Shown: positions 1 to 64,000 of the stretch, one piece after another
How the letters are laid out: each line of letters begins with the position of its first letter
Position numbering within the stretch: the first letter of the stretch is position 1
NCBI GenBank assembly: GCA_035281625.1
Contig: DATEDO010000028.1
Coordinates: 11,570-75,569, forward strand
Direction of reading: 5' to 3'
Origin: Candidatus Methylomirabilota bacterium
GTDB lineage: Bacteria > Methylomirabilota > Methylomirabilia > Rokubacteriales > CSP1-6
Length of the DNA stretch: 64,000 nucleotides
Made by a program: the position numbers and the translations under genes
Notes under the pieces: generated by a model
Seen by the model: the letters and a program-made list of their open reading frames with translations, nothing else
Told to the model about the DNA's origin: nothing
Databases searched by the model: none

Positions 1-74
1 GCCGCTTCTCCAAGGGACACGCCGTGCTTCAGGGCGTTGGCCGCCGCCTTCCGCGCGTCCCACTCGAACATCAT
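1..74 (-). CDS. brnT: BrnT-family (DUF497) type II toxin, 5' fragment; gene runs off the left edge
   Basis: Reverse-strand translation from ATG 72-74 gives MMFEWDARKAAANALKHGVSLGEA. This matches the FEWD..K...N..KHG.S..EA N-terminal signature I recall for BrnT/DUF497. An AT-rich stretch lies upstream (75-100). The fragment is too short for the ORF track. Confidence 0.5.
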   Translation of the reverse strand, partial: MMFEWDARKAAANALKHGVSLGEA

Positions 75-277
75 TAAGTATATACGAAATGGGACCGCTC
101 TTCCGCAAGACGTAGACCTTGAGAGACATGGCCCCACGGCCTTCGCGCGTCTCGGCTGTATGGAACTCCAGAGACTTCCGCTTCGCCTGGATCACGCCGC
201 GCGAGCGAGCCTCGTGCCCGCGTCCCGAGTTCCTGGCCGAGCGGTTCGAACAATTCCTGCGTGCGGGGTAGTCAGGC

Positions 278-580
278 ATGAAGGGCACATTTTTGCGTCG
301 GCTTCAGCGCCGTAGCCGTCATACTCGCCTCGTGAGACGACTGCTCCGATGCGCGATCCTGTCGACGGCGCTCGCGGGTTGTGTAGTGGTCGATCCGGGC
401 GGCCCCGGACCCGGGCCGGTCGATGGGCCGGGTCCCCGGATCCCGCCCGGCCACATGCCGCCGCCCGGCTCATGTCGTATCTGGTATCCCGATCGACCCC
501 CCGGACAGCAGCCGCCCCCGGGGCGATGCGAGGAACTTCAGCGTCGGGTCCCGCCGGGCGCCTACCTCATTCGCGGCTAA
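278..580 (+). CDS. Small Pro/Gly-rich putative lipoprotein with a Cys-containing C-terminal motif
   Basis: ATG 278 (alternative in-frame GTG 332). Arg-rich n-region, hydrophobic core and lipobox-like LAGC. The mature part carries RIPPGHMPPPGSCRIWYPDRPPGQQPPPGRC, which is shared with the convergent neighbour. Confidence 0.5.
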   Translation: MKGTFLRRLQRRSRHTRLVRRLLRCAILSTALAGCVVVDPGGPGPGPVDGPGPRIPPGHMPPPGSCRIWYPDRPPGQQPPPGRCEELQRRVPPGAYLIRG

Positions 581-602
581 GCGGCAGGACCGGCCGAGCC
601 CG

Positions 603-1007
603 CTAGCACCGTCCTGGCGGCGGCTGATGTCCGGCCGGCCGGCCGGGGAACCAAACCCGGCATTCGCCTGGGGGCGGGTGATGCCCGGCCGGGATGCGCA
701 CATGCCGAAAGGATCGACGGGCATCGCGGGTACCTTTCCAGCCGTGACCCCTCGCGTGCGGGTACCCGTACCAGTACGGGTACGAGTAGTGGACCGGTGG
801 TCCGGGAACGTAAACGCGGGGGGGCGGGGCATACACCACGGGCGGGGGCGCATACACCACCGGCGGCCTCACTACCACGATGGGCGGAGGAAGGGGCAGC
901 CCGATCGAGATCCCAACCCGGACGTCTCCCGCCTGGGCGGGCGTGGGGGAAGCCACCGGCACCGCTGTCAGCATCGTCACGAGGCCAGCGATCGCCACAC
1001 CTTTCAT
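603..1007 (-). CDS. Secreted Pro-rich protein, paralog of 278-580 in its C-terminal motif
   Basis: Track ORF 603-1154 trimmed to ATG 1005-1007, which follows GGGGAG. Signal peptide MKGVAIAGLVTMLTAVPVASPTPAQA. Contains PPVVYAPPPVVYAPPP repeats and a Tyr/Trp patch. The C-terminus is RIPAGHHPPPGECRVWFPGRPAGHQPPPGRC. Confidence 0.55.
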   Translation of the reverse strand: MKGVAIAGLVTMLTAVPVASPTPAQAGDVRVGISIGLPLPPPIVVVRPPVVYAPPPVVYAPPPRVYVPGPPVHYSYPYWYGYPHARGHGWKGTRDARRSFRHVRIPAGHHPPPGECRVWFPGRPAGHQPPPGRC

Positions 1008-1175
1008 CGCGAGTCTCCCCTGGTACGGAATCGCCATTCCATGCCGGGTATGACGGATGGCGCTCGCCGGCCATTTACGGTGCGACGCCGAACGTCTCAT
1101 AACCCAAAGGTAGCGGGGTCGGATCTTCCCGGGGGCAGCCCGGTAACCGGCCATGCGATACGATAGACGTCACGT

Positions 1176-2225
1176 ATGGCCGGGTTCGAGACGGCAGCTC
1201 CCGACCTGAAGCCGCTGCTCGGCGAGCGCATCAGTGGCCTCGGGCTCAAGCTCGAGGGCTCGCCGATGGAGCGCTACGTCGCCGACCTCTATCGGGAGCT
1301 CGAGGCCAAGGGGCTCAGGCGCTTCCGCCCCCTGACCTATCTCACCGATGAGTGGGGGTGCCCGTCCGAGGAGCCCATCATCGGGATCCCGTTCTACCTG
1401 GCCGACGCCAAGCTGGCGCGGCTCGAGAAGGAGTTCGACGACCTCGAAGACGTGCGCGAGATCCGCATGTACCTGCGGCACGAGGCGGGCCACGCCTTCA
1501 ACTACGCCTACAAGCTCTTCGAGACGCCCGAGTGGCGCGAGCGGTTCGGCCCGTTCACTCGGCCCTATCGCGACCGCTACCGGCCGATTCCCTTCCATCG
1601 GGGCTTCGTGCGGCACATGGAAGGCTGGTACGCGCAGAAGCACCCCGACGAGGACTTCGCCGAGACGTTCGCGGTATGGCTCACGCCCCGCTCGCGGTGG
1701 CGGCAGCGCTACCGGGGGTGGCCCGCCATGGAGAAGCTGCGCTACGTCGATCGCATGGCGCGCAAGCTGGGCGACACCGAGCCCGTGGTGCGGCTGGCCT
1801 CCACCGACATCACGGTGGAAGAGATGAACATGACGGTGGAGGAGTTCTTCCGGGCGCAGCAGCGCGAAGCGCCGCTGATCGACGTCGCCCTCGACCACGA
1901 TCTCACCGATCTCTTCGTGCGCCGCCGCAAGGGCCTGCGGCCGGCGGCGGAGTTCGTGCGCGAGCACCGGGCGGGGCTCATCAACAAGGTCGAGTACTGG
2001 ACGGGGGTCCGCCGGAGCGTCGTGCGGGCGCTCGTCGACCGCATCGTGGAGACCACCGAGCGCCTCCACCTCGCCGTCCCGGCCGGCTCGGAGCCCGCGA
2101 CGCTCGTCGAGCTGACCACCTACGCGACCACGCTGGCCATGAACTTCCTCACCCACGGCAGCTTCGTGCCCCGCGCGCGCCGGCCCACGCGCGCCCGGAC
2201 GCGGGTGGCCGCCGGCCGCCCATGA
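1176..2225 (+). CDS. Putative zinc metallopeptidase (HExxH) of the type found next to ATP-grasp ligases
   Basis: HEAGH motif with a downstream acidic DEDFAETFA segment. No signal peptide. The stop overlaps the next start (ATGA at 2222-2225). Confidence 0.8.
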   Translation: MAGFETAAPDLKPLLGERISGLGLKLEGSPMERYVADLYRELEAKGLRRFRPLTYLTDEWGCPSEEPIIGIPFYLADAKLARLEKEFDDLEDVREIRMYLRHEAGHAFNYAYKLFETPEWRERFGPFTRPYRDRYRPIPFHRGFVRHMEGWYAQKHPDEDFAETFAVWLTPRSRWRQRYRGWPAMEKLRYVDRMARKLGDTEPVVRLASTDITVEEMNMTVEEFFRAQQREAPLIDVALDHDLTDLFVRRRKGLRPAAEFVREHRAGLINKVEYWTGVRRSVVRALVDRIVETTERLHLAVPAGSEPATLVELTTYATTLAMNFLTHGSFVPRARRPTRARTRVAAGRP

Positions 2226-3220
2226 AAGTCGTCGTCGCGCACGCCGCCGACGAGTCGGTCGAGCCGCCCAAGGGCCGCCGGCCGGCGCCCAAAACCGACG
2301 TGCAGGAGGTCGCCCACGTCCTCCGCGGGGCCGGCCACGAGGTGTCGGGCATCGCCATCGACGGCACGCCCGAGTGTCTGCGCGCGCTCACCCAGCAGAA
2401 GCCGGATCTGGTCTTCAATCTGGTGGAGTCGTTCGGCGACGACAACAGCAAGGAGCCGCACGTGGCGGCCTACTACGACCTCCTCGGGCTCCGGTACACG
2501 GGCTCGGGCCCGCGGGGGCTCACCCTCGCCATGGACAAGGCCGTCGCCAAGAAGATCCTGGCCTTTCACAACGTCGTCAGCCCGAAGTTCGCCGTGTTCT
2601 GGCGGGGGCGCCTCGACTTCGACGCGCACGACGTCGAGTTTCCCGTCATCGTGAAGCCCCTGCGCGAGGACGGCTCCATCGGCATCGGCTTCGACGCCCT
2701 CGCCGGCAACATCAAGGAGCTCATGGAGCGGATCGACGCGCTCACCGCGGAGTTCAACAGCCCGATCCTCATCGAGCAGTACATCGAGGGGCGCGAGATC
2801 TACATGGGCGTCCTCGGCAACGCGCCGCCCGAGGCGCTGCCGGCCGTCGAGCTGGATCTGTCCCATCTGCCGAAGGGCACGCCGCGGATCGCCGGCACCG
2901 AGGTGAAGTGGAACGAGGGGTCGCGCGCCTACCGTGGCAGCAAGATCCGCCTCCCGAAGCTGCCCAAGCCCGTGCTCGAGACCATGCAGCGTTACGCGCT
3001 GGCGGCGTTCCAGGCGCTGGGCCTGCGCGACTACGCCCGCATCGACTTCCGCCTCGCGCAGGACACGGTCTACCTGATCGAGGCCAATCCCAACCCGTAT
3101 CTGCACTCCGGGCACGAGTTCATCCGGGGCGCGCGCGCCTCGGGGCGGACGCACCCCGCGACCATCCTGGAGATCCTCGAGCTCGCCCGCCTGCGGTACG
3201 CCGCGCTCTTGCCGCGATGA
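2222..3220 (+). CDS. ATP-grasp ligase, D-alanine--D-alanine ligase-like
   Basis: Track ORF 1352-3220 trimmed to ATG 2222. Ddl-like ATP-grasp motifs are present: MDKAVAKKIL, FPVIVKPLREDGSIGI, ILIEQYIEGREIY, ARIDFRL...YLIEANPNP. Confidence 0.85.
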   Translation: MKVVVAHAADESVEPPKGRRPAPKTDVQEVAHVLRGAGHEVSGIAIDGTPECLRALTQQKPDLVFNLVESFGDDNSKEPHVAAYYDLLGLRYTGSGPRGLTLAMDKAVAKKILAFHNVVSPKFAVFWRGRLDFDAHDVEFPVIVKPLREDGSIGIGFDALAGNIKELMERIDALTAEFNSPILIEQYIEGREIYMGVLGNAPPEALPAVELDLSHLPKGTPRIAGTEVKWNEGSRAYRGSKIRLPKLPKPVLETMQRYALAAFQALGLRDYARIDFRLAQDTVYLIEANPNPYLHSGHEFIRGARASGRTHPATILEILELARLRYAALLPR

Positions 3221-3238
3221 CGCGCCCGCCCCGATCCG

Positions 3239-3718
3239 CTACGGTCCTTGAAAGACAGGTCCTGGCTCGTTGACGCCTCCCTCGCCCAGCCTCCGGCCGG
3301 CCATCGTCGCGCGGTATCCCAGGCCGCGGATGTAGCCGTTCTCGCCCCGAATACCGACGATGAACTCGAGGCGAACGCGCACCTCGTTGGAACCGGAGGG
3401 CGCGCCTTGGCCGTCGGTGGCCCAGACGAGGTTCTTGATGTAGAAGCCCTGCCAGTCGTCCTCATCGGCGTTGGGGTTGTCGTAGTGGTCGATCGAAACC
3501 GAGGGGACCACATTGCTGACGCCCTTCCACCAGGGGCCGATCCACATGTGGACCTCGTACTCGTCCCAGACGTCATCGTCGGTGCCCCAGACCTGCAGCT
3601 CGTTGATGCTCACGTGTCCGCTCACGGTGACGAATTCCCAGGCCGGATCCTGGGGCCGGAACCGGATGCGATGCTCCGGCTCGTGCATGCTCGCCTGAAC
3701 CTCTTTGATGGTCGCCAT
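3239..3718 (-). CDS. Hypothetical acidic Trp-rich protein (159 aa)
   Basis: Track ORF 3239-3841 trimmed to ATG 3716-3718, which follows GGAGGA. I recognise no family. No signal peptide or TM helix. Confidence 0.6.
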   Translation of the reverse strand: MATIKEVQASMHEPEHRIRFRPQDPAWEFVTVSGHVSINELQVWGTDDDVWDEYEVHMWIGPWWKGVSNVVPSVSIDHYDNPNADEDDWQGFYIKNLVWATDGQGAPSGSNEVRVRLEFIVGIRGENGYIRGLGYRATMAGRRLGEGGVNEPGPVFQGP

Positions 3719-3895
3719 GTGTGTCCTCCTTGTGCTCCGAGTCACACGAGCTCGACGGGGCTGGGTGGGTGCGCACCGTCGGTGCGCGGAGGGAGATAGC
3801 CCCTGATCCGGATACTGCGCGGCCGGCGCGGACGGTGTCAAGGAGGCGGCCGCCTGAGGAGGACGCCGCGGAGCGGGTCGTGGCGGCGGCGCCCC

Positions 3896-5050
3896 TCAGC
3901 GGGAGAGCTTCTCTGCCCGGACGCCGATGAGGCGAAGCTTGCGGCGGCGCGGATTCTCTCGCTCGTCGAGGAATGGCAGGAGGAGCTCCAGCGCGGCCGC
4001 GCTCAGGGTCTCCTCGCTCGCACACGCCTCGGCGCCGGTGCGCGAGCGCACGAGCGTGGTGAAATTCTCGAAGCGGACGGTCACCGTGACGGTCCGGCAC
4101 CCACGGAAGCCGTGGCCTTCGAGCCGGCTCCACACCGTGTGGGCCAGCGCGCGGGCGCGCTCGAGGACGAACGTCGCGTCTAATGTATCGACCTCGAACG
4201 TCTCCTGCTCGCCGACGGACTTGCGCTCGCGCTCGTTCGACACCGCGCTCTCCGAAAACCCGCGCGCCTTGGCGTGGAGGTCGGCGCCCGCGCGCCCGAG
4301 CCACTCCTCGAGCTCCGCCCGCTCGCGCATCCTGAGATCGGCGATGGTGCGGATGTGACGCTCGTGCAGGAACTGCTCGGTCTTGGGCCCGATGCCCGGG
4401 ATGACGCGGATCCGCAAGGGATCGAGAAACGACTGGACCTCATCCGGTCGCACGACGACGAGCCCGTCGGGTTTCCGGAAATCGGAGGCGATCTTGGCGA
4501 CGAGCTTGTTGGGACCGAGACCCACCGACGCGGTGAGCCCCTCCCGCCGCACGATCTCCGCCTTGAGCCAGCGCGCGCGATCGACCGCGGCCTCGAAGCT
4601 GCCGAGCGACGAGAGCTCGAGATAGGCCTCGTCGACGCTGGTCTTCTGGAATGCGTCGCCGGCGGCGGCGAGGATCGTCATGATCCGCGTCGAGACCTCT
4701 CGATAGAGCGCGTGATCGTCACGGACGAAGATCGTCTCGGGCTCGCCCCGGCGCCGCGCCGCCTCGGCCAGGCGCCACGCGCGGGAGATCGGCAACGCCG
4801 AGCGGATGCCGTACCGTCGGGCCGCGTAGCTCGCGGCGGTCACGACGCCGCGGCCGCGGCCCTCCTTGGGATCGGCGCCGACGACGAGGGGCCGGTCGCG
4901 GAGGGCGGGATTCCGCTGCGCCTCGACGGCGGCGTAGAAGGCGTCCATGTCCACGTGGGCGACGATTCTCACCGCGAGCACCGCGCCATCCCGTACCTCC
5001 TCCCTCCTCCAGCGTACCGAATCGGCGGGCCTCTTCGGAATGACGGACAC
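3896..5050 (-). CDS. dinB: DNA polymerase IV (Y-family)
   Basis: VAHVDMDAFYAAVE, SYAARRYGIRSA, SVGLGPNKLVAKIASD and IPGIGPKT motifs are typical of DinB. Confidence 0.9.
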   Translation of the reverse strand: MSVIPKRPADSVRWRREEVRDGAVLAVRIVAHVDMDAFYAAVEAQRNPALRDRPLVVGADPKEGRGRGVVTAASYAARRYGIRSALPISRAWRLAEAARRRGEPETIFVRDDHALYREVSTRIMTILAAAGDAFQKTSVDEAYLELSSLGSFEAAVDRARWLKAEIVRREGLTASVGLGPNKLVAKIASDFRKPDGLVVVRPDEVQSFLDPLRIRVIPGIGPKTEQFLHERHIRTIADLRMRERAELEEWLGRAGADLHAKARGFSESAVSNERERKSVGEQETFEVDTLDATFVLERARALAHTVWSRLEGHGFRGCRTVTVTVRFENFTTLVRSRTGAEACASEETLSAAALELLLPFLDERENPRRRKLRLIGVRAEKLSR

Positions 5051-5346
5051 TCATAGAGACTTGCGACCTCGCTCGGCTCGCGCCCCCCCGTGATCGGCGG
5101 CGGAAAATCCCTTGACACGGCGGTTGTCCGCGCTGTAGGTGACGGACGCGATAACCGGCGCGCGGAAGGGGGTGCCGAGAGGGGGTGTACCGTCACACGA
5201 GGGCCCCTATTCCGTCTACGCCCGAGTTGAACGCATAGTGCCTCTCGCCGGCCCTCGGCGGTGACGAAGACGACAGGTCACCTGTTCTTTCCTTCCCTGG
5301 GCCAATGCCCTGCCGCCCCGGCAGGGTCGGACAAGGAGGGCCACTC

Positions 5347-8259
5347 ATGCGACGCGTTCGCGATCTCTCCCAGTACCGCGACATCCTTCCCTATGCGAGC
5401 GAGATCTTCGGCGTGTACCAGCCCATGCTCGGATGGCGGTCGCGACGGATCCAGGGGCGCATCGAGAAGGGCTTCCGTGGCGACCTCGCCCGCGTATTCG
5501 GGTCGCTGTATGGCCGGTTCAAAGGCCGGTTCGAGTTCAGCCTCGACGACCGGCGCTCGCTCGAGGCGATCCGGCGGCTCGAGCCCGCCGAGCTCCGCGC
5601 GGCCGACCAGCTCCTCGGGGGCAGCTTCGTCCTGGAAAGCGTCGCCCGAAGCCTGCCCCCACTCGAGGACTACAAGGACACGGTCTGGAATGACGCGATC
5701 CGGCCCGAGCGCATCCAGGATACGCTGCGGACGACCGTCGTGCCCGAGGTCACGCGCTGGCACCACACCGCGGTGGCGCGCGGAAGCCAGGAACCCCGCG
5801 GGACGGGCGCCCGGACGGACGACGGCCTCAACGAGCAGGTGGCGGCCCAGCTGAACCGCGAGTCCGCCGTCGCGGGCTTCCTGCTGTACCTCAAAGCCAA
5901 CAACCAGCTCGACGCGCTGAAGCGGATCTTCTACAAGCCGGACGAGCACCTGGGCCGCCTGCTGCAGGTCCTCCGGTACCAGGACCCGCTCGAGTGGCTC
6001 GACCCCTTCCGGGACATCGAGCGCGTCTCGATGTCGCCGATCGGCATCGTGCACCTGTTCCGCCAGTACTTCTTCGAGTTCGATACGTTCCTGGGGCCAC
6101 CGGTCGGGCACGTGTGGCTGAGCCCGGGCGCCAGCGTCGAGCTGGTGGAGATCAGCACGCGGCGGACGCGCGTCGAGCGCACGACCGAGACCCAGGTGGA
6201 GACCCTCCTCAAGACGGAGGAGACGACGACGGAGAGGGACGAGATCGCCGACGCCGTCAAGGAAGACAATCGGTCCGCCACGATGTTCGGCGTGAGCACC
6301 ACGGCCAATCAGGCCTGGATCGGCGGTAGCGCGAGCGCCACCGCCGGCTTCAGCATGGCCGGCACCCAGGCGAAGGCGCGCGAGACCACGCACCGGCGCA
6401 TGCGCCAGCAGACCGAGAAACTCTCGACCGAGATCCGGAAGAACGTGAAGACCACGTTCAAGGTCGTGACCGAGGCCACCGACACCTCGAGCAAGCGATA
6501 CATCCTCGCCAACACGACCCAGCAGCTCATCAACTACGAGATGCGGCGCAAGATGCGTCAGGTCGGCGTGCAGGTGCAGGACATCGGCACCTATCTCTGC
6601 TGGCAGACCTACGTCGACGACCCGGGACGACAGCTCGGCGTCGCCAAGCTGGTGCACCTCGCCAAGGAGCCGGACGTCGGGAGTGTGCCGCCGCCCGAGG
6701 CCGTTCCGATGCCGGGCACCATCGTCACCGAGCACGACATCGAGATCCCCTTCGTGCCGAGGACCCAGGACACCGACCCGAACGAGGACATGGACGAGAT
6801 CTACGAGGACGGCAAGGAGTACGTCACCGAGGACGTCAACGAGGACAAGGAGGAGAAGATCGAGTCGAACTTCTCGGGCTTCGTCGCCGCGTGCGACCAG
6901 GCGGGCTACCAGTATGGTAGCTCCATCCAGTTCGACTACGGCGGAAACGACATCCGGCTCAGCATCCTCACGCTCGTCGAGGAGCAGCCGGGGCGGATCC
7001 GGTTCGGCGTCCACGTGGACCACGTCAACTTCCGGAACGTGTCGCCGCTGCGGGTAAAAGCCAAGGTGACCTGGCGCCCGACGGCCGACACGGTGACGGC
7101 CATCAACGCACAGAACAAGGCGAACGTCGATCGGTTCAACGAACAGACCCGTCTGGCCTTCCAGCGGGCGTTCGTCGACGCCGCGCGGGATCGCATCAAC
7201 AAGGCCGGCAGCGTGACCCCGCGACCGTTCGATGAGCTCCGGGAGGAGGAGCGCATCGTGGTCTACCGGGCGCTCGTCCAGGAGATGCTGACGAAGGACC
7301 TGCCCATGCCGGACGACCGCACGCGGCACGCCGTCGCCGAGCTGCTGAATGCCATCTTCGACGTGGACAAGATGCTGTACTTCACGGGGCCCGAGTGGTG
7401 GCGCCCGCGGCTCCATCGGAGCCACCAGGCGCTCGGCGGTATCCGGGAGCCGTCGCCGATGCCGGTGCCGGAGCCCCTCCCGGTGCCAGCGACCGAGCCG
7501 GCCACGGACGGGGTGAAGAAGGTAATGCGATCGCAGTCCACCAGCATCTACACCCAGGTGAAGTCGGAGGCGCTGAGCAAGGTGGTCAGCGGCTTGCCGG
7601 GTGACGCGTTGGGCAAGGTCGCCACGGGCCTACCTGGCCTTCTCGGCGACACCCAGATCGCCTCCATGGACCGGGTGAGCTGGGGTGGGGAGAGCCGGAC
7701 GGACAGCTACTACATCACCGAGGAGTCGGCGCCGGCGCCGCTCGGCGCGTCTCTCGGCTGGCTGCTCCAGCTGGACGGCGACAACCTGCGCAACGCGTTC
7801 CTCAACGCCCCGTGGGTGAAAGCGGTCCTTCCCATCCGGCCCGGCAAGGAGCGGGCCGCGATCAACTGGCTCCAGCGTCTGCACGTGGAAGGCACCGACG
7901 GCCTCGGCGACGCCTACGTGGCGCCGGCGGACGAGCTCGCCCAGATCCCCCACGCGGGCTCCGTCGTCACGATCCGCGATGCGATCAACCACCTCTGCGA
8001 CGTGGTCGCGGAGAAGCACGAGGCGGCGCTGCAGGTCGGCCGGTATCCGAGCGATGAGATCAACGACGACAACCGCGTGTCCTCGACACCGATCGAGAAG
8101 GTCTACGAGCACGGGTTCTACCCGCTCCAGGGCGGCTTCCGCGCGATGCCAGGGACGGAGGCGTTCGAGGTGTTCGACCAGTGGGTGGAGGTGCTACCGA
8201 CGGATCAGATCGTGCCGGTGGAGGTCGCGTACGACCCGACGACCGGCCGGCAGGTCTGA
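5347..8259 (+). CDS. Large hypothetical protein (970 aa), no recognisable family
   Basis: ATG 5347 lies 7 nt after AAGGAGG (track start 5305 is the alternative). Non-degenerate, motif-rich sequence over the full length. I see no TM helix, signal peptide, P-loop or known catalytic motif. Confidence 0.8.
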   Translation: MRRVRDLSQYRDILPYASEIFGVYQPMLGWRSRRIQGRIEKGFRGDLARVFGSLYGRFKGRFEFSLDDRRSLEAIRRLEPAELRAADQLLGGSFVLESVARSLPPLEDYKDTVWNDAIRPERIQDTLRTTVVPEVTRWHHTAVARGSQEPRGTGARTDDGLNEQVAAQLNRESAVAGFLLYLKANNQLDALKRIFYKPDEHLGRLLQVLRYQDPLEWLDPFRDIERVSMSPIGIVHLFRQYFFEFDTFLGPPVGHVWLSPGASVELVEISTRRTRVERTTETQVETLLKTEETTTERDEIADAVKEDNRSATMFGVSTTANQAWIGGSASATAGFSMAGTQAKARETTHRRMRQQTEKLSTEIRKNVKTTFKVVTEATDTSSKRYILANTTQQLINYEMRRKMRQVGVQVQDIGTYLCWQTYVDDPGRQLGVAKLVHLAKEPDVGSVPPPEAVPMPGTIVTEHDIEIPFVPRTQDTDPNEDMDEIYEDGKEYVTEDVNEDKEEKIESNFSGFVAACDQAGYQYGSSIQFDYGGNDIRLSILTLVEEQPGRIRFGVHVDHVNFRNVSPLRVKAKVTWRPTADTVTAINAQNKANVDRFNEQTRLAFQRAFVDAARDRINKAGSVTPRPFDELREEERIVVYRALVQEMLTKDLPMPDDRTRHAVAELLNAIFDVDKMLYFTGPEWWRPRLHRSHQALGGIREPSPMPVPEPLPVPATEPATDGVKKVMRSQSTSIYTQVKSEALSKVVSGLPGDALGKVATGLPGLLGDTQIASMDRVSWGGESRTDSYYITEESAPAPLGASLGWLLQLDGDNLRNAFLNAPWVKAVLPIRPGKERAAINWLQRLHVEGTDGLGDAYVAPADELAQIPHAGSVVTIRDAINHLCDVVAEKHEAALQVGRYPSDEINDDNRVSSTPIEKVYEHGFYPLQGGFRAMPGTEAFEVFDQWVEVLPTDQIVPVEVAYDPTTGRQV

Positions 8260-8275
8260 TCGGGAGGCCCGTGCC

Positions 8276-9514
8276 GTGCCGATCAATCAGATCAAGGGAC
8301 CGAGAGGGCTGGGGGGGCTGACGCGCCCGAAAATCGCCGACTCCATGAGACCAGGCATCGACAAGGCGACACCCCGCGAGATCGATGAGGCGGTGCGGGG
8401 CAACCGCGGTGACGCGCTGATCATCGCGGGCGTCAACTACCCGATGCCAAGGCAGCGGAGTGTGCAGGTGCCGGCGCAGCACCCCACGTACTTCAATCGG
8501 GCGAAGAATTACGCGCGCTGGGCGTTCGCCAACAGCGCCACCACTCGAATCGATCGGGTCGTGTTCTTCGACTTCCTGTCCGGAAAGATCATGATCTTCC
8601 GGCGCGCGCCGCAGAGCGGCTCGATATGGCTTCGCCTTGACCCCTTGGTGCTGACGAATTACCGCTACGACGTTCACGGAACCCTGACGTTGAAGCCGGG
8701 TCCGCCCGGCGTCCCGAGCGATCAGCAGCACCAGCGCTATTACCACGGCCTCCACGAACTCGCCCGCCATCGGACGGGCAGCCCCGACGCGGACGTCCCG
8801 ACAAAGGAGTATAAGGCACTCATCGGGGGCAGCGTGCACGAGAACAGCCTCTCAATCTTGGATGTCTACTGGGCGATCTCGAAGTCGGTGGCGGGGATGA
8901 TCCGTGAAGTGCACTTCGTGGGTCATGCGTGGAAGGACGGCCCCATCATCGTGAACACCCTCCTCGCCCCATGGAAGCGGCACGACAAGGACGGCCGCGC
9001 CAGCGACTTCAATCCGCATCCGGACCTGCGCCACATCTTCGGCCCGCGTTACGTGGCGCAGTTCCCGGCCGGCTTCACCCTCGGCGCCACGCTCACGATC
9101 TGGGGCGGCAACCGGGACGCCGAGGACGCCAAGGACGACGAGGCCGCGAGCCTGATCGTCGCGGCCCAGGGCAAGGCGAAGGCGGGCAAGCCCGTTGCGG
9201 CGGAGGTGGCGCAGCTGAAGAAACTCATCGGCAAGACGTACGCCGCCCGCCTCGCCAAGGCGTGCCGGCGGACGGTGTACGCGGCGCTGCCCGGCACGTA
9301 TGCGGTGCCCGATGAGGACAAGAAGGACGACCCGAGCCCCTACTCGTTCGTGCCGACCGTGATGCATGTCAACCTGACCAAGTGTGGACACATGCTGGAG
9401 TTCTACCGGAAGCACCTCGGCATCACGTTCCCGACGACCGGCGCCTTCAAGGGGCATCCGACCTTCGGACGCGGCTATGCGAGTTATCCGCCCCCCTACA
9501 CTGCCGCGCCGTGA
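8276..9514 (+). CDS. Hypothetical protein (412 aa), operonic with 5347-8259
   Basis: In-frame GTG 8276 lies 8 nt after GGGAGG and 16 nt after the upstream stop. Track ORF 7979-9514 was trimmed because its 5' part overlaps the upstream gene. No family recognised. Confidence 0.7.
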   Translation: MPINQIKGPRGLGGLTRPKIADSMRPGIDKATPREIDEAVRGNRGDALIIAGVNYPMPRQRSVQVPAQHPTYFNRAKNYARWAFANSATTRIDRVVFFDFLSGKIMIFRRAPQSGSIWLRLDPLVLTNYRYDVHGTLTLKPGPPGVPSDQQHQRYYHGLHELARHRTGSPDADVPTKEYKALIGGSVHENSLSILDVYWAISKSVAGMIREVHFVGHAWKDGPIIVNTLLAPWKRHDKDGRASDFNPHPDLRHIFGPRYVAQFPAGFTLGATLTIWGGNRDAEDAKDDEAASLIVAAQGKAKAGKPVAAEVAQLKKLIGKTYAARLAKACRRTVYAALPGTYAVPDEDKKDDPSPYSFVPTVMHVNLTKCGHMLEFYRKHLGITFPTTGAFKGHPTFGRGYASYPPPYTAAP

Positions 9515-9602
9515 GCTTGCGGCCGCCCCCGGAGCTGGACATGACGTGTTGCCGGGGCCAGGAGGACCGGAGTGGCGACGTTCTGACGGATTCCCTACAG
9601 CG

Positions 9603-10862
9603 TCAGAGCAGCTCGTTCAGCGCATAGAAGAAGTGGTCCGTGAGCTTGTGCGACAGGGCGCGCTTGCGCCAGCGCTCGAGCTGGATCTCGGTCGCCCGCG
9701 CGACGTACTTCTCGAAGATCGCGTCGAACCGGCGCGCGAGCGCCTCGTCCAGGATGGAGAGGGTGAGCTCGTCGTTCGTCTCGAAGGAGCGGTCGTCGAA
9801 GTTGCTCGAGCCGATGGCGCTCCAGACCCCGTCGACGGTCATGACCTTCTGGTGCAGCAGGGTGTGCGGGTATTCGAACAGGCGCACGCCGCACCGCAGG
9901 AGCTTCTCGAAATTGCGGTGGCCGGCGTGCTGCACCATCGGGTTGTCCGAGCCGCTGGTCGACGGCATCAGCACGCGCACGTCCACCCCGCGAGCCACCG
10001 CCGCGCCGAAGGCGTCGATGGCGTCGGGCTCCGGGATGAAGTAGGGATTCTGGATCCAGATGCGCCGGCGCGCCAGGCAGATCGCGGTGTGGTGGAGGAT
10101 CTTCACCGCGGGCGCCGAGTTCTCGGGCTTGGCGAACACCGCGTGCATCATGAGGTCGCCCGCCGGCGCCAGGGCCGGGAAGACGTCGTCCCCCACGAAG
10201 AGCTCGCCCGTCTCGCCGGCCCAGTTCTCGCTGAAGGCGCTTTGCACGGTGTGCACGATCGGCCCGTGCAGGTGGAGGCTGACGTCGGCCACGTGCTTGC
10301 CGTCCTCGGCATTGCCCAGCCACTGGTCCACGATGCAGTGGCCGCCCACGAACGCCTCGCGCCCGTCGATGACCACGAGCTTGCGGTGGTCGCGATCGTT
10401 GAACACGCCGATGTTGCGAATCCGCCGCTCGTGAAAGAACACCACGCGGCAGCCCGCGTCGCGCATCTGCTGCACGACGCGCGCGCCGGCGGCGCGGGAG
10501 CCTTCGGCGTCCAGCAGGACCCGGACCCGCACGCGCGCCCGCGCGCGGTCGATGAGGGCATCGGCGACCCGGCGACCGAGGGCCCCTTCCTTCCAGAGGA
10601 ACGTCTCGAAGTGCACGGATTCGCGCGCGGCGCGGATGCGGGCGATCAGCGCATCGAAGAAGGCACCGTTCTCGAGCACCTCCGCCGAGTTGCCGGCGAC
10701 CGCCGTCCCGAGCGTGAGACCGGCGAGGGTGGGGACCAGCTGATCGATGCTCGCGTCGCACTCGATGTGCAGGTCCGGGTCCCGGTGCCGGCGGATCGAC
10801 CACACGACCAGGGCCAGCACGACGACGACGGCGAAGAGGACTCCGCCGAGAAACACTGCCAT
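9603..10862 (-). CDS. cls: Cardiolipin synthase (phospholipase D superfamily)
   Basis: N-terminal TM helix and two HKD motifs (HRKLVVIDG; HQKVMTVDG...GSSNFDDRS). Confidence 0.9.
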   Translation of the reverse strand: MAVFLGGVLFAVVVVLALVVWSIRRHRDPDLHIECDASIDQLVPTLAGLTLGTAVAGNSAEVLENGAFFDALIARIRAARESVHFETFLWKEGALGRRVADALIDRARARVRVRVLLDAEGSRAAGARVVQQMRDAGCRVVFFHERRIRNIGVFNDRDHRKLVVIDGREAFVGGHCIVDQWLGNAEDGKHVADVSLHLHGPIVHTVQSAFSENWAGETGELFVGDDVFPALAPAGDLMMHAVFAKPENSAPAVKILHHTAICLARRRIWIQNPYFIPEPDAIDAFGAAVARGVDVRVLMPSTSGSDNPMVQHAGHRNFEKLLRCGVRLFEYPHTLLHQKVMTVDGVWSAIGSSNFDDRSFETNDELTLSILDEALARRFDAIFEKYVARATEIQLERWRKRALSHKLTDHFFYALNELL

Positions 10863-10866
10863 CCGG

Positions 10867-11361
10867 TTATAGCGCCTTGCGGATGAGTCGACGCCCCAGC
10901 TCCGTGACCGCGCCGTAGACCAGATGCAGCAGGAGTTCCTGCGCCTCCTTGAGCGGCGGCTGCCGGGTTGGTGGCTGGGCGAGTCCGAGGGCGGGCACCA
11001 TGATCACGTGCGCGCCGAGCCAGACGGCGACGCCGAACGGCAATCCGAGCGCGAAGGTGACACGCGGCATGATCGTGGCCAGTCCGCCGTAAAGCGCGCC
11101 GACGCTCGCGCCGAAGGCATAGTGGACGATGCTGCCGGCGAGCGGCTTCTTGTCGTCCGGCAGGGGGCGTTGAAGGAGCAGGCGCGTGATGCCATCCGCG
11201 ACCTTCACCGTCGCGTCGTCTTCCTGCTCTAGCTCCGCGGCGGCCGTCGGGGGCCGACTCTCCGAAGTGATTGCCGTGAGGCCTTTGTGGACGAGGCTCA
11301 TCGCACCGGCGCCCACCGCACCGGCGACGAGGCCCGCGATGATGCCGCGCGGGATCGCCAT
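10867..11361 (-). CDS. Small integral membrane protein (possibly DUF1440/YagU-like)
   Basis: 164 aa with about 4 Gly/Ala-rich hydrophobic helices. Its stop is 4 nt upstream of the cls start. Confidence 0.55.
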   Translation of the reverse strand: MAIPRGIIAGLVAGAVGAGAMSLVHKGLTAITSESRPPTAAAELEQEDDATVKVADGITRLLLQRPLPDDKKPLAGSIVHYAFGASVGALYGGLATIMPRVTFALGLPFGVAVWLGAHVIMVPALGLAQPPTRQPPLKEAQELLLHLVYGAVTELGRRLIRKAL

Positions 11362-11529
11362 GTCAGGCGCCGCTCCGATTCGGGCACTCGAGAGCCAAGC
11401 GCTGCATCCGGGTACGATAGTCCATCCGGAGGTCGGATGGAACCGCGTGCCGCACGCTGTTGGGAACGAACCAGGTCCGGGCGCGGCCAGGACCGGCGCC
11501 TCGCCGGCCGGGCGGGGCGCCGCGGTCCG

Positions 11530-11973
11530 TCAAGATCTAGCGGGGCCGTGGTAGAGGACGACCGGCCGCACGGCCTTGCGGAACACCTGCTCGGCCACGC
11601 TGCCGAGCACGACCCGTCCCAGGCCGCTGCGGCCCGCCGTCGTCACCGCGATCAGGTCGGCGCCCCACTGCTCGGACTCCTGCAGGATCTCCTCCACGGG
11701 GTCGCCAAAGCGCACGGCGCGCTCGACCGGGACATTGGCGAGGCAAACCTCCACGCTGGCGAGATAGTCCCGGTGTTGGGCTTCCAGCCGCGCCATCTCC
11801 TGGTCGGCGTAGGCGATGAGGTAGCCGTCCTTGCCGTATTGGTTTTCGGGCATGGGCGCTACGTGGAGCAGCTTGACCTCGGCCCCGGCTCCACGCGCCA
11901 GCTCTCCGATGAGCGAAAGCACGGCCTCGGCCGTGGTCGATCCGTCGAGCGGAACGAGAATGCGCTTGGCCAT
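11530..11973 (-). CDS. Universal stress protein (UspA family)
   Basis: ILVPLDGS N-terminus and the C-terminal ATP-binding motif GRSGLGRVVLGSVAEQV. Confidence 0.85.
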   Translation of the reverse strand: MAKRILVPLDGSTTAEAVLSLIGELARGAGAEVKLLHVAPMPENQYGKDGYLIAYADQEMARLEAQHRDYLASVEVCLANVPVERAVRFGDPVEEILQESEQWGADLIAVTTAGRSGLGRVVLGSVAEQVFRKAVRPVVLYHGPARS

Positions 11974-12160
11974 ATGCCCTCCCCGGCTGACGTCTGACTC
12001 CTACACGTCATCCAGCAACTCGAATGCCAGGCGAAGGCGTTCGGGAACTCGTGGATCTTGCGAGAGCGTGTGCTCGAAGGCCCCGCCCCGGTGAGGCGGG
12101 CGATCCCCACGGTGTCGCGCCCGCTCCCCAGGTCGGCCGGGGAATCGGCGAGGGCGGCCG

Positions 12161-12646
12161 TCACCCGGGGCCGCCCCGTGCGAACGCGCCGACAATGGCT
12201 CCGTAGGCGAGATGCGCCAGGATGGTCACCGCCGGCGTCGCCCGGCCGTAGTTGAGCAGCAGGAAGCCGGGAGACTCGAGGAGCGGGGCAGAGCCGGCGG
12301 CGCTCATCGGCGTGCCCATTCTCGGGTGGACCAGCGGCAGGAGCACGTTGACGAGGGTCGTGCCCGCGAACAGGGCATGGACGAGGCCGAACGCGGCGCC
12401 GAGCGCCCAGCCCGAGCGGCCCAGCGCCAGGAAGGCCGCGTAGTAGGCGAGGGAGAAGAGCAGCCCGAAGACGAAGTGCAAGGCGTAGCCGGCGGCCCGC
12501 GCGCGCGATCGATTGTCGGTCCACGCGGTACCGAGCAGGAAGGGAAGGTCCATGCGAGTCAGGCGGAGGTAGCTTGCTCCCGCCAGCACGATGGTCAGGA
12601 CGAGGGTGCCCGTGAACCCCCCGGCCAGGGCGCTCCAGACGCTCAC
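12161..12646 (-). CDS. Hypothetical multi-pass membrane protein
   Basis: GTG start overlaps the GH15 stop (GTGA). 161 aa with 4-5 hydrophobic helices. Confidence 0.6.
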   Translation of the reverse strand: MSVWSALAGGFTGTLVLTIVLAGASYLRLTRMDLPFLLGTAWTDNRSRARAAGYALHFVFGLLFSLAYYAAFLALGRSGWALGAAFGLVHALFAGTTLVNVLLPLVHPRMGTPMSAAGSAPLLESPGFLLLNYGRATPAVTILAHLAYGAIVGAFARGGPG

Positions 12647-14430
12647 GGCTCGGCCATCGCCATCGCGGCGCTGATCAGGGCGAGGTGCACGAGCCCTTGC
12701 GGGAAGTTGCCCAGGAAGGCGTGCGTGTCCGGGGCGATTTCTTCCGCGTAGAGGCCGAGGTCGTTCGCGAGGCGGAGGAGCTCCTCGAACAGCGCCGCCG
12801 CCTCGTCGCGCCGGCCGATGATGGCCAGGGCCTCCGCGAGCCAGAAGGCGCAGCAGACGAACGCGCCTTCGCCGCCGGTGATGCCGTCGTCGCCCGCATA
12901 GCGGTACAGCAACGGGCCCGACGCCAGCTCCCGCCGGACCGCTTCCACCGTGCTCCGCAGCCGGGGGGATTCGGGCGGGTCATACCGCATGATCGCCATG
13001 AGCAGGAGGCTCGCGTCCAGGTCGTCGCTGCCGGCATACCAGACGTAGCTCTGCTTCGCCGCGGACCAGCAGTGGTCGTCGATGAAGCGGCGGATGGTGG
13101 CCGCCTCGCTGGTCCAGCGCTCGGCGTGCTGGCCCGGAAGCCATCCCTTCTGGACCATGCGCACCGCGCGGTCGAGCGCGACCCAGCACATGACCTTGGA
13201 CTGCGTATGATGGCGGGGCGCCGCCCGCACTTCCCAGATGCCGGAGTCGGGCTCCCGCCAGTGCCGGCACACGAAGTCTGCGAGGCTCGCGAGATCGTAT
13301 GCCGTGTCCCGGCCGAGCTGGTGCCCTGCTCGCGCGTACACGAAGGCCGCGTCGAGCAGCTCCCCGTACGTGTCGAGCTGAAGCTGCCCCGCCGCGCCAT
13401 TGCCGATCCGAACGGGGCGGGACCCGCGATAGCCATCGAGCGCCAGCGTCCGCTCGGCGGTGTCCGCCCCGCCGTCGAGGCGATACAAGACCTGGAGCCG
13501 CGGCAGGGTGAGCCGCGTCGCGTGCATGAACCACCAGAAGAACGCCCGAGCCTCGACCCATTTCCCCAGCTGGAGCAGGGCCTCGAGCGCGAACGACGAG
13601 TCGCGGATCCACGAATAGCGATAGTCCCAGTTCCGCTCGCCCCCGATCGCTTCCGGCAGCGACGTCGTGGGCGCCGCCGCCACCGCGCCGGAGGGCGCGA
13701 ACACGAGGAGCTTCAGCGCCAGCGCGCTCCGCACGACGGCGTCGCGCCACGGGCCGGTGTAGGTGAGGTCGGCCGCCCACCGTTGCCAGAAGTCGACGGT
13801 GGCGGTGAGACGCGCCTCCGCCTGGGCGCGGCCCGGGAAGACGAGCGGCTCGCCATGCGCGGTGACCATCGCGAGGGTGGCCCGGCCGCCTTCGCGGAGC
13901 TCGAACTCGGCCGACACGCCGGCCTCGTCGCAGCGCCCCCAGCCCGCGTCCCATGCGCAGACCGCCAGGGCGTCGCTTCCGCTCGTGGCCACGGGGTACG
14001 GGCGCCGGCATTCCAGGCGCATCGGCGCCGAGCCGTAGCCGAAGCGCGGCTCGACCCGCCAGGTCATGGCGACAGACCCGGCGAGGCCTTCCACGCGGCG
14101 GACCAGCTCGCGCGCCGGGCCGAGGGCGACACCGGGCAGCGTCAGAGCGTCGGTCACGCGGACCACGCCGGTCGGGGTGGAGAATGTCGTCTCCAGCACA
14201 TTGGTGTCCGGCAGGTAGCGCCGGCGCGCCTCGTGACGCTCTCGGGGACGGAGGGTGAACTGGCCACCCCGCTGGGCGTCGAGGATGCCGGCGAACACGC
14301 TCGGGGAGTCGAGGTCGGGCAGGCAGAGCCAGTCGATCGAGCCGTCCCGCGCGACCAAGGCGACGGTACGGCCGTCGCCGATCGCCGCGTAGTCGCGAAG
14401 CGGGGGGTACGCAGGGCTCCGGTCCCGCAT
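12643..14430 (-). CDS. Glycoside hydrolase family 15 (glucoamylase/trehalase-like)
   Basis: Track ORF 12643-15162 trimmed to ATG 14428-14430, which shares 1 nt with the upstream stop codon (TGATG). N-terminus is YAAIGDGRTVALVARDGSIDWLCLP. NWDYRYSWIRDS and CCAFW motifs are typical of GH15. Confidence 0.85.
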   Translation of the reverse strand: MRDRSPAYPPLRDYAAIGDGRTVALVARDGSIDWLCLPDLDSPSVFAGILDAQRGGQFTLRPRERHEARRRYLPDTNVLETTFSTPTGVVRVTDALTLPGVALGPARELVRRVEGLAGSVAMTWRVEPRFGYGSAPMRLECRRPYPVATSGSDALAVCAWDAGWGRCDEAGVSAEFELREGGRATLAMVTAHGEPLVFPGRAQAEARLTATVDFWQRWAADLTYTGPWRDAVVRSALALKLLVFAPSGAVAAAPTTSLPEAIGGERNWDYRYSWIRDSSFALEALLQLGKWVEARAFFWWFMHATRLTLPRLQVLYRLDGGADTAERTLALDGYRGSRPVRIGNGAAGQLQLDTYGELLDAAFVYARAGHQLGRDTAYDLASLADFVCRHWREPDSGIWEVRAAPRHHTQSKVMCWVALDRAVRMVQKGWLPGQHAERWTSEAATIRRFIDDHCWSAAKQSYVWYAGSDDLDASLLLMAIMRYDPPESPRLRSTVEAVRRELASGPLLYRYAGDDGITGGEGAFVCCAFWLAEALAIIGRRDEAAALFEELLRLANDLGLYAEEIAPDTHAFLGNFPQGLVHLALISAAMAMAEP

Positions 14431-15248
14431 CACCCCTCTTGGATGCGGTCCTTCGGAAACTGTCCCGGCCGGCGCCCCTCGCCCGGTGGGCCGGCAAACG
14501 CCTGGGCGACGCGCATCCAGTCCTGCGCCGCGGGCCCGGTGATCCGGAGATCCGTGTCGGCGACGTTGCGGCGTTGCGTGACGACGCGGCAGAAACCGCT
14601 CGCGCTGCCGGTGATGCGGTTCTCGGCGGTGGGGTCGCCGTAGGCCCACGTCGCCCCCGAGGGTGCGGTGAGCTCGACATAGACGGGCGTCGCGTCCGGG
14701 GTGAGGCCGCGAGCCACGTACGAGAACTCGCGCGTGCGCACGCCGAGGAATACGACGTGCCGCAGCCGGTCGGTATCGGGCCGAGGGATGCCCACGACGT
14801 CCACGACGTCCAGGCCGTGCGACCAGTGCTCCATCAGCCGCGCGGTGACGAACATCGCCGCGCCCATGTCGGGGCCGTACCACGGTAGGCGCGCTTTCGG
14901 ATCGAGCGGACGCGCGGCGGCGATGAGCTTCGCGGCGGCCTCGCGCCACCAGGCGCGCAGCGCGGCGGGCCGCATCGCGCGGCCGCGGTCGAGATACCGC
15001 CCTTCGTACGCCGCGCGGTCTACGGCCGCGCGCGCGGCGACGGCCTCCCTGCGAAAGCGCTCGGCATCGGTGATGGCGAGCGCCGCGGCCTCGTCGACGT
15101 GGGCCAGGTGCGTGACCTGATCGCGCACGAGCCATCCGGGGGAATGGCTCGGCAGATCCCACTGCGCGTCGGTCATGCGCGCGAGCACGCCGTCGAGCGC
15201 CGCGTGCTCGGCGGCGAGGTCGTCGAGAAGCTGCTCGTAAGGCGTCAT
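14430..15248 (-). CDS. DinB-fold, maleylpyruvate isomerase-family (TIGR03084-like) protein
   Basis: N-terminal DinB-like helix bundle with conserved His residues (QVTHLAHVDE, EHWSHGLD) and the C-terminal domain of that family. Confidence 0.75.
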   Translation of the reverse strand: MTPYEQLLDDLAAEHAALDGVLARMTDAQWDLPSHSPGWLVRDQVTHLAHVDEAAALAITDAERFRREAVAARAAVDRAAYEGRYLDRGRAMRPAALRAWWREAAAKLIAAARPLDPKARLPWYGPDMGAAMFVTARLMEHWSHGLDVVDVVGIPRPDTDRLRHVVFLGVRTREFSYVARGLTPDATPVYVELTAPSGATWAYGDPTAENRITGSASGFCRVVTQRRNVADTDLRITGPAAQDWMRVAQAFAGPPGEGRRPGQFPKDRIQEG

Positions 15249-15345
15249 CGGGCGAGACCCCTGGGTGTCAGTCTATAGGATGAGACTGGTTGTAGGCTCC
15301 CGTTGACGGCGGGCTTACCGTGGATGCGACGGAAGGAGGCCAGCG

Positions 15346-16359
15346 ATGCCCAGGATGAAGGTGGCGCAGATCCCCAAGGCCGGGGCGGACTTCGAGATCG
15401 TCGAGCGGGACGTTCCCGAGCCGGGGCCGGGGCAGGTCCGGATTCGGGTTCAGGCCTGCGGCGTCTGCCACAGCGACGTCTTCGTCAAGGACGGCGGGTT
15501 GCCGGGGCTCGTCTACCCGCGGGTACCGGGTCACGAGGTCGCCGGGGTCATCGACGCCGCCGGCCCCGGCGTGGCGCAGTGGCCGCAGGGCCAGCGCGTC
15601 GGTGTCGGCTGGCACGGCGGTCAGGACGGCACCTGCCTGGCGTGCCGGCGCGGCGACTTTGTGAACTGCGCGAGCTCGAGGATCACCGGGATCAGCCACG
15701 ACGGCGGCTACGCGGAGTACATGGTGGCGCCGGTCGAAGCGGTCGCGCGCATGCCGGAGTCGCTCGACCCGGCCGAGGCGGCGCCGCTGCTCTGCGCGGG
15801 GATCACGACGTTCAACGCCCTGCGACACAGCGGCGCGCGGCCGAGCGATCTCGTCGCCATCCAGGGGATCGGAGGCCTCGGCCATCTCGGGATACAGTTC
15901 GCGCACAAGATGGGCTTCCGGGTCGCCGCCATCGGGCGTGGGCCCCAGAACGCCGCGCTCGCCAAGAAGCTCGGCGCGAGCCTCTACATCGACAGCGTCG
16001 CGACCAACGCGGCGCAGGAGCTGAACAAGCTCGGCGGGGCCCGGGCCATCCTCGCCACGGCGCCGAGCGCGAAGGCGATGTCGGCGCTGATCGACGGCCT
16101 CGGAGCGAACGGTCGGATGATGGTCGTCGGCGCCTCGGCCGACCCGATCGAGGTGACGCCGCCGCAATTGATCTTCGGCAACAAGAGCCTCCAGGGCTGG
16201 GCGTCGGGGGTTCCGACCGACTCCGAGGACACGCTGCGGTTCGCGGAGCTGACGGGCGTGCGCCCGATGATCGAGCGGTATCCGCTGGAGAAGGCGGGCG
16301 AAGCCTACGCGCGGATGCTGAGTGGGAAAGCGGAATTCCGCGCCGTCCTGACGATGTAG
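15346..16359 (+). CDS. Zinc-dependent alcohol dehydrogenase
   Basis: GVCHSD zinc site, GHEVAGVI and the GIGGLGHLG Rossmann motif. Confidence 0.9.
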   Translation: MPRMKVAQIPKAGADFEIVERDVPEPGPGQVRIRVQACGVCHSDVFVKDGGLPGLVYPRVPGHEVAGVIDAAGPGVAQWPQGQRVGVGWHGGQDGTCLACRRGDFVNCASSRITGISHDGGYAEYMVAPVEAVARMPESLDPAEAAPLLCAGITTFNALRHSGARPSDLVAIQGIGGLGHLGIQFAHKMGFRVAAIGRGPQNAALAKKLGASLYIDSVATNAAQELNKLGGARAILATAPSAKAMSALIDGLGANGRMMVVGASADPIEVTPPQLIFGNKSLQGWASGVPTDSEDTLRFAELTGVRPMIERYPLEKAGEAYARMLSGKAEFRAVLTM

Positions 16360-16370
16360 GCGCCGACCGC

Positions 16371-16835
16371 ATGCGATGGCGGCTGATCGGCGTGGCGACG
16401 GTCATGCTGCTTGGGCTCTGGGCGAATGACGGATTGAATGCCCAGTCCACCTCCCCCCGCCCCGCGGTGCAGGCGCCACCCGAGACCGTCCGCGAGCTGG
16501 GTGCGCTGGTCGAGCAGGCGCGCGCCCGCTTCGTGGCGCGGGACACGAACGGGGTGCTGGGGTACGTGGCCGAGAACTACCGCAGCGCCGGCAACACCAA
16601 GCCGGCGCTGCGCGAGCAGCTGCTGGCGATCTACTCGCTCTACGACGCGGTGCAGGCGCGCGTCCAGGTCGATCAGGTGCACCTGGTCGATGGCGATGCG
16701 TGGATCTACACGACGGGTGAGGTCAATGGCCGCCTGCCCATCGTCGGCTGGGTCAGCGTGCTCTCGTGGCAGAAGGAGCCCGAGGTCGCCCGGCGGCAGG
16801 GTTCGACCTGGCGCCTGATCGGCTTCCAGGACTGA
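16371..16835 (+). CDS. Secreted NTF2/SnoaL-like (DUF4440-type) protein
   Basis: Track ORF 15303-16835 trimmed to ATG 16371. Signal peptide MRWRLIGVATVMLLGLWANDGLNA. About 130-aa mature domain with an NTF2-like pattern. Confidence 0.55.
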   Translation: MRWRLIGVATVMLLGLWANDGLNAQSTSPRPAVQAPPETVRELGALVEQARARFVARDTNGVLGYVAENYRSAGNTKPALREQLLAIYSLYDAVQARVQVDQVHLVDGDAWIYTTGEVNGRLPIVGWVSVLSWQKEPEVARRQGSTWRLIGFQD

Positions 16836-16871
16836 GGGCCGGCACCCCGGCGGCCGACTCCTCGGCGGCCC

Positions 16872-18206
16872 TTATCTGAATCCGGCCACGACCGGCGCCG
16901 CGTCGATCAGCTGCTGCCGGTTGTTGGCGCGCGTGAAGCGCCCCTTGTCGTCGGCGGGCGCGTCGCACGGCACGCCCATCGGCCCGACCGTGATGATGCC
17001 CAGGAGGTTGACCGTCCGCGGGCTCGAGTAGACGCCGATACGCGGGCAGCCGTCGCAGGCGTCGTCGTAGGCCATCACGCTCCGGACGGTGAGGTCGAAC
17101 CCGAGGGCGCGCACCGGGAAGATGTGGCCGTAGTTGCACGTCTCGGACGCGAAGGCGTCATCGGCGGCACGGTCGTGGCGCATCCCGATGTTGTGTCCGA
17201 GCTCGTGCGCGAAGGAGAAGTTGCCGAGCGCGCAGCTCGCCTTGACGACGCTGAAGCCGAGCGGAGCATCGCCCGCCTCGACCGGATAATTCTCGTAGCC
17301 GCGGCCGCAGAAGTCCCCCGACGGGATGATGAGGCTCACCAGATCGGCCTGGTGCCGGTCGCGGAGCGCGGCCACGGTCGCATCGCTATCCACCCAGTGG
17401 AGGTCGGCAATCAGGTCGCCGCCGGCGGGGGTCCGGGACAGGCACTCGACGACGACCGTTGCCGTCACCCCGGTGGGCTCCAACCCCGCGAAGACGTCGT
17501 TGAGATTGTCCTCGAACGCGTTGGCCACGAGCGGGAGGAGGTTGCCGAAGGGGAAGAAGTTGCCGCTGCAGATGAAGGCGTAGGAGGGGAGCGGCAGGAG
17601 CACCAGCACCTTGAGCTGGGCGCGCTCGGCGGTGTCGGGACGGGCGGGGGGCGCCGCCGGCGGCTCCTTCGGCGCCGCGCGCTCCCGCTTGGGGATGGGG
17701 CGCCCTTCCTTGGGATACCGCGCCTGGTCGTACTCCGTGATGCGCACGACGTCGTCGTACACCGGCAGGATCTCGAAGACGCGGGTGTCCGACTGGATGA
17801 CGCCGAACGCGGTGGGTGGGGCGAAGGTGATATGGCCGCGCCCGTAGATCTTGGCCGCCGGACGACCCGTCCATGCGTCGAAACGGCCGTCCTTGCGCGT
17901 CACGCTCTCGGTCGTGAGGCTGACGGCGACGTCGTCGAAGAGGCGCACCGACACGGGCCGACCCGCCCGGGCGCTCAGCGCCCGCGCCAGCGCCGCCGAG
18001 TCGACGCGGGCGAAGCGCACGCGGACGACCTCGCGAGGCCGCTCGCGGAGATGGTCGGGAACCCGTCCGGGGGCGAGCTGGCTCTCGTCCATCTTGACGA
18101 ACGGTTCGACGGGCGGGACGGGGTTGGGGGGAACCGCACAGCCGGCGACGAGGCCGACGAGGAGCAGGGAAGCGAGCGTCCGGGCCCGGAGCCTGATGGG
18201 TGCCAT
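16872..18206 (-). CDS. Metzincin-type zinc metalloprotease lipoprotein (reprolysin-like)
   Basis: Lipobox LVAGC and the HELGHNIGMRHD (HExxHxxGxxHD) motif. Confidence 0.8.
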   Translation of the reverse strand: MAPIRLRARTLASLLLVGLVAGCAVPPNPVPPVEPFVKMDESQLAPGRVPDHLRERPREVVRVRFARVDSAALARALSARAGRPVSVRLFDDVAVSLTTESVTRKDGRFDAWTGRPAAKIYGRGHITFAPPTAFGVIQSDTRVFEILPVYDDVVRITEYDQARYPKEGRPIPKRERAAPKEPPAAPPARPDTAERAQLKVLVLLPLPSYAFICSGNFFPFGNLLPLVANAFEDNLNDVFAGLEPTGVTATVVVECLSRTPAGGDLIADLHWVDSDATVAALRDRHQADLVSLIIPSGDFCGRGYENYPVEAGDAPLGFSVVKASCALGNFSFAHELGHNIGMRHDRAADDAFASETCNYGHIFPVRALGFDLTVRSVMAYDDACDGCPRIGVYSSPRTVNLLGIITVGPMGVPCDAPADDKGRFTRANNRQQLIDAAPVVAGFR

Positions 18207-18380
18207 CGGGGTGCCCTCCCGCGTTTCGCTCGACGCATCCCCGGTGCCAGCCCGGGCGAAGCGCGAATGTCCGCGATTCTGCGAGCGGGGAAACCGGCGC
18301 AGACGGCCGGACCAAGCGCGACGCCCGGCCGGGAGCGGCAGCCTGCCCGACCGGGCCGCCCCGCAGGCCGTCGGCCGCCG

Positions 18381-19217
18381 TCAGGGATTCGAGGCGCGGT
18401 AGAAGTACCCGGGAAACCGCCGCACCGCCTCGACGTCCACGTCGGCGTAGAGAATCCCCTCCTCCTCGCCCAGGCTCTGGATGAAGCCCTGCGCGGAGTT
18501 GGTGCCGCCGCGCTTGGTCCTGAACCATTCGGCGAGCTCGGCGAGCGAGGTGATGGGCGGCGGCACGCAGACCGTGCTGTAGCCGCCGGCGCGGGGGAAC
18601 CGCTCCACCGACTGCCCATCGGCACCGCGCAGGCGGAGCGAGCACGCCGCGATGTCGACGCCGATCACGGGCTTGCCGTACTGCATGTGGCGGCCGATGA
18701 CGGTGGCGGGATAGGCCTCGCCGAGGGCGAACCACCACGACGGGTTGAAGATGATGTCGGCGCCCTGTTCCACGAGGGCGTCGGCCCCCTCGGCGAAGAA
18801 GGCGAAGTCGGCGCAGATCACGATGCCGAGGCGGCCGATGTCGGTCTCGAGGACGTGGTAGCCCTTGCCGGTGAGCACGCCGTTGTCGATCTCGCCCTGC
18901 GTGGGGTAGCACTTCGGCTGCCGGGCGAGGATCCGGCCGTCGGGACCGATCACCGTGGAGGTGTTGTACCAGCGGGCGCGCGTGCCCTCGATGAGCCCGG
19001 CCACGACGTAGACGCCCAGGCGCCGCGCCGCCGCGCGGATCTCCTCCTCGCCGACGCGCGGATAGAGCTCGGGGAAGGCGATGCACGTGGCGCCCGCGCG
19101 GGCCGCGGTCTCGAGCAAGGCGAGGGCGTGGGGAATGTCGCCGCCGTTCCACATGTCGTCGAAGAGGTCGGACTGGGGGCGCGCCTGGATCGCTGCGATC
19201 TTGACGGGTGCGCTCAT
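18381..19217 (-). CDS. Carbon-nitrogen hydrolase (nitrilase superfamily)
   Basis: Glu (FPEL), Lys and Cys (VICADF) catalytic-triad context. The start overlaps the upstream permease stop. Confidence 0.85.
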   Translation of the reverse strand: MSAPVKIAAIQARPQSDLFDDMWNGGDIPHALALLETAARAGATCIAFPELYPRVGEEEIRAAARRLGVYVVAGLIEGTRARWYNTSTVIGPDGRILARQPKCYPTQGEIDNGVLTGKGYHVLETDIGRLGIVICADFAFFAEGADALVEQGADIIFNPSWWFALGEAYPATVIGRHMQYGKPVIGVDIAACSLRLRGADGQSVERFPRAGGYSTVCVPPPITSLAELAEWFRTKRGGTNSAQGFIQSLGEEEGILYADVDVEAVRRFPGYFYRASNP

Positions 19218-20059
19218 GAGATCCTCCGCCCCGCCGCCGCCCGGCGGGGATCGAGCAAGTCGCGCTGGGCGTCACCGAGCAGGTTGAAGCCGAGCACGGC
19301 GAGCATGATGGCCAGCCCCGGCGCCAGTACCAGCCACGGGGCGATGGTCATGTACTGGCGGCCGCGGCTGAGCATGCTGCCCCAGCTCGGCGCGGGCGGC
19401 TGCGTGCCCAGGCCGAGAAAGCTCAGCGCCGCCTCCACGAGGATGACGATCGAGAGGCTCAGGCTCGCCTGGACCGCAAGCATGGGCGTGACGTTGGGCA
19501 GGACGTGCCTGCCGAGGATGCGCGGGTGGGACGCCCCGAGCGCGCGCGCGGCCTGGACGAATTCCTGGGGCTTGAGCGCCAGCGTGGCGCTCCGGGCGAG
19601 CACGGCGAACTGGGGGAGCGTCAGCACCGCGATGGTGAGGACCAGATTGACGGCGCTGGGGCCGAGGGCCGCGACCAGGGCGATGGCGAGCAGGATCGGC
19701 GGGAAGGCGAAGAGCACGTCGAAGAGGCGCATGGCGAGGAGATCCGGCGCGCCGCCCCAGTAGCCGAGGCCCACCCCCAGCGTGGTGCCGACGAGCACGG
19801 CGAGCGCCACGGATGGAATGGCCACGCCGAGCGACACGCGGGCCCCGTAGAGAACGCGGCTCAGGATGTCGCGGCCCACCTCGTCGGTGCCGAGCAAGAA
19901 CTTCGGGCCGGGCGGCGCGATCTCCGCGCCCGGGAAGATCGCGGTCGGCGCATGGGGCGCCAGCCACGGCGCGGCCAGCGCCGCCACCACCAGGCCGGCG
20001 ACGAGGAGCCCGCCCGCGAGGAGCGATCCGCTGCGCAGCGCCCGGGGCAGGCGGCTCAC
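19214..20059 (-). CDS. ABC transporter permease (DppC/OppC-like)
   Basis: Six TM helices and an EAA-type loop (QEFVQAARALGAS). Confidence 0.9.
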   Translation of the reverse strand: MSRLPRALRSGSLLAGGLLVAGLVVAALAAPWLAPHAPTAIFPGAEIAPPGPKFLLGTDEVGRDILSRVLYGARVSLGVAIPSVALAVLVGTTLGVGLGYWGGAPDLLAMRLFDVLFAFPPILLAIALVAALGPSAVNLVLTIAVLTLPQFAVLARSATLALKPQEFVQAARALGASHPRILGRHVLPNVTPMLAVQASLSLSIVILVEAALSFLGLGTQPPAPSWGSMLSRGRQYMTIAPWLVLAPGLAIMLAVLGFNLLGDAQRDLLDPRRAAAGRRIS

Positions 20060-21006
20060 GCGTACAGGATCCGGCGGTCGATCACGTGGTAAAGGAGATC
20101 GAGCGCGAGGTTCACGAGCACGGCGCCCGAGGTCAGGAGCAGCACCGCGCCCTGGATCGTCGTGTAGTCCCGCTGGTAGATCGCGTTCACGACCAGGCGC
20201 CCCATGCCGGGCAGCGCGAAGACCTCCTCGATGATCACCGCGCCGCCGATGAGGTACACGAACTGGGTGCCGGCCATGGCCACGACGGGGATCAGCGCGT
20301 TCCGGAGCGCGTGCTTGAAGACGACGCCGCGGCCGGCCACGCCCTTGGCGCGGGCGGTACGCACGTAGTCCTGTCCCAGCACATCCAGCATGCTGCTCCG
20401 CGTGAAGCGGGCGATGATCGCCGAGATGGCGAGCCCGAGCGAGGCCGCCGCCGGCAGCATGGCGAGGAGGCTCCGGCCGGGGCTCTCGCTGAACGGCACG
20501 TGGCCCAGCGTGTGGAGCCAGGGCGCATAGCGCGCCCCCGCGATGATCACCACCGTCCCGATGAAGAAGGCGGGCGCCGAGATGAAGAGCAGGGAGAAGA
20601 GCCGCGTGGAGGCATCGACGGTGCGCCCCGCCCGCATCGCCGCCAGCACGCCCAGCGGAATGCCGACGCCGAGCGCGATGATCATCGCCATCAGCGCGAG
20701 CTGAAGGGTCACGGGGTAGCTCCGCAGGAGCTCGTCGCGGACGGAGAACCCCGTGACGAGGGAATGGCCGAGGTTACCCCGCAGGACGTCGCCCAGCCAG
20801 AAGACGTACTGCACCGCGAGCGGCTGGTCGAGGTGGAGCGCGTGGATCAGCGCCTGGCGCGTCTGCTCGTTCTGGCTCGCGGTGATCCCGAGGAGAATGG
20901 TCACGAGGTCGCCGGGGATCAGGTGAATGAGCAGGAAGGTGAGCACCGACACGCCGAAGAGCGTGGGGATCAGGAGCAGGAGGCGCTTGCCGACGTAGGC
21001 GGTCAT
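20056..21006 (-). CDS. ABC transporter permease (DppB/OppB-like)
   Basis: Typical N-terminus YVGKRLLLLIPTLFGVSVLTFLLIHLIPGD and the loop DYVRTARAKG. Confidence 0.9.
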   Translation of the reverse strand: MTAYVGKRLLLLIPTLFGVSVLTFLLIHLIPGDLVTILLGITASQNEQTRQALIHALHLDQPLAVQYVFWLGDVLRGNLGHSLVTGFSVRDELLRSYPVTLQLALMAMIIALGVGIPLGVLAAMRAGRTVDASTRLFSLLFISAPAFFIGTVVIIAGARYAPWLHTLGHVPFSESPGRSLLAMLPAAASLGLAISAIIARFTRSSMLDVLGQDYVRTARAKGVAGRGVVFKHALRNALIPVVAMAGTQFVYLIGGAVIIEEVFALPGMGRLVVNAIYQRDYTTIQGAVLLLTSGAVLVNLALDLLYHVIDRRILYA

Positions 21007-21033
21007 GCCCTCACCGCCGGCCGGCGCCGCCCG

Positions 21034-22641
21034 TCAGGCGAGCCACGTCTGCTTGAAGAAGTGCCGGCTCCGGCTTCCCGGCTGCGCCCCGGGAATGGAG
21101 ATGTAGCCCTTCACGGCGTCGCGGAGCACTTCCGTGGCGCCCGAGGCGTAGGGGAAGATCAGGTAGGCCTGATCCGCCATGTGACGCTGGAGGTCGCGGT
21201 AGATCGTGACCCGCTTCTCCCGGTCCAGCGTCGTCCGCCCCTGCTCGAGGAGCTCGTCGACCTTGGCATCCTTGAACTTGCCGAGGTTGATGTTCGACCC
21301 GCTGTGAAAGATGTCGTAGGCATGGGCATCGGGGTCGGGCTGCCACACGAGGGGGATCATGCTCATCCCCTCGTACTCGGTGCGGACGAAGTTCTTCAGC
21401 GTCGCGCCCCATTCCGTCTGCTTGAGCGTCACGCGGATGCCCGCGGCGGCCAGCTGCTCCTTCATGACCTCCGCCGTCCGGATGGTCTGGGGGAAGCGGG
21501 GCGACACCTCGAGCGTCGTGTCGAGGCCGTTGGCGAGGCCGGCCTCGCCGAGGAGACGCTTGGCCTGCGCCGGGTCGTTGGCGTAGTAGGGCAGGCCCTT
21601 CTCGTCGCCGGCGTAGCCGAACGGCGCGTCGCAGGGCGGAATCTTGGTCGAGATGCCCCCGCGCCCGCGGAGGACGCTGGCGATGATCTCCTTCCTGTTG
21701 ATTCCGAGGCTGACCGCCCGCCGGACCCGCACGTCGTTGAAGGGCGGCTTGGTCTGGTTGAAGGCCATGCCGTGCTGGGCACAGTAGCCGTCCGGCTCAC
21801 GGAGGGTGACGCCGGGGGCGCCCTGGACCTGCCGGTCGATGAGGGGATCGACGGACCAGAGGTAGTGGACGGTGCCCGCGCGCAGCGCGGCCACGCGGGC
21901 GGCCTCGTCCGGGATGATGCGGTACTCGATGCCGTCGAGATAGGGCAGGCCCGATTCGTAGTACTTCGGGTTGCGCTTGAGGACCACGGTGTTGTCGGGC
22001 ACGAATCGGTCGAGCATGAAGGGCCCGGTGCCGGAGGCGGTCTTCTGGAGGTCGCCTTCCTTCTCCACGATGTCGCGCGGGACGATGGCCGAGTAGTGGG
22101 GCGTGGCGAGGTACGAGAAGAACGGGGCGAACGGCCGCTTGAGGACGAAGCGGACGGTGGACGGATCCGGCGTCTCGATCTTGTCGATGATCTGCCAGTT
22201 GGAGCGCCAGGGCGACGCCGTCTTCTCGTCGAGCATGCGCTCGAACGAGTACTTCACGTCCGCGGCCACGAGGTCGCGCCCATGATGCCACGTGACACCC
22301 TTGCGGAGCCGGAAGACGAACGTCGTGTCGTTGACCGCCTGCCAGGACTCGGCCAGGTCGCCCACGATGTTCATCTTGGGGTCGCGACGCAGGAGGTTTC
22401 CGTAGACGTGCTCCGAGATCATCCAGCTGTGGGCGGCCGCCGACTTCGCCGGGTCGAGGCCCGGCGGGCTGACGTCGGCGGCGATGACCAGCGTGCCGCC
22501 GCGCTTGGGCGTCTGAGCGGCGGCAGGCAGGACGAGCGGCGGCGCCCCGAGCCCCACCAGGGCGAGGGCGCCCGCTTCGAGGAATGCCCGCCGGGTCTGC
22601 CCGTGCGGAAAATGGATCGGGTAATCGGTACGGTCCGCCAT
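21034..22641 (-). CDS. ABC substrate-binding protein, family 5 (peptide/nickel type), Tat signal
   Basis: Twin-arginine signal TRRAFLEAGALALVGLG. 535 aa with SBP_bac_5-like sequence. Confidence 0.9.
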   Translation of the reverse strand: MADRTDYPIHFPHGQTRRAFLEAGALALVGLGAPPLVLPAAAQTPKRGGTLVIAADVSPPGLDPAKSAAAHSWMISEHVYGNLLRRDPKMNIVGDLAESWQAVNDTTFVFRLRKGVTWHHGRDLVAADVKYSFERMLDEKTASPWRSNWQIIDKIETPDPSTVRFVLKRPFAPFFSYLATPHYSAIVPRDIVEKEGDLQKTASGTGPFMLDRFVPDNTVVLKRNPKYYESGLPYLDGIEYRIIPDEAARVAALRAGTVHYLWSVDPLIDRQVQGAPGVTLREPDGYCAQHGMAFNQTKPPFNDVRVRRAVSLGINRKEIIASVLRGRGGISTKIPPCDAPFGYAGDEKGLPYYANDPAQAKRLLGEAGLANGLDTTLEVSPRFPQTIRTAEVMKEQLAAAGIRVTLKQTEWGATLKNFVRTEYEGMSMIPLVWQPDPDAHAYDIFHSGSNINLGKFKDAKVDELLEQGRTTLDREKRVTIYRDLQRHMADQAYLIFPYASGATEVLRDAVKGYISIPGAQPGSRSRHFFKQTWLA

Positions 22642-22784
22642 GCCGCCCTCCAGGGCTTTCGTGCCGGTGAACTGACGTGACCTGCGGGATCCCGCAACGC
22701 GGTGTCATCCTCCTCCGCAGGCGCGATGGCGTCAAGCGTCGGGTATAATCGCGCCACCCACACGCCCGGAAGGAGCCACCCCTC

Positions 22785-23816
22785 ATGACCCTACGTCGAT
22801 GCACCTCGACTATCTCGCTGATGTGCCTGCTCACCGCCGGCCTCGTGTCACCGGCCGCCGCCCAGGAGCTGGTGGTGGCGACCTTCGGCGGCACGTTCGT
22901 CGAGAATTCGAAGAAGTGCCACGCCACCGCCTTCGAGAAGGCGACCGGGGCGACCGTGAAGTACGTGCTCGGCAGCTCGGTCCAGACCGCGGCCAAGATG
23001 CGCGCGGCGGGCGCGCGCGCGGAGTTCGACGTCGCGTACATGGACAGCCAGATCGTCAAGCAGGTGAAGGCCGAGGGCCTGCTCCAGCCGCTCGAGCCCG
23101 CCAAGATCGCCGGCTGGGGGGATCTCTACGACGCGTCGAAGGACAAGGACGGCTACTGGGTGTCGATGATGTTCGCCGGCACCGTCATCACCTACAACAC
23201 GAACCTGGTGAAGACGCCGCCCACCTCGTGGGCCGACCTCTGGAAGCCCGAATGGAAGGGCAAGCTCTCCATCCCCGACATCTCCGGGACCTCGGGCCAG
23301 CAGTTCCTGATGGCGGCGGCGCGGCTGAACGGGGGCTCGATCGAGAACATCGACCCCGGCTTCGAGGCGATCAAGCGGCTGAAGCCGAACGTCCAGATGA
23401 TGTACACGCAGCCCGACCAGATCATCCCGCTGTTCGAGCGGGGCGACATCGCGGTGGCCGTGTGGTACACGGACCGCACCGGCGCCGCCGCGGCGAAGGG
23501 CGTGCCGGTAGCCGCGGCGTATCCCAAGGAGGGCGCGATCGGCATCGTGCCCACCGTGTCCGTGCCCAAGGCCAGCCAGAAGCGCGAGCTGGCGCAGAAG
23601 TACATCGCCACCCTCCTCGCGCCGGAGGGCCAGCTCTGCTTCGCGCAGTCGCAGTTCGCCGGCCCCACCAACAAGAAGGTGCAGCTCCCGGCCGATCTGG
23701 CGAAGCTCGTGCCCTACGGCGATCTCGTCCAGCGCATGTACTTCCCCGACACCGACTTCGTGGCGCGGAAGTTCCCCGAGTGGTCGGAGCGCTGGGGGCG
23801 CGAGATCGCGCGGTGA
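22785..23816 (+). CDS. ABC substrate-binding protein (PotD/spermidine-putrescine-like, family 1)
   Basis: Signal peptide ending AAAQE. PotD-like length and motifs. Confidence 0.8.
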   Translation: MTLRRCTSTISLMCLLTAGLVSPAAAQELVVATFGGTFVENSKKCHATAFEKATGATVKYVLGSSVQTAAKMRAAGARAEFDVAYMDSQIVKQVKAEGLLQPLEPAKIAGWGDLYDASKDKDGYWVSMMFAGTVITYNTNLVKTPPTSWADLWKPEWKGKLSIPDISGTSGQQFLMAAARLNGGSIENIDPGFEAIKRLKPNVQMMYTQPDQIIPLFERGDIAVAVWYTDRTGAAAAKGVPVAAAYPKEGAIGIVPTVSVPKASQKRELAQKYIATLLAPEGQLCFAQSQFAGPTNKKVQLPADLAKLVPYGDLVQRMYFPDTDFVARKFPEWSERWGREIAR

Positions 23817-23847
23817 GCCCCGCCTCGCCGGGGCCGCGGCGCCGGCA

Positions 23848-24960
23848 GTGAGCGGCGCCGCGCCGGCGCTCCGGGTCTCCGGGCTCCGCAAGGCGTTCGG
23901 CGCCGTCGTCGCCGTGGCGGATGTCTCCCTCGACGCCGCCCCCGGCGAGTTCCTCTCCCTCCTGGGGCCGTCCGGCTGCGGCAAGAGCACGGTGCTCCGC
24001 ATGGTGGCCGGCCTCGTGGAGCCGGACGCGGGGCAGATCGTGCTGGCCGGGGAGGACATCACGGCGGTGCCGGTCCATCGCCGGAACCTCGGGCTGGTCT
24101 TCCAGTCCTACGCGCTGTTCCCGCACATGACGGTATTCGAGAACGTCGCCTTCGGCCTCCGCCGGCGGGGGGTGGCGGAGGCGGAGCTGCGCCCGCGCGT
24201 GGAGCGGATGCTGGAGCTGGTGCGGCTGGGCCCGCTGGGCGCGCGGCATCCGCGCGAGCTCTCCGGCGGCCAGCAGCAGCGCGTCGCCCTCGCTCGCGCG
24301 CTCGTCACCGAGCCCCGCGTGCTGCTGCTCGACGAGCCGCTCTCCAATCTCGATGCCCTGCTCCGCGACGAGATGCGCGTGGAGCTCAAGCGGCTGCAGG
24401 AGCGGCTCGGCACCACGATGATCTTCGTCACCCACGATCAGGCGGAGGCCCTGATCCTCTCCGACCGCGTGGTGGTCATGGAGGCGGGGCGCGTGGAGCA
24501 GATCGGCCGGCCGGAGGAGGTGTATCGTCGCCCGGCCACGCCGTTCGTGGCGCGCTTTCTCGGGCGCGCGAACTTCTTCGCGGGCACGGTCGCCAGGGTC
24601 GAGGCGAGTGGCCTCGTCGTCGCGATGGAAGGTGGGCTGTCGGTCGTGGCCGCGCCGCGCCCGGGACTTCAGCCCGGCCAGCGGGTGCAGGTGGCGATCC
24701 GCCAGGAGAATATCGGCCTCGAGGCCTCCGACGCCGACGTCGCCCACGCCAATCGCTTCCCGGCCAAGGTGGTCTTTCACGCCTTCGCGGGGCACGCGCA
24801 TCACTATGTCGTGCAGCTGGCTGACGGGCGCGAGCTCGAGGTGGCCGCCCCCGGCGCGTCGCTGCCGTTCGCGCGCGGAGCTCCCGTGGTCGCGGCCTGG
24901 GGCCCGGACGACGTCGTGATCCTCGCCGAGGGCCAGCGCCACGGCGGGGACGCGCCATGA
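23848..24960 (+). CDS. ABC transporter ATP-binding protein (PotA-like)
   Basis: GTG start. Walker A GPSGCGKST, signature LSGGQQQRVALARAL, Walker B LLLDEP and a C-terminal TOBE-like domain. Confidence 0.9.
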   Translation: MSGAAPALRVSGLRKAFGAVVAVADVSLDAAPGEFLSLLGPSGCGKSTVLRMVAGLVEPDAGQIVLAGEDITAVPVHRRNLGLVFQSYALFPHMTVFENVAFGLRRRGVAEAELRPRVERMLELVRLGPLGARHPRELSGGQQQRVALARALVTEPRVLLLDEPLSNLDALLRDEMRVELKRLQERLGTTMIFVTHDQAEALILSDRVVVMEAGRVEQIGRPEEVYRRPATPFVARFLGRANFFAGTVARVEASGLVVAMEGGLSVVAAPRPGLQPGQRVQVAIRQENIGLEASDADVAHANRFPAKVVFHAFAGHAHHYVVQLADGRELEVAAPGASLPFARGAPVVAAWGPDDVVILAEGQRHGGDAP

Positions 24961-25802
24961 AGGGCGGGCGCGGCGTGGGCCTCCTGCTCCCCGCGATACT
25001 GCTGCTCCTCGTCGCCTTCGTGTTCCCGGTCGGCATGCTGGTGCCGACCAGCTTCCGCCCGTACGTGCCCCTGGTGGGCATCACCGGCGGATTCACCACC
25101 GCGTACTACACCCGGCTGGTGACGGACTCGTACTACCTCGAGATCATCGGCCGGACTCTTTCACTCGGGTTTACCGTCACCCTTGCTACGCTCGTGATCG
25201 GCTATCCGCTGGCCTTCTTCCTCGCGCGCACCCGGTCGCGGTGGCGCAACTGGCTGACCCTCCTGGTCGTCTTCCCCTTGTATCTGAACCTCGTCGTGCG
25301 CACGTTCGGGTGGATCGCCTTGCTCGCGCAGAACGGTCTCGTGAACCAGGCCCTCCAGACGCTGGGGGTCGTGAACGAGCCCCTGAAGCTCCTGTTCAAC
25401 TTCGCCGGCCTCATGATCGCGCTGACCCACATCTTCCTGCCGTTCATGGTGCTGGTGCTCATCGGCCCCATCCAGAACATCCCGCGTGACGTGGAGGACG
25501 CCGCCCGCGTGCTCGGCGCCTCGTGGGGCGGCACCTTCCTGCGCGTGACCCTTCCGCTCTCGATGCCCGGCATCCTCTCCGGCTCCATCCTGGTGTTCGT
25601 CCTCACCATCAGCGCCCTGGTCACCCCGCGTCTCCTCGGCGGGCCGACCTACCAGGTGATGTCCACGCTCATCTTCGACGAGTTCCTCCAGCGGCTGAAC
25701 TGGCCGGCCGGCTCGGCGGCGGCGCTGCTGCTCACGCTGATGGTGCTGGCCCTCGTCTTCCTCTCCGGCGTCCTCGCGCGCCGGACCGGAGCCCGCGCGT
25801 GA
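24957..25802 (+). CDS. ABC transporter permease (PotB-like)
   Basis: ATGA overlap with the ATPase gene. Six TM helices and the loop EDAARVLGAS. Confidence 0.9.
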   Translation: MKGGRGVGLLLPAILLLLVAFVFPVGMLVPTSFRPYVPLVGITGGFTTAYYTRLVTDSYYLEIIGRTLSLGFTVTLATLVIGYPLAFFLARTRSRWRNWLTLLVVFPLYLNLVVRTFGWIALLAQNGLVNQALQTLGVVNEPLKLLFNFAGLMIALTHIFLPFMVLVLIGPIQNIPRDVEDAARVLGASWGGTFLRVTLPLSMPGILSGSILVFVLTISALVTPRLLGGPTYQVMSTLIFDEFLQRLNWPAGSAAALLLTLMVLALVFLSGVLARRTGARA

Positions 25803-26590
25803 CGGCGGCCCGGGTGCGGCGATGGCTGCTCCGGGCGTGGGTGACGCTGGTCTTCGCCTACCTGATGCTCCCCGTGATCGTGGTCGCGCTGGCGTCGTTC
25901 AGCCGCACGTCCTACCTCACCGTGCCGCCGAAGGGGCTGACGCTGCGCTGGTTTGGCGCGGTGCTGGGCGATCCCGACTACATCCACGCCATCGTCTTCA
26001 GCATGGGCCTGGCCCTGGTCGCCACGGGGGGATCCCTCGCCGTGGGCGTGGCGGCGTCCTACGCCTTGCTGCGCCGCCGCGTGCCCGGCGGCGCCGTCGT
26101 CTCGGCGCTGCTGAACGCGCCGCTCATCTTCCCGGGCGTGGTCGTGGGCGTCGCGCTGCTGCAGTTCTACGCGCTGGTCCACATGAACGGCACGCTGATC
26201 GGCCTCGCCCTCGCCCACATGGTGATCACCGTGCCCTATGTCGTGCGGGCGGTGATGGCGAGCCTCCAGGGCATCGATCCCGAGCTCGAGAGCGCTGCGC
26301 GCGTCCTCGGGGCCAGCGGGCCGGTCGCCTTCTTCACCGTTACCCTGCCGCTCATCCGCCCCGGCATCGCCGCCGGCGCGCTCTTCTCGTTCATCGTGTC
26401 GTTCGACAATGTGCCGGTGTCGATCTTCCTCCTGGGCGCGGGCCAGATGACGCTGCCCGTGAAGATCTTCACCGCCATCGAGTACGGGGTGGACCCGTCC
26501 ATCGCCGCCATCTCCACCATGCTGATCGTGCTCACCGGCCTGGGTCTCGCCGCCGCCGAGCGCTGGATCGGCTTCCACCGGTTCGTCTGA
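25799..26590 (+). CDS. ABC transporter permease (PotC-like)
   Basis: Track ORF 25523-26590 trimmed to GTG 25799 (GTGA overlap). Loop ESAARVLGAS. Confidence 0.85.
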   Translation: MTAARVRRWLLRAWVTLVFAYLMLPVIVVALASFSRTSYLTVPPKGLTLRWFGAVLGDPDYIHAIVFSMGLALVATGGSLAVGVAASYALLRRRVPGGAVVSALLNAPLIFPGVVVGVALLQFYALVHMNGTLIGLALAHMVITVPYVVRAVMASLQGIDPELESAARVLGASGPVAFFTVTLPLIRPGIAAGALFSFIVSFDNVPVSIFLLGAGQMTLPVKIFTAIEYGVDPSIAAISTMLIVLTGLGLAAAERWIGFHRFV

Positions 26591-26601
26591 GGGGGGCGCT
26601 C

Positions 26602-27372
26602 ATGGCATCTGTCGGGGAAGGCCGGCTCGCCGGGAAGATCGCGATGGTGACCGGCGCGGCCAACGGCATCGGCCGGGCGAGCGCGCTGCGCCTGGCCCGC
26701 GAGGGCGCCGATCTCGTCGTGATCGACCGCGAGGCGGAGCCCTTGCGGGAGGCGGCGCGCGCCATCGAGGCGGCCGGCCGGCGGGCGCTGCCGATCGTGG
26801 CGGACTGGACCGATGCCGCCGCCGTCCGGGACGCCGTGGCGGCGGCTCGGGGGGCGGTCGGGCGCATCGACATCCTCTTCAACAACGTGGGTCAGAGCGC
26901 GCGCGAGCGCGCCAGCGAGTTCCATCTTTCAGTGGAAGACACGTGGCGGTTCGTCATCGAGGTCTCGCTCCTCACCACCATGCGCGCCACCCGCCTGGTC
27001 GTGGAGGAGATGCGTGCCCGCCGCAGCGGCCGCATCGTGAACATGTCCACGGAGTCCGCGTTCTACGGCGACGTGGGCTTCGTGGACTACGCGGCGGCCA
27101 AGATGGGGGTGGTCGGCTTCACCCGCTCGCTCGCCCGCGAGCTGGCCCCCTTTCACGTGAACGTCAACGCCGTCTGCCCCGGCGCCATCCGCACCCGCGC
27201 CCACGATCGGCTCCCCAAGGAGGTGATCGACAAGGTGCGGACCAGCGTGCCCATGGGGTACGTGGCGGAGCCGGAGGACGTGGCGGGTGTGGTCGCGTTC
27301 CTGGCCAGCGACGACGCGCGCTACATCACCGGACAGTCGATCCTGATCGACGGCGGCCGGTGGATGATCTGA
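26602..27372 (+). CDS. Short-chain dehydrogenase/reductase (SDR)
   Basis: Track ORF 25822-27372 trimmed to ATG 26602. TGAANGIG, NNVG and YxxxK (YAAAK) motifs. Confidence 0.9.
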   Translation: MASVGEGRLAGKIAMVTGAANGIGRASALRLAREGADLVVIDREAEPLREAARAIEAAGRRALPIVADWTDAAAVRDAVAAARGAVGRIDILFNNVGQSARERASEFHLSVEDTWRFVIEVSLLTTMRATRLVVEEMRARRSGRIVNMSTESAFYGDVGFVDYAAAKMGVVGFTRSLARELAPFHVNVNAVCPGAIRTRAHDRLPKEVIDKVRTSVPMGYVAEPEDVAGVVAFLASDDARYITGQSILIDGGRWMI

Positions 27373-27411
27373 CCCGCCGGCCCCTCAGTGGCCCAGACTC
27401 AGTGGCCGGGC

Positions 27412-28155
27412 TCAGTGGAAGGTCCGCCCGCCGTCGACGGCGAGCGCGGCGCCGGTGACGAAGGAGGACTCGTCGCTGGTGAGATAGAGGGCGGCCTGGG
27501 CGATCTCCTCCGGCTGGCCCGGGCGCTTGATCACGTAGCGGTCGAGAATGCGCGCCAGCTCGGCGTCGGGGTCGGCGGCGCCTTCCCATGACGAGCGGAA
27601 GAGGGGCGTGTCGATGATGCCCGGACAGATCGCATTGACCCGGATGCGGTACGGCGCCAGGTCCACGGCGAGCGTCTTGCCGAGCATGACGAGGCCGGCC
27701 TTGGCGGCGCAGTAGGCCGTCCGGCCTTCGAGCGGCCGCAGGGCGGCGCCGGACGCGATGTTCACGATGGTCCCATGGCCGGCCTGCTTCATCGCCGGCA
27801 CCGCGGCATGGCACACGAGCATGGGCCCGGTGAGGTCCACCGCCAGCACCCGGGCCCACTCCGCCGCCGTCATCTGCTCGAACGGGCGCATCAGATCGAT
27901 GCCGGCGCTGTTGACGACGCCGTCGAGCCCGCCCAGGGCGTCGGCGGCCCGGGCGACCGCGTCGCGCACCTGGGGCTCGTCGGCGACGTCGCACACGAGC
28001 GGCACCGCGCCGTCGATCGCCGTCTCCTTCAAGCGCGCCCCGTCCCGATCGAGCATCGCCACCCGAGCCCCTTCACGAAGAAACAGGTGGACGGTCGCGA
28101 GGCCGATGCCGGACGCGGCCCCGGTGACGAGTACCCGCCGCCCGGCGAGTCTCAT
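27412..28155 (-). CDS. Short-chain dehydrogenase/reductase (SDR)
   Basis: TGAASGIG, NSAG and YCAAK motifs. Confidence 0.9.
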   Translation of the reverse strand: MRLAGRRVLVTGAASGIGLATVHLFLREGARVAMLDRDGARLKETAIDGAVPLVCDVADEPQVRDAVARAADALGGLDGVVNSAGIDLMRPFEQMTAAEWARVLAVDLTGPMLVCHAAVPAMKQAGHGTIVNIASGAALRPLEGRTAYCAAKAGLVMLGKTLAVDLAPYRIRVNAICPGIIDTPLFRSSWEGAADPDAELARILDRYVIKRPGQPEEIAQAALYLTSDESSFVTGAALAVDGGRTFH

Positions 28156-28985
28156 CGGCCGGGCGCGCGGGCCTCCGCGCGCAGGGCCGGGCGGAGCGCG
28201 TCGGCGACCTCGTCACAGCGGGCCATCCACACCCGCGGATGGCCGAGGATGTGCTGGATCAGCTCCTCGAGGAGCGTGATGCGCGACGGGCGGCCGATGA
28301 TCTGGGGATGCATGGCGAGGCAGAAGTAGCGGTCCTCGCGATAGAGGACGTCGAACTCCCGCCGCCAGGCCTCGAAGACCGCGGACGGCGCCTGCATGGT
28401 GCGCCCGGGAAGCGTGATCGAGTACTGGAAGAACGGGGCATCGTCGAGCACCCATGCGAAGGGGAACTCCACGATGTCGGTGACCCGGCCGTCGATCGTG
28501 TGGAGATAAGGGGAGTCGTCGTCGAAATAGTTCGACGAGTAGCCGAACCCATACTCCGCGAGCATCTTCAGGGTGTGTGGGCTGAACTCTGCCGCCGGCG
28601 AGCGGTAGCCCGCCGGCCTCCGGCCGGTCATGCGCTGGATGATGTCGATTCCCCTGTCCATCTCCTCTCGCTCCTGCTCGAGCGTGAGGTTCACGATCCA
28701 GGCGTGCGACCACGAGTGATGCGCGATCTCGTGGCCCTGCTTGAGGATCTCCTCGACCATCGCGGGCCGCTGCTCCATGACGAGCCCGGGCACGAAGAAC
28801 GTGACCTTGAGGCCGTAGCGGCCGAGCAGGTCCAGGATGCGCGGCATGCCCGTCTTCCACCCGTAGGCGCCCTGGCTCATCACGATGGGGCGCTCGGCGT
28901 TCTTGGGGTCGCGCGCCGTCCACATGGTCTCCGCGTCGATGTCGAAGGTGAGGAGCACCGGGAATCCGTTGGGTGAGAGCGGCAT
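28152..28985 (-). CDS. Polysaccharide deacetylase (NodB-homology) family protein
   Basis: Track ORF 28152-29891 trimmed to ATG 28983-28985, which follows GGAGG. TFDIDAE and HSWSH metal-binding motifs. Confidence 0.85.
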   Translation of the reverse strand: MPLSPNGFPVLLTFDIDAETMWTARDPKNAERPIVMSQGAYGWKTGMPRILDLLGRYGLKVTFFVPGLVMEQRPAMVEEILKQGHEIAHHSWSHAWIVNLTLEQEREEMDRGIDIIQRMTGRRPAGYRSPAAEFSPHTLKMLAEYGFGYSSNYFDDDSPYLHTIDGRVTDIVEFPFAWVLDDAPFFQYSITLPGRTMQAPSAVFEAWRREFDVLYREDRYFCLAMHPQIIGRPSRITLLEELIQHILGHPRVWMARCDEVADALRPALRAEARAPGR

Positions 28986-29007
28986 GGGGCGCCTCCGGAG
29001 CGCGGGG

Positions 29008-30405
29008 TCAGAGGAGGGGCATCGGGCGCGCGCACGGGCGCTCGCGCTCGAGGTGCTCGGCGAGCGCGAGCACGCGGCGATCGGCGTACCAGGGACCGAC
29101 GATCTGGAGCCCGATGGGCAGGCCATCCGAGGACCACCCGCACGGCAGCGAGATCGCCGGATGGCCGGAGAGGTTGAAGGGCCACAAGTACGGATACCAG
29201 GCGCCGCGGATCGAGCCGGCCGGCTCCCCGCCGATCGAGATCGGCGCGAAGGCATCGTGATCGACGGCGAGCGCCGGGCGCGAAATGGTCGGCGACACGA
29301 GCACGTCGAAGCGCTGGAAGAGGGCGTGGACCCGGCGGTAGAGGGCCGTTCGCTGGCCGGCGGCCCTCGCCCAATCGACGGCGGACCACCGCGCGCCGCC
29401 CTCGACCGTCTGCTTGAGGCTCGGCGCCACCTTGTCGCCGAACTTCGCCATATGCGGGCCGACGCGCCCGGCCAGCCCGCCCTGGAGGACCACGAGGAAG
29501 GCCTCTTCGAGCGCGGCGAAGTCCTCCTCGACCATCTCCACCCGAGCGCCCCGGCTCTCGAGATGGCGCACCGCCGCTTCGCAGGCGGCGAGCACCTCGC
29601 CGTCGACGAGCCGGTTGCCCACCCGGGGAAGCCACCCGACCCGCAAGCCCCGCACCTCGATGCCGCGGGGATCGTCCGCCGGCTCCGGACGCGAGTAGGG
29701 ATCCGCGGCATCGAAGCCCACGACCACGTCGAAGCACGCGGCGACCTCGGCGACCGTGCGCGCCATGGGTCCGATATAGGACGTGCTCGAGAAGAGATCG
29801 GCCTGATGGATGTGCGGGACGCGGCCGAGCGTCGGCTTGAGCCCGACGACGCCGCAGCACGCGGCCGGGATGCGGATGGAGCCGCCGCCATCGGTGCCGA
29901 GCGCCAGCGGGCCCTGGCCGGTGGCGACCGCCGCCGCCGCGCCGCCCGACGAGCCGCCCGCCGTGCGCGAGAGTTCCCACGGGTTCCGCGTGGCGCCGAA
30001 CAGCGGGCTGTCGGTCAGCGGCTTGTGGCCGAACTCGGGCGTCGTCGTCTTGCCGATCAGGATGGCGCCGGCCTCCCGCAGCCGGCGAACGGGCACCGCG
30101 TCTTCGGCCGGCACCTGATCGGCGAAGATGAACGAGCCCATCGTCGTCCGGGTGCCCTTGGTGAAGAGCAGATCCTTCACCGAGAACGGCACGCCGTGGA
30201 GCGGGCCGAGCTCTTCTCCTGCCATGACTGCCGTCTCGGCGCGGCGGGCCGCGTCCCGGGCCTCGTCGGCGGTCACGGTGATGAAGGCGTTCACGGTCGG
30301 CTGGAGCGCCTCGATGCGCCGCAGCACGGCATCGACCACCGCGACGGGTGAGATGGCCTTGGTGCGGATCTGCCGGGCGAGGGCGAGCGCATCGGGCTCG
30401 ATCAT
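29008..30405 (-). CDS. Amidase (amidase-signature family)
   Basis: [12 protein letters not shown]...[16 protein letters not shown] signature. Confidence 0.9.
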
Positions 30406-30434
30406 GGCCCCGTCAGTCTACCTCGCCGTGATGG

Positions 30435-32267
30435 TCAGCGGGCGGCGTCCGGGCGGCGCGACTTCTGCCGCGCCAGCTTCGACAGGAGGCGCGCGGACCG
30501 GCGGAACGTTCGCGGGAGGGATTCGTCCTTGACCAGGCGCGCGCCCTCCGCGCGATACTCCAGCACGAGCTTGCGGGTGTGAAAGGCCTCGAGCTCGGGC
30601 CGGTGGCCGACGCTGATGACGGTGGCGTCGGGCAGTCGCTCCAGCAGGAGCCGCATCAGCTGCTCCTGACTCGGGGGATCGAGCGCGGCGGTCGCCTCGT
30701 CCATGACGATGGTGTTGGGACGCTGGAGCAGCACCCGGGCAAAGGCCAGCCGCTGCTTTTCCCCGCCGGAGAGCCCGTGCTCCCACTTGTCGTCCTCGTC
30801 GAGCCGGTCGAGCAAGTGCCCGAGGCCCACTTCCTCGACGGTCTTGCGAACCGAGGTGTCGTCGACGTCATCGGGCGACAGCGGGTAGGTGACGGCCCGG
30901 CGCAGCGTGCCCAGCGGCACATAGGGCGCCTGCGGCATGAAGAACAGGCCGTCGGGCGCGATGTCGATCTCGCCGCTGCCCCAGGGCCAGAGGCCGGCGA
31001 TCGCCCGGACGAGCGTGCTCTTGCCCGTGCCGGATTCGCCCACCACGAGCACCTTCTCCCCGCGGCCGATCTCCACGTCGGCTTCGTTCACCACCGCGCT
31101 GCCATCGGCCAGCGTCACCGAGAGGTTCCGCAGGCGGAGCGCGCCCCCCTCGGCGGAATTGCGGACGACGCGGCCGGCGGCGCCCTCCTCTTCGGCCTGT
31201 TCCAGCCGGTCGAGGGACACGAGCAGCGAGGCCAGACGCGAGGCGGAGGCGGTCCAGTCGGCGATCCGCGGATAGTTCTCGACCAGCCAGCTGAAGGCGG
31301 CCTGCACGATCATGAACGCGGAGACGGCCTGCATGACCTGGCCGAGGCTCATCGTGCCCGCGACGTACTTGGGGGCGCAGAGGAGGATCGGGATCACCGG
31401 CGCGAGGCCGGCGCTCGACTGGAACACGACCGTCGTGCGCATGTACTGCCACATCAGATCCTTCCATCGCCTGCGGACGGTGCCAAACACCCCGTCCAGC
31501 CCGGCGCGCTCCTCCTGCTCGCCGCCCAGCAGCGCGATGCTCTCGCCGTTCTCCCGGAGGCGGGTGAGCACGTAGCGATAGCTCGCCTCCTCCTGGTTCT
31601 TGTTCTCGGAGGCCCGGATGAAGCCGCGGGCGATCAAGAGCATGGAGCCGCTGGCGAGCACGGCATACACGATGGCCCCCACCACCAGGAAGCCGGGGAT
31701 GCGGAGCCTCGCGCCGCCGAGGGGGAGGACGAGGTCGCCGCCGATGTGCCACAGCACGCCGATGAAGACGATCGCGGAGCCGACCGCCGAGAAGATGCCG
31801 ATCGCGAAGTCGGCCGGGGCGTCGACGCTCAGCCGGAGGTCCTCGGCCGCGCGGAACTCCGGATTGCTGTGATCGCCCGGCACGAGGTTGAGCTGATAGT
31901 AGCGGCCGCCGGTGAGCCACTGATCCAGCACGTGCCCGTTCAGCCACGTCCGCCACCGGCGCTGGATGGTCATCTTCGCGTACGTGAGCGCCGCGGCCAC
32001 GCCCACGATCGCGCCGATCAGCGGGAAGAACACCAGGGCCTGGTGCAGCGCCCGGCCGCCGTCGCGGCCGTCGAGGGCATCGAACATGCCCCGATGCCAG
32101 AGGTTCAGCTGGTATTGCAGGGCGAGATTCGCGAGCAAGATCGCCACGACCAGGACGGTCAGTGGCCAGGCGGCGCGGTCGCCGCTCCTGCGCCAGAAGC
32201 CCAGCGCCGAGTCCCAGAAGCGTGCGAGCAGGTACTGCCGGCTCTGCTGCTCTTCCTCGGGAATCAT
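30435..32267 (-). CDS. Fused ABC transporter, SbmA/BacA-type membrane domain plus ATPase (YddA-like)
   Basis: N-terminal membrane domain followed by Walker A GESGTGKST, signature LSGGEKQRLAFARVL and Walker B IVMDEA. Confidence 0.85.
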   Translation of the reverse strand: MIPEEEQQSRQYLLARFWDSALGFWRRSGDRAAWPLTVLVVAILLANLALQYQLNLWHRGMFDALDGRDGGRALHQALVFFPLIGAIVGVAAALTYAKMTIQRRWRTWLNGHVLDQWLTGGRYYQLNLVPGDHSNPEFRAAEDLRLSVDAPADFAIGIFSAVGSAIVFIGVLWHIGGDLVLPLGGARLRIPGFLVVGAIVYAVLASGSMLLIARGFIRASENKNQEEASYRYVLTRLRENGESIALLGGEQEERAGLDGVFGTVRRRWKDLMWQYMRTTVVFQSSAGLAPVIPILLCAPKYVAGTMSLGQVMQAVSAFMIVQAAFSWLVENYPRIADWTASASRLASLLVSLDRLEQAEEEGAAGRVVRNSAEGGALRLRNLSVTLADGSAVVNEADVEIGRGEKVLVVGESGTGKSTLVRAIAGLWPWGSGEIDIAPDGLFFMPQAPYVPLGTLRRAVTYPLSPDDVDDTSVRKTVEEVGLGHLLDRLDEDDKWEHGLSGGEKQRLAFARVLLQRPNTIVMDEATAALDPPSQEQLMRLLLERLPDATVISVGHRPELEAFHTRKLVLEYRAEGARLVKDESLPRTFRRSARLLSKLARQKSRRPDAAR

Positions 32268-32409
32268 AGTCGTGGATAGTGTGCTCGCAGGCTCCCTTCC
32301 CGGCCAGTGACTGCATTAACGATGCCGTCGCGGTTCCCCCGGCGCCGGCCTCGCGGCGTCGAATCTGGGCTAGGATGTCCCGCAGACCGCCACGCCAAGG
32401 AGGCCCCCC

Positions 32410-33018
32410 ATGGACGGAAGGACCCTGCAGGACTCGGTCATCGCCCCCAACGACAACTGGTCGGGCGTGCTGACGCCCGGACAAACCCTCCGGATCGTCG
32501 ATCTCGAGGGGAAGCAGGCCGTCGACTTCCTCTGCTACAACGCCGACGATCCCGCCGATCGCTACAACGCGGCAGACACCATGAAGTACAACAAGAACGT
32601 CTATCTGGGGGCGGGCCACGGCATCTACTCGGTGCGCGCGACCAAGCTCTTCACGATCGTGGCCGACACGATGGGGGGCGGGCACGACACCATCGGCGGC
32701 TGCTGCAGCGCCGCGAGCAACCTCTTCCGCTACAACGTGCCGGACACGCCGAGCTGCTACGCGAACTTCCTCCGCGCGCTCAGCCGCCACGGCCTGGGCG
32801 AGAGGGACATCGTCGCCAACATCAACTTCTTCATGAACGTGCCCGTGGAGCCGGACGGCTCCATGGGCATCGTGGACGGCCGCTCGAAGCCGGGCGACTA
32901 CGTCGAGCTGCGTGCGGAGTCGCGCGTGCTCGCGGTCGTGTCGAATTGCCCGCAGACGCGCAACCCCTGCAACGGGTTCAACCCGACGCCGATCCGGGTG
33001 GTGGTGGCGTCGCCCTGA
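32410..33018 (+). CDS. DUF1989 (urea carboxylase-associated) family protein
   Basis: The sequence pattern GQTLRIVDLEGKQAVDFLCYNADDP...GDYVELRAE matches my memory of DUF1989/UAAP proteins. Confidence 0.75.
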   Translation: MDGRTLQDSVIAPNDNWSGVLTPGQTLRIVDLEGKQAVDFLCYNADDPADRYNAADTMKYNKNVYLGAGHGIYSVRATKLFTIVADTMGGGHDTIGGCCSAASNLFRYNVPDTPSCYANFLRALSRHGLGERDIVANINFFMNVPVEPDGSMGIVDGRSKPGDYVELRAESRVLAVVSNCPQTRNPCNGFNPTPIRVVVASP

Positions 33019-33025
33019 CGCCCGC

Positions 33026-33502
33026 CTACTTCTTCGCTTTCGGCGCTACCATCACCACCGGACAGGGGGCGTGCTCGCTCACGTGCTTGGCGGTGCCGCC
33101 GAGCGCGATGTCGAGAAAGCCGCGCTTGCTGTGGCTGCCGATGACGATGAGGTCCGCCTCCAGCTCCTGCGCGACGTCGATGATCAGGTGGCGCGGGCTG
33201 CCGATCCGTATGAGCCGGTTGACGGCGATGCCCTGGCTCGTCAGGGCGCCGACGTAATCGTCCATTTTCTCGGTCACGTCCCGCTCGGTCTGATCGACTT
33301 GCTGCTCGCGGAGCTTGGCCGCCATGTCGGAGGGGACGGTGGACGGGATCCGGACGGCGGGCTCGTTCTCGTACGCGGTCAGCACGTGCAGCCGCTCGGC
33401 GTGGCGGGCCAGGGTGGCCGCCACGTCGCGGGCGGCCAGGGCGTGGGCGCTATAGTGCTCCCAGTTCTGCAGGGCGGCGGCCAGCAGGATGTTCCGGTAC
33501 AT
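33026..33502 (-). CDS. Universal stress protein (UspA family)
   Basis: Track ORF trimmed to ATG 33500-33502, which follows GGGAGGA. C-terminal GSHSKRGFLDIALGGTAKHV motif. Confidence 0.8.
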   Translation of the reverse strand: MYRNILLAAALQNWEHYSAHALAARDVAATLARHAERLHVLTAYENEPAVRIPSTVPSDMAAKLREQQVDQTERDVTEKMDDYVGALTSQGIAVNRLIRIGSPRHLIIDVAQELEADLIVIGSHSKRGFLDIALGGTAKHVSEHAPCPVVMVAPKAKK

Positions 33503-33945
33503 GGTGTCCTCCCTTCCCCCTCGAGCATGGTGCGGGCCATGGCCGATTTCCACCGCGGCCCTCCGCGGCGGGGCCTATCCCCCCGCCCGGCGCAAGGCGT
33601 GTGCCAGCCGACCTCTCGAGGCGGTCGCCGGCGTGCAACTCCCTGCCGATTCCGCGAAGATGGCAGGGGCACCACCCCCGGCGAGGTGACCTGCCGCAGG
33701 CGCCGACGTGTAATCGATACGGGCGGGGGCTGGGCGCGAATAGGCAAGAGTTACGCGGAGCCTCCCCCCCGCGACGAATCCACGTGAACTATAGAGACTA
33801 TCGTGGCGCCGCCTCGAGCCCGTGCTTCTTCCGGGACCGAGCGCCCTTCCTTCGGCTAGGATACGGCGGTGCGCTCCCCGATCATTCGCGTCCGCACGTC
33901 GCTCGCACCCACGCCGCTGCTCGGGCCCGCGCTGACCGCCCCCGA

Positions 33946-34566
33946 GTGAAGACTCCGCCGCTGGGCGCCGGCCTGCTCGCGCTCCTCGTCACCCTCACGG
34001 GCTGCGCCGGGCTGCGCGGCGGGGTCGACGGAGCGTCGGCCGGCGTCTACCGGCTCCCCTACGAGGATGGCACTCGCGTTCGCGTCACCCGCGATCACCG
34101 GACGCATCAGCCGCCCGACCGCCTCGACCTCGTCGGGGCCGAGGCCCGGACGCACCGGATCGTGGCCGCCGCGAGGGGCATCGTCCGCTACGTCGTCGAC
34201 GAGTTCTCGGTGCGGCAGGACTCGCGCACCGCGCGAACGTGCGACAACAACTACATATGGGTGGAGCACCCGAACGGCGAGTGGACCAAGTACTCGCACG
34301 TCCGGCAAGATTCGGCGCGCGGCCGGGCCAGGCTCCAGCCCGGCGAGATGATCGAGGCCGGCCGATATCTGGGGGACGAGGGCGAGGTCGGCTGCGCGTC
34401 GGGCCGGCATCTCCACTTCGAGGTGGCGGTTCCCCGGGACCGCGGCGATCCGATCGTGCGCGCGGGCGGGTTCATCAAGGGGCGCAACCTCGTGCCGCGC
34501 TTCTGCGTGCCGGGCGAGGTGCTCGTCGCCGGCACCGTCCACGTGGCGGGGCCGTGCGAAGAGTAG
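33946..34566 (+). CDS. M23 family metallopeptidase lipoprotein
   Basis: In-frame GTG 33946. Lipobox LTGC. GRHLHFEV motif of M23 peptidases. Confidence 0.75.
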   Translation: MKTPPLGAGLLALLVTLTGCAGLRGGVDGASAGVYRLPYEDGTRVRVTRDHRTHQPPDRLDLVGAEARTHRIVAAARGIVRYVVDEFSVRQDSRTARTCDNNYIWVEHPNGEWTKYSHVRQDSARGRARLQPGEMIEAGRYLGDEGEVGCASGRHLHFEVAVPRDRGDPIVRAGGFIKGRNLVPRFCVPGEVLVAGTVHVAGPCEE

Positions 34567-34584
34567 CTCGGTAGCTCGTGCGGT

Positions 34585-35082
34585 GTGGAGGGATCGACCA
34601 TGACTCCCGGTCCGGCCGGCAAGCGGTATGGCATCGTGAGCCATGAGCAGCGGCGCTCGATGAGCGGGCTCGAGTTCGTGCGGGGGCTCGTCACCGGCGC
34701 GCTGCCCTTGAACAGCATGGCCGAGACGCTCGGCTACGACATCGTCGAGGCCGAGAACGGCCGCGTGGCCGTCATCGCCACGCCGACCGGGAGGCATCTG
34801 AATCCCGCCGGCGGCGTCCATGGGGGTCTGGCCGCGACGCTGCTCGACTCCTGCATGGGGCTCGCCGTGCACTCGACGCTCGAGGCGGGCTGGGACCAGA
34901 CGACGCTCGAGTTCAAGGTCTCGCTCCTGCGGCCGATCACGCCGCAGACGGGCCTGGTCCGCGCGGAAGGCCGCGTCATCAACCGCGGCCGGCGCGTGGG
35001 GACGGCGGAAGGGCGCGTGACCGACGCCGAGGGGCGCGTGCTCGCGCACGGCACCACCACCTGCCTGATCCTCGAGCCCTGA
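34585..35082 (+). CDS. PaaI-family hotdog thioesterase
   Basis: NPAGGVHGG motif and hotdog-length domain. The start may instead be ATG 34600. Confidence 0.85.
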   Translation: MEGSTMTPGPAGKRYGIVSHEQRRSMSGLEFVRGLVTGALPLNSMAETLGYDIVEAENGRVAVIATPTGRHLNPAGGVHGGLAATLLDSCMGLAVHSTLEAGWDQTTLEFKVSLLRPITPQTGLVRAEGRVINRGRRVGTAEGRVTDAEGRVLAHGTTTCLILEP

Positions 35083-35093
35083 GCGCGCCCGCC

Positions 35094-36368
35094 GTGGCCG
35101 GCGCGGCGGGCCAGGCCGACCGGGGGTGGCGGCGCTGGTCCATCGTCGGCGTGTCGACCGCCGTCAACGCGCTGGCCTGGGCCGCCCGCTCCACCTTCGC
35201 GCTCTTCTACGTCGCGATGCTCGAGGAGTTCGCGTGGGGCCGCGGGCCGACCGCGCTCGGCTACTCGCTGAGCTGGCTCGGGTTCGTCGCCTTCGCGCCG
35301 GTGGCCGGGTGGCTCTCCGACCGCTGGGGCACGCGCGTGGTCGTGATCGGCGGCGGGGTGATCCTCGGACTGGCGCTCGCGCTCACGGGGCAGGTGACGT
35401 CGCTGGCCCAGTACTATCTGGCCTTCGGTCTGCTCGGTGCCGCCGGCATCGCCGGAATGCTGATCCCATCGACGACGATCGTGACGCGGTGGTTCGTGCG
35501 GTCGCGGGGCACGGCGATGGGCGTGCTGAGCGCGGGTGGGCCGGGCAGCGCGGTGATCTTCTACCCCGTGGTCGCGTGGCTGATCGCGACGCTCGGCTGG
35601 CGCCAGGCCCTGGTGGCGTTCGGTGGCATCGTCGCCGCCGCGACGGTGGCGCTGGCGTTCGTCTATCGCGAGCCGGCCGAGCCGGAACCGCGGCCGACCG
35701 GACCGGCGCCCGCGCGTGCTGCCGCGCCGCCGCCGCCCGGCCCCGCGTGGACGCTGCGCCGCGCGCTCGGAAGCCTGCGGCTCTGGGCCGCCTTCGTCAT
35801 GACCGCGCTCGGCGTCATCGGCTTCCAGATCATGGCGACGCATCAGGTCGCGCACGCGGTCGACCGTGGCTTCGCGCCGAGCGCCGTGGTGTGGCTCTTC
35901 TCCTTCGGCGCCGCCTCCATGATGGCGGGCAATATCCTCGGCGGCTGGCTGTCGGATCGAGTGGGGCGCGGCTGGGTGTTCGTGCTGGGCACCGTGGTGG
36001 CGATACTCGGCATCGGCTGCCTCGCCATGGTGCGTGGCCCCGAGGACTTCTTCCTTCTCGCGCTCTACACGGTCTCGGGATTCGGCTTCGGGATGCGCAT
36101 CGCCCAGCTCGCCGCGATCCCCGCCGACGCATTCGCTGGGCCGCGCCTGGGCGCCATCCTCGGCGTGGTGCAGGGGGGCGGCGGGCTCGGCGGCGCGATC
36201 GGCCCCTCTCTCGGCGGGTGGCTGTTCGACGTCACCGGGAGCTACACGCTGGCATTCGCGGCTGCCTGCGTCGCGGTGGCGGGCTCGGCGGTGGCGGCGT
36301 GGGTGGCGGCGCGGCCCGCGGCCGGGTCCGCGATGGAACCGCCGTCCCGAGAGAGCCGCCGCGCGTAG
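35094..36368 (+). CDS. MFS transporter
   Basis: GTG start. About 12 hydrophobic helices. MFS loop motif GWLSDRWGTR. Confidence 0.85.
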   Translation: MAGAAGQADRGWRRWSIVGVSTAVNALAWAARSTFALFYVAMLEEFAWGRGPTALGYSLSWLGFVAFAPVAGWLSDRWGTRVVVIGGGVILGLALALTGQVTSLAQYYLAFGLLGAAGIAGMLIPSTTIVTRWFVRSRGTAMGVLSAGGPGSAVIFYPVVAWLIATLGWRQALVAFGGIVAAATVALAFVYREPAEPEPRPTGPAPARAAAPPPPGPAWTLRRALGSLRLWAAFVMTALGVIGFQIMATHQVAHAVDRGFAPSAVVWLFSFGAASMMAGNILGGWLSDRVGRGWVFVLGTVVAILGIGCLAMVRGPEDFFLLALYTVSGFGFGMRIAQLAAIPADAFAGPRLGAILGVVQGGGGLGGAIGPSLGGWLFDVTGSYTLAFAAACVAVAGSAVAAWVAARPAAGSAMEPPSRESRRA

Positions 36369-36416
36369 TCTGTCCGCGCGTGAGAGAATGGGCGCCACCA
36401 CCCGGGAGGATGCCCC

Positions 36417-37325
36417 ATGGCCCGCGCCCTGACGGATCTCGACATCCATCGTCTCTCCCCCGCCCTCGGCGCCGAGATCGTCGGCCTCGACCTCGCGCAG
36501 CCGCTCGATGCCGCGACCATCGCGCGCGTGCGCGAGGCCTTCCAGGCGCACCACATGCTCTGCTTCCGCGACCAGCACCTGACCGATGCGCAGCTCATGG
36601 CGTTCTCCCTCCAGTTCGGGCCACTCGAGGCCTTTCCCGAGAAGGACAAGACGAAGGGCACGATCGAGGTCTACAACGTCGCGAACGTCTCGCCCGAGGG
36701 CGAGCACCTGGCCGCGGAGGACCCGCGCGTCATCTTCCAGCGCAACAACGCGCGCTGGCACACCGACAGCTCCTACCGCTTCGAGCCGTCGCTCGCGTCC
36801 ATCCTCTACGGCATCGAGGTGCTGCCGGAGGGGGCCGAGGGCGGGGAGACGGGGTTCGCGAACATGCTGCAGGCCTACGAGGCGCTACCGGAGGATATGA
36901 AGCGCCGACTCGAGCCGCTTCACCAGGTGCACAGCTACGAGGGCATCCGGCGGCTCGAGCCCACGATGCCGCCGACCTCGCCCCTCGAGCGCGAGGCCTT
37001 CCCGCCGGTGACACATCCGCTGATCCGCGTGCATCCCGACCGGGACGGCCGCCGGTCGCTCTACTTCACCTGCAACACCGCACGCGAGATCGGCGGCGGC
37101 ACGCTGGAGGAAGGCCAGACGCTTCACGAGTGGCTGCGCGCGTGGGCGGACCAGGCGCGCTTCTGCTACTACCACCGCTGGCGCCTCTACGACCTGGTCA
37201 TGTGGGACAACCGTGTGCTGCTGCACCGGGCCATCCCCTACGACTACGCGAAGTACCGCCGGGTGCTGCGGCGAACGACGGTGGCCGGGAAGGGGCCGGT
37301 CGTGGGACCCTTCTCGGCACGCTGA
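36417..37325 (+). CDS. TauD/TfdA family Fe(II)/2-oxoglutarate dioxygenase
   Basis: WHTDSSY (HxD) and a distal His in the WDNRVLLHRA context. Confidence 0.9.
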   Translation: MARALTDLDIHRLSPALGAEIVGLDLAQPLDAATIARVREAFQAHHMLCFRDQHLTDAQLMAFSLQFGPLEAFPEKDKTKGTIEVYNVANVSPEGEHLAAEDPRVIFQRNNARWHTDSSYRFEPSLASILYGIEVLPEGAEGGETGFANMLQAYEALPEDMKRRLEPLHQVHSYEGIRRLEPTMPPTSPLEREAFPPVTHPLIRVHPDRDGRRSLYFTCNTAREIGGGTLEEGQTLHEWLRAWADQARFCYYHRWRLYDLVMWDNRVLLHRAIPYDYAKYRRVLRRTTVAGKGPVVGPFSAR

Positions 37326-37521
37326 TCGCGATCGCCCGCCCACCCGAGTCGACCTCCTGCGATTGGGTGGGCCGCCGTGGCGCCGACAGCGCGCCCGACC
37401 GCACGGCGCGCCGCCCGACGCGGCGTCTGGTCTCCGCCACCACGCTCGGCGAAATGCGCGCCGGGCCTCACTTTCTGTGCGCGCATCCGTTGGCATCCCG
37501 GATGCTTTGTTCTGCGTGCCT

Positions 37522-38517
37522 ATGCGCGATCGGAGCGTCACCGTCACGAACCCGGCCATCGGCGAGCCGCGCCCGTTGCCATACTGCGCCTACCCGGGCG
37601 CGGCGGATCTCGCCCAGCACGGCGTGCAGCGGCTGCCTGCGAGCCTGCCCCTCGTGGATTTCGAGCGGGCCCGGCCGCATCGGAGCCTCCGCTACACCGC
37701 CGTGTCGGCCAGCCGGCTGACGCCGGCGCAGGTCCTGCGCTTGGCGGAGGTCGTGGCCGCCTCGTTCGCCCAGCGGGAGCCGCAGTGTCGGCATCTCCGG
37801 CCGGCGACGCTTCCCCCCGCGGGGCTGGAGGACGCGCTTCACCGGGATCCATTCGGCGTGTCCGCCTTCGGCCGGTGGAGCCCGGAGCGCCTGCTCTACT
37901 GGTTCATCCGGTTGCTCGTGTTCACCGACGCGAGCAGTCCGCGCTCCGCCATCGAAGTCCACACCGACGCGCTGGCCCAGTCACTCGCCATCCTGGACGG
38001 GAGCGGCGAGATCATCGGCGGGGCGATCAACGAGACGATGCCTCTGCTCGACACCCCGCCCCGCATCCGCCGCGGGGATCCGTTCCTGGACGCCGTCTTC
38101 GCCTTCGTGGAGCCGGTTGTCGAGCTCCTGGGCGCCCAGGAGGTCGAGGCGACGAAGGCGCTGTCCGTCGCGTACCCGGCATTCCGCGACGCTCATCCCG
38201 CGGGGAAGGTCGGCCATCACTTCATGGTCGCGCGGTCGGACGCGCTTCCGACGGCTGACGCCTTCGAGCTGGTGGCCGCGACGGCGGCGCGTTACCAGGC
38301 GCTCGGCCACGCGTTCATGGTGATCGAGGCGACGAACCAGTGGACGGGGGCGGCATGCGAGGTGCTCGGCGCCACGCGGATACACTTCGCGCCATTCCGG
38401 CTGCAGCGCATGGTGCGTCCCAGCGCCACGCCGCTGGCGGATACCGTGACGAGCCCGGACGGCTACCTCTCGAGCAAGGACAGCGGCAGCATGCTGTACG
38501 TGATCCGCCTCGTCTAG
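37522..38517 (+). CDS. Hypothetical protein (331 aa)
   Basis: Only ATG in the coding-looking part of track ORF 37213-38517. No clear SD. In-frame GTG 37477 and GTG 37516 are alternatives. No family recognised. Confidence 0.55.
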   Translation: MRDRSVTVTNPAIGEPRPLPYCAYPGAADLAQHGVQRLPASLPLVDFERARPHRSLRYTAVSASRLTPAQVLRLAEVVAASFAQREPQCRHLRPATLPPAGLEDALHRDPFGVSAFGRWSPERLLYWFIRLLVFTDASSPRSAIEVHTDALAQSLAILDGSGEIIGGAINETMPLLDTPPRIRRGDPFLDAVFAFVEPVVELLGAQEVEATKALSVAYPAFRDAHPAGKVGHHFMVARSDALPTADAFELVAATAARYQALGHAFMVIEATNQWTGAACEVLGATRIHFAPFRLQRMVRPSATPLADTVTSPDGYLSSKDSGSMLYVIRLV

Positions 38518-38554
38518 CCCGACCCCGCTTCGTCTGGCGCGCCGCCGTTCGGCA

Positions 38555-39724
38555 TCATAGCATCGAGAGCGGGATGTCCGGCTCCAACCCAAAGAACACG
38601 CGGCCGGTCGTCTCCAGCCCACGGGGGTGGACGCCGATGTGCTGCGTGATGGCATGCACGTCGCGGAAGGCCCGTTCGAGTGGACTCGTCGCGTAGAGCG
38701 ATGTTGCGCCGCCGCTGAGATAGACGAGGTCCACCGCCTGGCACGCGCTCGTCACCGCGTGCCAGCTCGCCAACCGCAGCCGCGCCCGGGCCTCGTTCGT
38801 GGCCTCGCGCCCCGCGAGCACGTCTTGCCATATCCTCTCGACGGTGTCGTACAGGAACAGTCGTGCCGAGCACGCGAGCGCCTCCGCCTGGGAGAGCCGG
38901 GTCTGGGCCCCGCGGTCCTCGCTCAGCGGCTGGCTCGTCCGCTCCTGGCGCTTCCCGCCGGCGAGCTCGATCAGTGCGTCGATCGCGGTCCGCGCGATGC
39001 CGAGGGCGATGGCGCCCAGGCCGGGCAGGATACGCGCGGTGTGTGGGAGCGTGTACCGCTGGTCGGTCAGTACGAGCGGGTCGGAGTAGGACGACGCATA
39101 CGCGGCCGGGACGAACCGGTCCTGCACCACGACGTCATGGCTTCCGGTTCCGCGTAGCCCTCCCACGTGCCAGGTGTCCACGATCTCGGAGTCCCCGGCG
39201 GGGCAGAGCACGAATCGCAGCTCGGGCGCCCCGGACGGCCCGAGGCGCCGCTTGCCCGCCTCGTGCACCACGCAGAGTAGGATGAACCAGTCGCTGAACT
39301 GGCAGCCGCTCACCAGCGACCATCGTCCGGTCACCCGGTAGCCCCCGTCGACGATCTCGGCCCGGCCGCTCGGGCGGGTGCTGTTCCCCAGGACCGTGTT
39401 CGGGTCGGCGAAGAGCCGGTGGGCCACCTCCTTCGGCCATCGGACCGTGGTCCAGTACGTATTGCCGTTCCACACGCACCAGGCGACCGAGGCATCCGCC
39501 CGCGCGAGCTCCTCGAAGACCTGCGTCGCCCCCGTCGGGGGAAGGTCGAGGCCACCATAGGCCGCTGGCAACGAGATCCGAAAGAAGCCTCCCCGCGTGA
39601 GTTCCTGGACGAGGTCATCGGGCAGCCGACGCGCGGCCTCGATGCGGTCGCGCTCGGCCAGGATCCGGGGCCGCAACGCCTTGGCGGCCTGCACGAGACC
39701 GATGGTCTCTCCGCTGGTGACCAT
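38555..39724 (-). CDS. Acyl-CoA dehydrogenase-fold flavoprotein (possibly a monooxygenase type)
   Basis: ACAD three-domain length and N-terminal pattern (RLPDDLVQELTRGGFFRISLPAAYGG). Confidence 0.8.
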   Translation of the reverse strand: MVTSGETIGLVQAAKALRPRILAERDRIEAARRLPDDLVQELTRGGFFRISLPAAYGGLDLPPTGATQVFEELARADASVAWCVWNGNTYWTTVRWPKEVAHRLFADPNTVLGNSTRPSGRAEIVDGGYRVTGRWSLVSGCQFSDWFILLCVVHEAGKRRLGPSGAPELRFVLCPAGDSEIVDTWHVGGLRGTGSHDVVVQDRFVPAAYASSYSDPLVLTDQRYTLPHTARILPGLGAIALGIARTAIDALIELAGGKRQERTSQPLSEDRGAQTRLSQAEALACSARLFLYDTVERIWQDVLAGREATNEARARLRLASWHAVTSACQAVDLVYLSGGATSLYATSPLERAFRDVHAITQHIGVHPRGLETTGRVFFGLEPDIPLSML

Positions 39725-39748
39725 GGCTCCCTCCTTCGCAGGTGCCGC

Positions 39749-41956
39749 TCAGCTCTCCAGCTGCGACACCGTCGCGGTGGACCGCCGGAGCCGCCGGCTC
39801 AGCTCCGCACCGATGTTCATGAGCAAGTGGATGGCGATGCGGGGGTGGGTCTTCGTGAGCGCGTCGAAGCTGTCCTCCGACAGCTCGTAGCACACCAGCT
39901 CTTCGTCCGCGGTAACGGTGGCCGAGCGCGGCTGCTTGTCGAGGAGCGCAACCTCGCCGAACACCGTGCCCGGGGAGAAGGTTGCCAGGCGCTTGGAGCG
40001 GCTCGGCCCGCCCAGATCGATCCTCACGCTGGCCGTGCCCTTGGCGATGAGGAAGAGCGAGCGGTCCTGATTGCCCTCCTTGATGACGCCCTCGCCCGCC
40101 AGGTAGGTGCGGCGGAGGAGCAGGCCCTCCACGACGGCGCACTCCTCGACGGTGAGGCCTTCGAAGGCGGGCAGCCGGCGGACGGGAAGCTCATCGCCTC
40201 CCGCAGCTTGGACGCGAAGCGCCTCGATGAGGAGATCCTCCGCATGCTCGAGGGCGGCGTCGGTGTCGGGAAACACGGCGGCACGGCCGACGGCGGCGTG
40301 CACGCCGAATCCCCGCAGCGCGCGGGCCACGCGCGGATGGGCCTCCGGGTGGCTCAGGAGCAGGTGCTTCCGCTCGCGCCGGACGCGGTCGGCCACCTGC
40401 GCGACGATGCGGCCGCCGGTGCTGTCGACGTCGTTCACCCGGCGGAGGTCCAGGATCACCACCAACACGTCGTCCCGGAGTATGGCTTCCACACGGTTGG
40501 CCAGGTCCTCGGCGGTGCCGAAGAAGAGCGGGCCGTCGAGCTCGAACACGACGATGCGGCGGCCTTCGCGGGTCAGGGCCTCCATGAGCGCGGGCGCGCG
40601 CGTCCGATGGGAGCGCACCACGTCGCCGCGGTAGCTGCGGCGGACCACCGACCGGCTCATGCGGAGCAAGAAGGACGCGACGGCGAGGACGACGCCCACT
40701 GCCACCGCGGCCATCAGGTTGAGCGCGATCGTCACCGTCGCCACGAGCACGACCACGACGAGGTCGATGGCGGGCATGCGCCAGTCGGCGGTGCGGCGCA
40801 GCAGCAAGTCGCGGAGGAGGCGCAGGCTCCAGCGATCCGCCAGCTCGACGGCGACCATGACCAGCGTGCCCGCGATGACGACGCGCGGCAGCCGCGCGAT
40901 GACGGGCCCGGCGAAGAGGGCGGCGGCGAGCACGGTGAGCGCGGCGACCAGCGCGGACAGCGCCGTGCGGCCGCCCGCGCGGTGATTCGCCGTGCTGCTA
41001 CCGAGATTGATGCCCGACAGAAGGCTGCCAAACGGCGCCGCCATCGCATTGGCGAGCCCGAGCCGGAGGAGCTCCTGGCTGCCGGCGGCCTTCCGGCCGG
41101 TGACGCCGTCGAGTGTCTTCGCGCAGAGCAAGAGATCGAGCGAGGACACCACCGCGAGGCTCACCGCCGCGCCGACGAGGGCGGGCAGGACCGGCCACAG
41201 CTCGGGCTGTTCCGGTAACGAGAAGAAGCCGGCGAGATAGATCGGCGTGGGGATCGCTTGGGGCATCGGGCCCACCACGCCCCCGAGGCCGCCTCCGTAG
41301 CCGAGCAGGTCGAGCGCGTGGTATGCGCCGCTTCCCGCGACGAGCCCGGCGATCACCGGCGGCACCCGCGCGGACCACCGTCGCATGCGCCAGATGACGA
41401 GCGCCGTGCCGAGGCCGATGGCCAGGCCGAGCGGCTGTACGGCCCCGAGATAGGCGCCGAGCCGCGCCGGGGAGAGACCCGCCGGCACGCCGGTGAGTGT
41501 GCCGATCTGGGCAACCAGGATGAGGAGGGCCACCGCGTTCTGGAACCCGGCCATCACCGGGGCCGGGATGTACTTGATGAGCGTGCCGACCCCGAGCGCG
41601 CCGAACAGTGCCTGGAAGACGCCGGCCAGCAGTATGAGGAGGAACAGCACGGTGAGTGTTTGCCTCACGCTCCAGCCGCCGCCCGTGGCGGTCGCGGGCA
41701 TGATGGTCTGGAGTACCACCGTGCTCAGGAGCAGGGCCATCATGCTGCGCGGCGCATAGATGGTGGCGCTCCGGTTGCCGAGCGCCAGTGCGGCCAGCGG
41801 TACGAGGGTCGCGCCGAAGAGGCCCGCGAGGATGGCGTGGGAGACGTACTGATCGCCGAGGGCGTGGAAGGCGAGCACCCCGTAGCCGATGCTGACCGAG
41901 ATGCTCAGGATGGCGGCGGTGAGCCCGCCCGCCAGCTCGCTGCGAATGGTCGACAC
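39749..41956 (-). CDS. SulP-family anion transporter with STAS and cyclic-nucleotide-binding domains
   Basis: SulP membrane core, STAS region (VVILDLRRVNDVDSTG) and a C-terminal cNMP-binding motif (FGEVALLD...RSATV). Confidence 0.9.
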   Translation of the reverse strand: MSTIRSELAGGLTAAILSISVSIGYGVLAFHALGDQYVSHAILAGLFGATLVPLAALALGNRSATIYAPRSMMALLLSTVVLQTIMPATATGGGWSVRQTLTVLFLLILLAGVFQALFGALGVGTLIKYIPAPVMAGFQNAVALLILVAQIGTLTGVPAGLSPARLGAYLGAVQPLGLAIGLGTALVIWRMRRWSARVPPVIAGLVAGSGAYHALDLLGYGGGLGGVVGPMPQAIPTPIYLAGFFSLPEQPELWPVLPALVGAAVSLAVVSSLDLLLCAKTLDGVTGRKAAGSQELLRLGLANAMAAPFGSLLSGINLGSSTANHRAGGRTALSALVAALTVLAAALFAGPVIARLPRVVIAGTLVMVAVELADRWSLRLLRDLLLRRTADWRMPAIDLVVVVLVATVTIALNLMAAVAVGVVLAVASFLLRMSRSVVRRSYRGDVVRSHRTRAPALMEALTREGRRIVVFELDGPLFFGTAEDLANRVEAILRDDVLVVILDLRRVNDVDSTGGRIVAQVADRVRRERKHLLLSHPEAHPRVARALRGFGVHAAVGRAAVFPDTDAALEHAEDLLIEALRVQAAGGDELPVRRLPAFEGLTVEECAVVEGLLLRRTYLAGEGVIKEGNQDRSLFLIAKGTASVRIDLGGPSRSKRLATFSPGTVFGEVALLDKQPRSATVTADEELVCYELSEDSFDALTKTHPRIAIHLLMNIGAELSRRLRRSTATVSQLES

Positions 41957-42114
41957 GCTCGCTCCTGGGCCTTACCCGGTCGCCTGGTCCCGCTTAGGCT
42001 GCGCGCCAGGATGATCCGGTGGCCGGAGCGTGTCAACTGCGAACAACGGGCGCCGACTCGCACGTGAGAGGGAGAGCGTGCGAGCCGGCGCCGTCTGCGC
42101 GCTGGCCAGGCGCC

Positions 42115-43023
42115 TCAGCAGAACGCCGGTCCCACCGCCTCCAGCTTCTCCCGCAGCCGCGGGCTCAGCTTCCCCACCGTGGCCAGGAAGTTCGGGTGGG
42201 TGATGCCCGAGCCGATGAAGGTCCACCGCAAGGCCTTGAGCTGCGCCTCGCAGAAGCGCTCGCGCTCCTCGGCGTTCAGCCGGTGGCCCGTCGCCTGCTC
42301 GAAGCTGTCGAGGTCCATCTTCACCTGCTGCTGCATGCCGCCGTCGATGAAGGCGCCGATCTCGAGGTACTCGTCCACCGCCTTGGCGATGTCTTCGGGC
42401 TCGGCCGCCGCGGCTAGCTCCTCGACCATGAGCGTGTCCAGCTTGGTGTGCTGCGCCTCCTCCATCCAGTGATGCTTGAGCAGGCTCTTGAACTGCGGGT
42501 CCAGGGCCTGGTCGTCCTTGATGGAGTCCAGATAGTGCGCCTGGACGAACCACTCGATGTGGAGCGTGAGCAGCGCCACCGCCAGGGGACTGTAGGAGAG
42601 GATCTTCGCCGCCACCGCCTCGGGAGGCCCGATCACCTCGCAGTGGTGGCCGAAGCCCGCGTCGAATTCCTCGCGGAAGCGCTTGAAGAGCTGGATGTGC
42701 TTGGCCTCCTCGCTCGCGAACTGGATGAGCGCCCGCGTGCGGTAGTCATCGCCGGCCAGCCGCGGCCGCGCGTGGTCCAGCACGAAGGGCAGGATGTACT
42801 CCTCCACGAGCCCGAACATCACGAGATAGCCGAGCCCGCGGATCTGGTTCAGAGTGCGCTGCTCGTCCGGCGAGAGGAAATCGAGCTTGCGGACACCGGC
42901 CAGGGACTCGGGCATGAACGAACGATCGAAATCCAGATGCTTGTCGTCCCCGATGATGTCGTCGATCTTCCAGTTCACTCGCTGGGATGTCGCCAGGACA
43001 CCCTCGTACGTGTACGCCGTCAT
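42115..43023 (-). CDS. Diiron oxygenase, ferritin-like (AurF/p-aminobenzoate N-oxygenase-like)
   Basis: Track ORF trimmed to ATG 43021-43023, which follows AGGAGGA. Two ExxH motifs (EEAKH, EEAQH) in helical repeats. Confidence 0.7.
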   Translation of the reverse strand: MTAYTYEGVLATSQRVNWKIDDIIGDDKHLDFDRSFMPESLAGVRKLDFLSPDEQRTLNQIRGLGYLVMFGLVEEYILPFVLDHARPRLAGDDYRTRALIQFASEEAKHIQLFKRFREEFDAGFGHHCEVIGPPEAVAAKILSYSPLAVALLTLHIEWFVQAHYLDSIKDDQALDPQFKSLLKHHWMEEAQHTKLDTLMVEELAAAAEPEDIAKAVDEYLEIGAFIDGGMQQQVKMDLDSFEQATGHRLNAEERERFCEAQLKALRWTFIGSGITHPNFLATVGKLSPRLREKLEAVGPAFC

Positions 43024-43192
43024 CGCCGTCCTCCTTTTCGGCACGCGTTGCCGTGCACTGAGTGAGCGCGGGGCAACCGGCGTGCCATGCCCGCAGGTGC
43101 GCATATTCCTTGTGTTCTTGCGCGGCGGCGGCTTTCGGTTGGGGAGAAGCGCCCGAGCGCGCTCAGGCAGGCTGCCGCAGATCGGGCGCGGC

Positions 43193-43846
43193 TCAGCGCT
43201 CGGCGCGGCGCTTGAGATTCTCGAACTGGCGCACCTGCATGATCCAGTGCGCGGGCTCCCAGAAGAGCCACTCGGCGAGCGTCTGGAAGGCCCGCGGCCG
43301 CGCGGCTCCGTAGCCGCTCACGATCAGCCGCGTCCGCCCGCCGGGCAGCGGCGTCAGCTGGAAGCCCCACAGGCCGTCGGCGTAGTAGCGCGGGCGCGGG
43401 CCGGTCGTGTCGAACGGGCGCCAAGTGCTGAGGTCGATGGGCGAGCGGAAGCCGAGGAAGCGCTCCGGCTCGAGCGCGGCCACCTCGAACCAGACGCTGC
43501 CGCTCGGCGTACACGCCACCCGATCGCGCACCCCCAGCGTCTGCCATTCGGGAATGATGTGGTCCGCGCTCGGTCGGCCGGCGTTGTCCAGGCGATCCCA
43601 GCTGTACCAGCCGGCGCGATCGCAGCCCATCTGGACCAGCCATGGCCACACGCGCGCGGGGGGCGCGTCGATCGTCACGGCCATGGTGGCGCCGCGCCGG
43701 CCGCCGGGGATCAGCTCGGCGCCGGGGAACGGGGCGTCCACCTCTTCGTCGGTGGCGCCCCAGCGGAGCAGGCGCGGCCGGACGGCGAGGGCGTAGACGC
43801 CGGCCGCGAAGCCGAGCAGCGTGGCGAGCGTGCGCGCGGGTCTCAT
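43193..43846 (-). CDS. SRPBCC (START/polyketide cyclase-like) family protein
   Basis: Track ORF trimmed to ATG 43844-43846, which follows GAGGAGG. The ARVWPWLVQMG...GWYSWD pattern is typical of this family. Confidence 0.65.
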   Translation of the reverse strand: MRPARTLATLLGFAAGVYALAVRPRLLRWGATDEEVDAPFPGAELIPGGRRGATMAVTIDAPPARVWPWLVQMGCDRAGWYSWDRLDNAGRPSADHIIPEWQTLGVRDRVACTPSGSVWFEVAALEPERFLGFRSPIDLSTWRPFDTTGPRPRYYADGLWGFQLTPLPGGRTRLIVSGYGAARPRAFQTLAEWLFWEPAHWIMQVRQFENLKRRAER

Positions 43847-43866
43847 CGGCCTCCTCACAGGCAATA

Positions 43867-44739
43867 CTACCGGCGTCCCACGCCCGTCAGCAGAAACACG
43901 CCCAGCACCACGAGCACCGAGCCCGTCACCACGCGCCAGCCCATCGGCCGGCGCGCGCCCGGCAGGACGCTGGTCAGCGCCAGCACGAAGAGCGGCGCCG
44001 TCCCGATGAGCGGCGTCACCACGCTCACGTCGCCGAAGCCGAGCGCCACGATCAGGAGGAACACCCCGGTGTTCTCCGCCACGCCCCCACCGATCAGGTA
44101 GAGGAGGCTCCGCCGGTCGCAACGAAGGGCGCCCCAGTTGCCGGTGGCGAGCACGAAGGCGGTGGCGGCGATCAGCCCCGCACTGGTGTTGATGGCGGCG
44201 TCGAACACGGGGCCGGTGGGGCTGAGCCCGAGCTTCCGGATGACCTGGACCGCGCCGAAGCAGGAGGCGCCGAGCAGGGGGTAGATCAGGTGCCGCGGCG
44301 GGAAGCCCACGTACTTCCCGCTGAGTGACAGCAGCACGGTGCCGGCGACGATCACCAGCGTCCCCGCCATGATGGGCAATGTCACGCGCTCGCCGAGAAT
44401 GGCGACGGCGAAGACGGTGGCGAACAAGGGGGTCATGTTGAGGATGGACGTGGCCACCGGCGCGCCCACCTTGTCGATCGCGAGGACCCGGAAGAGGCGC
44501 CCCCCGGCGGTGCCGATCAGCCCCGAGGCGAGGAAGTAGTGAGCGGTGCGCCAGTTCCAGGTGGCGGGGGGGATCAGGAGGAGCACCGCGGACCAGAGGC
44601 CCACCACTCCCACCGCCACGTTGATCCAGAAGGCGGCGTAGAAGTTGGAGCGCCGAAGGCCCTGCTGGATCAGGAGGGAAGCCGCCGCGGAGAAGAGCGC
44701 GCTGCCAAGGGCGAGGAAGACATGCGGGGACCAGGGCAC
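43867..44739 (-). CDS. EamA/DMT family transporter
   Basis: About 10 TM helices in a two-EamA repeat pattern. Confidence 0.85.
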   Translation of the reverse strand: MPWSPHVFLALGSALFSAAASLLIQQGLRRSNFYAAFWINVAVGVVGLWSAVLLLIPPATWNWRTAHYFLASGLIGTAGGRLFRVLAIDKVGAPVATSILNMTPLFATVFAVAILGERVTLPIMAGTLVIVAGTVLLSLSGKYVGFPPRHLIYPLLGASCFGAVQVIRKLGLSPTGPVFDAAINTSAGLIAATAFVLATGNWGALRCDRRSLLYLIGGGVAENTGVFLLIVALGFGDVSVVTPLIGTAPLFVLALTSVLPGARRPMGWRVVTGSVLVVLGVFLLTGVGRR

Positions 44740-44773
44740 CGGGCGATTCTAATCTCGTCGCGCCCGCGCCGGC

Positions 44774-45364
44774 TCACGGATTGTGGGTCGTCGTGAACGG
44801 ATACATCCGTGGAATCACGAGCGTGAGGACGGTCGCGGTGACGATCGCCAGCGCCGTTCCCACCAGGAAGAGCGCCCAGGTGTTCGGTCTCATGGCGCCC
44901 AGGGCGACGATCACGAAGAGGATCGGCAGATCGAGGAAGTGAGTGAAGGTGGGCAGGGGCTCGCGGCGAGCCGTTTCGAGGTCGAGGGTGACCGCTCCCG
45001 GCGCCAGCGCAGCGGTCGTGAGTCGGCGAAGTCGCAGGAAGTACCGCCGGGTGATGGTGTTGCCCTCGATGAACTCGAACGCGAAGAGCCCGACCATGCC
45101 GGCCAGCCACGGCATGCCGAGGAAGGCCCAGCCGCCATGCACGGTGACGATCAGCCAGATGCCGGACCCGAGCAGGAGGAGCGCCCCGGGGACCACGAGG
45201 CCGTCGTAGAAGACGGCGATCTGACGGACGAGCTCGGCGAACACGCGGAGGTCCCGCGGTCCGACCTGCCGGGAGCGGAGGTCCGCATACCAGACGCCGA
45301 TCAGCCCGGCCCCCATGAGGGTCAAGCCGAGCAGGTGCACGTATCGAAGGACGAGGTACGTCAT
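44774..45364 (-). CDS. DUF2269-like integral membrane protein
   Basis: 196 aa with 4 TM helices. N-terminus is LRYVHLLGLTLMGAGL. Confidence 0.6.
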   Translation of the reverse strand: MTYLVLRYVHLLGLTLMGAGLIGVWYADLRSRQVGPRDLRVFAELVRQIAVFYDGLVVPGALLLLGSGIWLIVTVHGGWAFLGMPWLAGMVGLFAFEFIEGNTITRRYFLRLRRLTTAALAPGAVTLDLETARREPLPTFTHFLDLPILFVIVALGAMRPNTWALFLVGTALAIVTATVLTLVIPRMYPFTTTHNP

Positions 45365-45423
45365 GAGCTCGATGTGGCTGTCGATCCGGCCGTGGTTCGT
45401 TCGACTACAGGGTAGAAGGCCCC

Positions 45424-45954
45424 ATGTCCGCGTTCAAGGAGGCGCTCCCGATGGCGAAAGTGACGCAGAAGATCACGACTTGTCTCTGGTTCGACGGCCA
45501 GGCCGAGGAGGCGGCCCGCTTCTACACGTCGATCTTCAAGAACTCCAGGATCGGCGAGACCTCTCGCTATGACGAGGCGGCCTCGAAGGCCTCTGGCCAG
45601 CCCAAGGGCTCGGTCATGACGGTCACCTTCACGCTGGAGGGCCGCGAGTTCATGGCGCTCAACGGCGGGCCCATGTTCAAGTTCACCGAGGCCATGTCCC
45701 TCATCGTGAACTGCGAGAGCCAGGAGGAGGTCGATCACTTCTGGAGCCGCCTGACCGCGGACGGCGGCCAGGAGGTGCAGTGCGGCTGGCTGCGGGACAA
45801 GTTCGGCGTGTCCTGGCAGATCACCCCCGTCGTGCTGCCGGAGATGCTGCAGGACAAGGACCCCGCCAAGGCCAAGCGCGTGATGGAGGCGATGCTCCAG
45901 ATGAAGAAGATCTCCATCCCGGAGCTCAAGAAGGCCTACGAGGGACGCGCCTAG
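45424..45954 (+). CDS. VOC/PhnB-like protein (3-demethylubiquinone-9 3-methyltransferase-domain family)
   Basis: KITTCLWFDGQAEEAARFYTSIF and CGWLRDKFGVSWQI motifs. The start may be ATG 45451. Confidence 0.85.
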   Translation: MSAFKEALPMAKVTQKITTCLWFDGQAEEAARFYTSIFKNSRIGETSRYDEAASKASGQPKGSVMTVTFTLEGREFMALNGGPMFKFTEAMSLIVNCESQEEVDHFWSRLTADGGQEVQCGWLRDKFGVSWQITPVVLPEMLQDKDPAKAKRVMEAMLQMKKISIPELKKAYEGRA

Positions 45955-46008
45955 CGACCCGAGTGCGGGTCTGGCCCTTCATCGGCTGTGGCGCTGCCTG
46001 GAGATGCC

Positions 46009-46443
46009 ATGTCATTCACGATGACCAAGCAGGAGCGCGAGGCCTTCCTGGCCGCGGTTCACGTGGGCGTCCTCGCCGTACCCGAGCCGGGGCGCGGTCC
46101 CCTGACCGTGCCGGTCTGGTATGCGTACGACCCGGGCGGCGATCTCCGGTTCGTGACTGCCCGCGGCTCGCGCAAGGGGCGCCTGATCGCCCAGGCGGCC
46201 CGGCTCAGTCTCTGCGCGCAGACGGAGACGCCGCCGTACAAGTACGCGAGCGTGGAGGGCGCCGTCGTCGGCCGGGACGCCGCGGATCTCGAGCGCGATC
46301 TCCGGCCCATCGCGCGCCGATACCTGGGTCCCCAGGGGGGCGATGAGTATATCGCCCGGACGCGATCGGAGCACGGGGACGACATGCTGGTGCGCCTGCG
46401 TCCGGAGCGCTGGCTGACCGTCGATTTCGCGAAGGGCCCGTGA
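46009..46443 (+). CDS. Pyridoxamine 5'-phosphate oxidase-family (FMN/F420-binding split-barrel) protein
   Basis: ATG 46009 follows GGAGA. The REAFLAAVHVGVLAV...PVWY pattern fits the family. Confidence 0.75.
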   Translation: MSFTMTKQEREAFLAAVHVGVLAVPEPGRGPLTVPVWYAYDPGGDLRFVTARGSRKGRLIAQAARLSLCAQTETPPYKYASVEGAVVGRDAADLERDLRPIARRYLGPQGGDEYIARTRSEHGDDMLVRLRPERWLTVDFAKGP

Positions 46444-46522
46444 GGCCGCGTCCGTAGATGTCGAAACCGCTTCGCGCCGTTCGTCCATCCGGTGAAGGCA
46501 CTTCACAGTGGAGGGAGGCACG

Positions 46523-47299
46523 ATGGACACTCCGAACGTCGTCTCGCGCGAGGAGTGGCTACGCGCCCGCAAGGCGCTGATGGCCAAAGAAAAGGAGTTC
46601 ACGCGGCAGCGGGACCGGCTGACGGCCGAGCGCCAGGCGCTGCCCTGGGTGCGCGTGGACAAGGAATACGTCTTCGACTCGCGGCAGGGCACGGTGACCC
46701 TGGCCGACCTGTTCGACGGCCGGAGCCAGCTCTTCGTGAAGCACTTCATGCTGGGGCCGGGCCAGGTGACACAATGCGTGGGGTGCTCGCTCGAGGTGGA
46801 TCACATCGACGGTCTCCTCGAGCATCTGCACAACCACGACGTGTCCTATGTCGCGGTGGCGCGGGCGCCGCTCGACGAGATCGAGGCCGTTCGCCGGCGC
46901 ATGGGCTGGCGCTTTCCGTGGGTGTCCTCATACCGGTCCGACTTCAACTACGACTTCAACGTGTCGTTCAGGCCGGAGGAGATCGCGGCGGGCCGCGCCT
47001 TCTACAACTACGAGCACGTGGCGCTCCCCATCGAGGATCTCTCCGGCGACAGCGTGTTCTTCCGGGACGCGCGCGGACAGATCTTCCACACGTACTCCAC
47101 CTTCGCGCGCGGCGGCGAGGAGTTCCTCGGCATCTATCGCTATCTCGACGTGACGCCGAAGGGTCGAATGGAAGAGGGGCCGTTCCGGAGCCTGACCGAC
47201 TGGGTGCGGCCCCGGAACATGTACGGCAAGGGCGGCATGGTAGAAGCCACGGGACGCTATCACGAGCCGGCGTGCGCCTGCGCCGCGCATCACGCGTGA
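46523..47299 (+). CDS. DUF899 thioredoxin-like family protein
   Basis: ATG 46523 follows GGAGGGAGG. EWLRARKALMAKEKEFTRQRD and a CxxC site (CVGCS). Confidence 0.85.
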   Translation: MDTPNVVSREEWLRARKALMAKEKEFTRQRDRLTAERQALPWVRVDKEYVFDSRQGTVTLADLFDGRSQLFVKHFMLGPGQVTQCVGCSLEVDHIDGLLEHLHNHDVSYVAVARAPLDEIEAVRRRMGWRFPWVSSYRSDFNYDFNVSFRPEEIAAGRAFYNYEHVALPIEDLSGDSVFFRDARGQIFHTYSTFARGGEEFLGIYRYLDVTPKGRMEEGPFRSLTDWVRPRNMYGKGGMVEATGRYHEPACACAAHHA

Positions 47300-47309
47300 G
47301 GAGGACCAC

Positions 47310-47789
47310 ATGGGGACCCGGAGCACGGCACTGGCGGATCGCTTCGACGCGGAGATCGAGAAGGCGGTCGCGACGCTGGAGGGACTGAGCGACGCGGACT
47401 GGCGGAAGGTGACGGCGGCCGAAGGCTGGACGGTGGGGGTGACCGCGCATCACTACGCGGGCGCCCTCGAACCCATCTCCCAGCTCATCGAGGGGCTCGT
47501 GGCGGGACGGCCCGGCACGCTGGATGGGCGCACGCTCGACGCGATGAACGCCCAGCACGCCCGCGACTTTGCGGACTGCACCAAGGCGGAGACGATCGCG
47601 CTGCTGCGCAAGGGGGCGGCGGTGGCGTCCAGCACCATCCGGGGGCTGACGGAGGCGGAGCTCGGGAGGAGCGGCACGGTGCTCGTCGATCTGCCGCAGA
47701 TGACGGTGGAGCAGCTGATCCAGGCCGCGCTGTTCGCGCACCTCGAGGAGCACTTCGGCAGCATCCGGAAGACGCTGGGGCGGGGCTAG
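47310..47789 (+). CDS. DinB-family (DinB_2) four-helix-bundle protein
   Basis: 159 aa. The WTVGVTAHHYAG pattern and C-terminal HLEEH are typical of the family. Confidence 0.7.
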   Translation: MGTRSTALADRFDAEIEKAVATLEGLSDADWRKVTAAEGWTVGVTAHHYAGALEPISQLIEGLVAGRPGTLDGRTLDAMNAQHARDFADCTKAETIALLRKGAAVASSTIRGLTEAELGRSGTVLVDLPQMTVEQLIQAALFAHLEEHFGSIRKTLGRG

Positions 47790-47893
47790 CCCGAGGCCCT
47801 GACCTTCAGCATCCTTCGAAAGAACCGAGCGGGGGGCCGCGCGCATCGCAAGAACAGAGACAGCCGAACCCCCCTAGCCCTGGAGGTTTCGAA

Positions 47894-48304
47894 ATGAAAC
47901 ACCGCATCATCGTCGCTGTGCTCTCGTCCGCCGCTCTCGTCTCTCTTGCCGGCTGTTCCACCACGAGCCCGAGCCAGTCGGCTGCCGCCCCGTCGGCCGT
48001 CATCGAACAACGGCCCACCGAACTCGCCGGCACGTGGCAAGGCGAGTTCTATCAGGTGGGTGCAGATTCGCAGCTCGAGGGGCAGGTGACACTCGAGGTC
48101 AAGGAGGACGGCAGCTATCAGATGACGGCGCGGCGCCTGGGCTCGGAGTCGGGCGTGATCGAGACGCGAGGCGACACCGTGACCCTCAAGAGCTCGTCGG
48201 GACACTGGACGCCCCTCCGGCGCTCGGGCGAGCGACTGTACGGCATGACCACGCACCCCAATGGAAGGCCGATCAAGCTCGTGCTGGAGCGCAGCCGCGG
48301 CTGA
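47894..48304 (+). CDS. Hypothetical lipoprotein
   Basis: The signal peptide ends in the lipobox LAGC. GGAGG lies upstream of the ATG. Confidence 0.7.
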   Translation: MKHRIIVAVLSSAALVSLAGCSTTSPSQSAAAPSAVIEQRPTELAGTWQGEFYQVGADSQLEGQVTLEVKEDGSYQMTARRLGSESGVIETRGDTVTLKSSSGHWTPLRRSGERLYGMTTHPNGRPIKLVLERSRG

Positions 48305-48315
48305 AGTTCGAGGCG

Positions 48316-48348
48316 GGGCCGGCTCGTCACCGGGTGGCGGGCCGGCCC
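48316..48348 (+). terminator. GC-rich hairpin downstream of the lipoprotein gene (possible terminator, no U-tract)
   Basis: GGGCCGGC (48316-48323) pairs with GCCGGCCC (48341-48348) around a 17-nt loop. Confidence 0.3.
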
Positions 48349-48402
48349 GACGCCGGCGAGACGACGAGCATCTCCGTTTCGTCCACTGGCTCACCAGGAG
48401 GG

Positions 48403-48431
48403 TTGACAGCTGGATGTAACTAGTGTTACAT
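48403..48431 (+). promoter_or_regulatory. Putative sigma70-type chrB promoter
   Basis: TTGACA (48403-48408), 17-nt spacer, then TTACAT (48426-48431). The ATG at 48440 lies only 8 nt after the -10 element and has no SD. Confidence 0.4.
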
Positions 48432-48432
48432 C
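48413..48432. promoter_or_regulatory. Perfect palindromic operator GATGTAAC-TAGT-GTTACATC overlapping the chrB promoter
   Basis: 8-bp perfect inverted arms in an AT-rich island within GC-rich DNA. A near copy lies at 54604-54623. Confidence 0.55.
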
Positions 48433-48439
48433 TAGCAAC

Positions 48440-49396
48440 ATGAACACGACCCCGCCGGGGCTCACCCTGCTGCTCCTCCTCGTCGGCCTGCCCCCCCACC
48501 CCTCCAGCCTGCGCGTGCGCGTGTGGCGCCGCCTGAAGTCGCTGGGCGCGGTGCCCCTCAAGCGCTCCGCGTATCTCTTGCCCGACACCCCGGAGCGCTA
48601 CGAGGATTTCCAGTGGCTCGCCCAGGAGATCGAGCGCGAGGGCGGCGAGGCCACCCTCATCCGCGTCCAGCAGATCGAAAATCTCGGCCCGGACGCGGTG
48701 CGCCGGCTCTTCCACGAGCCGCGCGACCAGGACTACCGCCAGCTCGCCGCGCGCTATCGCCGCCTGCTGCAGCGGCTCGACAAGAAGAGCGCGAGCGCCG
48801 CCGCCCAGGTTGAGGCCACGCGGCTGGCCAAGGACCATCAGCGCATCCGCGACGTCGACTTCTTCGACGCCCCCGGGGGGGCCGAGGTGCGGCGTCTCGA
48901 GGAGGTCATCGCCATGCGTACCCGACGTCCCGAGCCGGCGCGCCCCGAGGCGCCGCCCACGCTCGATCTCACCGCCTTGCGGGGCCGGAAGTGGGTCACG
49001 CGCCCGCGGCCGCACATCGACCGCATCGCCTCGGCCTGGCTGATCCGGCGCTTCATCGACCCCCAGGCCCAGTTCGTCTTCGCCCCGCCCGCGGAGTTCC
49101 CCCCGGACGCGATCCCGTTCGACGCGCCGGGAGTGGAGCTCAGCCATCAGGGCGAGGACTGCACGTTCGAGACCTTGATGAAGCGGGCGAGGCTGCGTGA
49201 CCGGCGGCTCACCCGCTTGGCCGAGCTGGTGCACGAGGCCGATCTGCGCGACGGGAAGTATCCACGTGAGGAAGCGCGCGGCATCGATGTGGCGGTGCGG
49301 GCGCTCCTGGCCGCCTCCGCCGACGACCAGCAGGTGCTGGCGCAGGGCATGGCGCTCTTCGAGGGCCTCTACGCCACCACGTCGAGGAAGGGCTGA
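48440..49396 (+). CDS. chrB: Chromate resistance regulator ChrB (N- and C-terminal ChrB domains)
   Basis: ChrB_N-like SSLRVRVWRRLKSLGAVPLKRSAYLLP and Chrome_Resist motif WVTRPRPHIDRIASAWLIRRFIDP. Confidence 0.85.
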   Translation: MNTTPPGLTLLLLLVGLPPHPSSLRVRVWRRLKSLGAVPLKRSAYLLPDTPERYEDFQWLAQEIEREGGEATLIRVQQIENLGPDAVRRLFHEPRDQDYRQLAARYRRLLQRLDKKSASAAAQVEATRLAKDHQRIRDVDFFDAPGGAEVRRLEEVIAMRTRRPEPARPEAPPTLDLTALRGRKWVTRPRPHIDRIASAWLIRRFIDPQAQFVFAPPAEFPPDAIPFDAPGVELSHQGEDCTFETLMKRARLRDRRLTRLAELVHEADLRDGKYPREEARGIDVAVRALLAASADDQQVLAQGMALFEGLYATTSRKG

Positions 49397-49399
49397 CCC

Positions 49400-50380
49400 G
49401 TGCTGATTCTCAGCCGGCGCGACGTGCTGGATCTGCTCTCGCTGCCCGACTGCATCGAGGCGGTCGAGGCCGCCTTCCGCGCGCACGCCGAGGCCCGCGT
49501 GCTGGGGCCGGGGGTGCTGGCCGTCCACGCGGCGGCGGGTAGCTTCCACATCAAGGCGGCGGGGCTCATCGGCGAGCGGAGCTACTTCGCGGCCAAGACC
49601 AACGGCAACTTCCCCGACAACCCGCGGCGCCACGGCCTTCCGACCATCCGGGGCACGGTCGTGCTGGCCGACGCGGACCATGGCGCCCCCCTGGCGGCCA
49701 TGGACTCAGGCAGCATCACCGCGCTTCGCACCGGCGCGGCCACCGCGGTGGCGGCCCGGCATCTGGCCCGGCCCGCGTCCCTCCGGGCCACCGTGGTGGG
49801 GTGCGGCGTGCAGGGCGAGATCCAGCTCGCGGCCCTCGCCGCCGTGCTGCCCCTGGCGCGCGCGTGGGTGCTGGACCTGGACCACGCTCGCGCGGAGACG
49901 ATGGCCGCCCGCATGAGCGAGCGGCTCGGCTTTCCCGTCGAGGCCGCGAAGGATCTGGACGCCGTGCTGCGGGAGAGCGACGCGGTGGTCACCAGCACGC
50001 CCGCGCGCCGCGCCTTCGTCACGCGGGCGATGGTGGCGCCGGGCACGTTCCTCGCCGCGGTCGGCGCCGACAACGTGGGCAAGCAGGAGCTGGAGCCGGC
50101 CTTGGTGGCCTCCGCCACCCTGGTGGTGGACGTGCTGGAGCAGTGCGCCGAGATCGGTGAGCTCCAGCACGCCCTCGCCGCGGGACTCCTGACGCGGGAG
50201 CAGGTGCACGCCGAGCTGGCCGACGTGGTGGCGGGACGCCGGCCGGGCCGCACGCGCGAGGACGAGATCACGGTGTTCGACAGCTCGGGCACCGCCCTGG
50301 AGGACGTCGCGGCCGCCGTTGCCGTCTACGAGACGGCGCGGGCCCGCGGCCGCGGCACGGAGGTGGCGATCGATGACTGA
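49400..50380 (+). CDS. Ornithine cyclodeaminase/mu-crystallin family protein
   Basis: GTG start 3 nt after the chrB stop. GSITALRTGAATAVAARHLA and the VVGCGVQG Rossmann motif. Confidence 0.85.
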   Translation: MLILSRRDVLDLLSLPDCIEAVEAAFRAHAEARVLGPGVLAVHAAAGSFHIKAAGLIGERSYFAAKTNGNFPDNPRRHGLPTIRGTVVLADADHGAPLAAMDSGSITALRTGAATAVAARHLARPASLRATVVGCGVQGEIQLAALAAVLPLARAWVLDLDHARAETMAARMSERLGFPVEAAKDLDAVLRESDAVVTSTPARRAFVTRAMVAPGTFLAAVGADNVGKQELEPALVASATLVVDVLEQCAEIGELQHALAAGLLTREQVHAELADVVAGRRPGRTREDEITVFDSSGTALEDVAAAVAVYETARARGRGTEVAIDD

Positions 50381-51575
50381 GCAAGCGGCTCCGACTCGAG
50401 AAAACACCCATCCCTTCAGAGAGATCACCCTGAGCTTTCTCAAGGTGGGCGCCACGGCCTACGGCGGGCCGGCCATTCTCGGCATGATGCAGGCCGAGTT
50501 CCAGGAGACGCGGCGCTGGGTGTCGAAGCAGCGCTTCCTGGAGGGCCTGTCGCTCGTGAACGTGCTGCCGGGCGCGCCCATGGTGCAGCTCGGCATCTTC
50601 CTCGGCTACGTGCGCGCCGGCTGGCGGGGCGGACTCCTCGCCGGCGCGTGCTTCTCCGCGCCCGGCTTCTTCGTCATGCTGGCGCTCGCGCTCGCGTACG
50701 CCACACTGGGCGTGAACCCGGTGATCCGCGGCGCGCTCTACGGCCTCGGCCCGGTGGTGCTGGCGGCGTTCATCCTCGCCGTGTATCGGCTGGGCCGCTC
50801 CGCCCTGCGCAGCTCCACGCATCGCCTCATCGCGGCCGGGGCCGCGCTGGCCGCGCTGGCAAGCCCGCTCGGGACGGTCGCCATCCTGCTGCTCGCCGCG
50901 GCGGTGGGCCTCTTCGCGTTTCACTCCCGCGCGCGCGGCGCGATGGCCCTCGCCTTCGTGGCGGCGGCGATCGTCGGCGCCTCCCTGATGCCTCCGACGG
51001 CGGTGGCCTTGCCCGGCAGTGACGGGACGTCCCGACTCGTCACCCTCGTCGCGCTCTTTTCGACCATCGGGGCCTTCACGTTCGGCGGCGGGCTCAGCAT
51101 GATCGCGCTGCTCGAGGAGCACGTGGTGAGCCGCCTCCACTGGCTGTCGCCCGAGGAGTTCATCGCGGGCCTGGCGCTGAGCCAGCTCATGCCCGGCCCC
51201 ATCCTGATGGTGGCGGCCTATATCGGCTTCAAGCTCCATGGCGTGGGCGGGGCGCTCGCCGCTGCGGTCGCCGTGTTCCTGCCGTCCTTCGTTCTCATGC
51301 TGGGGATCCTGCCGCTCTTCGATCGCGTGCGGAGCCTCGCGTGGGCGCAGGCGGTGATGCAGGGCATCGCCCCCGCCGTGGTCGGCGTGATGACGGTGGT
51401 GATACTCCGCATGTCGCGCTCCGCGGCGCCGGATACGCCGGCCCTGCTCATTCTCATCGCCACCGTCGCTGCGATGCATCTGTGGCGCGTCACGCCCATG
51501 AAGGCGATGGTGGGCGGCGCCGTCGCCGGCGTGGTGCGGAGCCGCATCCTCGCGGTGGCCGGACTGGCTCACTAA
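50373..51575 (+). CDS. chrA: Chromate transporter ChrA (two CHR domains)
   Basis: Track ORF trimmed to ATG 50373, which overlaps the upstream gene by 8 nt. FLKVGATAYGGPA and FGGGLSMIALL motifs occur in the two halves. Confidence 0.9.
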   Translation: MTEQAAPTRENTHPFREITLSFLKVGATAYGGPAILGMMQAEFQETRRWVSKQRFLEGLSLVNVLPGAPMVQLGIFLGYVRAGWRGGLLAGACFSAPGFFVMLALALAYATLGVNPVIRGALYGLGPVVLAAFILAVYRLGRSALRSSTHRLIAAGAALAALASPLGTVAILLLAAAVGLFAFHSRARGAMALAFVAAAIVGASLMPPTAVALPGSDGTSRLVTLVALFSTIGAFTFGGGLSMIALLEEHVVSRLHWLSPEEFIAGLALSQLMPGPILMVAAYIGFKLHGVGGALAAAVAVFLPSFVLMLGILPLFDRVRSLAWAQAVMQGIAPAVVGVMTVVILRMSRSAAPDTPALLILIATVAAMHLWRVTPMKAMVGGAVAGVVRSRILAVAGLAH

Positions 51576-51606
51576 ATCAGATCGCCTGGAATCGGGAGGA
51601 CCCGTC

Positions 51607-52431
51607 ATGAAATGGATCACTCGCGAGCGTGCCCGTGTGGACCGGATCGCGTGTCCCTGGCTCATCAGCCGGTTCATCGATCCCAAGCCCGAGTTTCTGT
51701 TCGTGCCCGCCACGCAGGTGGTGGACGCGGCGACGCGCGAGGGCGCGATTCCCTACGACATTCCCAACGTGGAGCTGGGGCATCACGGCCCCCGGTGCTC
51801 CTTCGACGCCTTCATCGACCGCTACGAGCTGGGCGATGACGCCGGGCTGGCCAAGCTGGCCCCGATCGTGCGGGGGGCCGACACGGAGGATCGCGCCCTG
51901 ACGCGCGAGTCGGCCGGCCTCTACGCCGCGGCCACGGGCTTTCAGGCCACGAGCCGGGACGACTTCGACAACATGACGCGGCAGTTCCCCATGTACGACG
52001 CGCTCTACGCCTACTGCCGCGCCGAGGCGAAGGCGCCGGCGCCGCCGCGGGTGCTCTTCGTCTGTCTGCACGGGGCGGCCAAGAGCGTGGTGGCGGCCGC
52101 GCACTTCCGCCGGCTGGCCGCCGCCCGCGGCCTCGCGGTGGACGCGGTGGCGGCGGGCACCGAGCCGGATAACGAGCTGGCGGGTGGAGCGGTGAAAGGG
52201 CTCGCGGGCGAGGGGCTCCGCGCCACGCCGAGCCGGCCCCGGCCGGTTACCCTGCACGACCTCGAGACGGCGACGCGCGTGGTCGCCTTCGGCTGCGACG
52301 TCACACCGTCGCGCGGGCAGCCGATGGAGCAGTGGGAGGTGCCGGCGGTGAGCGACGGCTACGCCGCCGCGCGGGACCGCATCGTGGCGAACGTGGAGCG
52401 GCTCGTCGCCGACCTCGCGGCCGGGCGCTAG
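51607..52431 (+). CDS. Fusion protein: ChrB C-terminal (Chrome_Resist) domain plus LMW phosphatase/ArsC-like domain
   Basis: The N-terminal half has WITRERARVDRIACPWLISRFIDP. The C-terminal half has VLFVCLHGAAKS...AAGTEPD, an LMW-PTP-like fold with C-X5-K instead of C-X5-R. Confidence 0.8.
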   Translation: MKWITRERARVDRIACPWLISRFIDPKPEFLFVPATQVVDAATREGAIPYDIPNVELGHHGPRCSFDAFIDRYELGDDAGLAKLAPIVRGADTEDRALTRESAGLYAAATGFQATSRDDFDNMTRQFPMYDALYAYCRAEAKAPAPPRVLFVCLHGAAKSVVAAAHFRRLAAARGLAVDAVAAGTEPDNELAGGAVKGLAGEGLRATPSRPRPVTLHDLETATRVVAFGCDVTPSRGQPMEQWEVPAVSDGYAAARDRIVANVERLVADLAAGR

Positions 52432-52433
52432 CC

Positions 52434-53360
52434 ATGCCGCTACGGCAGCTCGGCTACATCGATCTCCCGCCCCACCAGGGCGCGGGCGGCTTCGATCATG
52501 CCGCCGTGCACGAGCGCAGCGGCCGCGTCTTCGTCGCCCACACCGCCAACGACGCGGTGGACGTGCTGGACGTCGGGGCGGGCAAGCACGTGGGCTCGGT
52601 CGGGGGCCTGCCGGCGGTCGCTGGCGCGCTCGCGGTGGCCGCGCCCGATCTCATGGTGACGTCGAACCGCGGCGAGAACACGGTGGGCCTCTTCTCGCCG
52701 GATGATCTCGGAGCGGTGGCCAAGATCGCGGTGGGCGTCCGGCCGAACGGTCTCGCCCTGGACCCGCGGCGCGGGCGGATCCTCGCCGCCCATGTCGGGG
52801 ATCCCGCGATTCCCGGCTCATACACGGTGTCGATTCTCGATCTCGCCTCCCGGCGCCGGCTCGCCGACTTGCCCGTGCCCGGCCGCACCAGGTGGGCGGT
52901 GCACGATCCGGTGACGGATGCCTTCTTCGTGAACATCATGGACCCGCCTCACATCGCGGTCGTTGAGGCCGGGGACCCGCCCGGCGTGCGGCGGCTGATC
53001 CCCATCCCCCATGCCGGGCCGCACGGTCTGGACGTCGACGTGGCGCGGCGGCGGCTCTACTGCGCCTGCGACGCGGGCGTGCTTCTCGAGGTCGACGTGG
53101 ACACCGGTAGCATCCTCGCGACCGAGCCCCTCGCGGGCGTCCCCGACGTGGTGTTCTTCAACCCCCGGCTGGGGCGGGTCTACGTCGCGATCGGCGAGCC
53201 GGGCGTGATCGAGGTCTTCTGCACGGCCCGGGTGAAGGCGCTCGAGACCATCCCGACGGAGCGCGGGGCGCACACGCTGTCGTTCGACGCGGCGCGGGGC
53301 CTCGTCTGTGCGTTCCTGCCGGGGACGCACCGCGCGGCGGTGTACGAGGACCGGCTGTAG
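52434..53360 (+). CDS. YncE/YVTN-like beta-propeller protein, no signal peptide
   Basis: Track ORF trimmed to ATG 52434, 2 nt after the upstream stop. Repeated strand motifs (VFVAH, ILAAHVG, FFVNI, LYCAC, VYVAI). Confidence 0.65.
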   Translation: MPLRQLGYIDLPPHQGAGGFDHAAVHERSGRVFVAHTANDAVDVLDVGAGKHVGSVGGLPAVAGALAVAAPDLMVTSNRGENTVGLFSPDDLGAVAKIAVGVRPNGLALDPRRGRILAAHVGDPAIPGSYTVSILDLASRRRLADLPVPGRTRWAVHDPVTDAFFVNIMDPPHIAVVEAGDPPGVRRLIPIPHAGPHGLDVDVARRRLYCACDAGVLLEVDVDTGSILATEPLAGVPDVVFFNPRLGRVYVAIGEPGVIEVFCTARVKALETIPTERGAHTLSFDAARGLVCAFLPGTHRAAVYEDRL

Positions 53361-53363
53361 CGC

Positions 53364-54572
53364 TCAGACCGTTCCGCGCAACACGAACAGGGCGACGCCG
53401 ATGGCCCCGGCCGCGACGACGACGATGGGCTCGGGGATCTTGAAGCGCCACAGGATGACGAGGCTGGCCAGCGCGAGCGCGGCGGTGGGCACGTCGTAGA
53501 CGGCCTTCTGCGCGATGAGGAGGACGGCCCCGCTGATGGCGCCGGTGGCGGCGGCGGTCGCGCCCTGCACGAACGCCTTCAGCTGGGGGTTGTCGCGATT
53601 GCGGCTGAACCACGGCGCGGGGACGATGGTGAAGATGTAGACGGGCAGGAAGATGCCGATCGCGGCCACCACCGCGCCCGCCAGCCCCGCGACGAGAAAG
53701 CCGATGAAGGCCACCGTGATGACGACCGGCCCCGGGGTGATCATCGCGACCGCGACCGCGTCCACGAACTGCTGCTCGCTGAGCCAGCCGAACTGCTGGA
53801 CGACGCCCTGATGCAGGAAGGGCACGATGGCCAGCCCGCTCCCGAACACGAAGGCGCCGGCCTTCGTGAAGAAGACGAGCAGGCTTACCAGGACGCTGTC
53901 GCTGTCCCCGCCGATGCGGGCGACCCAGCGCTCCATCAGCCAGATGAGGCCGACCACGGCCAGCCCGGCCGCACCCATCGCGACCGCGACCCGACGAGAC
54001 GGCCGCGCCCGGACGAACAGGACCACGAAGCCGGCGAGCACGAAGAACTCGGCGAGCTCCGCCTCGGCCCAGACCGTGACCGCGGCCAGGGCCACGAAGA
54101 TGCCCCAGAGCAGCGGGTCGCGCTTGTTGGTGGAGCGGGAGAGCTTGTACGCCGCGATGGCGATGATGCCGATGACGGCGGCGCCGATGCCGTAGAAGAG
54201 CGCCTGCATCCACCAGAGGCCGCCGTAGCGCAGGTAGGCCACGGAGATTGCAATCACCATCAGGAAGGACGGCACGATGAACGCCACCCCGACGAGGGTC
54301 GCGCCCAGCACGCCGCGCTGGAAGTACCCGAGGGCGATGGCCAGCTGGGCCGCAAGGGGGCCGGGCATGATCTGGGCGAGCGCGATGCCGAGCCGGTATT
54401 CGTCCTCGTCGATCCAGCCCCGCCGCTCCACCAGATCGCGGTGCATGAACCCGACCAGCGCGACCGGCCCACCGAAGCCGAAGGTGCCCAGATACAAGAA
54501 GTAGCGGACGAGGTCGGCCAAGCTCGCCCGCTTCACGGGCGTCGTCGCGGCCACAGGGCTGGGGCTAGCCAT
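53364..54572 (-). CDS. chrA: Chromate transporter ChrA, second copy (two CHR domains)
   Basis: Track ORF trimmed to ATG 54570-54572, which follows GGAGGA. YLGTFGFGGPVALVGF and FGSGLAIVPFL motifs. Confidence 0.9.
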   Translation of the reverse strand: MASPSPVAATTPVKRASLADLVRYFLYLGTFGFGGPVALVGFMHRDLVERRGWIDEDEYRLGIALAQIMPGPLAAQLAIALGYFQRGVLGATLVGVAFIVPSFLMVIAISVAYLRYGGLWWMQALFYGIGAAVIGIIAIAAYKLSRSTNKRDPLLWGIFVALAAVTVWAEAELAEFFVLAGFVVLFVRARPSRRVAVAMGAAGLAVVGLIWLMERWVARIGGDSDSVLVSLLVFFTKAGAFVFGSGLAIVPFLHQGVVQQFGWLSEQQFVDAVAVAMITPGPVVITVAFIGFLVAGLAGAVVAAIGIFLPVYIFTIVPAPWFSRNRDNPQLKAFVQGATAAATGAISGAVLLIAQKAVYDVPTAALALASLVILWRFKIPEPIVVVAAGAIGVALFVLRGTV

Positions 54573-54603
54573 GAACGTCCTCCGGGTGTAACGTGATTCA
54601 GGC

Positions 54604-54623
54604 GATGTATCAATTGTTACAAC
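54604..54623. promoter_or_regulatory. Operator-like palindrome GATGTATC-AATT-GTTACAAC upstream of the second chrA
   Basis: 16 of 20 positions are identical to the chrB operator (14 of 16 in the arms). An extra GTGTAAC half-site at 54586-54592 abuts the SD. Confidence 0.5.
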
Positions 54624-54692
54624 GACCGATGCCAGGAGCGCAAGGCCTATGGTGCGCCTCCTACGATGTCGCGGGTACGCCGCGAATCGTGA

Positions 54693-54941
54693 GATCACGG
54701 AACCGCGGACGGTAAGGCCGCCATCACGGGGGATTTGGTCCTCCTCGACCGTGAGGTAAATCCCGTCGCCCGCGCCCTGCGTCAGCATGGCATCGATGTG
54801 ACCGCCATTCACAACCACAGCCTTCAGGAGTCCCCGCGGCTCTTCTACATGCACTTTTGGGCGAACGGCGATCCGGTTCGACTGGCGCGCGGCCTGAAGG
54901 CGGCCCTTGATCAGACCAACAGTCAGCCGCGGTCACCGTAG
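54693..54941 (+). pseudogene. 3'-terminal remnant of a DUF1259 (LppY/LpqO-like) gene
   Basis: The open frame after stop 54690-54692 reads DHGTADGKAAITGDLVLLDREVNPVARALRQHGIDVTAIHNHSLQESPRLFYMHFWANGDPVRLARGLKAALDQTN. It has no ATG, SD or signal peptide. It matches only the last repeat of the family as I recall it. Confidence 0.5.
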
Positions 54942-54984
54942 AGGGCCGCCTTGGCCCGGGCCCGAATGCGGTAGACTACCCCGG

Positions 54985-55323
54985 ATGACTCGTCGGCCGA
55001 TGCGATCCTGGTTCGGGATCATGGCCCTGTTGGCGAACGTGGCGCTGATCGCCACGCAGCCGCTCGCCAGCCTCGGACACATCGTTCACGATCATCTCGG
55101 GGAGCATGCCCACGCGGCCCACGCCACCGCGACCCACCTCGAAAGCGAAGAGGCGGTCGACCACGATGTGGAGGATCATCACCACGTGTGGATCACCGCC
55201 GCGGTCACGCTCCAGGTGGCGCAGCTGACCAAGCCCCGAGTGATCGCCGCGGCCGGCGTCCTTCCGGATCGTTCATGCCCCTCGGCGGCCCCGCTCCCTC
55301 CGTTCTCTCCTCCGCGCGCCTGA
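54985..55323 (+). CDS. Small His-rich membrane-anchored or secreted protein
   Basis: Track ORF 54907-55323 trimmed to ATG 54985. Hydrophobic N-terminus WFGIMALLANVALIA. 11 His in a 39-residue segment. Confidence 0.5.
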   Translation: MTRRPMRSWFGIMALLANVALIATQPLASLGHIVHDHLGEHAHAAHATATHLESEEAVDHDVEDHHHVWITAAVTLQVAQLTKPRVIAAAGVLPDRSCPSAAPLPPFSPPRA

Positions 55324-55415
55324 TCGGCCGCCGTTCGTAGCCGATCTGGGGAGGTCCCGGCATTGCGCCGGGCCGCGCCCACGCTTTCGTTCCCCTTGGC
55401 GCGAGGAGTCTACGC

Positions 55416-55862
55416 ATGCTCGGGGCAATCGTTTGCCGTCGTGGTTTGTGGATGTGCTGCGCCGCTCTGCTGCTGGTCGGGCCGGTCGCCTGTCGCCGTG
55501 GTCCCTCGGTGGACACGCCGCCGGTCGAGACCATCGCCCGGACGGAGTTCACGGACCGCATCGAGAACTTCTTCGAGTACGAGCCGCTCGTTCCCGGAAA
55601 GAAGTCCGCCTTCCTCATCCATCTCACCGACCTGTCCGACGGGGCGCCGGTGGAGAAGGCCGAGGTCACACTCATGGTTCGAGGGGAGCCGGCCGGGACG
55701 GCCACCGAGACGAAGGCCAAGGTGGGCCGGGTGACGGGCATCTATGTGGCCGAGGTCACGGTGCCGGCGCCCGGCCGCTACTCGGTGGAGTTTCACGTGA
55801 AGACCGCGGCCCTGGACGAGCGCATGGTCTTGCAGGACTTCTCGACGGGAGGCCGGCCATGA
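55416..55862 (+). CDS. Hypothetical lipoprotein-like protein (Ig-like/FixH-YtkA-like size)
   Basis: Signal peptide with Cys (LLVGPVAC). The stop overlaps the next start (ATGA). Confidence 0.6.
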   Translation: MLGAIVCRRGLWMCCAALLLVGPVACRRGPSVDTPPVETIARTEFTDRIENFFEYEPLVPGKKSAFLIHLTDLSDGAPVEKAEVTLMVRGEPAGTATETKAKVGRVTGIYVAEVTVPAPGRYSVEFHVKTAALDERMVLQDFSTGGRP

Positions 55863-57112
55863 AGCACGGAGTCTGGCGATACGTGCTCGCGCTCGCTCCC
55901 TTCTTCGTAGCCGTGTCGGTCGCTGGCGCGCAGTCGGCGGCGCTGACGCTGGACGAGGTCGTCGCGCGGTTTCTCCAGCGAAATCTCGCCGTCGAGGCCG
56001 CCCGCCATCGCGTCGACATCGCGCGCGCCGAGCAGATCGCGGCGGCGCTTTACCCGAACCCGATCCTGACCTTCAGCGCCGAGAACCTCAAGCTGTCGGG
56101 CCCGACGGCCGCGGGCGACCTGTACGAAGTGGGCGCGACCTGGAGCCAGCCAATCGAGCGTCCCGACAAGCGGCGTCATCGCCGCGAGGTCGCCGAGTCG
56201 ACCGTGGCGGTCGCGGAGGCGGAGCTGGCCGAGGTGCTGGGCCTGCGGCTGCTCGACGTGAAGCGAGCATTCTTCGAGACCTTGCTGGCCCACACCGCTG
56301 TCGCGCAGGCGGGGGAGAATCTCCGGCTGTTCGAGGAGTTCCTCGCCGTCACCGAAGCCCGGTTCAAGGAAGGTGCGGTGGCCGAGGGCGAACTGCTCAA
56401 GGTGCGGCTCGAGCGCGTCAGGTTGAGCAATGGAGTCGCGCAGGCCGAGCTTGCCCTTCGCCAGGCCGGGATCAGGCTCCTGGAGCTTCTGGGAGAGGCG
56501 GACTTCTCCGGTGCCGGCGCCGTGGCGGGCGAGTCGGATCTGCCCGTCACCGTGCTTCCCGACGTCGCGATACTGCGTGCCGGCGCGCTACAGCGCCGGC
56601 CAAGCGTCCGTGCCGCCGAGCAATCCGTCCTTCTCGCCGATCGGCGTGTCGCGCTGGAGCGGTCGCGGGGCACCGCGGACGTCTCGCCCTTTCTCGGAGT
56701 CAAGCGCGTCGGCGAGAACAACACCGTGCTTCTCGGAATCGCGATCCCTCTCCCGTTTACCGATCGGAACGAGGGCGGGATCGCCCGCGCCCTTGCGGAG
56801 GAGAGGATGATCCGGACCGAGCTCGCGATGCGCCGCGTTCGGGTGCTCGCCGAAGTGGAGGCCGCCTACCGCGCATGGCACAGCGCGCGCGAACGGATGC
56901 AGCGGTTCGAAACGGGTCTGCTTCGCCAGGCGGAAGAGTCGCAGTCGATTGCGCTACGCGCGTATCAGGAAGGCGCCATCGAGCTCGTGACCTACCTCGA
57001 GGCGCAGCGCACGCGCGTAGATATCCGCCAGCAGTACCTGAATGCCGTCTTCGACGCTCGCATCGCGCTGCTCCTTCTGGAGCAGGCCATCGGTCAGGAG
57101 CTTGGCCGATGA
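55859..57112 (+). CDS. TolC-family outer membrane efflux protein (CzcC/CusC-like)
   Basis: Track ORF trimmed to ATG 55859. Signal peptide, then two OEP repeats (LTLDEVVARFLQRNLAV..., ALQRRPSVRAAEQ...). Confidence 0.85.
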   Translation: MKHGVWRYVLALAPFFVAVSVAGAQSAALTLDEVVARFLQRNLAVEAARHRVDIARAEQIAAALYPNPILTFSAENLKLSGPTAAGDLYEVGATWSQPIERPDKRRHRREVAESTVAVAEAELAEVLGLRLLDVKRAFFETLLAHTAVAQAGENLRLFEEFLAVTEARFKEGAVAEGELLKVRLERVRLSNGVAQAELALRQAGIRLLELLGEADFSGAGAVAGESDLPVTVLPDVAILRAGALQRRPSVRAAEQSVLLADRRVALERSRGTADVSPFLGVKRVGENNTVLLGIAIPLPFTDRNEGGIARALAEERMIRTELAMRRVRVLAEVEAAYRAWHSARERMQRFETGLLRQAEESQSIALRAYQEGAIELVTYLEAQRTRVDIRQQYLNAVFDARIALLLLEQAIGQELGR

Positions 57113-58377
57113 CCCGGCGTCGGCTCTGGATCGTGGCCGGCCTGCTGCTCGCCGGGGTGGCCATCGCGCTCGGCGTCCGGATCCTGACCCGATCGGCTGC
57201 GCCGGTACCCGAAGCGGCCGCGCCCGCGGGCGAGGCAACGGGCACGGTGAAGTTCCTGATGGAACAGCAGTGGGCGATTCGCATGAAGCTCGCCAAGGCC
57301 ACACCGGCGACTGCCGCCCGTCAGATCACCGCCACCGGCCGCATCGTCGCGGCGCCCGGCCGTCACGTGGTGGTCGCACCGCCAGTTTCCGGCGTCCTGA
57401 CCGGGTCCGCGTTCCCTCGCGTCGGCCAGTTGGTCAGCCTAGGACAGACTCTCGCCTCGGTCCGAGAGACGCCGACGGCCGCGGAAAGCGCGCAGATCGC
57501 CACCGGGCAGGCCCAGGCGCAAATCGAGGCCGTGCGGCTCGAAGCCGATCGCCGGCGCCTCACCGAGGCGGTCAAGGAAGCGGAGATTCGCCGCGATCTC
57601 ACGCGTCGGGAGTCCGAGCGGGCGCAGCGGCTGTACGAGGCCAAGGCCTATTCCCAGCGTCAGGTCGAGGCGGCGGAGGCGGACTACCGCGCGGCGGAGA
57701 CGGCGCTGGCCGCCACCATCGCGCAGCGCGACGCGGTGACATCGGCGCGAATCCCGGCACCGCCCGGCCTCACGGCCGGGGCGACACGAGAGCTTCAGGC
57801 CCCCATCGCGGGCACCGTCGTGCGCGTGGCCCGAGCGCTCGGCGAGCAAGTCTCCGCCGGAGAGACGCTGTTCGAGCTGCTCGATGCCGCGGTCGTCTGG
57901 GTGGAGGTTCCGGTGTTCGAGCGCGATCTCCGGCGGCTCGGCACGACACCGCGCGCGTTCTTCACCACGCCGGCGGCGCCGCGTCGGGAGTTCGCGGGGC
58001 GCCTCGTCGATGCCGGCAGTGTGGTGAGCCGCGACACCCGTGCCGCCACCCTCCTCTTCGAGATCTCGAATCCCGACCGCCTGCTGCGCGTCGGCTCGCA
58101 GGCCAATGTCCGGCTGGATGCCGACGAACGGCTCAACGTCCTGATGATTCCGCGGGAGGCGGTGCTCGAAGCGGAGGGCAAGCGGTTCGTCTACGTGCTC
58201 GTGTCCGGGGAGGAGTTCCAGCGCCGAGAGATCACGGCGGGGGACGAGTACGGCGACCAGATCGCGATCCTCGATGGCCTCAAGGAAGGCGAGCGGGTCG
58301 TCACGCAAGGCGCATATCAGCTGCGCCAGCATGAGCTGCGCCCTTCCAGCCCGGGGGCGCACACGCATGAGACGTAG
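57109..58377 (+). CDS. Efflux RND periplasmic adaptor (CzcB/CusB-like)
   Basis: ATGA overlap with the upstream gene. N-terminal TM anchor, coiled-coil hairpin, lipoyl-like APIAGTVV and beta-barrel segments. Confidence 0.85.
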   Translation: MTRRRLWIVAGLLLAGVAIALGVRILTRSAAPVPEAAAPAGEATGTVKFLMEQQWAIRMKLAKATPATAARQITATGRIVAAPGRHVVVAPPVSGVLTGSAFPRVGQLVSLGQTLASVRETPTAAESAQIATGQAQAQIEAVRLEADRRRLTEAVKEAEIRRDLTRRESERAQRLYEAKAYSQRQVEAAEADYRAAETALAATIAQRDAVTSARIPAPPGLTAGATRELQAPIAGTVVRVARALGEQVSAGETLFELLDAAVVWVEVPVFERDLRRLGTTPRAFFTTPAAPRREFAGRLVDAGSVVSRDTRAATLLFEISNPDRLLRVGSQANVRLDADERLNVLMIPREAVLEAEGKRFVYVLVSGEEFQRREITAGDEYGDQIAILDGLKEGERVVTQGAYQLRQHELRPSSPGAHTHET

Positions 58378-58386
58378 GAGCCGGCC

Positions 58387-61300
58387 ATGCTGAACGCCGT
58401 CATCGCGTGGGCGCTGCGGCACCGATTGCTCGTGCTGGGCGCCGCGGTCGTGTTTCTGCTCTACGGCGCCGCGGTCACGATCCGGATACCGGTGGACGTC
58501 TTTCCCGATCTCACCGCGCCCACCGTCTCGGTCTTGACGGAAGCGCACGGGCTGGCGCCGGAAGAGGTGGAGGCGCTGGTCACGGTGCCCATCGAGACCG
58601 CGATGAACGGCACCACGGGGGTGTTCCGCGTTCGGTCCAACTCCGCCGTCGGCATCTCCATCGTGTTCGTGGAGTTCGAGCTCGGTACCGACATCTTCCG
58701 GGCCCGTCAGCTCGTGACGGAGAAGCTCCAGCGCGTGCAGCTGCCCACCGGAGTGGAGCCGCCCGTCCTCGGCCCCATCTCGTCCACCATGGGCGAGATC
58801 ATGCTGATCTCCCTCACCGCCACCAAGACCTCGCCGATGGACCTGCGGTCGCTCGCGGAGTGGGAGGTGCGCCCGCGCCTGCTGGGGCTGGCCGGGGTAT
58901 CCCAGGTCAGCATCATCGGCGGAGACCTCAAGCAGTTCCAGGTGATCGTCGATCCCGCGCGGCTGTCGCACCACGACCTCACCCTCCAGCAGGTCTCCAC
59001 TGCGGTGGCGGCGGCCAATGCGACCTCGGGCGGCGGATTCCTCGAGCGGCCGCACGAGGAGTACCTGATCCGGGGGCGCGCGCGGACCCACACGCCGGCT
59101 GATCTGGCGGGTTCCGTCATCATCGTCCGGCGCGGAGTGCCGGTGCTGGTGCGGGACGTGGCCGAGGTGGTGATCGCGCCCGCCCACAAGCGTGGCGACG
59201 GGAGCTTCAATGCCCATCCCGCGGTCGTGGCCACCATCCAGAAGCAGCCCCATGCGAACACCCTCGAGGTCACGCGGCGGATCGAGTCGACGCTGGCCGG
59301 CCTCAAGAGGGGACTTCCCGCGGACGTCGTGATCGACACCAAGGCGTTCCGGCAGGCCGACTTCATCGAGCGAGCGATCGACAACGTCAAGGCCGCGCTG
59401 GCGGAGGGCGCCGTCATGGTGACGGTGATCCTGTTCCTGTTCCTCTGGAACTTCCGTACGACGCTGATCAGCCTGACCGCGATCCCCCTGTCCCTGCTGG
59501 CGGCGGTGATCGTCATGGCCTGGTTCGACCTCGGCATCAACACGATGACGCTCGGCGGCCTCGCCATGGCGGTCGGGCAGCTCGTGGACGATGCCATCGT
59601 GGATGTGGAAAACGTGTTCCGGCGGCTGAAGCAGAATGCGCAGCAGGCGGCGCCCGAGCCGGCAGCCACGGTCATCTTCCGGGCCTCGAGTGAGATCCGT
59701 CATTCCATCACGTTCGCGACCCTCATCATCGTCCTGGTGTTCCTGCCCTTGCTGGGTCTCGGCGGCTTCGAGGGCCGCATGTTCGCGCCGCTCGCAGTTG
59801 CATACGTGGTGTCGATCACGGCGTCACTCCTGGTGGCGCTGACGGTGACCCCAGCGCTGTGCTTCTATCTGCTCGGGCGCGCGGCGGCCATTCGCGATCC
59901 CCGCGAGTCCCGTCTCGTGACCTGGCTCAAGCAAGGCTATGCGCGTCTCCTTCCGCCCATGTTGCGCCGACCTGGCCAAGTGATCGCAGGCTCGACGCTG
60001 ACACTCGTGCTGGCGGTGGCGGCCGTCCCGTTCATGGGACGGGAGTTCCTCCCACCGTTCAACGAAGGGGCGCTGAACATCAACGCCTCGCTGCCACCCG
60101 GCACGGCGCTCCAGGAGTCCAATCGAGTGGGGGTGTTGATCGAGCGGGCGCTGCACGAGACACCCGAGGTGGTCTCGACCACGCGACGCACGGGGCGGGC
60201 GGAGCTCGACGAGCACGCCGCCGGCGTCAATACGAGCGAGCTGGAGGTGGTCATCCACCCCGGCCGACGCGGCCATGCCGAGATGATGGAGGAGATCCGC
60301 GCCAACCTCGCCCGCTTCCCCGGCCTCGATGCCGAGGTAGGCCAGCCGATCTCCCATCGGATCGACCACTTGCTGTCCGGGACCCGCGCCCAGATCGCGA
60401 TCAAGCTATTCGGACCCGACCTCGGAGTGCTCCGGCTGAAGGCGGGCGAGATCCGGGAGGCCGTGGCGGCGGTGCCGGGCGTAGTGGATCTGCTCGTAGA
60501 GCCCCAGGTCGGGGTGCCTCAGGTGCAGATCAATCTCATCCGGCGGGAAGCCGCGCCGCTGGGGCTCCGCGGTCGGGATCTCACCGAGGCCGTCGAGATG
60601 GCGTTCGGGTATCACGTCGTTTCACAGGTCCTCGAGGAGCATCGGCGGCACGACGTCGTCCTCCGTCTGCACGATGACGCGCGGAGGTCTGTCGAGACCC
60701 TGTCGCGGACGCTCATTCATACGCCGAGCGGCGCGCGGGTCCCGCTGGGGCAAGTCGCCGAGGTGCGCGTCGACGCCGGTCCCAACACCATCAATCGCGA
60801 GAACGTTCAGCGCCGGATCATCGTGCAAGCCAACGTCGCGGGGCGGGATCTCGGCGGTGTCATTCGCGACGTGCGCACAGCGGTGGAGCGGCGGGTGGCC
60901 CTGCCCCAGGGCTACTACGTCCAGTACGGTGGTCAGTTCGAGGCGCAGGAGAAGGCCACCCGGCAGATCACGCTGCTGTCCGGCCTGGCCATCATGGGGA
61001 TCTTCGGCCTCCTCTGGGTTGCTCTCACTTCCGCGCGCTTGGCGGTGCTTGTCATGGCCAATCTTCCGCTCGCCCTCATCGGCGGCGTGGCCATGGTCTT
61101 TCTGGCTGGGGGAACGCTGTCGATCGCGTCACTCATCGGATTCATCACCCTGTTCGGCATCGCCACCCGGAACGGGATCATGCTGATCAGCCACTACCGC
61201 CATCTGCAGGACGTGGAGGGCGTGCCTTTCGACCAGGCGGTCGTCCAGGGTTCACTCGAGCGACTGAGCCCTATCCTCATGACCGCGCTGGTGACGGGGA

Positions 61301-61476
61301 TCGGGCTGATCCCGCTGGCCCTGGGGGCGGGCGAACCCGGCAAGGAGATCCAGCAGCCCATGGCCATCGTCATTCTGGGGGGTATCGTGAGCTCGACGGT
61401 CCTGAACATGCTCGTCGTCCCTGCCCTCTACGCGCGATTTGCGAGGACCCGTCCCACGGGATCGAGGCCGGGTTGA
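58387..61476 (+). CDS. CusA/CzcA-family heavy-metal efflux RND transporter
   Basis: 1029 aa with 12 TM helices and a typical HME-RND N-terminus. TM4 motif is AMAVGQLVDDAIVDVEN. Confidence 0.95.
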   Translation: MLNAVIAWALRHRLLVLGAAVVFLLYGAAVTIRIPVDVFPDLTAPTVSVLTEAHGLAPEEVEALVTVPIETAMNGTTGVFRVRSNSAVGISIVFVEFELGTDIFRARQLVTEKLQRVQLPTGVEPPVLGPISSTMGEIMLISLTATKTSPMDLRSLAEWEVRPRLLGLAGVSQVSIIGGDLKQFQVIVDPARLSHHDLTLQQVSTAVAAANATSGGGFLERPHEEYLIRGRARTHTPADLAGSVIIVRRGVPVLVRDVAEVVIAPAHKRGDGSFNAHPAVVATIQKQPHANTLEVTRRIESTLAGLKRGLPADVVIDTKAFRQADFIERAIDNVKAALAEGAVMVTVILFLFLWNFRTTLISLTAIPLSLLAAVIVMAWFDLGINTMTLGGLAMAVGQLVDDAIVDVENVFRRLKQNAQQAAPEPAATVIFRASSEIRHSITFATLIIVLVFLPLLGLGGFEGRMFAPLAVAYVVSITASLLVALTVTPALCFYLLGRAAAIRDPRESRLVTWLKQGYARLLPPMLRRPGQVIAGSTLTLVLAVAAVPFMGREFLPPFNEGALNINASLPPGTALQESNRVGVLIERALHETPEVVSTTRRTGRAELDEHAAGVNTSELEVVIHPGRRGHAEMMEEIRANLARFPGLDAEVGQPISHRIDHLLSGTRAQIAIKLFGPDLGVLRLKAGEIREAVAAVPGVVDLLVEPQVGVPQVQINLIRREAAPLGLRGRDLTEAVEMAFGYHVVSQVLEEHRRHDVVLRLHDDARRSVETLSRTLIHTPSGARVPLGQVAEVRVDAGPNTINRENVQRRIIVQANVAGRDLGGVIRDVRTAVERRVALPQGYYVQYGGQFEAQEKATRQITLLSGLAIMGIFGLLWVALTSARLAVLVMANLPLALIGGVAMVFLAGGTLSIASLIGFITLFGIATRNGIMLISHYRHLQDVEGVPFDQAVVQGSLERLSPILMTALVTGIGLIPLALGAGEPGKEIQQPMAIVILGGIVSSTVLNMLVVPALYARFARTRPTGSRPG

Positions 61477-62522
61477 TTCCTCCCGCCTTGGCCCTGGCTG
61501 CCGCGGTCCTATTCGGACTCAGCGCGCCGGCCGCGAAGGGGCTGGTCGGGACCGTGGATCCGTGGCTGCTCGCCGGATTGCTGTATCTCGCCTCCGGAGT
61601 GGGCCTTCTTGCGGTTTGGCTGGCGCAGCGCGCGTCCGGACGGTCAGCCCGGGAGGCCGGCCTGGCCATGCCCGACCTGCCGTGGCTGCTCGGGGCCATC
61701 ATCGCCGGCGGGGTGATCGGCCCTGTGCTGCTGATGGCTGGGCTGGCGCGGGGCGCGGCGTCCGAGGCCGCACTGCTGCTGAACCTGGAAGGCGTGATGA
61801 CGGCGCTCATCGCCTGGACGATCGTTCGCGAGCACGTCCATGCACGGACCGTGATCGGCATGGCAGCGATCAGCCTCGGCGCCCTGGCCCTAGCCTGGGG
61901 TCCAAGGGCAGGTGTGGCCCTCGAGTGGTCCAGCCTGCTCGTCGGGGGCGCGTGCCTGGCGTGGGCCATCGACAACAACTTCACCCGCGCGGTATCAGCG
62001 GCAGACCCCGTGCAGATCGCGGCGCTCAAGGGAATCGTGGCGGGCAGCGTCAACGCGGGAATCGCACTCGCGCAGGGCGCCGCGTGGCCGCCGCCGGCGG
62101 CACTGCTCGGGGCCGCAATCGTCGGTCTGCTCGGCTACGGTATCAGCCTCGTGCTCTTCGTGATCGCACTGCGTCATCTGGGGACCAGCCGAACCGGTGC
62201 CTACTTCTCAACCGCCCCGTTCATCGGAGCCGTAGCCGCCATTGTCGGCCTAGGCGAACCAGTCACGCTCCCCTTGGCCATCGCCGCGGCACTGATGGCG
62301 CTGGGGGTGTGGCTTCACCTCACCGAGCGCCACGATCACGAGCATACGCACGAGACGCTCGGGCACGAGCATGCGCACCACCATGACGAGCACCATGAGC
62401 ACGACCACCCGCCTGGCACGGTCGTCACCGCGCCCCATACGCACTGGCATGTTCACGCCCCGCTACGGCATCGCCATCCCCACTATCCGGACCTTCACCA
62501 CCGGCACGACCATGAGGCGTGA
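61473..62522 (+). CDS. EamA/DMT transporter with a His-rich C-terminal tail
   Basis: TTG start overlaps the RND stop (TTGA). About 10 TM helices. The last 65 residues contain 24 His. Confidence 0.75.
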   Translation: MIPPALALAAAVLFGLSAPAAKGLVGTVDPWLLAGLLYLASGVGLLAVWLAQRASGRSAREAGLAMPDLPWLLGAIIAGGVIGPVLLMAGLARGAASEAALLLNLEGVMTALIAWTIVREHVHARTVIGMAAISLGALALAWGPRAGVALEWSSLLVGGACLAWAIDNNFTRAVSAADPVQIAALKGIVAGSVNAGIALAQGAAWPPPAALLGAAIVGLLGYGISLVLFVIALRHLGTSRTGAYFSTAPFIGAVAAIVGLGEPVTLPLAIAAALMALGVWLHLTERHDHEHTHETLGHEHAHHHDEHHEHDHPPGTVVTAPHTHWHVHAPLRHRHPHYPDLHHRHDHEA

Positions 62523-62580
62523 GAGCGTACGTGCGGCGCTGGATCAGACCAACGGCCAGTCGGCAGCGGGGTCAGGGTAG
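62523..62580 (+). pseudogene. Very short 3' remnant resembling the C-terminus of a DUF1259 gene
   Basis: Reads ESVRAALDQTNGQSAAGSG then stop, compared with GLKAALDQTNSQPRSP then stop at 54894-54941. The two share GATCAGACCAAC at nucleotide level. Confidence 0.35.
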
Positions 62581-62626
62581 GACGCGGCGGCCGCCGTAGG
62601 GGCTCAGTGCGGTCGGCGGAAGGGGC

Positions 62627-63904
62627 TCAGTCGCGCGCGCCGAGCGTGGCGACGACGCCCTGCCAGAGCGCTCGGCCCTCGTTCAGGAAATCCGCGGGAT
62701 CGAGCATGACGGCGGTATGCACCATGACGAGCTGACTGGCCGGATCGACAAACATGGCCTGCCCGTGCGCGCCCAACAGCGCGAACATGCGGCGGGGCCC
62801 GGGCAGGATCCAGGTCTGATAGCCGTAGCCGTAGTACGACGTGGCCGCGTACGGCTTGAGATGCCAGTCGTCCGGGCGCACGGTGGTGGCGGTACGGATC
62901 CAGTCGCGCGGGATCAGCTGCCGGGCGCCCTGGCGGCCGTCGCGGGCCAGCAGGAGACCCAGGCGTGCATAGTCGCGCAGCACCGCATTGAGACAGCAGT
63001 ACGTGGCCTCCTGCCCGGCCCGGTCAATGAACCACGCCGCGTCCCCCTCCGCCCCGATGGGCTCCCAGATCTTCTCGCGAAAGTAGTCGGCCACCGGCCG
63101 GCCGGTGACCTCGCGGAGCACCAGGCCCAGCACCTGTGTCTCGGCGGAGGCATACACGAACCGGCTCCCCGGCGGACGGACTCGCACGTTGAACGGCTTG
63201 AGGGCCTCCGCCCCGCCCCGGCCGTTCTGGTGGAACGTCTCGCCGACGAGGCGCGCGGAGTCGTCGGATCCGGAGTAGTTCTCGATGAACCGCACCCCGG
63301 ACGACATCTGGAGCAGGTGCCGAAGCGGCGTCGCGCCGTACTCCGTCCCGGCGAGGGCGGGAACGTAGGCCGCGGCCGTATCCTCCACGCTGCGAATGCG
63401 ACCCTCGGCCAGGGCGATGCCGATCAGCATGCCGGTGACCGTCTTGGCCATCGAAAACGAGTTCAAGCGATGCCGGTCGGTGCGCGCGTACTGATACCGC
63501 TCCACCAGGATCGTGTCGCCGCGCGCGATGAGCAGGGCGGTCGCCGGCTGGCGCGCGAGGTAGTCGTCGAGTGTGCGGGTCTGGCCGGCGTGCTCGTAGT
63601 GGACCACCGGCTCCACCGGCGCGCGGCGGAGCGAGGAAGGTGCGGCGGCGCGCGGGATCGTCCGGGACTCGAAGAGGAGGTCCCCGTGGCTGAACACGCC
63701 CACCAAGTACGGCTGACGGTAGATCGCCAAGAAGCGGTAGCCCTGGCCGGCGCCGTAGGCCTCGGCGTCCGGGCCGGTGGAGGAGAAGCGCGGCCCCGGG
63801 GTGGGCGCGCAGCCGACGAAGAGGACCCCCAGCAGGACCGGAGCGAGGGCGCGGGCCGGGCTCAGCACTCCGGCATCCTGCGCCAGCGCCGGCCCGATTG
63901 ACAA
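62627..63904 (-). CDS. Serine hydrolase, beta-lactamase/esterase (class C-related) family lipoprotein
   Basis: Lipobox LFVGC and the SxxK motif SMAK. Confidence 0.85.
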   Translation of the reverse strand: MSIGPALAQDAGVLSPARALAPVLLGVLFVGCAPTPGPRFSSTGPDAEAYGAGQGYRFLAIYRQPYLVGVFSHGDLLFESRTIPRAAAPSSLRRAPVEPVVHYEHAGQTRTLDDYLARQPATALLIARGDTILVERYQYARTDRHRLNSFSMAKTVTGMLIGIALAEGRIRSVEDTAAAYVPALAGTEYGATPLRHLLQMSSGVRFIENYSGSDDSARLVGETFHQNGRGGAEALKPFNVRVRPPGSRFVYASAETQVLGLVLREVTGRPVADYFREKIWEPIGAEGDAAWFIDRAGQEATYCCLNAVLRDYARLGLLLARDGRQGARQLIPRDWIRTATTVRPDDWHLKPYAATSYYGYGYQTWILPGPRRMFALLGAHGQAMFVDPASQLVMVHTAVMLDPADFLNEGRALWQGVVATLGARD

Positions 63905-63979
63905 GCCCGGGAGACATTGGGGAGAATTCGGCCGATCTCTCCATCGCGGCTCGATCCGTCAACCAGGAGGGCCTTCCCG

Positions 63980-64000
63980 ATGACGACGCGGCGTACCTTT
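63980..64000 (+). CDS. Start of an unidentified gene running off the right edge
   Basis: ATG 63980 lies 9 nt after CAGGAGG. Only 7 codons (MTTRRTF) are visible. Confidence 0.3.

Follow-up and report, generated by a model that had tools for sequence, protein, structure and literature searches.

The window, that is, the whole 64,000-nucleotide stretch of a Candidatus Methylomirabilota contig that we analysed, contains two adjacent same-strand genes, here called A and B. Gene A (5347..8259, +) is an ORF that starts with ATG at 5347, stops at 8257-8259 and translates to 970 amino acids; gene B (8276..9514, +) is an ORF that starts with GTG at 8276, stops at 9512-9514 and encodes 412 amino acids. 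Shine-Dalgarno sequences precede both (AAGGAGG at 5333-5339 for A, GGGAGG at 8262-8267 for B), and the intergenic gap is 16 nt (8260..8275, +). The first-pass annotation had described this arrangement, and its ORFs, strand and spacing were confirmed, together with every motif and sub-coordinate that it quoted; the short gap and the Shine-Dalgarno sites also support its suggestion of a co-transcribed two-gene module. The N-termini of homologues match those of A (MKxxxDLxxY) and B (MPINPI), which supports both start codons. GC3 is 0.93 in A and 0.87 in B within a window of 70% GC, and we therefore regard both as real, host-adapted genes. The upstream leader/promoter region (5102..5346, +), which includes the AAGGAGG at 5333-5339, moves with the cassette: from 5102 onward the DNA is 92.8% identical to a locus, L006, from a Methylomirabilota MAG, and further upstream, on the dinB side, the two are unrelated. 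No sigma-70 consensus was found when this leader was searched. The neighbours are as first described, a divergent IMS/DinB-family gene (3896-5050, -) and a convergent two-domain PLDc_2 gene (9603-10862, -). The region homologous to the nearest relative runs from 5102 to about 9494, which leaves dinB and the cls-like PLD gene outside the module.

Searches for a known family or fold gave little. Neither protein matched Pfam, NCBIfam or PHROGs, no PDB sequence was matched by either, whether by single protein or by profile, and against PADLOC 2.0 the sole hit was a weak local match to LeoBC (E=0.0027) that covers A residues 319-404. Pfam, NCBIfam and PADLOC detected no NTPase, nuclease, STAND, SMC or known sensor module in A. 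Foldseek with the AlphaFold model of B (pLDDT 74, pTM 0.78) returned no significant fold (best E=0.27). With the model of A the best matches had E=0.78 in the PDB and E=0.1 in BFVD, and no viral fold was matched in the latter; since that model is poor (pLDDT 60, pTM 0.40), the missing fold matches for A are weak evidence either way. No transmembrane helix was seen, as originally noted, with maximum Kyte-Doolittle values (19-residue window) of 0.92 in A and 1.15 in B. We found no description of A plus a partner as a module in the literature. The statement that the pair belongs to no recognisable family thus holds against Pfam, NCBIfam, PHROGs, PADLOC, the PDB and Foldseek, and profile matches to housekeeping families, which would speak against an undescribed system, were obtained for neither A nor B. 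The first-pass annotation named no catalytic motif in either protein; B does have a recognisable conserved His/Asp/Arg/Trp-Gly motif set.

The A family comprises more than 1,559 homologous clusters, with identities of 42-68% across more than 15 phyla, and is found in both monoderm and diderm bacteria. Its conserved and variable blocks support the earlier view of a modular protein. Residues 1-35 (5347..5451, +) hold a conserved N-terminal motif, LPYASEIFGVYQPMLGWRS, in which P15, S18, G22, Y24, Q25, G29, W30 and S32 are invariant among 39 diverse sequences and for which AlphaFold confidence is low. Residues 40-220 (5464..6006, +) form an alpha/beta-plus-helical domain (pLDDT 81-96) whose sequence is variable, with low conservation in the family alignment. 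The ultra-conserved core follows at residues 225-445 (6019..6681, +), where the density of invariant columns is highest and pLDDT is below 50; it contains SPIGIVHLFRQYFFEFDTFLG..HVWLSPG, Thr/Glu/Lys-rich strands that flank an amphipathic Gly/Ser/Ala/Thr hairpin, and NYEMRRKMRQVGVQVQDIGTYLCWQTYVDDPG; it is this segment that A has in common with distant A-like proteins (HMM E 1e-9 to 1e-13). The hairpin coincides with the weak match to the dynamin-like LeoBC; it is short, with strands of about 8-10 residues, and contains charged residues in distant relatives. Residues 450-580 (6694..7086, +) are a variable, all-beta sandwich domain (pLDDT 85-95), to which Foldseek gives insignificant matches alone (CBM3, pilin, adhesin and tailspike sandwiches, E 0.8-4). 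Few alignment blocks vary more; the domain bears a conserved acidic motif, D-x-DMDE-x-Y-x-G-x-E...EKIQ: the stretch at 6769-6867 that was first taken for an acidic low-complexity insert is not an insert and is kept family-wide.

Long helices with LREEERIVVYR and FDVDKMLYF.GPEWWRPR make up residues 581-690 (7087..7416, +), where R632, E634-R636, Y640, R641, F671, D672, K675-F679, E683-W685 and P687 are invariant and the columns align with LRRxExEExMK and AIEWENxLYxxYPYFW of the distant A-like proteins. A Pro-rich low-complexity linker at residues 695-775 (7429..7671, +; pLDDT <50) varies in length and is unalignable across the family. It leads into a conserved C-terminal domain, residues 776-970 (7672..8256, +), dense in invariant columns, with the motifs WGG..YYITEES, LGWLLQLDGDNLRNAFLNAPWVKAVLPIRPGKE, YEHGFYP, FDQWVEVLPTDQ and YDP.TGRQ reaching the last residue; its APWVKAVLPIRPGKE block aligns with GAARVVLTIRPGFE of the distant A-like proteins. 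Invariant here are D810, D812, R815, N816, N820, R831, E835, E848, E921, D944, E948 and D953, with H922 invariant in a 65-sequence alignment only. The best-conserved segments of A are those that AlphaFold cannot fix. A has three cysteines in 970 residues, and the proteins of one distant A-like branch terminate with a GspG pseudopilin-type (T2SSG) domain (E 1e-10 to 1e-17).

B is a member of an unannotated superfamily with a conserved His and Cys. It has 14 close clusters, and a profile search extended these to 425 representative clusters at E<=1e-3; B-like domains also occur fused to VanY, M15, M35, trypsin and S8 peptidases. A disordered N-terminal extension (residues 1-45; 8276..8410, +; pLDDT 30-35) starts with (M/V)PINxI and is missing from distant stand-alone B-like proteins, and a similar MPIxP(I/V) start is found in unrelated subtilase-type partners of A. 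The motif set consists of H213, H217, D237-K-D239-x-R241, D244-F245 and W276-G277. The core motifs at residues 213-245 (8912..9010, +) read H213-F-V-G-H217-A-W..GPIIVNT and D237-K-D239-G-R241..D244-F245, and in the superfamily H217 is kept in 139/149 sequences, D237 in 136/149, D239 in 141/149, R241 in 138/149 and D244 in 138/149. At residues 276-278 (9101..9109, +) the superfamily W-G-C is W-G-G in the window: position 278 is Cys in 138 and Ser in 4 of the 149 sequences, and Gly in the window sequence only. Gly278 is also present in the two closest homologues of B, P0122 and P0123, from independent datasets, and the L006 allele retains WGC. Without the conserved Cys, the payload of the window may have impaired activity or a different mode of action. 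Clan CD (caspase/CHAT-like) cysteine peptidases offer the nearest analogy for B, with the same His-then-Cys order, each after a hydrophobic beta-strand (hhhhSH[GA] ... hhWGC); the His-Cys spacing in the B superfamily is 61 residues, and caspase-9 and caspase-11 were among the weak, non-significant Foldseek matches of B (E about 2-3). However, neither B nor 110 distant relatives matched Pfam C14/CHAT, and the Cys is Gly in the B of the window.

The gene that follows A is not always of the B type. In 67 of 80 genomes an ORF on the same strand, 240 amino acids or longer, begins -4 to +61 nt after the A stop codon, with five of the other 13 loci interrupted by a contig end, and no third conserved gene recurs beside the cassette. 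The partners fall into about 21 unrelated clusters in this one slot, among them eukaryote-type phospholipase D (PldA-like), Peptidase_S8 (subtilase), Amidase_2, PhoD-like, beta-helix, a weak GH18-like family and the B type; several families have no assignable activity. The two-HKD phospholipase D partner has its best PDB relatives in human PLD1 (7e-26), human PLD2 and PldA 7v53 (5.7e-19), a T6SS effector of P. aeruginosa (PMC9550806). On reading the N-termini of the partners, no signal peptide was seen. A B-type partner is present at just 2 of these 67 loci in genomes, or at five loci when the window and metagenome copies are counted. Therefore, the expectation that homologues of the two genes co-occur across genomes is borne out for a tightly coupled gene after A but not for B in particular, and the unit is better described as A plus an interchangeable partner, with some 20 other unrelated families in the slot, than as A plus B. 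Synteny as such is supported both by the coupled gene in 67/80 genomes and by distant B-like genes that adjoin distant A-like genes (hhalign probability 97.2, E 3.5e-11, over A residues 226-863). Against the distant B-like query these B-like genes reach 27-41% identity in their best segment, and the A/B-like pairing is ancient.

The site of partner exchange is the 16-nt junction with its GGGAGG (8260..8275, +). Between the window and L006, DNA identity is 92.8% over 5102-8296, a tract that includes the first 20 nt of B, and then collapses to 68.7% over B; the A proteins are 93% identical and the B proteins 58%, with dS of 0.17 and 0.61, respectively. A second pair of loci, L013 and L012, has A proteins that are 93.5% identical and partners that are unrelated, with homology stopping at the A stop codon. 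Where A proteins are less than 70% identical, only about 10% of pairs share a partner type. A is far more conserved than its partner, and the slot after it is refilled by recombination with unrelated signal-less enzymes.

The whole unit is found in unrelated genomic contexts, and flanking genes differ even between copies whose A proteins are about 93% identical. Some copies adjoin IS elements, and those of Nitrosomonas and Nitrotoga lie directly beside a type I restriction-modification system with DUF1016; most inspected neighbourhoods are metabolic or housekeeping, and one copy lies beside phosphate and phosphonate transport genes. A defence system adjoined the cassette in one of six inspected contexts, and no secretion-system genes recur next to it. 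A is very patchily distributed and horizontally transferred; a pattern-limited scan that covered 185,579 species genomes confirmed 173 relatives. Accessory and mobile, the module is not a housekeeping unit. A role in defence or as a toxin, as first suggested, is putative: no PADLOC model covers the cassette, and a defence system is its neighbour in one of the six contexts.

We tentatively suggest that A and B form one copy of a mobile cassette whose chassis, A, is constant and whose hydrolase payload can be exchanged; A would carry or translocate these enzymes, which are without a signal peptide of their own. A and its partner would be co-produced and form a complex, with A providing the step common to all payloads by keeping the enzyme harmless in the cytoplasm. 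A would then carry the payload across a membrane of the producer or of a target cell, using its C-terminal domain and the core around the amphipathic hairpin, a core for which AlphaFold gives no confident structure and which may adopt more than one conformation. Recognition of the trigger or target would fall to the variable, well-folded domains at residues 40-220 and 450-580. The payload might then degrade cell-envelope phospholipid, peptidoglycan or protein, either in attack, as a binary toxin, or in phage-triggered self-lysis. In favour of the proposal are the tight coupling, the variety of payloads, which belong to classes active outside the cytoplasm, their exchange at the junction, the stronger conservation of A and the age of the pairing. 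An extracytoplasmic or membrane role is hinted at by the T2SSG-ended A-like branch, the peptidase fusions, the three cysteines, the overlap of the hairpin with the LeoBC match and the conserved segments that AlphaFold leaves unfixed. Foldseek with the poor model of A matched no pore-former, translocon, holin or secretion component. An immunity gene is usual for interbacterial toxins, and none is present at the cassette; Tle5/PldA and peptidoglycan hydrolases act outside the cytoplasm and are harmless inside it, and payloads of this kind would explain the absence. Monoderm and diderm cells have different envelope barriers. Several observations count against the chassis and payload proposal: the absent immunity gene, the occurrence in both envelope types, the lack of recurring secretion genes and of a transmembrane helix, the short hairpin, the partners without assignable activity, and a window payload without its putative nucleophile.

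The proposal has parallels in T6SS vgrG/PAAR-effector cassettes and polymorphic toxin loci, a concept said to come from Zhang et al. 2012. There, too, an exchangeable effector enzyme is encoded directly after a conserved carrier, recombination breakpoints fall at the boundary between the two genes, and the repertoires overlap (PldA-like PLD, peptidoglycan amidase, peptidases); Tle5/PldA are phospholipase D effectors of the T6SS. In contrast to those systems, A resembles VgrG, PAAR, Hcp, Rhs, CdiA or trafficking domains in neither sequence nor fold, the payload is a separate gene and not a C-terminal fusion, and the cassette is also found in monoderm bacteria and has no recurring immunity or secretion-apparatus genes. 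In binary AB-type toxins and holin-endolysin pairs a constant component would likewise give a signal-less enzyme access to its compartment, and in their chemistry the Amidase_2 and GH18-like partners are similar to endolysins. However, A has no transmembrane helices and is therefore not a holin, it has no signal peptide, its model showed no fold similarity to PA/C2-II/Vip1-type or aerolysin-type pore-formers, and any membrane activity of A is purely inferred.

A close rival is anti-phage defence by abortive infection in the cytoplasm, in which A would detect infection as sensor and regulator and the next gene would supply an exchangeable effector that acts from inside to kill or arrest the cell; we consider this possible but doubtful. 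Lamassu (LmuB/LmuA), CBASS and Eleos (LeoA/LeoBC) are likewise small accessory operons of a conserved large protein and swappable hydrolase-type effectors, horizontally spread and sometimes beside restriction-modification systems; Lamassu and CBASS pair a conserved core with nuclease, lipase, protease or amidase effectors. The patchy, horizontally transferred two-gene cassette, its differing contexts in close relatives, its neighbouring restriction-modification systems (with DUF1016) and IS elements, and its effector swapping, typical of defence systems, all fit such a reading, as do the lack of signal peptides and the variable, well-folded domains of A as possible ligand sensors; no immunity gene would be needed if A keeps the effector inactive. 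Against it, PADLOC 2.0 gave nothing beyond the local E=0.0027 match to LeoBC, and A has no GTPase domain and no SMC, cyclase, NTPase, nuclease, STAND or known sensor module. A is also far better conserved than typical sensors, and such conservation is unusual where an arms race with phages is under way; association with defence islands is weak, five of the six contexts being housekeeping. No phage-encoded homologues were found, IMG/VR yielding a single locus, and beta-helix, GH18-like, PhoD-like and eukaryote-type PLD proteins are exoenzyme classes, atypical as intracellular suicide effectors.

Two explanations outside conflict were also weighed. It is unlikely that the pair is physiological, with A as scaffold, chaperone or activator of an envelope-remodelling or scavenging hydrolase (for phosphate, chitin or protein) and the partner following host ecology. 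PhoD-like, PLD, GH18-like and subtilase partners are scavenging-type enzymes, the neighbourhoods are mostly metabolic, with one copy near phosphate/phosphonate transport, and codon usage is host-like; but the very patchy distribution, the differing locations in close relatives and the lack of the signal peptides normal for scavenging exoenzymes argue against it, and unrelated partner activities at more than 93% A identity are hard to square with a dedicated chaperone. We think it still less likely that A is itself an enzyme, with an active site among the many invariant charged and polar C-terminal residues (acidic, His and Arg; D810 to D953) and both products acting sequentially on a shared substrate. 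No catalytic motif or enzyme fold was detected, distant A-like proteins keep only part of those residues, and a single enzyme would need to work together with about 20 partner activities of unrelated chemistry. Overall, with its fixed chassis and refilled slot, the unit resembles a novel type of conflict or delivery module, whose function can so far only be inferred.

Genes A and B form a mobile two-gene cassette, in which the first gene is strongly constrained and the second is recombinationally exchangeable. The two lie where the first-pass annotation had placed them, on the same strand and 16 nt apart: A runs from an ATG at 5347 to a stop at 8259 (+; 970 amino acids) and B from a GTG at 8276 to a stop at 9514 (+; 412 amino acids), each with the Shine-Dalgarno site described earlier (AAGGAGG 8 nt 5' of A, GGGAGG 5' of B). 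Since GC3 is 0.93 in A and 0.87 in B within a window of 70% GC, we take both to be real, host-adapted genes. Hydropathy agrees that neither protein has a transmembrane segment; the maximum for A in a Kyte-Doolittle window of 19 residues (KD19) is 0.92, no hydrophobic segment occurs in its 970 residues, and its sequence and hydropathy give no sign of a signal-like hydrophobic N-terminus. The neighbours are also as described, with profile annotation identifying a DinB/IMS polymerase gene at 3896-5050 (-) and a two-domain PLDc_2 cls-like gene at 9603-10862 (-). No repeats flank the module, and no consensus promoter or terminator, tRNA or Rfam element was found around it.

The claim that neither protein belongs to a recognisable family withstood a broader search. 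Both are blank in Pfam, NCBIfam and PHROGs with single-sequence and profile methods, neither has a match among PDB sequences by either method, and these libraries together with PADLOC yielded no characterised family, housekeeping or other, for A or B. In PADLOC-DB 2.0 nothing was found for B, and A matched only LeoBC, a component of the Eleos defence system (E=0.0027, 14.9 bits, residues 319-404), over 86 residues confined to its Thr/Glu-rich core; neither protein significantly matches the model of any known anti-phage system in that database. For B, AlphaFold gave a decent model (pLDDT 74, pTM 0.78), for which Foldseek found nothing in the PDB better than E=0.27. The model of A is poor overall (pLDDT 60, pTM 0.40) and confident only at residues 40-220 and 450-610; Foldseek found no significant match for it in the PDB or BFVD.

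The A family is large and widely distributed. Its homologues fall into more than 1,559 clusters at 90% identity, and a pattern-limited scan, taking one genome for each species, confirmed 173 relatives. Among the hosts are Mycolicibacterium, Nocardia, Amycolatopsis, Nitrosomonas, Nitrotoga, Hydrogenophaga, Legionella steelei and Paenibacillus, as well as Planctomycetota, Bacteroidota, Chloroflexota, Acidobacteriota, Verrucomicrobiota, Spirochaetia and others; the cassette is thus present in monoderm bacteria too, and A is also carried on megaplasmids of B. cereus and B. thuringiensis. The closest relative (93% identical at the protein level) comes from a Candidatus Methylomirabilota MAG (locus L006) that probably represents the window's own lineage. 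Between phyla, full-length identity is 42-68% and conservation is mosaic: four near-invariant blocks (residues 1-35, 225-445, 581-690 and 776-970) alternate with variable parts, namely two confidently folded domains in the AlphaFold model and alignment (residues 40-220 and a beta-sandwich at 450-580) and the Pro-rich linker. AlphaFold cannot fix the most conserved blocks. What had been called an acidic low-complexity insert at 6769-6867 (residues 475-507) is in fact a motif conserved across the family, D-x-DMDE-x-Y-x-G-x-E...EG..EKIQ, within the variable beta-sandwich; it might serve as a loop that binds a metal or a ligand. A conserved hairpin, modelled at low confidence, has strands of approximately 8-10 residues each, and in distant homologues it carries charges. 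The A gene of Mycolicibacterium agri (L030) is interrupted, apparently by an IS element, and truncated at residue ~702, and appears to be an example of cassette decay; the ORF 3' of it reads, by sequence, like a transposase. A search for A-payload fusion proteins gave one long match, P0078, which proved to be a frameshift artefact.

At 67 of the 80 genome loci, the stop codon of A is followed, at a distance of -4 to +61 nt, by the start of an ORF on the same strand that encodes 240 amino acids or more; a contig end truncates five of the remaining 13. The genes in this partner slot, directly 3' of A, belong to about 21 mutually unrelated sequence clusters. The commonest type is a two-HKD phospholipase D (19 tightly coupled genome loci, 20 cluster members in total), followed by a 492-aa family with weak GH18/chitinase similarity (nine tightly coupled genome loci, 11 members in total), a 420-aa family of no assigned function (seven loci), Peptidase_S8 and Beta-helix proteins (four loci each), PhoD-like proteins (three) and an Amidase_2 protein (one); the B type is found at five loci, the window and metagenome copies included. 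The best PDB relatives of the PLD type are human PLD1 (7e-26), PLD2 and P. aeruginosa PldA (7v53; 5.7e-19), the last of which is a T6SS effector (PMC9550806). Reading the N-termini by eye, we saw no signal peptide in any partner type, and the products of the second gene are, by sequence, signal-less and mostly hydrolytic enzymes. We also looked for an N- or C-terminal targeting peptide universal to the partners and found only N-terminal motifs specific to families, for example MPIxP at the start of B-type and S8-type partners and [DE]WFLP at that of PLD-type ones. All-against-all clustering of the neighbours in the 80 loci revealed no third conserved gene, whether of an immunity, adaptor, secretion or any other kind. 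B itself is related neither to the PLD-type partner (BLASTP E of 0.085 or worse) nor to the 492-aa GH18-like partner (E of 1.1 or worse), and its HMM matches B-type partners only. The convergent cls-like gene at 9603-10862 (-) encodes a PLD, which is also the commonest partner class at other loci. As a displaced partner of A it was rejected, with only E=0.008 by BLASTP against the PLD-type partner and a position outside the region shared with L006, and the resemblance looks like coincidence.

Exchange of partners at the junction is seen directly when close relatives are compared. Window and L006 DNA are 92.8% identical from 5102 through the whole of A and the first 20 nt of B, after which identity is 68.7% over B, and both flanks are unrelated. 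The A alleles are 93% identical (dS 0.17, omega 0.21) and the B alleles 58% identical (dS 0.61, omega 0.52). On these values the B alleles diverged before the A alleles, an indication of allele replacement. Likewise, the A proteins of L013 and of Nitrosomonas oligotropha L012 are 93.5% identical, their partners are one each of the B type and the 492-aa family, and homology ends at the stop codon of A and ~95 nt 5' of A. Three A proteins that are 75-77% identical have three different partners, and only ~10% of A pairs below 70% identity have a partner type in common.

Close homologues of B are rare, at only 14 clusters, and some are on the same contigs as A homologues. An exhaustive profile search (E<=1e-3) places B in a superfamily of 425 representative clusters with the motifs E-L-H-F-F-S-H-[AG]-W..GPILVN[ST], D-x-D-K-D-x-R..D-F and W-G-C. 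Of 149 members, 139 have His217 and 138 have Cys278, in the order His then Cys, each directly after a hydrophobic strand. This order and strand context resemble those of clan CD peptidases (caspase, CHAT), a likeness that we treat only as an analogy because the Foldseek caspase matches have E values of about 2-3 and Pfam is silent, with no clan CD match in B or in 110 relatives. Moreover, the window's B has Gly278 and so lacks the His-Cys dyad of that clan. It shares W-G-G at residues 276-278 (9101-9109) with its two closest homologues, P0122 and P0123, which come from independent datasets, and an acidic insertion, RDAEDAKDDEAAS, follows; the L006 allele retains the Cys. Conserved at 78-86% identity, the W-G-G sub-branch may, on this residue pattern, be catalytically dead or re-purposed. 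Some superfamily members fuse a B-like domain to Trypsin_2, Peptidase_S8, M35, VanY or M15. Seven such B-like/peptidase fusions (P0173, P0177, P0181, P0199, P0220, P0221 and P0229) are large, with acidic, probably disordered N-termini that carry the repeats ESPF[LF]xxE[LF]F and PFxxAFE. These repeated motifs look like docking or packaging peptides for some partner. The [DE]WFLP start of the PLD-type partners is loosely similar to them.

The first-pass annotation had treated the two genes as a unit, and beyond the window synteny holds for A with an exchangeable partner: A is followed by a tightly coupled gene of one type or another in most genome loci, and distant B-like genes mostly adjoin A-like genes. 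The latter were examined in metagenome loci of stand-alone B-like genes 27-41% identical, over the best segment, to a distant B-like query; where the flank was long enough, most adjoined a gene for 850-1,180 amino acids that is a distant homologue of A. HMM comparison connects A to these proteins (E 1e-9 to 5e-7, and 1e-13 in the reverse direction), and hhalign aligns them with a probability of 97.2 (E 3.5e-11, 477 aligned columns, A residues 226-863). Collinear blocks include PVGxLHLxR...PGE, an amphipathic hairpin, YxQLxRKW...IPEPG, LRRxExEE, EWENxLYxxYPYFW and ARVVLTIRPGFE. A thus belongs with these distant proteins to one A-like superfamily, and A/B-type pairing is ancient. One distant branch ends in a C-terminal GspG pseudopilin-type (T2SSG) domain (E 1e-10 to 1e-17; L096:1606-5157, L099:2629-5964, L104:3433-5976, L108:2686-5952 and L097:1-2217), an unusual placement for this domain, and these proteins have no N-terminal pilin helix. 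Elsewhere, the genes directly 3' of B-like genes encode DUF6603 (PF20248) proteins of 1,031 and 1,154 amino acids (L115:2556-5648 and L120:7253-10714); another family of large proteins, not related to A, may thus also supply partners for B-like proteins. DUF6603 was considered as a remote A homologue and rejected, as A has no Pfam match and hhalign of A3 against the DUF6603 pair gave a probability of 0.2; no literature on DUF6603 was found. In some distant loci the A-like/B-like pair lies within a longer same-strand gene row (L108:201-2489; L109:692-2914 and 7087-9258), whose extra genes include ones for a pro-kumamolisin-type peptidase, an alpha/beta-hydrolase and another protein, of 724 amino acids and no assigned function. 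Some branches may be multi-payload operons.

The neighbourhoods of A are mostly housekeeping (MMPL with P450; topoisomerase with pst; NADH dehydrogenase with G6PD), and one contains IS66 and mutator transposases. The only defence-island-like setting among the inspected loci is that of Nitrosomonas and Nitrotoga (L002, L003, L012 and related loci), with type I restriction-modification genes (HsdR, HsdS) and DUF1016/YhcG immediately behind the cassette, ~1.8-7 kb 3' of A. In two unrelated hosts the cassette is followed by a Flavodoxin_2/FMN_red gene (L001:14251-14799, with a PLD partner; L004:11703-12302, with a B-type one); this may be coincidence, and the gene did not recur in the 80-locus clustering. 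A phage origin of the pair was rejected, as no phage record matched, only one locus came from IMG/VR and there was no PHROG match.

The cassette's logic, in which the core stays constant and the effector varies, is familiar and invites comparison with several known systems. One likeness is to polymorphic toxin systems, in which modules are swapped by recombination 3' of a conserved region; the same occurs at the A/partner junction, where breakpoints and unrelated partners at >93% A identity amount to this type of module exchange. Those systems, however, have an immunity gene directly 3' of the toxin, of which none is conserved in the 80 A loci, and a secretion or trafficking domain (Sec signal, T5SS, T6SS, T7SS or Rhs), of which Pfam finds none in A; nor did neighbour clustering of the 80 loci yield recurrent secretion genes. 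Eleos (LeoA/LeoBC) has a dynamin-type GTPase domain with a P-loop, whereas A lacks any Pfam or NCBIfam GTPase match. For the commonest partner type, as distinct from the window's B, which is unrelated to it, the relevant comparison is with Tle5-type T6SS effectors, whose two-HKD eukaryote-type catalytic domain has its counterpart in the PLDc_2 plus PLDc of the L001 and L087 partners. Tle5 is linked to vgrG, hcp, T6SS genes and Tli5, and none of these is present in the annotated neighbourhoods of L001 or L087 or among recurrent neighbours. In contrast to beta-pore-forming toxins (aerolysin/ETX-MTX2), A has no such Pfam, PDB or Foldseek match, the fold comparison being weak where AlphaFold confidence is low, and against the amphipathic insertion hairpin of ~20 residues in the aerolysin type, A's conserved hairpin is the short one described above, charged in distant relatives. 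Holin-endolysin cassettes place a small transmembrane protein beside a muralytic enzyme, which A, with its size and hydropathy, does not resemble. Apart from cassette swapping, then, the defining features compared appear to be missing from the A-B cassette. No entry in Pfam, NCBIfam, PADLOC or the PDB covers A or B, and literature searches on the two families (accessions, locus tags, DUF6603, T2SSG-like domains and effector combinations), incomplete in coverage, found no description. We rate the cassette as outside all known kinds, within the limits of A's structure prediction and of that literature coverage.

We suggest that A would supply a function common to all payloads. The reading that we favour, and hold tentatively, is that A carries or translocates a signal-less enzyme and so gives it access to the membrane or periplasm; the membrane reached would be either the producer's own, in triggered lysis, or that of a target cell, as in a binary toxin. 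Those payload classes to which a name can be given usually attack envelopes, and do so outside the cytoplasm; by what is established for Tle5/PldA and peptidoglycan hydrolases, they are harmless inside it. Together with the lack of an immunity gene, these are our reasons for preferring a carrier. The conserved amphipathic hairpin, the GspG-type domain in relatives and the low Cys content of A are circumstantial hints in the same direction, and the conserved blocks that AlphaFold cannot fix may change conformation. Against it, A lacks a transmembrane segment, and its fold searches matched no pore former. A cytoplasmic sensor-effector system of defence, the chief rival, accounts for the genetics equally well, but it fits less well with the conservation of A, with exoenzyme-type payloads and with the weak defence-island signal, and we consider it somewhat less likely than the carrier. 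That A is a physiological scaffold seems improbable to us, and that it is an enzyme in its own right more improbable still. Extending the carrier reading to the whole A-like superfamily, it is possible, if doubtful, that these proteins are an unrecognised self-contained machine, in which one conserved polypeptide moves the signal-less enzyme encoded behind it across a membrane or releases it on a trigger.

If that were true, it would represent a new means of delivering proteins or of programmed lysis, with a modular cargo slot, in more than 15 bacterial phyla. A cassette working as proposed would be a widespread conflict or delivery system missed by current annotation and defence-finder resources, on a scale of more than 1,500 protein clusters and with mycobacteria, nitrifiers, Legionella and Bacillus cereus/thuringiensis megaplasmids among its hosts. 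Because A marks a gene slot, mere occupancy of that slot could nominate dozens of so far unannotated partner families as effector candidates, and a natural modularity in which partners change precisely at the stop codon would lend itself to cargo engineering. Should the mechanism prove instead to be a cytoplasmic sensor-effector defence, A would still represent a sensor of a new type, without known domains.
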